Positions 1-64,000 of a stretch of DNA of 64,000 nucleotides are shown in pieces. Position 1 is the first letter of the stretch; the number at the start of each line of letters is the position of its first letter. The translations under genes and the position numbers were made by a program. The notes below the pieces were generated by a model. That model was not told the DNA's origin. It saw nothing but the letters and a program-made list of their open reading frames with translations, and did not search any database. Source of the DNA: Eledone cirrhosa (lineage: Eukaryota); the NCBI GenBank assembly GCA_964016885.1, contig OZ024742.1, positions 224,254,001 through 224,318,000 of the forward strand, written 5' to 3'.

Positions 1-3000
1 CCAGACCACTACACCGCCACCTTAGTTAAAAGACCACCACACACCACCATCTCACCACCAGACCACTACACCGCCACCTTAGTTAATAGACCACCACACA
101 CCACCATCTCACCACCAGACCACTACACCGCCACCTTAGTTAAAAGACCACCACACACCACCATCTCACCACCAACCCACTACACCACCTTACTTAAAAG
201 ACCACCACACACCACCATCTCACCACCAAACCACTACACCACCACCTTAGTTAATAGACCACCACAGACCACCATCTCACCACCAAACCACTACACCACC
301 ACCTTACTTAAAAGACCACCACACACCACCATCTCACCACCAGACCACTACACCGCCACCTTAGTTAAAAGACCACCACACACCACCATCTCACCACCAA
401 ACCACTACACCACCACCCTAGTTAAAAGCCCACCACACACCACCATCTCACCACCAAACCACTACACCACCACCTTAGTTAAAAGACCACCACACACCAC
501 CATCTCACCACCAACCCACTACACCACCTTACTTAAAAGACCACCACACACCACCATCTCACCACCAAACCACTACACCGCCACCTTAGTTAAAAGACCA
601 CCACACACCACCATCTCACCACCAGACCACTACACCGCCACCTTAGTTAAAAGACCACCACACACCAACATCTCACCACCAGACCACTACACCGCCACCT
701 TAGTTAAAAGACCACCACACACCACCATCTCACCACCAAACCACTAAACCGCCACCTTAGTTAAAAGACCACCACACACCACCATCTCACCACCAGACCA
801 CTACACCGCCACCTTAGTTAAAAGACCACCACACACCACCATCTCACCACCAGACCACTACACCGCCACCTTAGTTAAAAGACCACCACACACCAACATC
901 TCACCACCAAACCACTACACCGCCACCTTAGTTAAAAGACCACCACACACCACCATCTCACCACCAAACCACTACACCGCCACCTTAGTTAAAAGACCAC
1001 CACACACCACCATCTCACCACCAGACCACTACACCGCCACCTTAGTTAAAAGACCACCACACACCACCATCTCACCACCAGACCACTACACCGTCACCCT
1101 AGTTAAAAGACCACCACACACCACCATCTCACCACCAGACCACTACACCGCCACCTTAGCTAAAAGACCACCACACACCACCATCTCACCACCAGACCAC
1201 TACACCGCCACCTTAGTTAAAAGACCACCACACACCACCATCTCACCACCAGACCACTACACCGCCACCTTAGTTAAAAGACCACCACACACCACCATCT
1301 CACCACCAGACCACTACACCGCCACCCTAGTTAAAAGACCACCACACACCACCATCTCACCACCAGACCACTACACCGCCACCTTAGTTAATAGACCACC
1401 ACACACCACCATCTCACCACCAGACCACTACACCGCCACCTTAGTTAAAAGACCACCACACACCACCATCTCACCACCAGACCACTACACCGCCACCTTA
1501 GTTAATAGACCACCACACACCACCATCTCACCACCAGACCACTACACCGCCACCTTAGTTAAAAGACCACCACACACCACCATCTCACCACCAACCCACT
1601 ACACCACCTTACTTAAAAGACCACCACACACCACCATCTCACCACCAAACCACTACACCACCACCTTAGTTAATAGACCACCACAGACCACCATCTCACC
1701 ACCAAACCACTACACCACCACCTTACTTAAAAGACCACCACACACCACCATCTCACCACCAGACCACTACACCGCCACCTTAGTTAAAAGACCACCACAC
1801 ACCACCATCTCACCACCAAACCACTACACCACCACCCTAGTTAAAAGCCCACCACACACCACCATCTCACCACCAAACCACTACACCGCCACCTTAGTTA
1901 AAAGACCACCACACACCACCATCTCACCACCAGACCACTACACCGCCACCTTAGTTAAAAGACCACCACACACCACCATCTCACCACCAGACCACTACAC
2001 CGTCACCCTAGTTAAAAGACCACCACACACCACCATCTCACCACCAGACCACTACACCGCCACCTTAGCTAAAAGACCACCACACACCACCATCTCACCA
2101 CCAGACCACTACACCGCCACCTTAGTTAAAAGACCACCACACACCACCATCTCACCACCAGACCACTACACCGCCACCTTAGTTAAAAGACCACCACACA
2201 CCACCATCTCACCACCAGACCACTACACCGCCACCCTAGTTAAAAGACCACCACACACCACCATCTCACCACCAGACCACTACACCGCCACCTTAGTTAA
2301 TAGACCACCACACACCACCATCTCACCACCAGACCACTACACCGCCACCTTAGTTAAAAGACCACCACACACCACCATCTCACCACCAGACCACTACACC
2401 GCCACCTTAGTTAATAGACCACCACACACCACCATCTCACCACCAGACCACTACACCGCCACCTTAGTTAAAAGACCACCACACACCACCATCTCACCAC
2501 CAACCCACTACACCACCTTACTTAAAAGACCACCACACACCACCATCTCACCACCAAACCACTACACCACCACCTTAGTTAATAGACCACCACAGACCAC
2601 CATCTCACCACCAAACCACTACACCACCACCTTACTTAAAAGACCACCACACACCACCATCTCACCACCAGACCACTACACCGCCACCTTAGTTAAAAGA
2701 CCACCACACACCACCATCTCACCACCAAACCACTACACCACCACCCTAGTTAAAAGCCCACCACACACCACCATCTCACCACCAAACCACTACACCACCA
2801 CCTTAGTTAAAAGACCACCACACACCACCATCTCACCACCAACCCACTACACCACCTTACTTAAAAGACCACCACACACCACCATCTCACCACCAAACCA
2901 CTACACCGCCACCTTAGTTAAAAGACCACCACACACCACCATCTCACCACCAGACCACTACACCGCCACCTTAGTTAAAAGACCACCACACACCAACATC

Positions 3001-6000
3001 TCACCACCAGACCACTACACCGCCACCTTAGTTAAAAGACCACCACACACCACCATCTCACCACCAAACCACTAAACCGCCACCTTAGTTAAAAGACCAC
3101 CACACACCACCATCTCACCACCAGACCACTACACCGCCACCTTAGTTAAAAGACCACCACACACCACCATCTCACCACCAGACCACTACACCGCCACCTT
3201 AGTTAAAAGACCACTACACACCACCATCTCACCACCAAACCACTAAACCGCCACCTTAGTTAAAAGACCACCACACACCACCATCTCACCACCAGACCAC
3301 TACACCGCCACCTTAGTTAAAAGACCACCACACACCACCATCTCACCACCAGACCACTACACCGCCACCTTAGTTAAAAGACCACCACACACCAACATCT
3401 CACCACCAAACCACTACACCGCCACCTTAGTTAAAAGACCACCACACACCACCATCTCACCACCAAACCACTACACCGCCACCTTAGTTAAAAGACCACC
3501 ACACACCACCATCTCACCACCAGACCACTACACCGCCACCTTAGTTAAAAGACCACCACACACCACCATCTCACCACCAGACCACTACACCGTCACCCTA
3601 GTTAAAAGACCACCACACACCACCATCTCACCACCAGACCACTACACCGCCACCTTAGCTAAAAGACCACCACACACCACCAGACCACTACACCGCCACC
3701 TTAGTTAAAAGACCACCACACACCACCATCTCACCACCAGACCACTACACCGCCACCCTAGTTAAAAGACCACCACACACCACCATCTCACCACCAGACC
3801 ACTACACCGCCACCTTAGCTAAAAGACCACCACACACCACCATCTCACCACCAGACCACTACACCGCCACCTTAGCTAAAAGACCACCACACACCACCAT
3901 CTCACCACCAAACCACTACACCGCCACCTTAGTTAAAAGACCACCACACACCACCATCTCACCACCAGACCACTACACCGCCACCTTAGTTAAAAGACCA
4001 CCACACACCACCATCTCACCACCAGACCACTACACCGCCACCCTAGTTAAAAGACCACCACACACCAGCATCTCACCACCAAACCACTACACCGCCACCT
4101 TAGTTAAAAGACCACCACACACCACCATCTCACCACCAAACCACTACACCGCCACCTTAGTTAAAAGACCACCACACACCACCATCTCACTACCAAACCA
4201 CTACACCGCCACCTTAGTTAAAAGACCACCACACACCACCATCTCACCACCAGACCACTACACCGCCACCTTAGCTAAAAGACCACCACACACCACCATC
4301 TCACCACCAGACCACTACACCGCCACCTTAGTTAAAAGACCACCAACACACCACCATCTCACCACCAAACCACTACACCGCCACCTTAGTTAAAAGACCA
4401 CCACACACCACCATCTCACCACCAAACCACTACACCGCCACCTTAGTTAAAAGACCACCACACACCACCATCTCACCACCAGACCACTACACCGCCACCT
4501 TAGTTAAAAGACCACCACACACTACCATCTCACCACCAAACCACTACACCGCCACCTTAGTTAAAAGACCACCACACACCACCATCTCACCACCAAACCA
4601 CTACACCGCCACCTTAGTTAAAAGACCACCACACACCAGCATCTCACCACCAAACCACTACACCGCCACCTTAGTTAAAAGACCATCACACACCACCATC
4701 TCACCACCAAACCACTACACCGCCACCTTAGTTAAAAGACCACCACACACCACCATCTCACCACCAGACCACTACACCGCCACCTTAGCTAAAAGACCAC
4801 CACACACCACCATCTCACCACCAGACCACTACACCGCCACCTTAGTTAAAAGACCACCACACACCACCATCTCACCACCAAACCACTACACCGCCACCTT
4901 AGCTAAAAGACCACCACACACACCATCTCACCACCAAACCACTACACCGCCACCTTAGTTAAAAGACCACCACACACCACCCTCTCACCACCAAACCACT
5001 ACACCACCTTAGTTAAAAGACCGCCACACACCACCATCTCACCACCAAACCACTACACCGCCACCTTAGTTAAAAGACCACAACACACCACCATCTCACC
5101 ACCAAACCACTACACCACCACCCTAGTTAAAAGACCACCACACACCACCATCTCACCACCAAATCACTACACCGCCACCTTAGTTAAAAGAACACCACAC
5201 ACCACCATCTCACCACCAAACTACTACACCGCCACCTTAGTTAAAAGACCATCACACACCACCATCTCACCACCTAACCACTACACCACCACCTTAGTTA
5301 AAAGACCATCACACACCACCATCTCACCACCAAACCACTACACCATCACCTTAGTTAAAAGACTACCACACACCACCATCTCACCACCAGACCACTACAC
5401 AGCCATCTTAGCTAAAAGACCACCGCACACCACCATCTCACAACTAAACCACTACACCGCCACCCTAGTTAAAAGACCACCACACACCACCATCTCACCA
5501 CCAAACCACTACACCACCACCTTACTTAAAAGACCACCACACACCACCATCTCACCACCAAACCACTACACCACCACCTTAGTTAAAAGACCACCACACA
5601 CCACCATCTCAACACCAAACCACTACACCACCACCCTAGTTGAAAGACCACCACACACCACCATCTCACCACCAGACCACTACACCACCACCCTAGTTAA
5701 AAGACCACCACACACCACCATCTCACCACCAAATCACTACACCGCCACCTTAGTTAAAAGAACACCACACACCACCATCTCACCACCAAACTACTACACC
5801 GCCACCTTAGTTAAAAGACCATCACACACCACCATCTCACCACCTAACCACTACACCACCACCTTAGTTAAAAGACCATCACACACCACCATCTCACCAC
5901 CAAACCACTACACCATCACCTTAGTTAAAAGACTACCACACACCACCATCTCACCACCAGACCACTACACCGCCATCTTAGCTAAAAGACCACCGCACAC

Positions 6001-6234
6001 CACCATCTCACAACTAAACCACTACACCACCACCTTAGCTAAAAGACCACCACACGCCACCATCTCACCACCAAACCACTACACCACCGCCTTAGTTAAA
6101 AGACCACCACACACCACCATCTCACCACCAGACCACTACACCGCCACCTTAGTTAAAAGACCACCACACACCACCATCTAACCACTAAACCACTACATCA
6201 CGACCTTAGCTAAAAGACCACCACACACCACCAT

Positions 6235-6450
6235 CTCACTACCATACTAGACCACAACCACATCCCCTAACCATCTCACCACAAAACCACTACAACACCA
6301 CCACAACACCACCACAACACACCACCGCACTACTGCTCCATCAATCCTTCACACCAACACCAGCACAACACACCACCGCACCACTGCTCCATCAATCCTG
6401 CACACCAACACCACCACAACACCACCACAACACACCACCACACCACTAGA
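6235..6450. repeat. Junction segment plus short block of the second satellite (CACTGCTCCATCAATCCT(T/G)CACACCAACACC...)
   Basis: Junction ACCACAACCACATCCCCTAACCATCTCACCACAAAACCACTACAAC followed by two units. Confidence 0.9.
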
Positions 6451-8002
6451 CCATCACCTTAGTTAAAAGACCACCACACCCCACCGTCTCACCACCAAAC
6501 CACTACACCACCACCTTAGCTGAAAGACCACCACACACCACAATCTCACCACCAAACCACTACACCACCTTAGTTAAAAGACCGCCACACACCACCATCT
6601 CACCACCAAACCACTACACCGCCACCCTAGTTAAAAGACCACCACACACCACCATCTCACCACCAAACCACTACACCGTCACCTTAGTTAAAAGACCACC
6701 ACACACCACCCTCTCACCACCAAACCACTACACCGCCACCTTATTTAAAAGACCACCACACACCACCATCTCACCACCAAACCACTACACCGCCACCTTA
6801 GTTAAAAGACCACCACACACCACCATCTCACCACCAAACCACTACACCACCACCCTAGTTAAAAGACCACCACACACCACCAAATCACTACACCGCCACC
6901 TTAGTTAAAAGAACACCACACACCACCATCTCACCACCAAACCACTACACCACCACCTTAGTTAAAAGACCACCACGCACCACCATCTCACCACCAGACC
7001 ACTACACTGCCACCGTAGTTAAATGACCACCACACACCACCATCTCACCACCAAACCACTACACCGCCACCTTAGTTAAAAGACCACCACACACCACCAT
7101 CTCACCACCAGACCACAACACCGCCACCTTAGTTAAAAGACCACCACACACCACCATCTCACCACCAAAGCACTACACCACCACCCTAGTTAAAAGACCA
7201 CCATCTCACCACCAAAGCACTACACCACCACCCTAGTTAAAAGACCACCACACACCACCATCTCACCACCAAACCACTACACCGCCACCTTAGTTAAAAG
7301 ACCACCACACACCACCATCTCACCACCAGACCACTACACCGCCACCTTAGTTAAAAGACCACCACACACCACCATCTCACCACCAGACCACAACACCGCC
7401 ACCTTAGTTAAAAGACCACCACACACCACCATCTCACCACCAAAGCACTACACCACCACCCTAGTTAAAAGACCACCACACACCACCATCTCACCACCAG
7501 ACCACTACACCACCACCTTAGTTAAAAGACCACCACACACCACCATCTCACCACCAAACCACGACACCGCCACCCTAGTTAAAAGACCACCACACACCAC
7601 CATCTCACCACCAGATCACTACACCACCACCTTAGTTAAAAGACCACCACACACCACCATCTCACCACCAAACCACTACACCGCCACCTTAGTTATAAGA
7701 CCACCACACACCACCATCTAACCACCAAACCACTACACCACCACCCTAGTTGAAAGACCACCACACACCACCATCTCACCACCAAACCACTACACCACCA
7801 CCCTAGTTAAAAGACCACCACACACCACCATCTCACCACCAAATCACTACACCGCCACCTTAGTTAAAAGAACACCACACACCACCATCTCACCACCAAA
7901 CCACTACACCGCCACCTTAGTTAAAAGACCATCACACACCACCTTCTCACCACCTAACCACTACACCACCACCTTAGTTAAAAGACCATCACACACCACC
8001 AT

Positions 8003-9255
8003 CTCACTACCATACTATACCACAACCACATCCCCTAACCATCTCACCACAAAACCACTACAACGCCACCACAACACCACCACAACACACCACCGCACTA
8101 CTGCTCCATCAATCCTTCACACCAACACCAGCACAACACACCACCGCACCACTGCTCCATCAATCCTGCACACCAACACCACTACAACACCACCACAACA
8201 CACCACCACACCACTGCTCCATCAATCCTTCACACCAACACCACCACAACACCAACACAACACACCACCACACCACTTCTCCATCAATCCTTCACACCAA
8301 CACCACCACAACACACCACCGCACTACTGCTCCATCAATCCTTCACACCAACACCAGCACAACACACCACCGCACCACTGCTCCATCAATCCTGCACACC
8401 AACACCACCACAACACCACCACAACACACCACCACACCACTGCTCCATCAATCCTTCACACCAACACCACCACAACACCAACACAACACACCACCACACC
8501 ACTGCTCCATCAATCCTTCACACCAACACCAGCACAACACACCACCGCACCACTGCTCCATCAATCCTGCACACCAACACCACCACAACACCACCACAAC
8601 ACACCACCACACCACTGCTCCATCAATCCTTCACACCAACACCAGCACAACACACCACCGCACCACTGCTCCATCAATCCTGCACACCAACACCACTACA
8701 ACACCACCACAACACACCACCACACCACTGCTCCATCAATCCTTCACACCAACACCAGCACATAACACCACCGCACCACTGCTCCATCAATCCTGCGCAC
8801 CAACACCACCACAACACCACCACAACACACCACCACACCACTGCTCCATCAATCCTTCACACCACCAACACCAGCACAACACACCACCGCACCACTGCTC
8901 CATCAATCCTGCACACCAACACCACCACAACACCACCACAACACACCACCACAACACCACCACAACACACCACCACACCACTGCTCCATCAATCCTTCAC
9001 ACCAACACCAGCACAACACACCACCGCACCACTGCTCCATCAATCCTGCACACCAACACCACTACAACACCACCACAACACACCACCGCACCACTGCTCC
9101 ATCAATCCTGCACACCAACACCACCACAACACCAACACAACACACCACCACACCACTGCTCCATCAATCCTTCACACCAACACCACCACAACACAAAACC
9201 GCACCAATGCTCCATCAATCCTGCACACCAACACCACCACAACACACCACCACAC
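8003..9255. repeat. Second satellite block, ~51/62-bp units
   Basis: Repeated CCACTGCTCCATCAATCCT(T/G)CACACCAACACC with variable ACCACAAC copies; opens with the same junction as 6235 and 12540. Confidence 0.95.
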
Positions 9256-12200
9256 CACTACACCATCACCTTAGCTAAAAGACCACCACACCCCACCGTC
9301 TCACCACCAAACCACTACACCATCACCTTAGTTAAAAGACCACCACACCCCACCGTCTCACCACCACACCACTACACCACCACCCTAGTTAAAAGACCAC
9401 CACACACCACCAAATCACTACACCGCCACTTTAGTTAAAAGACCACCACACACCACCACAACACACCAGCACACCACTACACCGCCACCTTAGCTAAAAG
9501 ACCACCACACACCACCATCTCACCACCAGACCACTACACCGCCACCTTACTTAAAAGACCACCACACACCGCCATCTCACCACCAAACCACTACACCGCC
9601 ACCCTAGTTAAAAGAACACCACACACCACCATCTCACCACCAAACCACTACACCGCCACCTTAGTTAAAAGACCACCACACACCACCATCTCACCACCAG
9701 ACCACTACACCACCACCTTAGTTAAAAGACCACCACACACCACCATCTCACCACCAGACCACTACACCGCCACCTTAGCTAAAAGACCACCACACACCAC
9801 CATCTCACCACCAGACCACTACACCGCCACCTTAGCTAAAAGACCACCACACACCACCATCTCACCACCAGACCACTACACCGCCACCTTAGCTAAAAGA
9901 CCACCACACACCACCATCTCACCACCAGACCACTACACCGCCACCTTACTTAAAAGACCACCACACACCGCCATCTCACCACCAAACCACTACACCGCCA
10001 CCCTAGTTAAAAGAACACCACACACCACCATCTCACCACCAAACCACTACACCGCCACCCTAGTTAAAAGAACACCACACACCACCATCTCACCACCAAA
10101 CCACTACACCGCCACCTTAGTTAAAAGACCACCACACACCACCATCTCACCACCAGACCACTACACCACCACCTTAGTTAAAAGACCACCACACACCACC
10201 ATCTCACCACCAGACCACTACACCACCACCTTAGTTAAAAGACCACCACACACCACCATCTCACCACCAGACCACAACACCGCCACCTTAGTTAAAAGAC
10301 CACCGCACACCACCATCTCACCACCAAACCACTACACCGCCACCTTAGTTAAAAGACCACCACACACCACCATCTCACCACCAGACCACTACACCGCCAC
10401 CTTAGTTAAAAGACCACCACACACCACCATCTCACCACCAAACCACTACACCGCCACCTTAGTTAAAAGACCACCACACACCACCATCTCACCACCAGAC
10501 CACTACACCGCCACCTTAGTTAAAAGACCACCACACACCACCATCTCACCACCAAACCACTACACCGCCACCTTAGTTAAAAGACCACCACACACCACCA
10601 TCTCACCACCAGACCACTACACCGCCACCTTAGTTAAAAGACCACCACACACCACCATCTCACCACCAGACCACTACACCACCACCCTAGTTAAAAGACC
10701 ACCACACACCACCATCTCACCACCAGACCACTACACCACCACCCTAGTTAAAAGACCACCACACACCACCATCTCACCACCAGACCACTACACCGCCACC
10801 TTAGTTAAAAGACCACCACACACCACCATCTCACCACCAAACCACTACACCGCCACCTTAGTTAAAAGACCACCACACACCACCATCTCACCACCAAACC
10901 ACTACACCGCCACCTTAGTTAAAAGACCACCACACACCACCATCTCACCACCAAACCACTACACCGCCACCTTAGTTAAAAGACCACCACACACCACCAT
11001 CTCACCACCAGACCACTACACCGCCACCTTAGTTAAAAGACCACCACACACCACCATCTCACCACCAAACCACTACACCACCACCTTAGTTAAAAGACCA
11101 CCACACACCACCTTCTCACCACCAGACCACAACACCGCCACCTTAGTTAAAAGACCACCACACACCACCATCTCACCACCAGACCACTACACCGCCACCC
11201 TAGTTAAAAGACCACCACACACCACCATCTCACCACCAAAGCACTACACCACCACCCTAGTTAAAAGACCACCACACACCACCATCTCACCACCAAACCA
11301 CTACACCGCCACCTTAGTTAAAAGACCACCACACACCACCATCTCACCACCAAACCACTACACCACCACCCTAGTTAAAAGACCACCACACACCACCATC
11401 TCACCACCAGACCACTACACCACCACCTTAGTTAAAAGACCACCACACACCACCATGTCACCACCAGACCACTACACCGCCACCTTAGTTATAAGACCAC
11501 CACACACCACCATCTCACCACCAGACCACTACACCACCACCCTAGTTAAAAGACCACCACACACCACCATCTCACCACCAAACCACTACACCGCCACCTT
11601 AGTTATAAGACCACCACACACCACCATCTCACCACCAAACCACTACACCGCCACCTTAGTTATAAGACCACCACACACCACTATCTCACCACCAAACCAC
11701 TACACCGCCACCTTAGTTAAAAGACCACCGCACACCACCATCTCACCACCAGACCACTACACCGCCACCTTAGTTAAAAGACCACCACACACCACCATCT
11801 CACCACCAAACAACTACACCGCCACCTTACTTAAAAGACCACCACACACCGCCATCTCACCACCAAACCACTACACCGCCACCCTAGTTAAAAGACCACC
11901 ACACACCACCATCTCACCACCAGACCACTACACCGCCACCCTAGTTAAAAGACCACCACACACCACCATCTCACCACCAAACCACTACACCACCACCTTA
12001 CTTAAAAGACCACCACACACCACCATCTCACCACCAGACCACTACACCGCCACCCTAGTTAAAAGACCACCACACACCACCATCTCACCACCAAACCACT
12101 ACACCACCACCTTACTTAAAAGACCATCACACACCACCATCTCACCACCAGACCACTACACCGCCACCCTTGTTAAAAGACCACCACACACCACCATCTC

Positions 12201-12540
12201 ACCACCAAACTACTACACCACCGCCTTAGTTAAAAGACCACCACACACCACCATCTCACCACCAGACCACTACACCGCCACCTTAGTTAAAAGACCACCA
12301 CACACCACCATCTAACCACTAAACCACTACATCACCACCTTAGCTAAAAGACCACCACACACCACCATCTCACCACCAGACCACTACACCGCCACCCTTG
12401 TTAAAAGACCACCACACACCACCATCTCACCACCAAACTACTACACCACCGCCTTAGTTAAAAGACCACCACACACCACCATCTAACCACTAAACCACTA
12501 CATCACCACCTTAGCTAAAAGACCACCACACACCACCATC

Positions 12541-13500
12541 TCACTACCATACTATACCACAACCACATCCCCTAACCATCTCACCACAAAACCACTACAA
12601 CACCACCACAACACCACCACAACACACCACCGCACTACTGCTCCATCAATCCTGCACACCAACACCACTACAACACCACCACAACACCACCCCATCAATC
12701 CTTCCCACCAACACCACCACAACACCACCAGAACACACCACCGCACCACTGCTCCATCAATCCTTCACACCAACACCACCGCAACACACCACCACACCAC
12801 TGCTCCATCAATCCTGCACACCAACACCACCACAACACCACCACAACACACCACCACACCACTGCTCCATCTATCCTTCACACCAACACCACCACAACAC
12901 CACCACAACACACCACCACACCACTGCTCCATCAATCCTTCACACCAACACCACCACAACACCACCACAACACACCACCACACCACTGCTCCACCAATCC
13001 TTCACACCAACACCACCACAACACCACCGCAACACACCACCACACCACTGCTCCACCAATCCTTCACACCAACACCACCACAACACCACCACAACACACC
13101 ACCACACCACTGCTCCACCAATCCTTCACACCAACACCACCACAACACCACCACAACACACCACCACACCACTGCTCCACCAATCCTTCACACCAACACC
13201 ACCACAACACCACCACAACACACCACCACACCACCGCTCCATTAATCCTTCACACCAACACCACCACAACACACCACCACACCACTGCTCCACCAATCCT
13301 TCACACCAACACCACCACAACACCACCACAACACACCACCACACCACTGCTCCACCAATCCTTCACACCAACACCACCACAACACCACCACAACACACCA
13401 CCACACCACCGCTCCATTAATCCTTCACACCAACACCACCACAACACCACCACAACACACCACCACACCACTGCTCCATCAATCCTTCACACCAACACCA
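12541..13500. repeat. Third block of the 51/62-bp satellite
   Basis: Same junction and same unit, with a CTCCACCAAT variant spreading in the distal part. Confidence 0.95.
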
Positions 13501-13804
13501 CCACAACACCACCACAACCAGCACCACCAGCACCAACACCACAAGCAACACCACCAGCACCACCACCACCATCACCAGCACCACCACCAACACCACGACG
13601 ACCACCACCACCACCACCACCAGCACCACCAGCACCAACACCACAAGCAACACCACCAGCACCACCACCACCATCACCAGCACCACCACCAACACCACGA
13701 CGACCACCACCACCACCAGCACCACCACCACCATCACCAGCACCACCACCAACACCACGACGACCACCACCACCACCAGCACCACCACTACCATCACCAG
13801 CACC

Positions 13805-13835
<31 letters not shown>

Positions 13836-13865
13836 CCACCACCACCACCACCACCACCACCACCA
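13501..13865. repeat. (CAC/CAG)n-derived tandem units ending in a pure (ACC)n tract; right boundary of the satellite
   Basis: Direct reading; explains the poly-Gly/Val/Trp ORFs. Confidence 0.9.
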
Positions 13866-13939
13866 TAAGTTTGTCTGTGACAAACAACGTGTGGACCTTT
13901 CACTTATTAAACGGTTCAGCGGATATTGAATCTCACCGT

Positions 13940-13948
13940 TATACACAC

Positions 13949-14028
<80 letters not shown>

Positions 14029-14038
14029 GTGTGTGTGT

Positions 14039-14074
<36 letters not shown>

Positions 14075-14285
14075 GCATATATATATATGTGTGTGTGTGT
14101 GTTTATATATATATATACATATACACACATATACACAAACACACACACACGCACACACATATATATATATATATACACACACATATACACAGACACGCAA
14201 ACAGATACACACACGCACATATAAATATATATATATATGTGTATGTATGTATATATCACACACACACACACACAAACATATATAC

Positions 14286-14331
<46 letters not shown>

Positions 14332-14482
14332 GAATGAGAAAAAGAAAGACAAAGGTATAGAGAGAGAACGAGAGTGGGAGGTAAATATGGGAGAGGGGGG
14401 GGTAGGTGGCGAAGAAAGAAAAGAAAGGTGTAAGGTGGAGGTATTTCATGTCAATATATTATATATAGAGGATGGGGAGAGA

Positions 14483-14528
<46 letters not shown>

Positions 14529-14845
14529 TTAGGGTGGGGGGGGGGGTGAAGGACGGAACGTTTGCGCGGTGGATAGGGGAGGTAAGAGGTGAAATACGGA
14601 GACGACGACGAAGTGTTATTGTGATGAAATGATGTAGAAGAAGGAGGAAGAGGAGAAGGGGGAGAAGTGTTAAGATGAAGTAAGGTAGAAGAAGGAGGGT
14701 GAGGGAAAGTTGAGGTTGAAGGATGGAGGCGAGGAGGGGGAGACTGAAGTAGGCGGAGAGGATGGTCGTGTTGACAAAAACCTGTTGACGTTATATTGAT
14801 ATCCAGATATGCATATATACTTATATATGTATATATATATATCTA

Positions 14846-14883
<38 letters not shown>

Positions 14884-15120
14884 TATGTTTACATATATTC
14901 ACGCATGCATACACACATATATATATATATATTAATGTATACACACAGACACACACATAATATATATAATATATATATATATATATATGTGTATATACAT
15001 ATACACAATCACATTTAAAGAAGTAAACAAACCAGGAAATCACTGGAACACACACACACTCACACACACATGCATACATACACGAACACACCACTCAACA
15101 CTCCCTCGTATAGACACACG

Positions 15121-15153
<33 letters not shown>

Positions 15154-15154
15154 C

Positions 15155-15231
<77 letters not shown>

Positions 15232-15235
15232 ATAG
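13940..15235. repeat. (TA)n/(CA)n/(TG)n/(GA)n microsatellite cluster with purine-rich spacer
   Basis: Direct reading. Confidence 0.9.
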
Positions 15236-15611
15236 GCACACAAACAAAAAAAGTCGCCTTATTGGTCTTCATTTTCAACACTTATCAATACTAAAGATCT
15301 TATCCACATCTATTGATGACACACCGCCATTTTTATAATATATAACTTTTTTTTTTCATATTTCTCTCTATTTTATTATGTCTTCTTTTAACCGTTTGTT
15401 TGAATATTTGTCTTGTATTTTATCTATTTTATCTATTTTATCTGTTTTATCTGTTTTATCTGTTTTATCTGTTATTTTGTTATTCATTTCCTCCAGAAGT
15501 GGAATTTTCTAGAAGAAAAGGTGGAAATATAAGGAGGAAGAAAAATATTAAAAAAAAAACCTGATTGAAAATAGCAGCCATTTTAAGTGCGCTTCAGAAT
15601 GGGTCGGCGTA

Positions 15612-16182
15612 TTGTCATCATGTTCATCATGATCTTCATGATGATGTTGATGATGATCACCACCACCACCACCACCACCACCACCATCATCATCATCATG
15701 ATCATGATCATGATCAAGATGATGATGATAATGTTGATGATGATCGCCACCACCACTACCTCCACCACAACCATGATGATGATGATGGTGATCATGACGA
15801 TGACGACGACTACGTCGGTGATGGTCATGATGATGGTGATGGTGATGATGACCATCATCGTGACGAAGACGGCGGCGACGATGACGACGATGATGATGAT
15901 GATGATCACCACCACCACCACCACCACCACCATCATCATCGTCGTCATCGTCACCGCCGTCTTCGTCACGATGATGGTCATCATCACCATCACCATCATC
16001 ATCACCATCACCAACGTAGTCGTCGTCATCGCCATCACCATCATCATCATCATCACCAACGTTGTCGTCGTCATCGTCATGATCATCATCATCATCACCA
16101 CCATCATCGTCACCAACGTTGTCGTCGTCTTTGTCAACATCATCACCAACATCATCATTGTCATCATCATTACCATTATTAT
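15612..16182. repeat. Mosaic (CAT)n/(GAT)n/(CAC)n trinucleotide array
   Basis: Alternating-polarity trinucleotide blocks; gives His/Asp-rich pseudo-ORFs. Confidence 0.9.
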
Positions 16183-16185
16183 CTT

Positions 16186-16374
16186 TGGATTGGCAGTATC
16201 GGTAGAGGGTCGGACGCCATGCTTTGCAGCATAGAGTTACGGCCCTTTATGATTTGAGCTCAAATCTCGCCGAGGTTAACTTTGCCTTTCATCCTTACGG
16301 GGTCGATAAAATAAAGTACCAGTAATACACTGGGTAATTGCTGGCCTTGTGCCAAAAGAAGAAACAATTATTAT
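16186..16374 (+). mobile_element. tRNA-derived SINE family 1 (Nin/Deu-like central domain), near full length
   Basis: A-box-like TGGCAGTATCGG, B-box-like GAGCTCAAATC, core GCCTTTCATCCTTACGGGGTCGATAAAATAAAGTACCAG, (ATT)n tail; many copies in the window. Confidence 0.85.
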
Positions 16375-16489
16375 CTTTAGTTATGTTCGAGGTATTCTGA
16401 GTCCATCTCGGATGGGAGATCGTTTATAAGGAAGAGAGGGTGGAAAGACGAAACTGTAGATATAAGAGGGGGGGGGGCGGAGAGAAAGG

Positions 16490-16728
16490 GGGGGAGATGG
16501 AGAGAGAGATAGAGAGAGAGAGGGGAGAGATGGAGAGAGAGAGAGGAAGAAAGGGATAGAGAGAGAGAGAGAGAGCTGTAAAAGAGAGAGAAGGTGAAAG
16601 ATAGCTACAAAAGAGAGATAGGAGAGAGAGAAAGGGTGACATAGAGAGGATGTGAGTGAGAGTGAGAGAGAGATAGGGAGAGATAAAAAGGGAGAGAAAG
16701 AGAGAGAAAGAGAGAAAAAGAGGAAGAT

Positions 16729-16766
<38 letters not shown>

Positions 16767-16962
16767 TGGAGAGAGAGAGGAAGAAAGGGATAGATATAGA
16801 GAGAGAGAGCTGTAAAAGAGAGAGAAGGTGAAAGATAGCTACAAAAGAGAGATAGGAGAGAGAGAAAGGGTGACATAGAGAGGATGTGAGTGAGAGTGGG
16901 AGAGAGATAGGGAGAGATAAAAAGGGAGAGAAAGAGAGAGAAAGAGAGAAAAAGAGGGAGAT

Positions 16963-17000
<38 letters not shown>

Positions 17001-17242
17001 TGGAGAGAGAGAGGAAGAAAGGGATAGATATAGAGAGAGAGAGCTGTAAAAGAGAGAGAAGGTGAAAGATAGCTACAAAAGAGAGATAGGAGAGAGAGAA
17101 AGGGTGACATAGAGAGGATGTGAGTGAGAGTGGGAGAGAGATAGGAGAGATAAAAAGGGAGAGAAAGAGAGAGAAAGAGAGAGAAAGAGAGAGAAAGAGA
17201 GAGAAAGAGAGAGAAAGAGAGAAAAAGAGGGAGATAGAAAGA

Positions 17243-17309
<67 letters not shown>

Positions 17310-17310
17310 A
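16490..17310. repeat. GA-rich ~234-bp tandem repeat (about 3 copies) ending in (GA)n
   Basis: GCTGTAAAAGAGAGAGAAGGTGAAAGATAGCTACAAAAG recurs near 16575, 16809 and 17043. Confidence 0.9.
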
Positions 17311-17518
17311 GGACAAGAAGCCAAAAAGTGTAAAGAAATAAAGTGATAGAAAATATTGGTTGATAAATCTAAATATAATTAACTGGAATGGGGTTACGTA
17401 CACACACATACACACATATGTATATATGTATATAGATTATATATATTTGCGTATGAATATACACACACATACACATCTACCTACCTACATATCTAGTAAG
17501 GTTACATGTCACACAATG

Positions 17519-17559
<41 letters not shown>

Positions 17560-17560
<1 letters not shown>

Positions 17561-17819
17561 GGAAAAATTTGAACAGGGACAAAACAGAGAGGCAGTACAA
17601 CGAATGTTTATTAATTTCACGCTCTGGAGAGTGGGGTGTTGGTGGGGGACGACGTTTCGGGCATAAGCCCTTCCTCAGGTGATAAGTGTGTGGGAACAGA
17701 GTTCAAAGGGTGTGTAGGGGAGTGGTGGAGAGACATATAGCGAAAGGAAACGGTGCGAATGAAAAAAATAAAAATAAAAATAAAAATAAAGCATGATCAA
17801 AATACAAGGAATGAAATAA

Positions 17820-17820
<1 letters not shown>
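17560..17820 (-). mobile_element. Penelope-like terminal fragment with minimal hammerhead core (17648-17678) followed by AATAAA
   Basis: Minus strand CTGAGGA-A-GGGC-TTAT-GCCC-GAAAC-GTC-GTC, then AATAAA; flanked by (TA)n. Stem I does not pair. Confidence 0.6.
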
Positions 17821-17866
<46 letters not shown>

Positions 17867-18023
17867 TATATATATTTACATACATACATATATATATATA
17901 TGTATATATATATATATGTGTTGTATATATGTGTATGCATATATGTAATATATATACATATGTGTGTGTGTATGCGTATGTGTGTACGTGTGTGCAAACG
18001 TCATCCATATATCTGTATTAATG

Positions 18024-18290
18024 CGAGTGGCGTAATAGTTAGGGAATTTGGATCACGATCGTAAAATCATAAGTTCGGCTCCCGGCAGCCCAATGTGTTC
18101 TTGAGCAAGATACTTTATTTCGCATTGCTCCAGTCACCGCCAGCAGGAAAAATTTTGATACACTGTGTCACGCTAAATCTCTCAGAGAACCTCATCTATA
18201 AAATGATCAGCCCCTTGCACGTTAATTTCATGAGCAGTCTGTTCCATTGATTGAACAATTGTAACAAGCATCGTCGAAACCGACGGAGTA
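18024..18290 (+). mobile_element. tRNA-derived SINE family 2 (V/Meta/CORE-type domain)
   Basis: tRNA-like head, then GTGTTCTTGAGCAAGATACTTTATTTC; 3' end ...CCGACGGAG shared with other copies. Confidence 0.7.
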
Positions 18291-18344
18291 TTTATTCAAT
18301 ATATATATAAGTGTTGTGTATAAGTCACTTATATATATATATAT

Positions 18345-18490
18345 AAGTTATCCCGTGTTCAATTGGGGGTAAGGTACTCAATACATAGCAGAGTATAAAT
18401 ATTTAATATAGAACAGGACTAGAACTAGAACATCAGGATGATTTCTCCCGAATGAAACGGTTCTAGTCCTGTAGAAACCATTTCTATATT

Positions 18491-18493
<3 letters not shown>
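18345..18493. mobile_element. Inverted pair of hammerhead family B fragments; core broken at the inversion junction
   Basis: Left part matches 48115-48215; right part GATGATTTC..GAATGAAACGGTTCTAGTCCTGTAGAA matches 48568-48607. Confidence 0.7.
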
Positions 18494-18551
<58 letters not shown>

Positions 18552-18569
18552 CAGTGTGTGCTTGTGGTT

Positions 18570-18880
18570 GTGGCTTGGCGAAATGGTTAAGATGTGCGTG
18601 ACATCTTGAACAAGTGTCATTTACCGTGGCGTCTGGTTGAATTAGTCCTTATGAGGGACATTGGGTTGACGGGAACTGTTTGGAACCCTGTCAGGTGGAT
18701 TGTTCATGTAATTTAAAAGGCCACCTGCGTCAAGCTGAATCTTCCTGAGAACCACATTAATGGTATACGTGTTTGTGCAAATTCTCGACTGCTTGCACGT
18801 TAACTTCGCTAGTAGGCTAGGCTGTACCGTTGATCGAAGATCAGTTGGAACACTCATCGTTAGAATTGACGGAGGTCCAA
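18570..18880 (+). mobile_element. Diverged SINE family 2-related copy
   Basis: CAAGTGTCATTTACC core and 3' GACGGAGGTCCA shared with 41440-41772. Confidence 0.6.
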
Positions 18881-18902
18881 CATATACTTGCTACTAATAT
18901 AT

Positions 18903-19253
18903 ATTATTTCTGAAGACGGCGGGTAGTGAAGACGTATGTATTTTTTTCTTACTATGATATTTTGTAATATGTTTTACATAGATCAATAATTGAATGAACA
19001 TACAGGGAACTACCCCCCCCCCCCACACACACACACCCAGAAACGATCGTAAAATAATGAGTTTTACTATGAATTAACAGTTTTGTGTTTAATTTCATTG
19101 TTTTAATATTTCTATTTTGACTCTGTATCTAATTGAATTATATCGTTGAAAATTTTTGTATTTTAAACTTTGCTTCACGACATCTTCTACATACGGATTG
19201 CATTGAGTTCTTTATACGGTTTAGACCCTACCATTGATTAGTAGATTTATCTG
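18903..19253 (+). mobile_element. Hammerhead family A element, copy 1 (ribozyme fold 18903-19058)
   Basis: ATTATTT-CTGAAGA-CGGCGGGTAGT...ACTACCC...GAAA-CGATCG-TA-AAATAAT; near-identical to the reverse complement of 28226-28560. Confidence 0.85.
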
Positions 19254-19417
19254 TATATATGTATGTTTATATATACACATATTATATAGTTATACTTGGG
19301 AGGGTCATATTGTTGTAATAATATTGCCAGAAATAATAACAGAACACACGCACTGTTTGGTTGGTTTTCGCATCTGTATCTTTTATATATCTCTTATGTA
19401 TTATATATATATATATA

Positions 19418-19534
19418 ATAGTTCAAATCCCCCCGAGGTTAACTTTGCCTTTCATCCTTACGGGTTCAATAAAATAAAGTACCAGTAATACACTGGGATA
19501 ATTGCTGGCCTTGTGCCAGAAGTAGAAACAATTA
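19418..19534 (+). mobile_element. SINE family 1, 5'-truncated
   Basis: Matches ~16258-16374. Confidence 0.8.
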
Positions 19535-19542
19535 TATATATA

Positions 19543-19640
19543 CAGGGTCTCCCAAAAATTCTATACACACTTTAACAGCATTCTAATAAATATTGCCTGT
19601 ACAGGTAATCAAAGTATGTATACATTTCTTGGGGTCATTG
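19543..19640 (-). mobile_element. ~98-bp Tc1/mariner-type MITE (opposite orientation, diverged)
   Basis: TIR CAGGGTCTCCCAAAAA, TA flanks, internal sequence is the reverse complement of 54159-54256. Confidence 0.8.
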
Positions 19641-19727
19641 TATAATACATATATGTGTGTGTGTGAGTTTGTGAGCGTGTATGTGTGTGAGTGTATATGT
19701 ATGTGCGTGTACTATGTCGTGTGAATG

Positions 19728-19799
<72 letters not shown>

Positions 19800-20570
19800 T
19801 ATACATATATATACATACATACATATAACATAATACACGCACATACATACATACAAATATGCATACATACATACATACATACAAACATACAAATATACAT
19901 ACATACATACAAATATACATACATACATACAAACATACAAATATACATACATACATACACATATGTATACATACATACATACAAACATACAAATATACAT
20001 ACATACATACAAATATGTATACATACATACAAACATACAAACATACAAATATACATACATACATACAAATATGTATACATACAAACATACAAACATACAA
20101 ATATACATACATACATACAAATAAGTATACATACATACATACAAACATACAAATATACATACATACATACATGCATACATACATACATACATGTATGTAT
20201 ATTAGTTGATGCTGATGGCGGTAAGCGGCCAGTATTGAATTACGTTAGTTGGTGGCTGACAGCCGAGAATAGGAGACGGCAGTCAGAAGACGTAGAAATG
20301 AAAACATTATATCAATAAGGGTCACTGCCTTAGGCCAGATACAATCCCCTTTGTCAATTAATACGTTGCAAGCTTGCTGACCCCTGTAAAAGGCGACACA
20401 TCAAGCGTGCGGCATTGGGGTGTGGGTGTTGTTAGACCTTAATGTAAAAGTGGGATGGCAGAAAAGAGATGGCAAACTTACAACAATGGAGGCGGGTTAA
20501 TGGTAGACAGAGTAATCTTACTGTTTTGTGTTGTTTCTTATTACACTACAGTTTTAGCTTTCCACATACA

Positions 20571-20671
20571 CAGGGTGTCCCCCAAAAATGTATACACACT
20601 TTGATAACCTGTACAGGCAATATTTATTAGAATGCTGTTGAAGTGGGTATACATTTTTGGGGGATATCCTG
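20571..20671 (+). mobile_element. Tc1/mariner-type MITE
   Basis: CAGGGTGTCCCCCAAAAATGTATAC...GTATACATTTTTGGGGGATATCCTG. Confidence 0.85.
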
Positions 20672-20726
<55 letters not shown>

Positions 20727-20954
20727 GAAGTATTTCCGTCGGAAAGGTACTGGAATATATATATATGAATATATATATATGTGTGTGTGTGTAGGTATAA
20801 TATACATGCATACACACGCACACAAACATATCTAAATATGAGGGAGAAAGAGAGAGAAACAGAGAGAGGGAAAGGGAGAGGGGGAGAGAGATAAAGAGAC
20901 AACGAGTGAGAGAGAGAGAGCGAGATAGAGAGACACACACACACATACACACAC

Positions 20955-21039
<85 letters not shown>

Positions 21040-21344
21040 AATGAAGGAGATAGCTCATAGCTCTGGCAAAGATAGCTTCACTGTACATTGAACAAAACCA
21101 ATTTTCCTTGAGGTTAACTTACTCAATATTTTGCCGTGAAAAGAGAAATATTTAAAGATGAGAACAGCGAAAATGAAGTCATGATTATTGAAGACACCCA
21201 GAAGTCAATGACACAAATAAAAACCTCACATATGAGTGTCTGTTCATTTCAACCCGTCTCTTAGGGTAATTTACTATTATCTGTAGTAAACAACTGTTAT
21301 TACAGTCATTTTCTGCATTTGGGACATACACACACACTCACACA

Positions 21345-21415
<71 letters not shown>

Positions 21416-21877
21416 GCATGCACACAAACACATGCACACAAACACATACACACAAACACATACACACAAACACACGACAGCTTTGGGGCAAGCAGAATTT
21501 TGACTGCTTACTAAATTGTAGACACATAAAAAGATAACACACACACACACACACACTAGATAACACTACATGCGGCTTTGACCGGGAGGGTCATTTTGAA
21601 GGAATTGGGTGGGGGGAGGCTGCACAGCCCCACTTTCCGCCATGGCGATTGGACTGCATGTCCTGCTTTCCAGGTTACCCTTCGCCACTGGAGTGCACAC
21701 ATGCAGACATAGAAAATACAGAAGAATTCACAGACACATACGTGTATACCTGTACATACAAACGTGCACACACCAACAATACAAGTAACCCAAACACACA
21801 CATACATAAACATCCACATGCGCACACACATATTCATACAAAAACATACATGCACGTACACACACACACGCACACAC

Positions 21878-21990
<113 letters not shown>

Positions 21991-22324
21991 TACTACATAA
22001 TTTATTTCCCTCCAAAATTCCGATGTTCCAACGGTTTCTCTCTTTCCTAACTCTCTATTTCCCGAAGAAGGATTTATGTGTGAAACATTAAACCCTCTTC
22101 GATAATATTATGATAGGTTCTTCTCTCTTTGATTTCATCGAATCGATCCACAAGATCCCAGACCTCATTCGCTTACACAGTGGGATGAAATTCGTCAAAC
22201 CAGACGAAGGAAAGAATGTTTTCATTGTTTTTTTTTTTCCATTGTTGATACTATCTACCGGCTGCAACTGCAAAAGTAACGTGAAATAAAGTGTCTTGTT
22301 TTATATCTTACCAAACCACACCAA

Positions 22325-22440
22325 GGAAGAAAATGGATACTGGACAAATTCCTCCATGAAATTCCAGATAACCCACCAACACCTTGGATATGTTTTGGCC
22401 AAATAACCAAACAACAGTTCCTTGCTCGAATGGGCCACTG
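22325..22440 (+). mobile_element. 3' fragment of a LINE ORF2 (RTE-X/CR1-like C-terminus), decayed
   Basis: Translates LDKFLHEIPDNPPTP, then after a frameshift GYV...NNSSLLEWA, resembling the LDKFLxxIPDxP..GY..SNSLL LINE C-terminal motif (from recall). Confidence 0.5.
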
Positions 22441-22699
22441 TGGCCAAAGTATGACTGAGGTGTGAAACATAATTTAAAAGACTTCGCCAGGTGGTGCTAT
22501 TAATTTTGAGAGGGTTTGGGACAATAGCGACAGAAAATTATCAAAGTCACCGAAAGTTATATAAGTATATACGTCTTTCTGTGCGTATATCCGTATGTGT
22601 ATGTATGTATGCATTTTAGAATGTATGTATTTTTGTATGTATGTATGTGTACACAAATGCAAACATACATATATACACTCGTGTGTATATATATATATA

Positions 22700-22948
22700 T
22701 ATAGTGAAATAAGATAACAAGGACGATTGGTTACTCCTTCATTACGTTTATTGGTTGGTGACGCGCGTTTCGCCACTGATCAACTCAAGGTCGATCCAAT
22801 AAACGTAATGAAGGATTAACCAATCGTCCTTGTTATCTTATTTGACTATAATACACTCTGTATAGCTCTACGCCGCGACACTGAAGTGAACCTAAACATC
22901 GAGTGCTCACCCGGGTGAACCTACAGTAACTCCAAGTTACAATCCCTG
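22700..22948. mobile_element. Penelope-like inverted terminal pair (55-bp arms) with the 3' half of a hammerhead
   Basis: Arms 22700-22754 and 22796-22850 (2 mismatches); minus strand GGCGAAACGCGCGTC then AATAAA; (TA)n on both sides. Confidence 0.7.
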
Positions 22949-23394
22949 TATATATATATATATATGAAATATATATTCGAGAATAACTCTTATTATTTAA
23001 AATTAATCTTTATTACGCCAGTTAATTTGTAACCCCAAAATTTCATTTGTTCGGACAACTTAAGGCTCATCTACGAAACCGACGGAGGTTGCATTATTCT
23101 TAAAAGGGAAACGTCCAGTCAAAGACGATTTATCAACATTAAAAATTTGGAGGTAGAACAAATGCTTCTATTTCAAATATTAATTTAGGGAAGAAAATAA
23201 ATATTCATCGATACAACAACAAAAAATTGTTCTTCCTTCAACTGAAAGAAAATCTTGCAGTGAGAACCGCTTCAAGGGAAAACCTTAATGTTTTTTTCTG
23301 AAGGGGTAATTCTGAATTATTTTCCCCAAAAAAGGTGAGGGGGTAACATACATATTTATTTATTTTATGCATACCTCTCAAGAAAGATTACACT

Positions 23395-23525
23395 TTTTTT
23401 TATTATTTTACCAGCTTCAGTGATAGGACTGCGACCAGTCTGGGGCACCTTCGTAAAGAGATGTTACTTGATTATATCGACCCCAGTACGTGTACTTGTT
23501 TTTTCTTCTAGTCTTGTACTTATTC
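23395..23525 (-). mobile_element. SINE family 3 (tRNA-derived), diverged
   Basis: GACTGCGACCAGTCTGGGGCACC...ATCGACCCCAGTAC pattern shared with 25603-25790 and 29768-29915. Confidence 0.6.
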
Positions 23526-23544
23526 GCGGACCATTATAACCGGT

Positions 23545-24035
23545 CATAGCAACAAACCATCATTATCAAGAGCCATAGCAACAAACCATCATAACAATAG
23601 CTATAGCAACAAAATATCATAATCAATAGCCATAGCAACAAACCATCATAATCAATAGCCATAGTAACAAGCGATCTTAATCAATAGCTATAGTAACAAA
23701 CCTTAGCCATAGTAAAAACCTTAGCCATAGCAACAAACCCTCATAATTAATAGCCATAGAAACAAACCATCATAATGAAGAGCAATAGCAACAAACCATC
23801 ATAATCAATAGCCATAGCATCAAGCGATCTTAATCAACAGCCATAGCAACAAGCCATCATAATCAATAGCTATAGCAACAAACGATCATAATCAATAGCC
23901 ATAGCAACAAACCATCATAATCAAGAACAATAGTAACAAGCGATCATAATCAACAGCCATAGAAACAAACCATCATAATCAATAACCATAGCAACAAGCG
24001 ATCATAATAAATAGCCATAGCAACAAACTATCGTA
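23545..24035. repeat. 29-bp minisatellite (AGCCATAGCAACAAACCATCATAATCAAT)
   Basis: Period 29 (e.g. 23628 and 23657). Confidence 0.95.
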
Positions 24036-24148
24036 ACATGTCTTGCGGTTACAGGTTTATTTTTTTATCTTTTGACCTCTTTCGATCATTAGACGGCGGT
24101 CATAATGGGGCATCGCCTTGAAAGGATTTAACCGATCATATCGACCCA

Positions 24149-24613
24149 AGCACAAACTGGTGAGCTGAACAATCTCCACTGTTTCAACGTCCTCAGTTTG
24201 CTCATGGACTTCTCTGAATTTGAATGCAATAGCATCTGCATACCTCGTCCTGGCTTCCTTTTCCACCAATGCTTCCCACTTTATCCGGTAGGTCGCTCTG
24301 GATCTGCCAGTTTTGTGGGCTTCTTTCGTTTTAGGTAGACTCAAGTTGCAGATAACTAGGTGATCAGTTGACAGCTCATCCCCTCTCTTAACACGAACAT
24401 CCAGCACAGAATCGAAGAGATGAGATAAAATAACAAAATCAATTATTGGTCTTTATCCTTGATTTCCCTTATACCATGTATATTTATGGATGTCTCTGTG
24501 CTGGAAGAAGGTGTTCATAATAGAGAGTTCATTTCTAGAACAGATGTTAATAAGGTCTCTCCATTTGTATTTAGCTCGGGGTCGCCATTCCCTCCAATCA
24601 CATCTTTCCTTGT
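24149..24613 (-). mobile_element. RTE-clade LINE, inverted 5' segment: C-terminal part of the APE endonuclease plus linker (pseudogene)
   Basis: Minus strand DVIGGNGDPELNTNGETLL..NTFFQH..IDFV..LDVRVKRGDELSTDHLVIC, with frameshifts. Confidence 0.9.
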
Positions 24614-25488
24614 CAGGATTGACATGCGCAGCCAGGCTGGAAGTGGTATCATGACTGGCAGTTGTAAAATCAGTCGGCTGGAATTTTTAGACGACATGGT
24701 GTTACTTAACTCGAGAGAAGATGATCTTCGACTTGCACGTGATAGGTTTGATGCCAAGTGTTGTATGGTTGGAATGAAAAATCAGTGCTGCAAAAGCTGA
24801 GACACTCGTCCTCTCAAGGAAGCCTGCGCAGTGCACTCTACATGTAAATGGAGTTCCACTGAAGCAGGTAGAGAAGTTCAAGAATCTGGAGGCCGTGTTC
24901 ACGAGTGATGGAAGGCAGGAGGCTGAATTAAGTGCAAGAATTGCAGGAGCTCGTGCAGTAGTGCGGTAGCTTCAGCATTCGGCAATCAGAAGGGAGGTAG
25001 GCGTGAAAGCCAAACTCGCTATCTTCAGTTCGGTATTCGTGCCAACCCTTACCTATGGTCATGAAACTTGGGTAATGAGTGAAAGAATACGATCATGAAT
25101 ATAAGCAGCCGGAATGGGATTCCTCCGAATGGTCTTAGGAGTAACGTTACTCGATAGAGTGTGTGGCTCAGAGATCAGAGAGTCACTCCAGGTAGAGCTG
25201 CTACTTCTCCGAATTGAGAGATCATTGCTCCAATATTATGGGCATGTGGTTAGAATGTCTCATGAAAAAATCGCTGGGCAGATTTTACGGGCAAAACTAA
25301 CCAGCATGAAACCCAGTGGTAGACCCCGAGCAAAATGGTTGGATCATACTCATGAACTTGACTGGTCTCTCCTGGGGGTCCACCCGGATCAGTTAGAGAC
25401 CGTTGCTTCTGCCAGGACCCCTGGAAGGAGTGTTTGAGCAATCTGCCACCACGACCTTATCAGGAATAGGTGGGCAAGAAAGAAGAAG
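24614..25488 (+). mobile_element. RTE-clade LINE 3' segment: reverse transcriptase C-terminal half and tail (pseudogene)
   Basis: ISRLEFLDDMVLL (FADD box), QVEKFK, VPTLTYGHETW, YYGHVVRM, GRPRAKW; internal stops; (GAA)n tail. Confidence 0.93.
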
Positions 25489-25602
25489 ATATCGACTCCA
25501 TTCTTTCAAGTCTGGTACTTATTCTATCGATTTCTTTTTGTTGAGCCGCTAAGTTACGGGGCACAAACAATAAGCGTAAACACACCCACTTGTATATTCT
25601 TT

Positions 25603-25790
25603 TATTCTTTTATTGTTTTACTGGTGTTAATCATTAGACTGCCGCCATACTGAGGAGGGGGTGGTGGTGTAATAAAGGGATTTAGCTGATCGTATTGACC
25701 CTAGTACTTTCTTTTTCTAAGTCGAGTGTATAATTTTATCGATCTCCGTTTTGTTAGAACCGTTAAGTTACGGGATATAAGCAAACAGTA
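25603..25790 (-). mobile_element. SINE family 3
   Basis: TCATTAGACTGCCGCCATACTG...GAACCGTTAAGTTACGGG. Confidence 0.65.
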
Positions 25791-26369
25791 AACTTAAACA
25801 CATACACATACACCCATTTACACACAACACCACACGTATACCCCGCCCCTACATACACCGATACATAAAACATGTTCCTCCACTGAAACAAAATCTTGAT
25901 GTGAAAACCGCTGTAAGTGCAGATCTTATTAGTTTAAAAGAGGTAATGATAAGATACTTTCTTAAAGAAAAGTGGTAGTGTGGTGACAAAAAATATATAA
26001 ATACACATTTCCTTATATTATCGCTCAATAAAGGATTATTTATGTTCAATATAAATTTTGTAACGTAGTTTTCTTTCTTTCGTTTCGGTTTTGTTTTTCG
26101 TACCATTATGTGTTTTTTCTTCAAAATTTATAACCATTAGGGACACGGATAAAGTTTCACTATAATTGTCTCTTCATTTTTGTCTTTAACTCCCTTAATT
26201 AATCCCCCAAAGCGAAGGAAAAGACGCCCCAAACGTAAATGGCTCCTTTATATAGTAAAATGTCAGAAAAAGGTGTAGGGTTACTTGTGATATTTCTCGA
26301 CTGTCAAATATTTTATGTTGTTTAACTGCTTTACTAAAGATTAAAAACTCCCACTTTGACATATACGAA

Positions 26370-26454
<85 letters not shown>

Positions 26455-26589
26455 GTGTACGCCTGTATGTGTTATGATTTATATAAGCAAAGGATTACAA
26501 GCCTGACAATATATTACTTCTGTTGGTTGGTTGTTGTTCACAGGCACTAAACTAAACTACTCTGAACATTAACATTGAATTATGTATAC

Positions 26590-26620
<31 letters not shown>

Positions 26621-26874
26621 TGTATGTATGTCTCTTTCTCTTAATTTCGAGTATATTTTTTTTGACCGGCCACCTTCCTGGTGGCAAGGTTGTAAAAGAA
26701 AAGAAATTGTCATCCCTTGAATCGCAAGAATGTTTTGCAAATGTTGAAGGTGCCAGCTATCGCAGCCATTTGTAGACTATGAATTAGGGAGCTGCGCTTT
26801 TTGTCCGCAAATGTATGTATGTATGTATGTATGTATGTATGTATGTATGTATGTATGTATGTATGTATGTATGT

Positions 26875-27290
26875 ATGACTCCTTAGCCTTTGTCAAGGCA
26901 GAATTCTAGGAGAAGGAAAACTCTGATATAACACCTGCAACCCTGATGGTATCCAATGATGTTGACTTGTTCTTCTTTTTGGTAAATATCATCTTGGTTA
27001 AGAGAGTGGGACTGGCTTTGTGCAGTGCCTTTGCTCACCATAAAAGCTTCACGGCACAGGCATTGCTTTATATCTGGAGATCTCTCTGTACTTGTCATCA
27101 CATGGTACCATGGGCCCAGCACTATGTGTCAATAATTGTCACAAGTGTAGTGTTTGTACCAGAGTTTTCAAGTCGCTGGCTGGACTAAAAAGTCACACTT
27201 GTTCAGCGCATCGGTAGGAGTTCACCTACATGGATATAAAGTAGTGGCCGTACTCGAAAACGAATTGGCAGCCACCATGTATGTATGTAT
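26875..27290 (+). mobile_element. Non-autonomous RTE-like retroposon, 5'-truncated copy, with C2H2 zinc-finger remnant and (ATGT)n tail
   Basis: Highly similar to 54696-55093; 27146-27211 encodes CSVCTRVFKSLAGLKSHTCSAH (C-x2-C-x12-H-x4-H). Confidence 0.8.
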
Positions 27291-27404
27291 GTATGTGTGT
27301 GTGTATGTATGTATGTATGTACGTGAATATATATATATATATATATATAAAGTGTGTATAAGTTATAGATTTATAGCAATGATTATTATCACCAGGGTAA
27401 TTCT

Positions 27405-27440
<36 letters not shown>

Positions 27441-27492
27441 CTCTCTCTTTCTCTCTCTCTCTCTATATATATATATATACTTTCTATTCTCT

Positions 27493-27549
27493 CAGTTGCA
27501 ATAAGAGATAGGGAGAGGAGGATCCTCTCCCCTTCTCTTATTGCAACTG
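27493..27549. repeat. Near-perfect foldback hairpin
   Basis: CAGTTGCAATAAGAGATAGGGAGAGG / CCTCTCCCCTTCTCTTATTGCAACTG. Confidence 0.85.
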
Positions 27550-28161
27550 TCTCTTTCCCATCTCGCTCTCAATGCTCTATCTTTCTCTATCTAACCTAAA
27601 TCTCCCATAGTCAAGATGCTCCCACCATCCATCCTGCTCTCTCTTCGACTGCCATCTCTTTATCTATTTTACCTAAATCACCTTCTCCTAAGACACCTTT
27701 CTATTCCTTCTCTCTCACTGCCAACCCCTTCTCTATCTAACCTAAACCCCTCCCAGTAAGTACACCACCCTATCTTTCTAGTGCCAACATGAAAACCAGT
27801 TGACATCGGCACGGTAAACTCTGAAAATAATTGTCTCCTCTTATGGTCACTGAAACACTCAACAAAGTGACGTCCTCACACCAGCCCAGCATACGTCGTA
27901 GAAAAGCCAAGGGACTGGCGATCATTATCTAAATATGCCAGCTAAACTTCGGTAACTTGATACAAGACCATAGTTTCCTCAAAATGGCAGACGACGATAT
28001 CGATAAAATCCGTCCAATTCATTAGAATAGTGACTATTAATTAAAATGGAAAGAAGCCGATCTTCAGATAAAGAAGAATCAAGGAAGCTATGTTTATATT
28101 GGTCTTGCTTAGCTGATATTATCTATCACACACACACATACACACACATGAATGTTTGTAT

Positions 28162-28230
<69 letters not shown>

Positions 28231-28422
28231 TAAATCTACCAATCAATGGTAGGGTCTAAACCGTATAAAGAACTCAATGTAATCCGTATGTAGAAGATGT
28301 CGTGAAGCAAAGTTTAAAATACAAAAATTTTATCAACGATATAATTCAATTAGATACAGAGTTAAAATAGAAATATTAAAACAATGAAATTAAACACAAA
28401 ACTGTTAATTCATAGTAAAACA

Positions 28423-28560
28423 CATTATTTTACGATCGTTTCTGGGGGGTAGTTCCCTGCATGTTCATTCAATTATTGATCTATGTAAAACATATTACAA
28501 AATATCATAGTGAGAAAAAGATACATACGTCTTCACTACCCGCCGTCTTCAGAAATAATG
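28423..28560 (-). ncRNA. Type I hammerhead ribozyme fold, family A, with 81-nt loop 2
   Basis: Stem I CATTATTT/AAATAATG (8 bp); CTGAAGA; stem II CGGCGGGTAGT/ACTACCCCCCA (9 of 11 paired); GAAA; palindromic stem III ACGATCGT; GUA site. Confidence 0.8.
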
Positions 28561-28563
28561 AAT

Positions 28564-28705
28564 TTATTTCTGAAGACGTAGTGAAGACGTATGTAGTGAA
28601 GACGTATGTATTTTTTTCTTACTATATTTTGTAATATGTTTTACATAGATCAATAATTGAATGAACATGCAGGGAACTACCCCCCAGAAACGATCGTAAA
28701 ATAAT
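28564..28705 (+). ncRNA. Family A hammerhead, stem II 5' strand damaged
   Basis: Core and stems I/III intact; GCGGG lost and a GTAGTGAAGACGTA duplication present. Confidence 0.6.
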
Positions 28706-28751
28706 GAGTTTTACTATGAATTAACAGTTTTGTGTTTAATTTCATTGTTTT

Positions 28752-28834
<83 letters not shown>

Positions 28835-28879
28835 CTCTCTCTCTCTCTCTCTCTCTCCCTCTTTCTCTCTCTCTATATA

Positions 28880-28980
28880 TAGGTTGTCCTAAAAAAAATG
28901 TATACACACTTTGATTATCCGTACAGGCAATATTTATTAGAATGCTGTTGATGTGTGCATACACTTTTTGGGACACCCTG
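28880..28980 (+). mobile_element. Tc1/mariner-type MITE
   Basis: Same family as 54159-54256; TA flanks. Confidence 0.85.
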
Positions 28981-29007
28981 TATATATATATATATATATA
29001 CACACAC

Positions 29008-29099
29008 AGAAGTAGTCTGAATCAGACCTAACTGAGGATCCGCATAAGGTGAAACATTAGTTCTCGGTATGGTGAACTAACTGTTGTGGAACTACTTCT
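29008..29099 (+). ncRNA. Type I hammerhead fold, family C (long stem III, GUU site), partly degenerate
   Basis: AGAAGTAGT/ACTACTTCT distal stem I; CTGAGGA; T-CC-GCATAA-GG-T; GAAA; CA-TTAGTTC/GAACTAA-C-TG; TT. Confidence 0.6.
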
Positions 29100-29239
29100 A
29101 CCAAACTCGTCCCATGGACTGAGTGCTCTACTACTACGAATATAACCAACCCTCCACTGTTCTACTATTATATATATATATATATATATTACTCTTTTAC
29201 CTGTTTCAGCCATCCGGCTGAGGCCATGCTGGGGCACCG

Positions 29240-29280
<41 letters not shown>

Positions 29281-29286
<6 letters not shown>

Positions 29287-29669
29287 TAAAAAAAATTGTT
29301 TGAATCTTGCTTGCTCCGCTTATCTCAATTTTATAGTTCTGGTATGTCAAATTAATACCATATAACAACCGCCGCTGTATCATAGACACCCTATATATTT
29401 CCAGGGGTACTTAGTACCTGTGGGGATATTAACGATCCTGTGCTAGCTGGCAGATGGCAATATATTTTGCCGTTCCTGGGACTTTTTGTGCTAGGAAAGG
29501 AAAAATGCTCTCTGAAGATCTAAACTTTTCCATTGGAGGTCGCTAGGGATCTCCAATCTTTTGTGAAGTGAAACCGTCGGTAAAAGCAAATGGAATAGGT
29601 AAATATTTAAATTATATTTTTTAATTTATTAAAAAAAATTGTTAGAATCTTGCTTGCTCCGCTTATCTC

Positions 29670-29673
<4 letters not shown>
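29281..29673 (+). mobile_element. Terminally redundant 343-bp element between (TA)n tracts (retrozyme or Penelope pseudo-LTR-like)
   Basis: 50-bp direct repeats at 29281-29330 and 29624-29673; one hammerhead inside. Confidence 0.75.
29506..29588 (+). ncRNA. Type I hammerhead fold, family D, extended stem II
   Basis: TGCTCT/AAAGCA stem I (1 mismatch); CTGAAGA; stem II with inner ATTGGAGGTC/GATCTCCAAT helix; GAAA-CC-GTC-GG-TA. Confidence 0.7.
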
Positions 29674-29767
<94 letters not shown>

Positions 29768-29768
<1 letters not shown>

Positions 29769-29915
29769 TCTTCTATTATATTACTGGTTTCAGTCATTTG
29801 ACCGTTATCATACTTGTTTTAGACGACCATATCGATCCCAGTACTTAGTTTTGAAAGTTTAGGCTTATTTTATCGATCTCGCTTAATCGAACCATAAAGT
29901 TACGGGACATAATCA
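29768..29915 (-). mobile_element. SINE family 3
   Basis: GTTTCAGTCATTTGAC...ATCGATCCCAGTACTT...AAGTTACGGGAC. Confidence 0.6.
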
Positions 29916-30190
29916 CTGAGACACGTAAACAAACACACAGATACACACTCACACATACACACATATAAATATATAAGGAAAGGAATGGGTTGATCCTTAG
30001 ATGAGGCCAAGGAAATTATATTTCAATTGATCTTTCCATTGCTTATACTGCTTGTCTGTGGCAACTCTCGGGTGAGAGTGTTAGCATCTTTCCGGTAACA
30101 GGAGGCAGGATTTGAACTCAGAACGCAGACAACCAAAAATACGTCGTAAGGCATTTAATTCGGCACTCTAACTACTGGCAATTCGCCGCT

Positions 30191-30362
30191 ATTGGCAGTA
30201 TCGGTAGAGAGTCGGACACCATGCTTTGAAGCATGGGGTTACGTCCCTTTATGATCTGAGTTCAAATCCCGCCGAGGTTAACTTTGCCTTTCATCCTTAC
30301 GGCGTCGATAAAATAAGTACACTGGGTAATTGCTGGCCTTGTGCCAAAAGTAGAAACAATTA
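30191..30362 (+). mobile_element. SINE family 1, back-to-back with an older minus-strand SINE head (~30100-30190)
   Basis: Matches 16186-16374; B box GTTCAAATCC. Confidence 0.85.
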
Positions 30363-30462
30363 ATTAAACAAGTGACAAATGTCACGGAATTAGACACTAA
30401 CAAACCAGTAATTACTTTTACGAAGACATTTTTACTGACAGTATATCTAGGGTTACATTATA

Positions 30463-31093
30463 CGAGGGTCGGCTGAAAGGTTCATAGGCTGACTAAGATA
30501 CTCTCATGGAATGTGAGCAAATGAGGTTTATATTTCAAATTAGTCTCCCTTGCGGCCCACACACTTCTACCACCAGTGTTGCAGTGCTTGGATCCCATTA
30601 GTGAAGAAGCTTTCATCCTGTTGGTAAAAAATCATCAACAGCAAATATGACGTCATCATTGCGATACTGGTTCCCAGCCAAGTGTTTTTTTTTCATATTG
30701 GGGAATGATAGTCAGATGGGGCCAAATCAGGAGAATAATGAGGGTGATCAACCAGCTCAAAGCAACAGTCACGCACAACAGCCACTGAAAGCAATGACTT
30801 GTGCGCTGGAGCATGTCCTGATGAAATCAGACGCCTTTGGTCAGTTTTCCTGAGCCTTTGGTCTTGATAGCTTTTCGTAACTTCCTCAACAAGTTGGTGT
30901 AGCTGTTTTGAAGATAGTCAATAAATCAATGCCTTTTGCATCCCCCAAAACTGAAGCCATTACCTTCTTTGGAGCTGGTGAGGAGGGATGTTTCCACTGC
31001 ATGGAATGTCTCTTTGTCTTTGGCTCAAAGTGATGAACTCAACACTTATTCTCGGTTAGAAAGCGTTAAAGAAAATCAGTTGAATCTGCCTCA
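30463..31093 (-). mobile_element. Mariner transposon 3' half; decayed DD34D-type transposase and one TIR
   Basis: YSPDLAPSDY at 30708-30737, FHQD..APAHKS, VHHFEPKTKRHSMQWKHPSSPAPKK; TA|CGAGGGTCGGCTGAAAGG terminus; stops and frameshifts. Confidence 0.93.
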
Positions 31094-31094
31094 A

Positions 31095-31188
31095 ATAATT
31101 GTTTCTACTTTTTGGCACAAGGCCAGCAATTATCCCAGTGCATTACTGGTACTTTATTTTATCGACCCCGTAAGGATGAAAGGCGGGA
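31095..31188 (-). mobile_element. SINE family 1 3' part, abutting the truncated mariner
   Basis: Reverse complement of the SINE 3' end. Confidence 0.8.
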
Positions 31189-31312
31189 TAATGTAAGATT
31201 TTCTCGTTTTCTGCCTTTCCATTTTTTAAAAAGTACGATGATTAGAAGTGTATTTGGCTGTTATTTTTAGCATGTCGACTGATAATATAAAATATTTCTT
31301 GTTGGCAAAAGT

Positions 31313-31388
31313 TTTGTTGTTGCTGTTATAGTTGTTACTGTTGTTGCTGCTGGAGTTGTTGCTGCTGTTGTTACAATTTCTGTTGTTA

Positions 31389-31423
<35 letters not shown>

Positions 31424-31548
31424 ACGGCTGTTGCTGCTGCTGTTGTTGCTGCTGTTGTTGCTTCTGCTGTTGCTGCTGTTGCTGCTGCTGTTGTTGTTGC
31501 TGTTGTTACTGTTGTTGTTGCTGTTGCTGTTGCTGCTGTTGTTAACAT

Positions 31549-31583
<35 letters not shown>

Positions 31584-32357
31584 TTGCTGCTGACGTTGTT
31601 GCTGCTGTTGTTGCTTCTGCTGTTGCTGCTGTTGCTGCTGTTGCGTTGTTGTTGCTGTTGTTGTTACCATTGTTGTTGTTACTGTTGCTGCTGCTGTTGC
31701 TGCTGCCGTTGCTGCTGCTGTTGCTGCTGTTGTTACTGCTGTTGTTGCTGCTGTTGTTGCTTCTGCTGTTGTTGCTGTTGCTGCTGCTGTTGTTGCTTCT
31801 GCTGTTGCTGCTGCTGTTGTTGCTGCTGTTGTTGCTTCTGCTGTTGCTGCTGTTGTTGTTGCTGTTGTTGCTTCTGCTGTTGCTGCTGCTGTTGTTGCTG
31901 CTGTTGTTTCTTCTGCTGTTGTTGCTGCTGTTGTTGCTTCTGCTGTTGCTGCTGCTGTTGTTGCTGCTGTTGCTGCTGCTGTTGTTGCTTCTGCTGTTGC
32001 TGCTGCTGTTGTTGCTGCTGTTGTTGCTTCTGCTGTTGCTGCTGCTGTTGTTGCTGCTGTTGTTGCTGCTGTTGCTGCTGCTGTTGTTGCTTCTGCTGTT
32101 GCTGCTGCTGTTGTTGCTGCTGTTGTTTCTTCTGCTGTTGTTGCTGCTGTTGTTGCTTCTGCTGTTGCTGTTGCTGTTGTTGCTGCTGTTGTTGCTGCTG
32201 TTGTTGCTTCTGCTGTTGTTGCTGCTATTGTTGCTTCTGCTGTTGCTGCTGCTGTTGCTGCTGCTGTTGTTGCTGCTGTTGTTGTTGCTGTTGTTGTTGC
32301 TGCTGTTGTTGCTGCTGTTGTTGCTGCTGTTGTTGCTGCTGTTGTTGCTGCTGTTGT

Positions 32358-32388
<31 letters not shown>

Positions 32389-32770
32389 GCTGTTGTTGCT
32401 GCTGTTGTTGCTGCTGTTGTTGCTGCTGCTGTTGTTGTTTCTGCTGTTGCTGCTGTTGTTGTTGCTTCTGCTGTTGCTGCTTCTGTTGTTGCTTCTGCTG
32501 TTGCTGCTGTTGTTGTTGCTTCTGCTGTTGTTGCTGCTGTTGTTGCTGCTGTTGTTGCTGCTTCTGCTGTTGTTGCTGTTGTTGTTGCTGCTTCTGCTGT
32601 TGTTGCTGTTGTTGTTGCTGCTTCTGCTGTTGTTGCTGCTGTTGTTGCTGCTTCTGCTGTTGTTGCTTCTGTTGTTGTTGCTTCTGCTGTTGCTGCTGTT
32701 GTTGCTGCTTCTGCTGTTGCTGCTGTTGCTGCTGCTGTGTTACCATAGTCGTTGTTACTGCCGTTGTTAA
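31313..32770. repeat. 1.45-kb cryptic (GCT/GTT)n trinucleotide array
   Basis: Direct reading; gives poly-L/C/Q ORFs and a Thr/Ala frame on the minus strand. Confidence 0.95.
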
Positions 32771-32874
32771 TAGTGTTGATTATGGCAGTTTGTAATAAAA
32801 CATGCTAAGAGTAAGGAGACGCGCTCATTTTTTATACATATGAATGTTTTTCTCACGTTACTACCTAGTGCTTC

Positions 32875-32955
32875 ATACATACACATATACATACAGGCAT
32901 ACGAACATACACACACACACTCAACATATGCACATACACATACTGACATACGAAG

Positions 32956-32991
<36 letters not shown>

Positions 32992-33056
32992 ACACACACA
33001 CACACTCACACACACACACACTCAATATATGCACATACACATACTGACATACGAAG

Positions 33057-33144
<88 letters not shown>

Positions 33145-34121
33145 AATATATGCACATACACATACTGACATACGAAGATACACACACACACACTCAATAT
33201 ATGCACATACACATACAGACGCGCACATATGCACACACACACACACACACACACTCAATACATACATATACATACAGACATACTCACATATGCACACATA
33301 CACACTCAATGCATACACATATACATACAGACATACGCACATATGCACACACAATCACTCAATACATACACATATACATATAGACACGCACATATGCACA
33401 CACACACTCACACAATACATACACATATACGTACAAACATACATACGCTCATAAGCACACAATCAAACACACTCAATACATACACATATAGGTACAGACA
33501 TGCGCACATAAGCACACATACACACACACACTCAATACATACACATATACGTACAGACATGCGCACATAAGCACACATACACACACACACTCAATACATA
33601 CACATATAGGTACAGACATGCGCACATAAGCACACATACACACACACACTCAATACATACACATATACGTACAAACATACGCTCATATGCACACAATCAC
33701 ACATACTCAATACATACACATATACGTATAGACATGCGCACATAAGCACACATACACACTCAATACATACACATATATACATACAGGCATACGCACATAT
33801 GCACACAAACACCCACGCATACACATATACATACATACACAAATACATACACACATATGCACACACACACACGCACACTCACTCAATACATACACATATA
33901 CATACACACACATAAATACACACTTACACGCATACATAGACACCACACACATCCTCTACATCTTCGCACACACCACATTACTTCTTAAGACAACCAAATT
34001 CCATCTATTGAATGAAATATTCTTCCAAAATCTCACAATACGCAATGTGTGTGTATGTGTGTATGTCTATGTATGTGTATGTGTATGTTTAGATGTGGGT
34101 GTATTTGCTATACTCACGCAT

Positions 34122-34161
<40 letters not shown>

Positions 34162-34351
34162 GCATATATATATATATACACACATATATATACATGTATG
34201 TACATATACACTTATATATATATTTATATACATATATAAACATATATGCATACATGCGTATAAATGTATGTATGCATGTATGTATGTATATATGTATACA
34301 CATATATATATATACATACATATGTGTATGCATATATACATAATAAATTAT

Positions 34352-34395
<44 letters not shown>

Positions 34396-34450
34396 GTATA
34401 TATATATATGTGTGTGTGTATATATATATGTGTGAGTGTGTGTGTCTGTA
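32875..34450. repeat. (CA)/(TA)-derived minisatellite (CACTCAATACATACACATATAC... units) and microsatellites
   Basis: Direct reading. Confidence 0.85.
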
Positions 34451-34759
34451 TGTGTAAGTTTTTAAAAACCCATTATCTTTCTATAACAATATTTTAGTGG
34501 CATTTATTGCCATATTACCATTGTGAACCGAACGTGCGAAAAAAAACAAAAGAACAACAAAATAAACAAACAAACAAACAACAACAACAACAAAAAAAAA
34601 ACAACAAATTCTGAGAAAAAAAAAATGTCAAAACCACAATAACAGCAACATGAGCCATCACAGAAACCTACTTCTAACAACTATAATGGATTTTTCGAAA
34701 ATGGTGTCATTAATATTTTTATTGGTCAGTTTTACTATGGAAATAATTCAACCCCAGAA

Positions 34760-35235
34760 ATAAGGACAATGACGATAGCATTTGCAGAAGTTTTATTTTT
34801 AATAGGACAATGAACGTATCATTTGCTGAAGTTTTATTTCAAAAAGTACATTCACAGCACCACTTGCAAAAGTTTTATCTTAAAAAAGGACATTCAGAGC
34901 AGCATTCTGGTGAATTTTATTTTTTAAGGACATTCACAGTAGCGCTTCTAGTAGTTATATTTATATTTAAAAATAGACACACAGAGTAGCTCTTGAAGTA
35001 GTTATATTTTAAAAAGATATCCGCAGCAACACTTGCAATAGTGATATTTTATAAGAACAATTCCAGTAACATTTGCAGTTTTTATTTGTTTTTAAGAAGT
35101 GTAATCGCAAAAACGTTTTTATTTTAAATAGGAAAATTAAAGTAGCACTTGTAAAAATTTTATTTTAAAAAGAATAAAGATAATATATCATTTTCCGAAG
35201 TCGCAGTAGCTCTTTCAGAAGTTTTATTTCAAAAT
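34760..35235. repeat. Degenerate ~42-bp tandem repeat (GGACATTCACAGTAGCACTTGCAGAAGTTTTATTTT-like)
   Basis: Recurrent AGTT(T/A)TATTT roughly every 42 bp. Confidence 0.75.
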
Positions 35236-35383
35236 ACTTTCTTTGGTATGCATGGTCCTGTAACTCCTGATAGTCGTTGGGGCGCCATATTGACGGCGTT
35301 TCTTAGGCATTTTAAGCTTGGCGGAGCCCACCCCTCTTCAGGCCTGAGAAGAGTAGATTTCTTCCAGAGAAAGATAGAAAGTG

Positions 35384-35477
<94 letters not shown>

Positions 35478-35607
35478 AAAAGAGATATAGAGGAAGAATC
35501 GATCCCAGTACTAGACTGGTACTTTTTCTATCGACCCCGAAAGGACAAAAAACAATGAGAGAAAAGAAACAAAACCTTGACGAAGTATACAAAATAAATG
35601 AAATATA

Positions 35608-35782
35608 AATAATGGTTTCTTATATAGGCACAAGGCCAGTAATTTGGGGGGAGGGGAAAGTCGATTAAATCGACCCAGTGCGTGACTGGTACTTTATTTT
35701 ATCGACCCCATAAGGATGAAAGGCAAAGTTAACCTCGGCGGGATTTGAACTCAGAATGGCAGGGTCCGTAACTCTATGCGTC
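35608..35782 (-). mobile_element. SINE family 1
   Basis: GGATGAAAGGCAAAGTTAACCTCGGCGGGATTTGAACTC. Confidence 0.85.
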
Positions 35783-36546
35783 AATTCGAAATACAGTTAA
35801 TAAATGAATATAAAACATTAATAATAAATAAATGTAAAATGTGCTAAAATGATAAAATATTGTGTGGTGTGCTCATGCGCGGAGTTGCTATAAAATAGCT
35901 TATAAAATAGGGTGAAGACCCTTAGTGACGGAGAAAGAAGTTGTCATCGGTGTTTATTTACTTTGAGGTTTCGCCGAAGCTATTGGCTTATCCAAATAGT
36001 TTTGTGTGTAACCGCAGATACAGTGGTAAGCTAGTGTGTTTATTTGAGGGAGGAGTTGACAACGTATGTCCATCATCTCTAATAATGTTCCCAACCAACG
36101 AAGGAGCTTTTATGCAGTCACTCTACCTGTTAGAAATAACAGCTAAGTCTCTCTTAAGCTATATCCTAAAGAAATAATTATAAAATGTAGTTCTAGATGG
36201 CCCCAAAACCAAAGTATGGTCACGGCTGGAACGACTTTAAATCAGTGGTTCCCAGTCTTTCCACCACAAAGAACCCCTTTTATTTAAATTAATTTTTTAG
36301 GTACCCTCGCTACAGCTATCCCCTACCCCAAATATTGTTATGCAGGGAACATAACGATCAAAAAGAGAAATTTGAATAATAAATTAACTTAGAATTAACG
36401 ACTTCAAAACATGGGTTTTACTATGAAAATAGTCTAAGTTGGGCATATAAGCTACTGTATATAGAAAACAAAGTGGATCGCGTTACCAGTGGGACTGGAG
36501 CTCACACGTGTCTCATACTGTGCGGAGGTGCTACCAAACTGAGACT

Positions 36547-37013
36547 GGCCACTCTTTTCCGTATTTTAAACTTTATTAATTAACCAGAAATGTAAATAAA
36601 CAATCTATTTTTAGAACCGTTGAGCATATTAAAAATCTGAATATTAAGTTAACTTAGAGTTAACGGTTTCCACGAACGTTTTTTTACTATAAAAGATTTT
36701 CTAAGGGGTTTACATACCCAACTTATTAGACTGGTTTGTATATTCAAAATTCGTAACTCGCTCAATGGTTCTAAAAGTAGATTGTTTATGAAAAAAGAAA
36801 AATGTTTATAAAGAGAAGCCTGCAAAAATGTTCCTCTGATGACATCGTATCGTCTTTTAAAAAAGTGAAACGACACAATATAATCCAATATATGTGTGTT
36901 ATGTTTTTTACAAAGTACTTGAAATTTGGAACTTAGCTCACATATTGCACCCATCTGTACTACTGTTACAAGCCTCCAAAGATCTAAGGACCTGTTTTAA
37001 ACAAAGAGTGGCT
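36547..37013. mobile_element. Probable non-autonomous DNA transposon with internal inverted repeats
   Basis: CCACTCTTT/AAAGAGTGG outer ends; ~48-bp inverted pair at 36597-36644 and 36740-36788. Confidence 0.45.
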
Positions 37014-37386
37014 CGACCTCTGTTGATCTAGACATAAACAGCAACAAAACTGCTAGAGACAGCAGCTAAATTCCCATAGTCTCATAAAAGGAATGACAAA
37101 ATATTTGATATTTTAATCCGAAATATACTATATCCGAATAAGAATAAATAAATAAAAGAAGGATATGTGTATAATTATTCAATAGTCACACATGGTTTGA
37201 TTGCAAACACTTTTACTAAGCTACGTAATTATTTATTTACATCTGCCCTGATCTCTGTCTATCTGTCTGTCCACCCTCTCATTCGCTATATATAAATATA
37301 TATATGTACACATTTATATATATATATATACACATAAGTTTTGTTCTTTTACTGATTTCAGTCATTAGAATGGACCCATGCTGGGT

Positions 37387-37450
<64 letters not shown>

Positions 37451-37507
37451 ACGATATAGTAATACATTAATATTATATAAATATATGCACAAACTTCATC
37501 TGCGAAC

Positions 37508-37548
<41 letters not shown>

Positions 37549-37652
37549 AATATATAAGTGACATTTGTCAAAATCATTTCATAGCTCATTGGTACCATTT
37601 GAAAGCTTTGTTCTGCTCCATCTCCTTACTGGAAATGTGTTAATAGGGGATG

Positions 37653-37708
<56 letters not shown>

Positions 37709-37842
37709 CATACATGCATATATACATACATATGTACGTACATACATACATACACATATATATATATATATATTAATCATATCGGTTAACCGAAGCGTAA
37801 GCCATATTGCAATTAGTCTTCTCTGTAATACTGGCATTACTA

Positions 37843-37961
<119 letters not shown>

Positions 37962-38017
37962 TAAATAAATAAAACAAGAAACAAAACAAAAACAAACTAA
38001 TTTGTGACTGTTTTTCT

Positions 38018-38300
38018 ATGGTGTTATACAGCCTAGTGGTTAAGGTGCTGGGTACGCGATAGTTGGGTTCGACTCCTCGACTGGGCGGCAAGTTGTGTTT
38101 TTGAGCCACACACACTTCCTTTCACGTTGCTTCGGGTCACTCATGTTGCTTCGGGTCAATAGCAGCCTGGAATTTATCTAGCGATGGACTAGCGTCCAGT
38201 CCAGGGTAAATTCTTGCTTTTTCAGTCGATTAACACCAATGAAACCACGCTAAGCTCCAGCCTGATATGTCTCCAGGCTGGTTATAGACTTTAACTTTTT
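38018..38300 (+). mobile_element. SINE family 2-type
   Basis: A box AGCCTAGTGGTTAAGG, B box GGTTCGACTCC, then GTGTTTTTGAGC core. Confidence 0.7.
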
Positions 38301-38390
38301 TATACCCGAAAGCTGATGATGATTATGATAATGATTATTATGATGATGGTGATGGCTGTGGTGTTGGTGGTGGTGGTGGTGGTGATGATA

Positions 38391-38522
38391 ATAATTGTTT
38401 CTACTTTTGGCACAAGGCCAGCAACCAACCAGTGCATTACTGGTACTTTATTTCATCGACCCCGTAAAGGGACGTAACTATGCTAGAAAGCATGGCGTCT
38501 GACCCTCTACCGACACCGCCCT
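38391..38522 (-). mobile_element. SINE family 1 with internal deletion
   Basis: Head and tail match 16186-16374 in reverse; the middle is missing. Confidence 0.75.
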
Positions 38523-39219
38523 TGTGGTGATGATAATAATGACGACGACAATCACGTACATGTTAATTCATGAGTCGGCTGCTCAGTTGATGAAACGATC
38601 GAATGCTCTTCGTCAGAATAGACGGAGGATCCACCAACCTCATTTGATGCAACCAATGGGAAAGCTACATATCATCTTGGTAAATTTGATGCAATCAATA
38701 GCAAAGTGACACGCCATATTAGTGTATTTGCCACTATCAATGGCAACATGTCACATCATTGTTAGTGTATTTGATCAAGTGGTTCGTGTATCGGACTCTC
38801 ACCATAATATCGTGGGTTCATTTCTTGGACCAGATGGCACGTTGTGTCCTTCAGCTAAACGCTTCATTTCACGTTGCTTTTCGTGGTAGGAGTCGGACCC
38901 CTATAATTAAAACACCCGATAAACCTGCTATGAGATATAATCTCATAGAAGACCAACTAAACCTATATAGGCGTGAACTGTAACAACAACACACATAGGT
39001 GTCTGTGGGATATAATTGGGGCTCATATTATGAAAACACCCACGAAACCTCCTATGTGATGCAATGAGTGTCAGTTGTAACAACAACATGATAAGATTAG
39101 GGGCCTTGTGATTAAAACACCGAAGACACCTACTATGAGATACAACCTCGATGGAGGATAGAGAAATCTGCATAGGCATTTCATCTTATCATTTGACACA
39201 ACGAATAGCAAAGGGATAT

Positions 39220-39745
39220 ATCGTGTTAGTGTAGTTGATATAATCAAAACGTAAAGTGTCACGTCATATTGATGTCGTTGATATAACCAACCATAAACTG
39301 ACACGTCATATTGGTGTAGTTGATATAACCTATCATAAGCTAACGCGTCATATTGATGTAGTTGATATAGCCAATCATAAACTAACACGTCATATCGGTG
39401 TAGTTGATACAACCAGTTTTAAAATAACACGTCATATTGGTGTAGTTGATATAACCAATGAATAACTGACACGTCATATTGGTGTAGTTGATATAACCAA
39501 TCGTAAACTGGCACGTCATATTGATGTAGTTGATATAGCCAATCATAAACTAACACGTCATATTGATGTAGTTGCTATAACCAATGATAAACTGACACGT
39601 CATATTGGTGTAGTTGATATAACCAATCGTAAACTGGCACGTCATATTGATGTAGTTGATATAGCCAATCATAAACTAACACGTCATATTGATGTAGTTG
39701 CTATAACCAGTTTTAAACTGACACGCCATCTTAGTTTATTGGTGT
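39220..39745. repeat. 42-bp minisatellite (ACACGTCATATTGGTGTAGTTGATATAACCAATCATAAACTG), about 12 copies
   Basis: Period 42 (39301 and 39343). Confidence 0.95.
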
Positions 39746-39949
39746 ATTCGACACAACCGATGGCATTTCATAGTCTGTCAATTGAAATCTCGGATAAATT
39801 ATCGCTTGTGTCTCACCAAGAAATCGTTATTATGCAATCTATCGATATCCTGTCTATAAAGAGACTCTTTTATTGAAGCAGTTTGGGAAACAACAGCACT
39901 GAAATAAACAGTGGCCGCGTTAACGACAGCGGTGGCTACTGGAGTGGAA

Positions 39950-40455
39950 ACATGAACAACAACAACAGCAACAACAGCAATTACAACAAGAATAACAGCA
40001 ACAATAAAAACAGGAACAACAACAACGACAATGGCCATAACAACGGATACAACGACCACAGCAACAACATCAGCAACAACGACAACAACGACGATCACGA
40101 CAATAGAAACAACAGAAACACTACCACCATCACCACCACCACTACCACCACCACCACCACTACCATCACCACCACTACCACTACCACCAACACTACCACC
40201 ACCACCACCACCACCACCACCACCACCACCACCACCACCACCACCACCATCACCAGCAGCAGCAACAATAATTACGGCAACAACAAAAACAACTGCAACT
40301 CCAACAATGACGATTACCAAAACAAAAACAACAACGACTACGACGACTATAACAACAACAACAACAACAACAACAATAACATCAACAACAACAAGAATGA
40401 CGACGACCACAGCAACATCAGCTACAGAACAACATAATCAATATCACCACCAACA
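39950..40455. repeat. (AAC)n/(ACC)n trinucleotide array
   Basis: Direct reading. Confidence 0.9.
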
Positions 40456-41039
40456 ATAAGCAGTGATCAACGTTGGTATTCAATATGGCCGCTAGAAACT
40501 TGATCTGACTGAAACTGTCTCTCTCGTGACCGGAAGTGAGTGAAGAGCATTAACAGGAATAAACAGCCATGTTTCACTACTTCACTCTCACAGAGAACTC
40601 GCTCATTTACAGCCACCGGGGGGAAAGTATATAATTAATAGGAGAGCTTCAATAGTGAGGGGAGAGCACTCAAATTAACTACATCCGCTAGCAAGTTTAC
40701 AGCGACACATCTCATTAGCTCTCTCGCTCTCACTTTCTCACTTTTTCTCTGTCTTTCTATCTGTTTCTTTTCTTCTCTCTTTCTTTTCTTCTCTCTTTCT
40801 CTCTATAGCTGTCTGTTTCTCGTTTTCTATAACTGTCTCTCTGTCTGTTTCTCCTCCTCTTTCCCATTCTCTCTCTCTTTCCCTCATTTAATTCTTTTCT
40901 CTATAATCACTACCAACATTATATGCTCGACGTTGGCTGACAGATCGATAAACACTGTGGAGGAAGCTAAGTATATCGAGCTGTTAAAAACATCACCGCC
41001 ACCACCAACACAGCATCAAATTTTTTTTTTTTGTGTGGT

Positions 41040-41200
41040 AGGGAGTCGATTAAATTGACCTCAGTACTTGACTGGTACTTTATTTTATCCTGCCCGAAAG
41101 AATGAAAGGCAAGTTAATCTCACTAAGAATTGAACCCAGAACGTAAAGAGCCGGGAGAAATACTGCAAAACCTTTTATATGACGTCACAACGATTCTGTT
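41040..41200 (-). mobile_element. SINE family 1-related, diverged
   Basis: GACTGGTACTTTATTTTATC...GAATGAAAGGCAAG. Confidence 0.7.
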
Positions 41201-41439
41201 AATCCAAATAATGGTTTATTATTCAAGCACAAAACCAGCAATTTAATTATGTATAGATGGGTGGGGGCATTGAACTGATTCAATGCTTGACTGTTACTAG
41301 AAATATGATAGGCAAAGTTTACCTCAGCGGGATACGAACTCAGAACTTATAAAGCCAGAACAAATTAGAATAGATTGAATGTCAACATAAGGTAGGTATA
41401 ACTGCAGTTTTTGAATTAGAAGCCTTTTTGTGACACAAA

Positions 41440-41772
41440 ATGGCTGAATGGATAAGAAGTTTGGTCCCGGGTTCGATTCTGCTGAGTGATATCTTGGGCA
41501 AGTGTCATTTACCATGACTTCGGATTGACCCATACCTTGTGAGTGAAATTGGGTAGACGGAAACTCTTTGGAAGCGTATCGGGTTGACTATACATGCAAT
41601 TCAAAAAACATCCTTGTCACATATTGTATCACTCTGAAGCTATCTAAAAATTACGTTACGGGTACACATGTCCATGGAAAGCTCAGTTATTTACGCGTTA
41701 CTTTTATGAGCAGGCTGTTTCGTTGATCGAACAGCTGGGAGACACTCATCAACGAAAGCGACGGAGGTCCAT
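41440..41772 (+). mobile_element. SINE family 2-related
   Basis: TGGCTGAATGG A box, GGTTCGATTC B box, CTTGGGCAAGTGTC core. Confidence 0.65.
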
Positions 41773-42591
41773 TAAATTTACCTTAAATTATATAATTTAG
41801 GCATAAGGCAAACAATTTTGAAGCGAGAGAATCAAAAGCAAAGTTGGCCATGGCGGCATTTGAACGTAAATGACTGTAATTACGTGTTACAAAGTATTTT
41901 GTCCGACGTTCTAACGATTCTGCCAAATCTCCACCCACTACCTTAGATTTTAAAATAAGAGAATGTTATCACAAAGCTATCCTTTAAGGGAGTTTGTTAT
42001 CTGATCCCCTATGTTTCCCAGTCTGTATTTCTTTTGGGAATATCCCCATTGATAAGTCCTTCACTGGACTTTGCAAATAGTTGTGAAATTCAAATAAAAA
42101 GGGGTGGGTATGGAGTGGTAGTTCCTCCTCATGAGAGACTGGCATTCCTTTCCACAGGAAATGGACTCGTCCTTGCCAGAGAATGTCTGATTGAGAAGAC
42201 ATTTGATCATCGCAGGTGTCCCATTATTAACCAAGCAAGGACGACAGGTTGGTAGTATCGGGTTGCAGTATTTAGTTACGACTTTCTACGTTCAGAGTTC
42301 AGATTCCACCGAAGTCAGCCTTGCATTTCATCTTTCTAGATTCGATAACATAAAGCAGTTAAGTAATTTGGTCGATATAATCGACTTTGCCCTTTACCCA
42401 AATTACTGGTTTTCTCCCGATGTTAAAAATAATTATTAACCAGGCCATGTATTTATATGTTGAGGCGTTCCATTATTGATCAGGCCGTTACTTTGTATGA
42501 ACTTCATATTTTTTTTAAATTCAAGATGGTGGTGTGGTAAAGAGAGGGAGATTTGATAGCTATTTCAAGCAAGATGAGCGACCACTTAGTC

Positions 42592-42855
42592 TAGCGGTTC
42601 CCAACTTGGTGTTCGCAAAGTTATAACTTGGGGCCTGTCAGGTAAGCTCACAATTTCAAGTACATTGTTAAAAACATAATATATACACACTATTTGTATA
42701 TATCCATTCTTCTCTAAATGCAAACATTTACCTTTTTCGATTATTATTCTCGGCATACAAACAATTGTTGAGAGGAATAATTGTAGCAGGTGGTCCGTGG
42801 GAAAATTCATTTAAATAAAAGGGGTCCTTGGTACTGAAAAGGTTAGGAACCACTG
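42592..42855. mobile_element. hAT (Charlie-like) MITE
   Basis: TAGCGGTTCCCAAC ... GGTTAGGAACCACTG imperfect TIRs; TSD not recognisable. Confidence 0.7.
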
Positions 42856-43674
42856 GCATAGAAACTGATTTTGTTGGCTCATAACCAAGGTAATTAAAGC
42901 GAATGATGGGGAAAGAGAGGGAGAGAGATTTAGACTTTTATTAAAAAGTGGTGTGTATATACTGGCGGTGAATTGGCAGAGTCGTTAGAACGTCGGATAA
43001 AATGTTTTACTGTATCCGTTCCAGCTCTCCACAGTTAACTTTGCTTTTCGACATTTTCGAGGTCATAAAAAAGTACCAGTCCAATACTGGGTCGATTCTT
43101 CCTCTATATCATTTTCTTATGTTTTTCTCTCTCTGTTTCTCCCTGTTCTGACCTGGAGAGGCATTGGCTCCGCCAGGTTCAAAATGCACATAACAAGCCA
43201 CGTATGTCCCGACAGCGCTCCTACGACTCCCCCATCAGGAGTTCAGAGCCTATGGCAAAGTAACAAAGTAATTAAAGTGAATGATGGGGGGAAAGAGAAG
43301 AAGATGAAGATAGCTTTAGACTTTTATTAAAAAGTGGTTCATATATTAAAAGATGGAGTTTACCGGTTGTAAAAGTTAACGCAGCGTGTACTTCCGGTCT
43401 CCGTGATTACCATAATGTAGGACCCGGATCTATATTTACATCAGACGCGTGCTGTTAATGTTGACTATGACGTCGTCGCCACAGGCTAAAAGTAATCGGA
43501 CATCAGCTTAATGGACTGTCATACTAAATGTCAAATAAGGAGCATAAAACTTCACAGCATACATATTATTATAGCGGAGAGTATCAGTTATAAGACCCTA
43601 GACTGACGTCCAATGAGATTGATAGTAATAATTCTTGCTGTTGTAGTCGTTGTCGATATGTGGTTTATAACAAT

Positions 43675-43910
43675 GTGGTGTAGACAAGTAGTTTAGTGGT
43701 TAGCAGTGTTCGGTTCGCGATCGTAATGTCGTAAGTTCGATTCCCGTCTCAGACGACGGGTTGTGTCCTTCAGCAAAACACTTTATTTAATATTGCTTTA
43801 GTCTATTTAGCTGGTAAAAATGGGTTATACCTGTGATTCAAAGGACCAGCCTTGTCACATACCGAATCATGCTGAATCTTCCTGAGAACTACATTAAGGG
43901 TACACATGAT
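43675..43910 (+). mobile_element. SINE family 2
   Basis: GTTCGATTCCC B box; GTGTCCTTCAGCAAAACACTTTATTT. Confidence 0.7.
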
Positions 43911-43959
43911 TCATAGGTAGATAGGCAAGGTAAGTAGATCAATAGGGAATAAGGTTGAT

Positions 43960-44385
43960 GATGAAGGTGATGATGAGGAATAATAAATACAATGATGACG
44001 ATGATGGTGATGATGGTGGTGATGGTGGTGATGATGGTGATGGTGGCGATGATGATAAAGAAGAATGGTGATGATGATGGTGATGGTGGGGATGATGGCG
44101 ATAATGGTGATGATGGCGATGATGATGATGATGATAAAGAAGAATGGTGATGATGATGGTGATGGTGGGGATGATGGCGATAATGGTGATGATGGCGATG
44201 ATGATGATGATGATGATAAAGAAGAATGATGATGATGATGGTGATGGCGAGGATGATGGCGATAATGGTGATGATGGCGATGATGATGATGATAAAGAAG
44301 AATGGTGATGATGATGGTGATGGTGGGAATGATGGCGATAATGGTGATGATGGCGATGATGATGAAGAGAATGATGAGGGTGGTA
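43960..44385. repeat. GAT/GGT-rich ~75-80-bp tandem units
   Basis: GATAAAGAAGAATG recurs four times. Confidence 0.85.
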
Positions 44386-44387
44386 GC

Positions 44388-44531
44388 GATAATTGTTTCT
44401 ACTTTTCGCACAAGGCCAGCAATTATCCTAGTGCATTACTGGTACTTTATTTTATCGAGCCCGTAAGGATGAAGGGCCATAACTCTATGCTGCAAAGCAT
44501 GGTGGGTGTCTAACGCTCTACCGATACTGCT
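44388..44531 (-). mobile_element. SINE family 1 with internal deletion
   Basis: Reverse match to 16186-16374. Confidence 0.8.
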
Positions 44532-45103
44532 AGCGATAATGATGATAATGGTAATGTAATGGTGAATGATAATGGTGATGATGATAATGATGATGATGGT
44601 GATGTAATGGTATATAATGATGGTGATGATGATAATGACGATGAGGAGGAAGGATTATGATGATGATGATGATGATCATCATCATCATCATAACTACTGA
44701 TGATGACGAATATGATGGCGCTAATGATAATAGTATTAATAATAATAGCGACGACGGGAGAGATGATAATAAGTCTTTATTATTATTTTTGTTGTTTATG
44801 ATATAAATTGCTATTTTTGCGGGTTCTCTGCGGATAACCACGAACGTCTGCTTTATCCATTTGTGTCAGTGTCTTCATCTCCCATCGGGATAGATAGAAC
44901 CCCAGCCTCGCCATATCACCCCCATTGTCCCCACCATCACCACCTTATCACCTACTTCCTTCTTCTCCACCAGCTCCCTTGGCTAACCGATGAACTCTCG
45001 TCTCTTTCATTAAGTTATCGTTCTTAACGACTCGTGGAGCGGAGCGTAAAGCAATCTTGATGATGACGCCTCATCCCTGCTTCGTATAGGAAACGGCAGA
45101 GCG

Positions 45104-45139
<36 letters not shown>

Positions 45140-45165
45140 CTCCTGTTTCCTATATGAAGCAGGGA

Positions 45166-45255
<90 letters not shown>

Positions 45256-45794
45256 AGAGAGAGATAGAGAGAGAAAAAAAGAGAGAGAGAGAAAGTGAGA
45301 GAGATGTGTGAAATCCCGACCGCGGCGCCATATGTATATATATATATAAACACAGTGTGGCAATATGGCTGTTCCTCTCTCTCGCTCTCACTCACCCATC
45401 TCTTTCGCTCTCATTTTCCGGAAAAGCCACAAACGAGAGAAGTGGAGGGGTCTTTCTCGATTAGTTGGCCTCGTATTGAAGTCGGTAAGTCCTTTGACAG
45501 GCGACTTCCGTTAGAGACAATAGGGTGAAATACTCTAAACGAGAATAACGCAACGTATTGTAACGTAACGTACGGACGAGAAATATAGTATGGCGACGAC
45601 GAAGATGACGTAGAAAGAGCGAAAGAAAGATGGTAAGGTTAATAGGGAGAGAGGGAGAGAGAGAGAGGGGGGTGCAGAGAAAGAGGAGACGAAGAAGAAA
45701 GTAAAAGAAGGAAGGTAAAGTTATGGCAGAGAGAGAGAGAGAGAGAGAGAAAGAGGAGACGAAGAAGAAAGTAAAAGAAGGAAGGTAAAGCTAT

Positions 45795-45856
<62 letters not shown>

Positions 45857-45896
45857 GGAGACGAAGAAGAAAGTAAAAGAAGGAAGGTAAAGCTAT

Positions 45897-45935
<39 letters not shown>

Positions 45936-46074
45936 GGGGGGGGGGTAGAGAGCGATGGAATGGAGAAAGAGACATAGAAGGTGACATAGAAGGAAAGTGA
46001 GGGCGAAAACGAGTGGGATTGGAAAAAAGAGAGAGGAATTGAATGGGATAGAGGAGGAGAGAGAGAAAACGAAC

Positions 46075-46136
<62 letters not shown>

Positions 46137-47421
46137 AAGATAAAGAAGTAGGAAGAGAGAGATAAAGGAGTAGAGAGAGCAAGAGAGAGAGAGAGAGGGG
46201 AAGATAAAGGAGCAGGGAGAGAGATGAGAGGTGGGGGGTAGACTGTGAAGGAGGAGTCATGCTCAGTTTACTTTAAGACGTTGTACACACTTGACTGACG
46301 TCTGGCCTATTTGTGTTGGGCACGCGCCGAAACTGTCTTTTCGAGGACCATTTCATTGTATAATGGAAGGGGCTGGAAGGACAGAAAGGAAGAAAGAAAA
46401 TTAATAAAGCGATAGGGAAAGGAAAGAAAGAAAGAGAGAGAGAGAGAGAAAAAAAGAAAGAAAGAAAGAATGAAGGAAGGAAGCAAGAACATTTATGAAG
46501 AAAAAGCGGTAGGGAAAAAAGTGAGAAAGGAGAGACAGAAATAAAGAAGGATGCTAAAGAAAAAGCGAAAGAAAGAAAGATGCTGAAGAAAAAGTAAGAA
46601 GAAGAAAGAAAGGAAAAAAAAAGAAAGAAAAAAAAAAGTTAATAAAGAAAAGACGAAAAGGAAAAGAAAGAATGAGAAGACGAAATGAATTCTCTCGACA
46701 ATTTTCTTTCATTCCTTCATTGTGTCTCGATCGTTCTGTTTCCTTTCCCACTCTTCACCTTCCTCTATCAATTGTTCTCAAGTGAGCTCTGGTCGTCATC
46801 AAGGTCATTTCTTCTCAATACTTAATGTAAACAAAGTTATTAGCCACATACAGAGTTAAAGTCTCCCGGGGGGGGGGTCAAGTCTTTGCCCATTCAACCG
46901 TGCAATTACACCTACACTTTGACACACACACACACACAATTGCATTCTCACACACACTTACAAATACGTACGCGCACACACATTTATAAACATTTGCACT
47001 TACACACACACATACACACACGATTACACTTACATACATACTTACAAGCACATACATTTACAAACACTTACACATACACACACATACACAAATATACGTA
47101 TACATACATACACATACTTACGCACACGCATATACACACACTTAGACACACTCACACACGCGCACTTTCATACTTACATACACACACACTTACATACACA
47201 CTTACACACACATACTCACACATACACACCACATTTGCACACACTTACACATACATATTTTGACACACCCACCTCATTAACACCCTCTCTCTTACACATG
47301 CTGCTGTCGTTGCTGTCACTAAAGCTGCTGCTGTCATTTAGTATACAGTTGTGTGTACGAGTGTGTATGTATGTGTACCTGTGTGTGTGTGTATGTATGT
47401 ATGTGTGTGTGTATGTGTGCG

Positions 47422-47504
<83 letters not shown>

Positions 47505-47879
47505 CCTTGGGATATGATACGATGTGATGGTTGAATGGTTAAGAAGTTCGCTTCGCAATCATTCGGTTCCGCGTTCGATCCTTCTCTATGGTATCATGGG
47601 CAAGTGTCATTTACCACAGCGATGGAGACTTGTTTTCTTGGTCCCCGTACCACACCCTTATTCACAGCTGTCGGAGCGAAGTTGCCCCCCTCCCACAAGA
47701 GTTAGTTCCACAAGCAGGAATGGCTATTTTGACGAGTCTCCTTCGCTATCCTCCGACGCAACGCTTTCTCTATTCTGTCCCCTGAGACCATGACACGAGT
47801 TGCTTTGGGGGCTCTGCACGCTATATCGTTAGGGATCGTACAATTAGGGTAGTTATAACTATATATATATATATATATA

Positions 47880-48000
47880 TGAAGGTGTGTGGCTGACTGG
47901 TTAGAGAATTGGATTCACAATGTTGAGGTTGTGAGTTCGATTCCTGGACCGGGCGATGCGTTATGTCCTTGAGCAAGACACTTTATTTCACGTTGCTCCT
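47880..48000 (+). mobile_element. SINE family 2 5' part
   Basis: TGGCTGACTGGTTAGAG, GTTCGATTCC, TGTCCTTGAGCAAGACACTTTATTTCACGTTGCTCC. Confidence 0.75.
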
Positions 48001-48114
48001 TCTACCTGGAGTTGCGACCGATAGATAGTACTAGCAACTGGAAAGACCAATAGAAACATTGTTTCCTCGGTCCGATTTGACGAAAGTCGATCGATCCTTT
48101 TATATATATATGTA

Positions 48115-48266
48115 CCCAGGGTTCAATCGGGGTTAACCACAGTAAGTAAGGTACTCAATACATAGCCGGGTATGAATTTTTAATATAGAAATGGCTTCTA
48201 CTGGACTAGAACTGTTTCATTCGAATGAAATCATCAAGCTTTCCTCCTGTAGAAGCGATTTCTCTA

Positions 48267-48337
<71 letters not shown>

Positions 48338-48626
48338 TTATATATATATATATATATATACGTTATTCCGGGTTGAAGTATGAACTTGTTTATAGAATTC
48401 TTTCTGCCTTTGTTACTCTAAATATAAACTATAGCTTTGAAGAATTAGCTTTTAATGAATTCCCTTTTCTATCAACCAATGACCTCTACCCATCCCACTC
48501 CCTACCCTCTCCTACCACCTGAAGAGACCTATAAATACCATACTTATTTTTTGATACCCAGATTCCTGATGATTTCTAAAGAATGAAACAGTTCTAGTCC
48601 TGTAGAATCTCATCTATATTAAAACT
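48115..48626. mobile_element. Divergent pair of hammerhead family B elements separated by (CT)n/(TA)n
   Basis: Minus copy 48115-48245 (degenerate core TTGATGA) and plus copy ending at 48626; (TA)n flanks. Confidence 0.7.
48560..48610 (+). ncRNA. Compact type I hammerhead ribozyme fold, family B
   Basis: AGATTC-CTGATGA-T-TTC-TAAA-GAA-T-GAAA-CAG-TTCTAGTC-CTG-TA-GAATCT; all three stems pair; predicted cut after A48604. Confidence 0.85.
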
Positions 48627-48798
48627 ATATATATATATATAATATATATATTTATGGTAAGGTTGCTTGGATGCTTCCATTGGTGGTATGCCGGTTGAGC
48701 ACTCTATGCTCCTTCAGAGCAGAGTATAATAATGTGGACAACGAAGAATCAGTGATGCATCGAAACACGATTTAATCAGTGACATTTAATGAGTGTAA

Positions 48799-49550
48799 TC
48801 TCCTTATAATATATAACCAGCAATTTCTCTGTCTGTCTGTCCGACAGTGGAAACACGTGCGCGCGTGCGAGTGTTTTTTGCGCACGCGTAGAGAGAGAGT
48901 GAGAGTGAAAGAAAGAGACAGACTACGAGAGGGGGATAGCGGGAGGGAGAGAGGGAGAGAGAGAGAGTGAATAGACGCTAAAACACGTGCGCGCGTGCGA
49001 ATGTCTGTGAGTTTGAATCCCTAAAACTCGAGAAGTACCCAACCGATTTTTTCCAAACTTTACACGTGTATTACTTATGTTTCAGGGAGTGTTATGCATA
49101 TAAAAAAATTCAACTTGGTGAAAAACTGCGTTTTTTAAGCTTTTTAGGGGTTTTTTGAGGCGTTACGTGAGACCGATTTCCTTGAAATTGTAACTACGTA
49201 TTAGTTAGTCTCTTCTTCATACCGTGAGCAAAGAAAATCCAACTTTTTTTTTATGGTTTAAGGCCCGCATTAGATGAAAAACTTCATTTTTTCAGCTTTT
49301 TAGGGCTTTTTGGAGGCGTTACATCTAGCTGATTTTCCCGAAATTTCAAGGCATATTAGGCACATATTAGGTGAAAACCTGCATTTTTCCTGCTCCATCG
49401 AGGAAAATCTTAAAAATTATCCAGCCATCAGGGTATTCGGTTTATTTTCTTTACATATTGTCCTGGCATGCAGTTTTTCCACGATTAGGTCTGATGGCGG
49501 CCCGCGTTCCAAAATACATTATCCCATGCAACGCCGGGTACCACTGCTAG
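48799..49550 (+). mobile_element. Non-autonomous Helitron (752 bp)
   Basis: A|TC 5' end, (CTGT)n near the 5' end, subterminal CCCATGCAACGCCGGG hairpin remnant, 3' CTAG|T, no TSD. Confidence 0.82.
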
Positions 49551-49661
49551 TACGTTAATAAATTGTGTCTCAATGCATCACTGATTTTATATATATATAT
49601 AATATGGACAACGAAAAATCAGTGATGCATTGAGACACAATTTATTACCGTACTAGCAGTG

Positions 49662-49692
<31 letters not shown>

Positions 49693-49815
49693 CAAATATA
49701 AATTACCGAGAATCGTATTTCGGCTATTGGAAATTAGCGAAAAACAACTTCCGAGATGTGTGGCAAGCGCCCAATAGATTCTAACGAACCAGAGCTACAA
49801 TATACGTTGACATTG

Positions 49816-50010
49816 CACTCAGTGCTCCTTTGGGAGCCCCTACATGGACACACTAGAAGAGGAAGACCAAGGTTAACATATGTTGATGCCCTAAGGACAG
49901 ACACTGGTCTGTTGGAGATGCAGGATATGGCAGCGATAATGAGGGACAGAGACCGCTGGAGAGAACTCGTCCATGGATCTCGGGAATTTTACCCGCCTTA
50001 GATAGATAGA
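49816..50010 (+). mobile_element. 3' end of an RTE LINE (different family) with (TAGA)n tail
   Basis: HSVLLWEPLHGHTRRGRPRLTYVDAL...MRDRDRWRELV then stop. Confidence 0.85.
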
Positions 50011-50411
50011 TATATATAGTTCAAGGAAACGACAAAACAAAGGTACAAAAAGTCTTTCACGCTTTATATGGAAAAGGGGTAAGGAAGTTCGACGTCTCGG
50101 GCTTCAGTTCCCTTCAGGAGTACAGAAATAGAGACAGGATCACAAAGGATAGATACAGAAAATAAAAGGTAACCCTAGTGAAAAAACAATATTTATACAT
50201 ATCAAAAGTGATCGATATATAATATATAACGATCATGTGTCTCTATGATGGATCGATGAAAGAATTAGGGCTAAAAATCTTAAACCTCAGAGCTTTGCAC
50301 ACTGCCAGTATCATAAAGAATCACAAAACTAATCAGAAAATACTCTTAATAGGTTTAAAAAATACTTAGAGACAGAATAAGTATTATACTTACACTGCCA
50401 ATAACTTTTCA

Positions 50412-50519
50412 CAAGATCTATATGGTATCATTTCATACAGCAAAAATCATCAACTTTTAACGTTGATTAACATCGACAAATGGTAAAGTCAAGAGCTGCA
50501 ATCATCAGTAGACATCTTG
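50412..50519 (-). ncRNA. Type I hammerhead fold, family E, with 53-nt loop 2
   Basis: Minus strand CAAGATGTCTA-CTGATGA-T-TGCAGC...GCTGTA-T-GAAA-TG-ATAC-CA-TA-TAGATCTTG; AUA site. Confidence 0.8.
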
Positions 50520-50939
50520 AAATTCTAGAAAAATATTAGTTCCTAAAGAACGAGAAGTCAGCCATTATATATATGTAACCTAGTTATTCCGTATACCAAT
50601 ATATCATTATCACTATTCACTAATAAAAAACCCTACATATGTTTCATGAGTGCAATTGGGTAGACGGAAACTGACTGCTTGGAAGCACCTAAAACCCAGA
50701 CTTTACAAAGAACTGGCTAAAATGATTATTGATTTGCCAAAGTGGGTCGTATTGTTACAATTGTTGGCAAATTGGCAGGGTCGTGAGGGTGTCTGTATTT
50801 GTTCAGGCTAAATGCGCTCTGAATTCAAATTTAGCCGAGTTCAACTCTGCCTTTCATCTTTTCAAGGTCGGTAGAGTATCAGTCTTGGGTGCGGTAGATT
50901 TGGCGGAATTGTTAGCGTAACACAAGATTCTTTTTGTTT

Positions 50940-51110
50940 TCTTGAAAGTCCCAAACAAGGCGTGAATTTACTTAAAAGAGTTCAGAAGAAGGGGGATATC
51001 AATAAGACGGAAGAGAGTTCCAAAATCTGGCAGCTAGATGTAAAAAGCTACGACACTAGAAAGACTTTTTCATTCGTGTAACCACAGCAGCTCTGATCTG
51101 ACTCGGTGCT
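50940..51110 (-). mobile_element. CR1/L2/Jockey-type LINE 3' fragment
   Basis: Minus strand SFLHLAARFWNSLPS motif. Confidence 0.5.
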
Positions 51111-51360
51111 TTCTGAGTTCAAATATGCGCCTCCCTCTGCCAGGAGTTAAAACCAACAGAGAGTACCAGCAATGGAAAGACAAATGTAAACATCGTTTCC
51201 TTGGTCCGATCTAACGATTTGTTCATTTCCGTCTTTCTCTCTCCCTCTATGTCTCTCTCACTCTGTATACTTATATTTGTGCCGCCCCCCCCCCCCCTCT
51301 CTCTCTCTCTCTCTCTTTCTGTATCTCTCTATATTGTTCTAACCTCCCTCTTTTCTGTAC

Positions 51361-51391
<31 letters not shown>

Positions 51392-51406
51392 TCTCTCTCC
51401 CCCCCC

Positions 51407-51454
<48 letters not shown>

Positions 51455-51899
51455 CCAAAATTAAGATAAATTAAGATAAATTAAATGAATTCAATCTAAA
51501 TCGAAATTGTGGGTGTCATGCCTTAACGGAATGATATATTATACCTATTCACGCCACTGAGACGAAGCCGCTGTGATGTGTAAAAACAACACGTGGTAGC
51601 GGCCAGTTAAAGATGTTGACTCGAAGTGTAAACATGGATCGCTGTTATTGTTCTTCCTTGTTGATAATCCAATAATATCCACTTTCTGTGACTTACCATC
51701 TGATTAATTGGTGAAATGTATTTCTTTAATGAAATATATTCAGGGAAGATTAATCATTAAAAGGTATCTATTTTTGAAGTTCGAGTTAACTTTATTTATT
51801 TGTTACCTACTAGCCATGCGTGGTTACACGCTTGTAAAAATTATCTCCTGTGATTATTCATGTTTATATTTATTTATATATATGTTGATCAATTCCTAG

Positions 51900-52252
<353 letters not shown>

Positions 52253-52719
52253 TTCAAATTCGCTAGCTGTTCGTAAACAAAGACTGCTTTGTGTCTCCCT
52301 ATATATATATATATATACACACACCTCCATTTCTACCCCTTTTCTGTCCCTCTATGTAACTCTCTCGATAGCTCTATTTATCCCCCTTTCTGTTCTGTCT
52401 CTCTTTGTCTCTCGACATCTCTCTCAACCAAAGAAGGATACAGAGCGAAACCTAAATGAGCCAAGGATAAATCTTTGCGAGTCAAACGCTTTCTATATGG
52501 GTTAAGCTTCTACACACTCCCCCTTCCCCCTCTCTCTCTCTCGTTCTTTCTAGCTCTATTTCTCCCCCTTTTATATATATATGCTCTCCCTCCCGGCCAA
52601 AAGTTTTGCTGCACTAAAACTCCAGTCAATTACAATACCAGACTTATTATATCAAATTTAGCTTCGTATATGTCTATGCATTTATATGTGTGTATGTATG
52701 TATGTAGGCATATGTGTGC

Positions 52720-52788
<69 letters not shown>

Positions 52789-52973
52789 GTCATATATATG
52801 TATGTGTATGTAATCATATATGCGTGTATGTGTGTGTCTAATATAGTGTAATATATGCTTGAGCACACATAATGCTATATGTGTGTATGTATGTATGTAT
52901 TTGCATATACATATATACATGCTGAAAGGAGCAGAATAGCATGTTTACATATGTACACTTACACACATGCAGA

Positions 52974-53022
<49 letters not shown>

Positions 53023-53675
53023 GTACATATATACATATGTATAATTACACACATGTAGAAACATATATATATATATATATATATACATACAGACACGTAC
53101 ATATATACATATGTATACTTACACATATATACACATCATACACATATACGTACATATTCACATATATACAGTACATATACATATATAATCATACATATAT
53201 ATTATAGAAGTCAGCGACTTTTGGCGTGTTTATTGATTTGGGTCAGGGCATGTGCAGTGATGTGTAACACAACATGAATTTCCCCTCATCATTTATACAA
53301 ACACTACTGCACTTAATCTAATCATTTAGATGCTGCTGAGCAGACGACACCATCATTTAGATGCTGCTGAGCAGACGATAACATCATTTCTGGTATGTAG
53401 ATGATCACTTAGAGATGTGTTTTACAGGAATATATTTGTTAGAGACTCAGGCTAGGAGAAGGAGGGAAGGAGGAGAAGAGAGAAAGAGAAGTAAGAGTGG
53501 AAGGAAGAAAGAAAAACAAAATGGGAAGAAAGCTGATGGATATATACAGTATGTGTGTATATATATATATACATATATATATACACATATATATATATAT
53601 ATATATAATATATATATATATATATTCATACATATATATATACATTTTATATATTCATATGTATATATATGTATG

Positions 53676-53800
<125 letters not shown>

Positions 53801-53880
53801 TATATATATGTTGATAGTATACATATATATATATATATATATATATTGATAGATAGAGAAAAGGAGAGAAAGAAAGAGAA

Positions 53881-53931
<51 letters not shown>

Positions 53932-54025
53932 GAGGAAGGAGGGGGAAAGAATGAAGGAAAGGAAAAAGAGAAAATGGAGAAGGAACAAAGGTAGAAATAA
54001 AAACAAAAGTTAAGAAAGGTAATGG

Positions 54026-54058
<33 letters not shown>

Positions 54059-54074
54059 CACACACACACACATA

Positions 54075-54138
<64 letters not shown>

Positions 54139-54158
54139 TATATATATATATATATATA

Positions 54159-54256
54159 CAGGGTGTCCCAAAAATGTATACACACTTTGATTACCTGTAC
54201 AGGCAATATTTATTAGAATGCTGTTGAAGTGTGTATACATTTTTTGAGACACCCTG
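54159..54256 (+). mobile_element. 98-bp Tc1/mariner-type MITE (best copy)
   Basis: TA|CAGGGTGTCCCAAAAATGTATACACACTT ... AAGTGTGTATACATTTTTTGAGACACCCTG|TA. Confidence 0.92.
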
Positions 54257-54415
54257 TATATATAAGGGTGAAATGAAAAAAGAAGAAAAACAAGGAAAGA
54301 GAAGTGAGAAAAGACAAGGGAGAAGAAGAAAGAAGGAAAAGGAGGAAGACGCAAAGATAGAAGCAAAAACGAAATGGAAGAAAGTATGTATGTATGTGTA
54401 TGTATGTATGTATTC

Positions 54416-54449
<34 letters not shown>

Positions 54450-54488
54450 TGTATGTATGTATGTATGTATGTATGTATGTATATGTAT

Positions 54489-55107
54489 AGCAGGTCACCA
54501 GTTGGTGCTACTGGTAACATGTATTCCAGTACAACCTGTCCCATGGTCGGGTCGTTGGCGACTAAACTGGCAACCCCACCAAGGTTTCTTGGCGAGGAGG
54601 GTGACTTTGGACATCCTGCAGAACAAAGAACAAAACCTGTCAAAGGGCAAAGGCGCTCTTAAGAGTCAATGGCCATCCAAAATCACCGGGAGAGATGACC
54701 CCTTAGCCTTTGCCAAGGCAGAATTCTAGAAGGAAAACTCTGATATAACACCTGCAACCCTGATGGTATCCTATGATGTTGACTTGTTCTTCTTTTTGGT
54801 AAATATCATCTTGGTTAAGAGAGTGGGACTGGCTTTGTGCAGTGCCTTTGCTCACTATAAAAACTTCACGGCACAGGCATTGCTTTATATCTGGAGATCT
54901 CTCTGCACTTGTCGTCATATGGTACCATGGGCCCAGCACTATGTGTCAATAATTGTCACATGTGTAGTGTTTGTACCAGAGTTTACAAGTCGCTGGCTGG
55001 ACTAAAAAGTAACACTCGTTCAGCGCATTGGTAGGGGTTCTCCTACATGGATATAAAGTAGTGGCCGTACTCGAAAACGAGTTGGCAGCCACCATGTATG
55101 TATGTAT
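54489..55107 (+). mobile_element. Non-autonomous RTE-like retroposon, longer copy, with (ATGT)n tail
   Basis: Homologous to 26875-27290; zinc-finger remnant CSVCTRVYKSLAGLKSNTRSAH. Confidence 0.8.
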
Positions 55108-55387
55108 ACCCCAATAATATTGCCCCAGCCATAAATATATTGAACTATTGCACTCATGTATAAGACCATGCCGTAGCAACTGCGTAGACAAATATCATAG
55201 TTCCATGTACCATGACTCTTTAATTCCAATTGGAGTCGTTGGTGCGCATGCGTGACATTTAAACATGTCGGATCTCACCGTTTTCCAGATCTGAACATAG
55301 TCGAATTCTTTTATAGAAAAAGGGGGGGGGGGATTAGAGTGAGAAAGAGAAAGAGACAGAGAAGAAATTAGATAGAGATATAGAAGA

Positions 55388-55525
55388 AAAATCGACCCTA
55401 GTACAAAATTTGTACTTAATTTATCAAACTCCAAAAGATGAAAGGCAAAGTTGACCTCAGCATGTCTTGAACTCAGAGCTAAAAGAGCCCAACGACGTTT
55501 TAACGACTCTGCCAATTCGTCACCT
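55388..55525 (-). mobile_element. SINE family 1-related, diverged
   Basis: GATGAAAGGCAAAGTTGACCTCAG...CTCTGCCAATTCG. Confidence 0.7.
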
Positions 55526-55879
55526 TTTGTCAGTTATAGGTAGTCTTTAACGGATGCTTCCCCATAAACAATGAACCCCGCCTACATACTTTAGATACTG
55601 TTCTAATCTATAATATGATGTTGCTATAACTGCCCAGACACAAACATTATAGACTGCATTGATTAGTAAATATTCAATCACCAACACATTTCAATCAATA
55701 GCTCACTGACCCATTTTCCCCTTCTCTGCATATTTTATCGAATCTACAACGTTCTCTAAACTAGCTGCTTGCTTCTACCTAAACCTCTGAATACCAACTT
55801 TTTCACTGACAGAGGCCCTTTCTATTTTAATAAATTTTCCTATGGCTCTTTGATACAATTACTCCATTCACAGATTGCT

Positions 55880-56370
55880 ATGCAGTGAGAGTAATACTCA
55901 AAAGGGAGAAATGTTTATACTTAAAGAAAAAAATGATACCGGGTAGTGTGTTATGTTATGTTTATAACAAAGTACTTGAAATTATTATGCAGTGAGAACA
56001 AGAGTGAAAAAAGAGAGAAACGTTTATATTTAAAGAATGGATACCCAATAGTGTGCGTATGTTATGTTTATAACAAACTACTTTTATACTTTTACACGGT
56101 GAGAATTAATAATAAAAAGAGTGAAATGTTTACATATAGAGAAGAATGGGTATCCAGTAATATGTGTATATTATGTTTATAACAAACTACTTGGAATTAT
56201 TATATAGTAAGGATAGCAATTACAAGAGAGAAATATTTATATTAAGAGAAAAATGGACACCCAATATTGTGTATATATTATATTTTTAACAAACTACTTT
56301 AAATTGTTATAGAGTGAGAATAACAGTCGAAAGAGATGTTTATACTTAGAGATAATAATAGGTACCCAGT
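55880..56370. repeat. 107-bp tandem repeat, about 4.5 diverged copies
   Basis: Unit starts near 55882, 55989, 56096, 56203 and 56310. Confidence 0.85.
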
Positions 56371-56375
56371 AGTGT

Positions 56376-56574
56376 ACCAGGCCTATCAACTCTCCCCGTC
56401 CGACGCGGTGATCTCCCACCCACTTTGGGTTGAGTCACAGATGTCTTCTGTTGTGAAAATGGGTATAGCTTTCATTATGTACAATCTCCCCATTTGCCTC
56501 GTTTCTTCCCGTTTTAGGGCATTTTTTTCATTGTAATCCTCGTTTGCGTTTTTTTTGAAGGTTGGCAGGTCTGG
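56376..56574. mobile_element. Possible MITE
   Basis: CCAGGCCTATCAAC ... GTTGGCAGGTCTGG imperfect TIRs; no clear TSD. Confidence 0.45.
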
Positions 56575-56733
56575 AATACTATGTTTTTAACAGAGCAGTT
56601 GAAATTTTGAACATAACTCACGGAGCCCCAGTACTTCTTTAGTAAACCGCCAGTTCTATCAGTGGTCCACAGATCCCAGGTATCACCTTTGTGTACTCCC
56701 CAATACTACCTTTGTTTACCCCATTTGTGAACC

Positions 56734-59700
56734 CTAGTACTGTGTACACCCAGTACCATGGACCACACAGTACTGTGGACCACACAGTACTGTGGACCAC
56801 ACAGTACTGCGTACACCCAGGACTGTGGACCACCTAGTACTGTGGACCACACAGTACTGTGTACACCCAGGACTGTGTACACCCAGGACTGTGGACCACC
56901 CAGTACTGTGGACCACACAGTACTGTATACACCCAGGACTGTGGACCACCCAGTACTGTGGATCACACAGTACTGTGTACACCCAGGACTGTGGACCACC
57001 CAGTACTGAGGACCACACAGTACTGTGGACCACACAGTACTGTGTACACCCAGGACTGTGGACCACCCAGGACTGTGGACCAGACAGTACTGTGTACACC
57101 CAGGACTGTGGACCACCCAGGACTGTGGACCACACAGTACTGTGGACAACACAGTACTGTGTACACCCAGGACTGTGTACCACCCAGGACTGTGGACCAC
57201 ACAGTACTGTGTACACCCAGGACTGTGGACCACCCAGTACTGTGGACCATACAGTACTGTGTACATCCAGTACTGTGGACCACACAGTAGTGTGTGGTCC
57301 ACAGTACTGGGTGGTCCACAGTCCTGGGTGTACACAGTACTGTGGACCACACAGTACTGTGGACCACACAGTACTGTGTACACCCAGGAGTGTGGACCAC
57401 ACAGTACTGTGGACCACACAGTAATGTGTACACCCAGGACTGTGGACCACCCAGGACTGTGGACCACACAGTACTGTGTACACCCAGGACTGTGGACCAC
57501 CCAGGACTGTGGACCACACAGTACTGTGGACCACACAGTACTGTGGACCACACAGTACTGTGTACATCGAGGACTGTGTACACCCAGGACTGTGGACCAC
57601 ACAGTACTGTGTACACCCAGGACTGTGGACCCCAGGACTGTGGACCACCCAGTACTGTGGACCACACAGTACTGTGTGGTCCACAGTACTGGGTGGTCCA
57701 CAGTCCTTGGTGTACACAGTACTGTGTGGTCCACAGTACTGTGTGGTCCACAGTCCTGGGTGGTCCACAGTCCTGGGTGTACACAGTACTGTGTGGTCCA
57801 CAGTACTGGGTGGTCCACAGTCTTGGGTGGTCCACAGTCCTGGGTGTACACAGTACTGTGTGGTCCACAGTACTGTGTGGTCCACAGTCCTGGGTGTACA
57901 CAGTAATGTGTGGTCCACAGTCCTGGGTGGTCCACAGTCCTGGGTGTATACAGTACTGTGTGGTCCAAAGTACTGGGTGGTCCACAGTCCTGGGTGTACA
58001 CAGTACTGTGTGGTCCACAGTACTGTGTGGTCCACAGTACTGTGTACACCCAGGATGTGGACCACCCAGTACTGTGGACCACACAGTACTGGGTGGTCCA
58101 CAGTAGTGGATGTACACAGTACTGTGTGGTCCACAGTACTGGGTGGTCCACAGTCCTGGGTGTATACAGTACTGTGTGGTCCACAGTACTGTGTGGTCCA
58201 CAGTACTGTGTGGTCCACAATACTGGGTGGTCCACAGTACTGTGTGGTCCACAGTACTGTGTGGTCCACAGTCCTGGGTGGTCCACAGTACTGGGTGGTC
58301 CACAGTACGGTGTGGTCCACAGTACTGGGTGGTTCACATTCCTGGGTGTACACAGTCCTGGGTGTACACACTACTGTGTGGTCCACAGTACTGGGTGGTC
58401 CACAGTCCTGGGTGTACACAGTACTGGGTGGTCCACAGTCCTGGGTATACACAGTACTGTGTGGTCCACAGTACTGTGTACACCCAGGACTGTGGACCAC
58501 ACAGTACTGTGTACACCCAGGACTGTGGACCACGCAGGACTGTGGACAACACAGTACTGTGTACACCCAGGACTGTGGACCACCCAGTACTGTGGACCAC
58601 ACAGTGCTGTGTACACCCAGGACTGTGGACCACCCAGTACTGTGGACCAGACAGAACTGTGTACACCCAGTACTGTGTATACCCAGTACTGTGGAGAACA
58701 CAGTACTGTGTACACCCAGGACTGTGGACCACCCAGGACTGTGGACCACCCAGTACTGTGGACCACACATTACTGAGTACACCCAGGACTGTGGACCACA
58801 CAGTAGTGTGTACACCCAGGACTATGGACCACACAGTCCTGTGGACCACACAGGACTGTGGACCACCCATTACTGTGGACCACACAGTACTGTGGACCGC
58901 ACAGTACTGTGTACACCCAGGACTGTGGACCACCCAGTACTGTGGACCACACAGTACTGTGGACCACACAGTACTGTGTACACCCAGGACTGTGGACCAC
59001 CCAGGACTGTGGACCACACAGTACTGTGGACCACACAGTACTGTGTACACCCAGGACTGTGGACCACCCAGGACTGTGGACCACACAGTACTGTGGACCA
59101 CACAGTACTGTGGACCACACAGTACTGTGTACACCCAGGACTGTGGACCACCCTGGACTGTGGACCACCCAGTACTGTGGACCACACAGTACTGTGTACA
59201 CCCAGTACTGTGGACCACCCAGTACTGTGGACCACACAGTACTGTGTACACCCAGTACTGTGGACCATCCAGTACTGTGAACCACACAGTACTGTGTAGA
59301 CCCAGGACTGTCGACCACCCAGTACTGTGGACCACACAGTACTGTATACACCCAGGACTGTGGACCACACAGTACTGTGGACCACACAGTACTGTGTACA
59401 CCCAGGACTGTGTACACCCAGGACTGTGTGGTCCACAGTACTGTGGACCACACAGTACTGTGTACATCCAGTACTGTGGACCACACAGTACTGTGTGGTC
59501 CACAGTACTGTTGTGTCCACAGTACTGGGTGTACACAGTACTGTGTGGTCCACAGTACTTGGTGGTCCACAGTACTGTGTACACCTAGGACTGTGGACCT
59601 CCCAGTACTGTGGACCTCACTATACTGTGTACACCCAGGACTGTGGACCACCCAGTACTGTGGACCACACAGTACTGTGGACCACACAGTACTGTGTACA

Positions 59701-62700
59701 CCCAGGACTGTGGACCACCCAGGACTGTGGACCACACAGTACTGTGGACCACACAGTACTGTGGACCACACAGTACTGTGTACACCCAGGACTGTGGACC
59801 ACCCTGGACTGTGGACCACCCAGTACTGTGGACCACACAGTCCTGTGTACACCCAGTACTGTGGACCACCCAGTACTGTGGACCTCACTGTACTGTGTAC
59901 ACCCAGGACTGTGGACCACCCTGGACTGTGGACCACCCAGTACTGTGGACCACACAGTCCTGTGTACACCCAGTACTGTGGACCACCCAGTACTGTGGAC
60001 CTCACTGTACTGTGTACACCCAGGACTGTGGACCACCCAGTACTGTGGACCACACAGTACTGTGGACCACACAGTACTGTGTACACCCAGGACTGTGGAC
60101 CACCCAGGACTGTGGACCACACAGTACTGTGGACCACACAGTACTGTGTACACCCAGGACTGTGGACCACCCAGGACTGTGGACCACACAGTACTGTGTA
60201 CACCCAGGACTGTGGACCACCCAGTACTGTGGACCACACAGTCCTGTGTACACACAGTACTGTGGACCACCCAGTACTGTGGACCTCACTGTACTGTGTA
60301 CACCCAGGACTGTGGACCACCCAGTACTGTGGACCACACAGTACTGTGTACACCCAGGACTGTGTACACCCAGGACTGTGGACCACCCAGTACTGTGGCC
60401 CTCACTGTACTGTGTACACCCAGGACTGTGGACCACCCAGTACTGTGGACCACACAGTACTGTGGACCACACAGTACTGTGTACACCCAGGACTGTGGAC
60501 CACCCAGTAATGTGGACCTCACTGTACTGTGTACACCCAGGACTGTGGACCACCCAGTACTGTGGACCACACAGTACTGTGGACCACACAGTACTGTATA
60601 CACCCAGGACTGTGGACCACCCAGGACTGTGGACCACACAGTACTGTGGACCACACAGTACTGTGGACCACACAGTACTGTGGACCACACAGTAGTGTGT
60701 ACACCCAGGAATGTGGACCACCCAGGACTCTGGACCACACAGTACTGTGTACACTCAGGACTGTGGACCACCCAGTACTGTGGACCACACAGTATTGTGT
60801 ACACCCAGTACTGTGGACCACACAGTAGTGTGTACACCCAGGACTGTGGGCCACCCAGTACTGTGGACCACACAGTATTGTGTACACCCAGTACTGTGTA
60901 TACCCAGTACTGTGGACCACACAGTACTGTGTACACCCAGGACTGTGGACCACCCAGGACTGTGGACCACCCAGTACTGTGGACCACACATTACTGAGTA
61001 CACCCAGGACTGTGGACCACACAGTAGTGTGTACACCCAGGACTATGGACCACACAGTCCTGTAGACCACACAGGACTGTGGACCACCCATTACTGTGGA
61101 CCACACAGTACTGTGGACCGCACAGTACTGTGTACACCCAGGACTGTGGACCACCCAGTACTGTGGACCACACAGTACTGTGGACCACACAGTACTGTGT
61201 ACACCCAGGACTGTGGACCACCCAGTACTGTGGACCACACAGTACTGTGTACACCCAGGACTGTGGACCACCCAGTACTGTGGACCACACAGTACTGTAT
61301 ACACCCAGGACAGTGGACCACCCAGTACTGTGGACCACACAGTACTGTGTACACCCAGGACTGTGGACCACCCAGTACTGTGGACCACCCAGTACTGTGG
61401 ACCACAGAGTACTGTGTACACCCAGTACTGTGGACCACCCAGTACTGTGGACCACACAGTACTGTGTACACCCAGTACTGTGGACCATCCAGTACTGTGA
61501 ACCACACAGTACTGTATGCACCCAGGACAGTGGACCACCCAGTACTGTGGACCACACAGTACTGTGTAGACCCAGGACTGTGGACCACCCAGTACTGTGG
61601 ACCACACAGTACTGTATACCACCAGGAATGTGGACCACCCAGTACTGTGGACCACACAGTACTGTGTACACCCAGGACTGTGTACACCCAGGACTGTGTG
61701 GTCCACAGTACTGTGGACCACACAGTACTGTGTACATCCAGTACTGTGGACCACACAGTACTGTGTGGTCCACAGTACTGTTGTGTCCACAGTACTGGGT
61801 GTACACAGTACTGTGTGGTCCACAGTACTTGGTGGTCCACAGTACTGTGTACACCTAGGACTGTGGACCGCCCAGTACTGTGGACCTCACTGTACTGTGT
61901 ACACCCAGGACTGTGGACCACCCAGTACTGTGGACCACACAGTACTGTGGACCACACAGTACTGTGTACACCCAGGACTGTGGACCACCCAGGACTGTGG
62001 ACCACACAGTACTGTGGACCACACAGTACTGTGGACCACACAGTACTGTGTACACCCAGGACTGTGGACCACCCTGGACTGTGGACCACCCAGTACTGTG
62101 GACCACACAGTCCTGTGTACACCCAGTACTGTGGACCACCCACTACTGTGGACCTCACTGTACTGTGTACACCCAGGACTGTGGACCACCCAGTACTGTG
62201 GACCACACAGTACTGTGTACACCCAGGACTGTGTACACCCAGGACTGTGGACCACCCAGTACTGTGGACCTCACTGTACTGTGTACACCCAGGACTGTGG
62301 ACCACCCAGTACTGTGGACCACACAGTACTGTGGACCACACAGTACTGTGTACACCCAGGACTGTGGACCACCCAGGACTGTGGACCACACAGTACTGTG
62401 GACCACACAGTACTGTGGACCACACAGTACTGTGTACACCCAGGACTGTGGACCACCCAGGACTGTGGACCACACAGTACTGTGTACACCCAGGACTGTG
62501 GACCACCCAGTACTGTGGACCACACAGTCCTGTGTACACACAGTACTGTGGACCACCCAGTACTGTGGACCTCACTGTACTGTGTACACCCAGGACTGTG
62601 GACCACCCAGTACTGTGGACCACACAGTACTGTGTACACCCAGGACTGTGTACACCCAGGACTGTGGACCACCCAGTACTGTGGACCTCACTGTACTGTG

Positions 62701-63493
62701 TACACCCAGGACTGTGGACCACCCAGTACTGTGGACCACACAGTACTGTGGACCACACAGTACTGTGTACACCCAGGACTGTGGACCACCCAGTACTGTG
62801 GACCTCACTGTACTGTGTACACCCAGGACTGTGGACCACCCAGTACTGTGGACCACACAGTACTGTGGACCACACAGTACTGTATACACCCAGGACTGTG
62901 GACCACCCAGGACTGTGGACCACACAGTACTGTGGACCACACAGTACTGTGGACCACACAGTAGTGTGTACACCCAGGACTGTGGACCACCCAGGACTCT
63001 GGACCACACAGTACTGTGTACACTCAGGACTGTGGACCACCCAGTACTGTGGACCACACAGTATTGTGTACACCCAGTACTGTGGACCACACAGTAGTGT
63101 GTACACCCAGGATTGTGGACCACCCAGTACTGTGGACCACACAGTATTGTGTACACCCAGTACTGTGTATACCCAGTACTGTGGACCACACAGTACTGTG
63201 TACACCCAGGACTGTGGACCACCCAGGACTGTGGACCACACAGTACTGTGTACACCCAGGACTGTGGACCACCCAGTACTGTGGACCACCCAGTACTGTG
63301 GACCACACAGTACTGTGTACACCCAGGACTGTGGACCACCCAGTACTGTGGACCACACAGTACTGTGTACACCCAGGACTGTGGACCACCCAGTACTGTG
63401 GACCACACAGTACTGTGTACACCCAGGACTGTGGACCACCCAGTACTATATACTCCCAGTACTGCTTCCCTCCCCCCTTTCCCTGCCAGTACT
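56734..63493. repeat. 6.7-kb palindromic minisatellite of 17-bp (TGTGGACCAC(A/C)CAG(T/G)AC) and 16-bp (TGTGTACACCCAGGAC) units with internal inversions
   Basis: Direct reading; the consensus units contain no stop codon on either strand. Confidence 0.97.
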
Positions 63494-63857
63494 GCCTACG
63501 TAGACCCGAAGGGGTTTCCAGATCCCAGGTTAGGAACCCTTGACCTAAACCCATCTGATCAACAAGTTTTTCCTCTTCTCTCCACGTCATACATTTTAGG
63601 ACTTGTTCTGCACTAAATAAACACTTCTTCCTCCAGCCTTTCCTCTCCTCAACTCTTCCCCCTCCTCTGAAAATCTCCCCGCCATGTTTTTCCTATTTTC
63701 CTACACACATTCCCCTACAGATGTTCAAATTAGACGCCAACCTCATCAATCCATTATAAACTGGAATACATTTTGATAATTGATTTTTAATATATTCTTC
63801 CAATATTGTTTTTTATTGATTTATTAATATTTTGTCATGCGTATGTGTGTATGTGTA

Positions 63858-63927
<70 letters not shown>

Positions 63928-64000
63928 GGTGTGTGTGTGTGAGTGTGTATGTGCATGTTTGTGTGCGTGAGTGTGGGGGTGTTTATTTGTGTGTGTGTAT

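Follow-up and report, generated by a model that had tools for sequence, protein, structure and literature searches.

Judged by compensatory changes in stems I and II, the hammerhead motif on the minus strand at positions 28560-28423 (a 138-mer) of the 64-kb stretch of Eledone cirrhosa DNA analysed here (hereafter the window) is a type I hammerhead ribozyme motif, and the conservation described below indicates that its fold is under selection. It is almost certainly the pLTR ribozyme of a Hydra-clade Penelope-like element (PLE), the clade being assigned by motif. The ribozyme type, the palindromic stem III, the host clade, and pLTR introns are already known. We did not find in the literature, however, a layout in which a transcription start, stem I, and a splice donor within stem II follow one another, nor any PLE hammerhead with a stem II of ~100 nt or with a donor inside stem II; an earlier description is possible, as Repbase-type annotations lay outside the scope of that search.

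The motif shows type I topology, with CUGANGA, GAAA, and NUH in order round three stems and the open ends in stem I. In what follows, +1 denotes the A that opens stem I (28559 in the window copy). The features of the site and of the related window copies are as follows.

28553..28560, minus strand: 5' strand of stem I, CATTATTT, assigned by pairing; contains the +1 A at 28559
28546..28552, minus strand: hammerhead core CUGAAGA (CTGAAGA); UUGAAAA in family f2
28535..28545, minus strand: 5' strand of stem II, with C·A at the first position and C·Y at position 4, both in all four families
28527..28532, minus strand: AGACGT, DPE-like, at +28..+33 in family f1; looser in f2 and lost in f3 and f4
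28523..28528, minus strand: predicted 5' splice donor GTATGT at +32, from GTA(T/A)GT conservation
28454..28534, minus strand: the 81-nt "loop 2", predicted to be an extended stem II with a donor/anti-donor helix and an inner UGUAA/UUACA hairpin
28459..28464, minus strand: anti-donor ACATGC, reading ACATAC in most f1 copies; the predicted pairing partner of the donor
28443..28453, minus strand: 3' strand of stem II, from pairing tables
28431..28442, minus strand: GAA, palindromic ACGAUCGU (stem III), and A17, from sequence and pairing; palindrome duplex -10.0 kcal/mol
28423..28430, minus strand: 3' strand of stem I, AAATAATG, from pairing tables
28225..28561, minus strand: 5'-truncated pLTR copy of family f1, reaching from -2/+1 to the 3' end and including a ~137-nt tail
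28564..28759, plus strand: inverted partner copy, starting at +2, tail-less, ending at (TC)n
18903..19254, plus strand: third copy in the window; its first base is exactly +1, and the 3' strand of its stem II carries a C/CA insertion

The elements named in a preliminary description of this DNA (an 8-bp stem I, CUGAAGA, an 11-position stem II enclosing 81 nt, and a GUA site) were all located on the minus strand. Stem II of the window copy has mismatches at position 1 (C·A) and position 4 (C·C), the string ACGATCGT sits between GAA and A17 (28431), and the predicted cut falls between 28431 and 28430. A relaxed descriptor matched this site and no other in the 64-kb window, and the same descriptor gave a mean of 0.0 matches in 10 block-shuffles of 14-56 kb. 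Rfam, by contrast, gave no hammerhead anywhere in the window at gathering score, nor any at E<=10 within 28200-28800, in agreement with the earlier expectation that so long a loop 2 could escape standard profiles. The isolated 138-mer folded only modestly better than shuffled sequences did (z -1.97), with the core mispaired in its minimum-energy fold. The minimal palindromic stem III, earlier read as a sign of the dimer type, is indeed of the kind reported to work as dimers and is a familiar trait of PLE hammerheads (PMC4209133, PMC6765202). The label "Family A" used in the preliminary description, on the other hand, has no definition that we could find in the literature, although Lunse et al. 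(RNA Biol) might have one.

Three copies of GAAACGATCGT are present in the window (+19040, -28432, and +28687), as had been stated, and the genome as a whole holds far more. Only the copy at 28423-28560 has an intact stem II, that of the inverted partner being damaged in its 5' strand by an internal duplication. The adjacent copies lie on opposite strands, and therefore no dimer is possible between them within one RNA. The pLTR copy that carries the motif adjoins (TA)n at 28164-28224 and is 92-98% identical to its other best-matching genomic copies. It is an ORF-less relic with neither an acceptor nor an intact same-strand partner.

Other repeats occupy much of the window. A 57-bp C-rich tandem array with extreme strand skew covers 1-12549 and 12598-13865 and is broken by 62-bp and 226-bp arrays, and a complex GC-rich satellite with short units in both orientations and thousands of inverted-repeat pairs extends over about 56700-63500. 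Short elements with similar inverted ends (CAGGG..TC.CAAAA type) stand in TA runs at 19543, 20571, 28880-28990, and 54159, and we take them to resemble miniature DNA transposons. A 131-aa frame at 24057-24452 on the minus strand looks by eye like a LINE endonuclease fragment and has no match in Pfam.

Four sister families of the motif were recovered, with f1 being the family of the window copy and f2 being 66% identical to it. Core-anchored pair tables were used because MAFFT put stem II out of register between families, and copies entering the tables were required to have TAGAT in the insert. In the family majorities, the strands of stem II pair in 36 of 40 cells with seven double-sided changes, whereas control strands slid by 1-3 positions pair in 9-23 cells with zero or one such change. 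Compensatory changes occur at 7 of the 10 stem II positions, and stem II pairing, the feature on which the preliminary description had staked its assignment, is thus retained together with covariation in the genome-wide consensus. Stem I is paired in all 28 cells, with two double-sided changes. The first stem II position, where hammerheads usually have the pair G10.1-C11.1 directly after the core, is C·A in every family and is followed by G-C, A-U, or G-U, and the C·Y of the fourth position is likewise invariant. The core reads UUGAAAA in 28 of 33 copies of the f2 bin, with U3-A8 in place of C3-G8, a variant already described for hammerheads (PMC4209133); the remaining five copies of this bin are misbinned f1. 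N17 is A or U in all families, and the palindrome ACGAUCGU is kept in 44/48, 30/33, 54/55, and 41/41 copies of the four bins.

The host element is widespread in this 3.0-Gb, microsatellite-rich genome: the exact 15-nt core AGAAACGATCGTAAA has 9,313 genomic matches versus 6 for a reversed control, and a 346-nt query returned 1,684 candidates, 40 of them scored. The copies terminate in (TA)n, and many have a head-to-head inverted partner that is ~137 nt shorter at the 3' end; a pLTR-plus-tail pattern is known for PLEs (PMC8557442). In longer copies, the upstream ORF ends in a GIY-YIG-type domain with CxCX5C, CxxC, and CxH, and locus L061 holds a full-length pLTR-ORF-pLTR element with RWR and DKT, its pLTRs 4.0 kb apart. 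By inspection, the protein carries the motifs RWR, DKT, CNCRIKENC, CGLC, and CNH, and its N-terminus visibly parallels Hydra-clade proteins; Pfam returned no significant family for it. The general PLE traits are present as well, namely a single ORF with RT and GIY-YIG-type endonuclease, pLTRs, an inverted 5'-truncated partner, and an optional tail. The GIY-YIG-type C-terminus, linker and zinc motifs, RW(R/K), DKT, and (TA)n are all shared with Hydra-clade PLEs, whose marks include RW(R/K), DKT, a CxCX5C linker, CxxC and CxH around E/N, and (TA)n targets in the part of the description available to us (Craig et al., 2021; PMC8557442).

Long open frames are numerous in family f4, such as that of 813 aa from ATG in L231 (G000:C1:183743000-183751200); they stand in 6.67-kb head-to-tail tandems, and the family was apparently recently active. 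Its cut site reads GUU, and an Asn/Thr-rich linker joins its RT to the endonuclease. A second hammerhead on the same strand is present in such tandem elements (at 4.0 kb in L061 and 6.67 kb in L231), whereas the neighbour of the window copy is inverted. The tail is ~137 nt long (28225-28365, minus strand, versus the partner's end at 28759, plus strand), compared with the 30-40 bp given for PLE tails, those of Hydra included, in the available text of PMC8557442. It carries a 23-nt motif common to the families, with 5,469 exact genomic matches, which is a candidate protein-binding or priming signal. An origin as a non-LTR retrozyme was rejected: such retrozymes are described as short non-coding tandem hammerhead units with copies starting at the cut (bioRxiv 10.64898/2026.07.22.740005), whereas the copies here are dispersed or lie in ORF-bearing 4-6.7-kb units and have 5' ends at +1.

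The two halves of the core are unusually far apart throughout these families. Among 150 distinct copies (from fetched loci found by f1, f2, core, tail, and ORF queries, without the TAGAT filter, a sample in which short-loop relatives may be under-represented), the separation is 97-116 nt in 142. The ~100 nt are predicted to fold as an extended stem II and not as an open loop; the 81-nt length earlier assigned to loop 2 therefore stands, but in the models most of it is paired. The GUAUGU/ACAUGC pairing noted inside it likewise appears as a helix, and we identify its strands as a splice-donor motif and its complement. GTATGT or GTAAGT is found at +32 to +34 in 134 of the 150 copies (again without the TAGAT filter), and the 13 nt that precede it differ among families while its position is fixed. 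The genome is TA/TG-rich and GTATGT is frequent in it, the GTAAGT of f2 alone standing outside a repeat-like context. Predicted pairing probabilities of the donor are 0.97-1.0 in f1, f3, and f4 and 0.1-0.95 in f2, and in 7/7 representatives the minimum-energy fold is 1.7-5.0 kcal/mol more stable than the hammerhead conformation. The long arm also contains the conserved blocks TGATA and TACATAGATC.

The 5' ends of genomic copies point to a transcription start at the edge of the ribozyme. In the first 100 of the 5,469 tail-motif matches, 35 copies run further upstream and 65 end within the pLTR. Of these 65, 21 have their 5' end at -1..+2 (0.8 expected), 15 of them exactly at +1, and there is no excess at the predicted cut site (2/65, p=0.2). 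A G is found at -1 in 14 of 57 +1 junctions and at -2 in 3 of 57 (Fisher p=0.007), the 57 being only partly independent in that they comprise inverted partners and two rows of native duplicates; at 72 native sites, G at -1 never occurs. Reverse transcription of an RNA cap is known from other retroelements, and the extra G at -1 fits such copying. The f1 start context, TCA+1TT, is Inr-like, and the DPE spacing rule lies behind the label DPE-like for AGACGT. This AGACGT also resembles the RGACGTGY element of the internal promoter of Penelope (PMC2377424). Overall, transcription very probably starts at +1, the first base of stem I. The peak at +1 could also have come from an endonuclease preference for ATT (PMC11167929) or from self-priming on an antisense template (PMC3846280). 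The inspected f2 junctions speak for a position effect, however, in that they use the ATT at +1 and pass over several ATTs just upstream.

Repeated insertions of a short interspersed repeat with an (ATT)n tail are present at the ATTATT of the pLTR +1 (7/136 sites). The repeat was seen in the window at 16343, 19507-19533, and 30335-30361 on the plus strand and at 31097, 35627, 38393, and 44391 on the minus strand, and further at L009, L023, L077, L085-L087, and L091. Apparent starts at +1 beside this repeat were rejected as insertions into the pLTR, L009 and L023 retaining the native sequence upstream, and the seven insertion sites were excluded from the junction count. The repeat is likely a case of one mobile element hitting the likely start site of another.

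Upstream of the ORF, a conserved GT donor motif and a YAG acceptor motif are both present. The sequence TAG|TTGAGC precedes the ORF in 9/9 loci of f1-f4, which were selected for having the ORF-proximal region, with diverged sequence upstream of it and conserved sequence downstream. In the five leaders measured, 34-35 nt separate the conserved TAG from the ORF ATG that follows it, and this ATG is 300-380 nt past the hammerhead core. In all five complete leaders, joining the donor to the TAG would remove 351-436 nt and would reduce the upstream ATGs from 8-12 to 0-1; f3 and f4 would retain an upstream ORF of 1-3 codons, and the f3 acceptor has a weak pyrimidine tract. Exact-pattern searches found no spliced genomic copies of f3 or f4 (diverged ones could escape), and the corresponding f1 search gave one match, in unrelated sequence; further exact-pattern searches for processed copies yielded none, along with 291 unspliced f1 matches. 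PLEs are known to keep introns in genomic copies (PMC8557442), and 5'-UTR pLTR introns are known in Penelope (PMC2377424) and Chlamys-3 (PMC8557442). Four read sets over the window, and two of the four over an f4 leader, contained no skip joint, and because their depth was like that of genomic DNA, they carry no information on expression or splicing. We consider it probable, from the conservation of the motif, that the donor is used as a 5' splice site.

The observations can be joined in one chain, with the start at stem I, exon 1 as the 5' half of the ribozyme, and the cut site in intron 1, to which we give a slightly better than even chance. Pol II would start at +1 from the internal pLTR promoter, and in tandem elements, the donor at +32/+33 would be spliced to the TAG 34-35 nt before the ORF ATG. 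The intron thus removed would take with it the 8-12 upstream ATGs and the 3' half of the ribozyme (GAAA, palindrome, and cut site), and the spliced RNA would be an mRNA whose leader is free of ribozyme. Where stem II folds, it would hide the donor, and the RNA would remain unspliced and serve as the template that is copied into the genome. A masked donor and an unspliced template would explain both the intron retention and the many short copies that start at +1. Both 3'-end (priming) positions of the 5' pLTR would fall in the predicted intron, so that short +1 copies would come from unspliced or 3'-pLTR RNA. Cleavage at GUA/GUU would be slow and would need a second hammerhead, joined through the palindrome, or the element's protein; the partner would be that of the other pLTR, 4.0 or 6.7 kb downstream. 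In the anole element, unprocessed RNA is described as the main substrate and the ribozyme as protein-assisted (PMC11167929). Against the chain weigh the lack of a spliced genomic copy in these searches, the frequency of GTATGT in this genome, the weak pyrimidine tract of the f3 acceptor, the loss of the DPE-like match in f3 and f4, the C·A first pair, the lower energy of folds other than the hammerhead, the missing excess of 5' ends at the cut site, and the almost full predicted pairing of the donor in f1, f3, and f4, which may mean that the donor is rarely used. A further step, which we put forward tentatively and hold to be rather less likely than its opposite, is that the hammerhead, running from the cap site across the exon 1/intron 1 border with stem II masking the donor, acts as a splice-or-cleave RNA switch: folding would give an unspliced, cleavable template, and U1 binding would give a ribozyme-free mRNA.

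Alternatively, no splicing may occur. The expanded stem II would then carry promoter or protein-binding blocks (TGATA, TGTAA/TTACA, and TACATAGATC), the GT motif would be incidental or part of the promoter, and the ribozyme would be an ordinary slow one, dimeric or protein-assisted. We regard this explanation as unlikely but not remote. It would account for the absence of spliced copies in the exact-pattern searches, for the paired donor, and for the block ACATAGATC, which is mostly unpaired in the structure models and yet present in 134 of the 150 copies; moreover, there are other systems in which self-cleavage can drive translation without a cap (PMC13725137). It fits less well with a donor position that stays fixed between diverged flanks, with the full GTAAGT of f2, or with an acceptor-like TAG conserved before the ORF, and it leaves 8-12 ATGs in the leader.

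We considered it quite unlikely that the intron lies wholly within loop 2, such that splicing turns a bulky precursor into a compact active hammerhead. The window copy has GT (28528) and CAG (28457) bounding 72 nt, whose removal would leave a 9-nt loop, within the 3-10 nt of the Hydra hammerheads published in File S2 of PMC8557442, and TACATAG is common to all four families 45-60 nt after the donor. The CAG, however, is missing from f2, f3, f4, and an f1 subfamily, and the 72-nt intron was demoted on this ground, its AG not being conserved; with the shared TAG as acceptor, the intron would be very short and the loop left behind would still measure about 30 nt. Exact-pattern searches, moreover, found no processed copy versus 291 unspliced ones, and another such search also found none. 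A motif that has lost cleavage and survives as a structural scaffold (a promoter, export, or packaging signal) is equally hard to credit: the missing 5'-end footprint at the cut site, the C·A first pair, and the core mispairing in predicted minimum-energy folds would suit it, but every catalytic position is kept, N17 is always A or U, catalysis would demand just such a double change as that from C3-G8 to U3-A8, and the listed canonical PLE hammerhead PLE-X1_cBra has C·A at the same position (PMC8557442 File S2).

The hammerheads of Hydra pLTRs are similar to the motif in being type I, in lying near the 3' end, and in having a short palindromic stem III, as far as they are described in the available text of PMC8557442, and many Hydra rows of its File S2 also have an extra N·N between core and stem II. 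Their loop 2, by contrast, measures 3-10 nt in 26/26 rows of File S2, as opposed to 97-116 nt between the cores here, and the available text notes no promoter or splice site inside the ribozyme, whereas both are predicted here. The minimal dimeric hammerheads of metazoan PLEs and retrozymes (PMC4209133) share the unstable palindromic stem III, the type I topology, and the U3-A8 variant, but stem II here is much longer, and its host is an autonomous element and not a short tandem retrozyme unit.

The closest parallels to the proposed leader come from other elements. The pLTR of Drosophila virilis Penelope, which belongs to a different clade, likewise has an internal Inr/DPE-type promoter, a short first exon, a 5'-UTR intron kept in genomic copies, and a hammerhead that touches the intron boundary, according to the available portions of two reports (PMC2377424; PMC4209133). 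There, however, the 75-nt intron extends up to the 5' end of helix I and both RNA forms keep the ribozyme, whereas here the predicted start is at helix I and the donor in stem II, and splicing would delete half of the ribozyme together with the cut site. Chlamys-3_cRei also starts in the pLTR and has a 398-bp 5'-UTR intron across the pLTR/body boundary, similar in size to the 351-436 nt predicted here; its intron was shown by Iso-Seq, while ours is predicted, and it represents an N-terminal endonuclease clade mostly without a canonical hammerhead (PMC8557442, as available). In anole Poseidon PAc, as in our element, the pLTR hammerhead overlaps an expression signal and there are two 3' ends (tail). 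No reads were reported to end at its cut site in vivo, as no excess of genomic-copy 5' ends was found here (PMC11167929, in the part available). In PAc, the start codon is at stem II and protein-assisted cleavage was shown; here, the hammerhead overlaps the predicted start and donor instead, and the ATG lies well beyond the core.

The finding bears on how such ribozymes are detected, in that descriptor and profile searches that assume a short loop 2 miss abundant hammerheads, with 9,313 cores in this genome and none seen by Rfam in the window. In this element, the predicted start, the donor, the putative donor-masking helix, and the ribozyme are contained within about 140 nt, in four covarying families and thousands of copies. 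If splicing is absent, ribozyme and clade are both of known kinds, and the long arm is what sets this variant apart. The function of PLE hammerheads has been called unclear and the reason for intron retention unknown (PMC8557442, in the text available). If the switch is true, one structure would explain both the retention of introns in PLEs and the purpose of their hammerheads.
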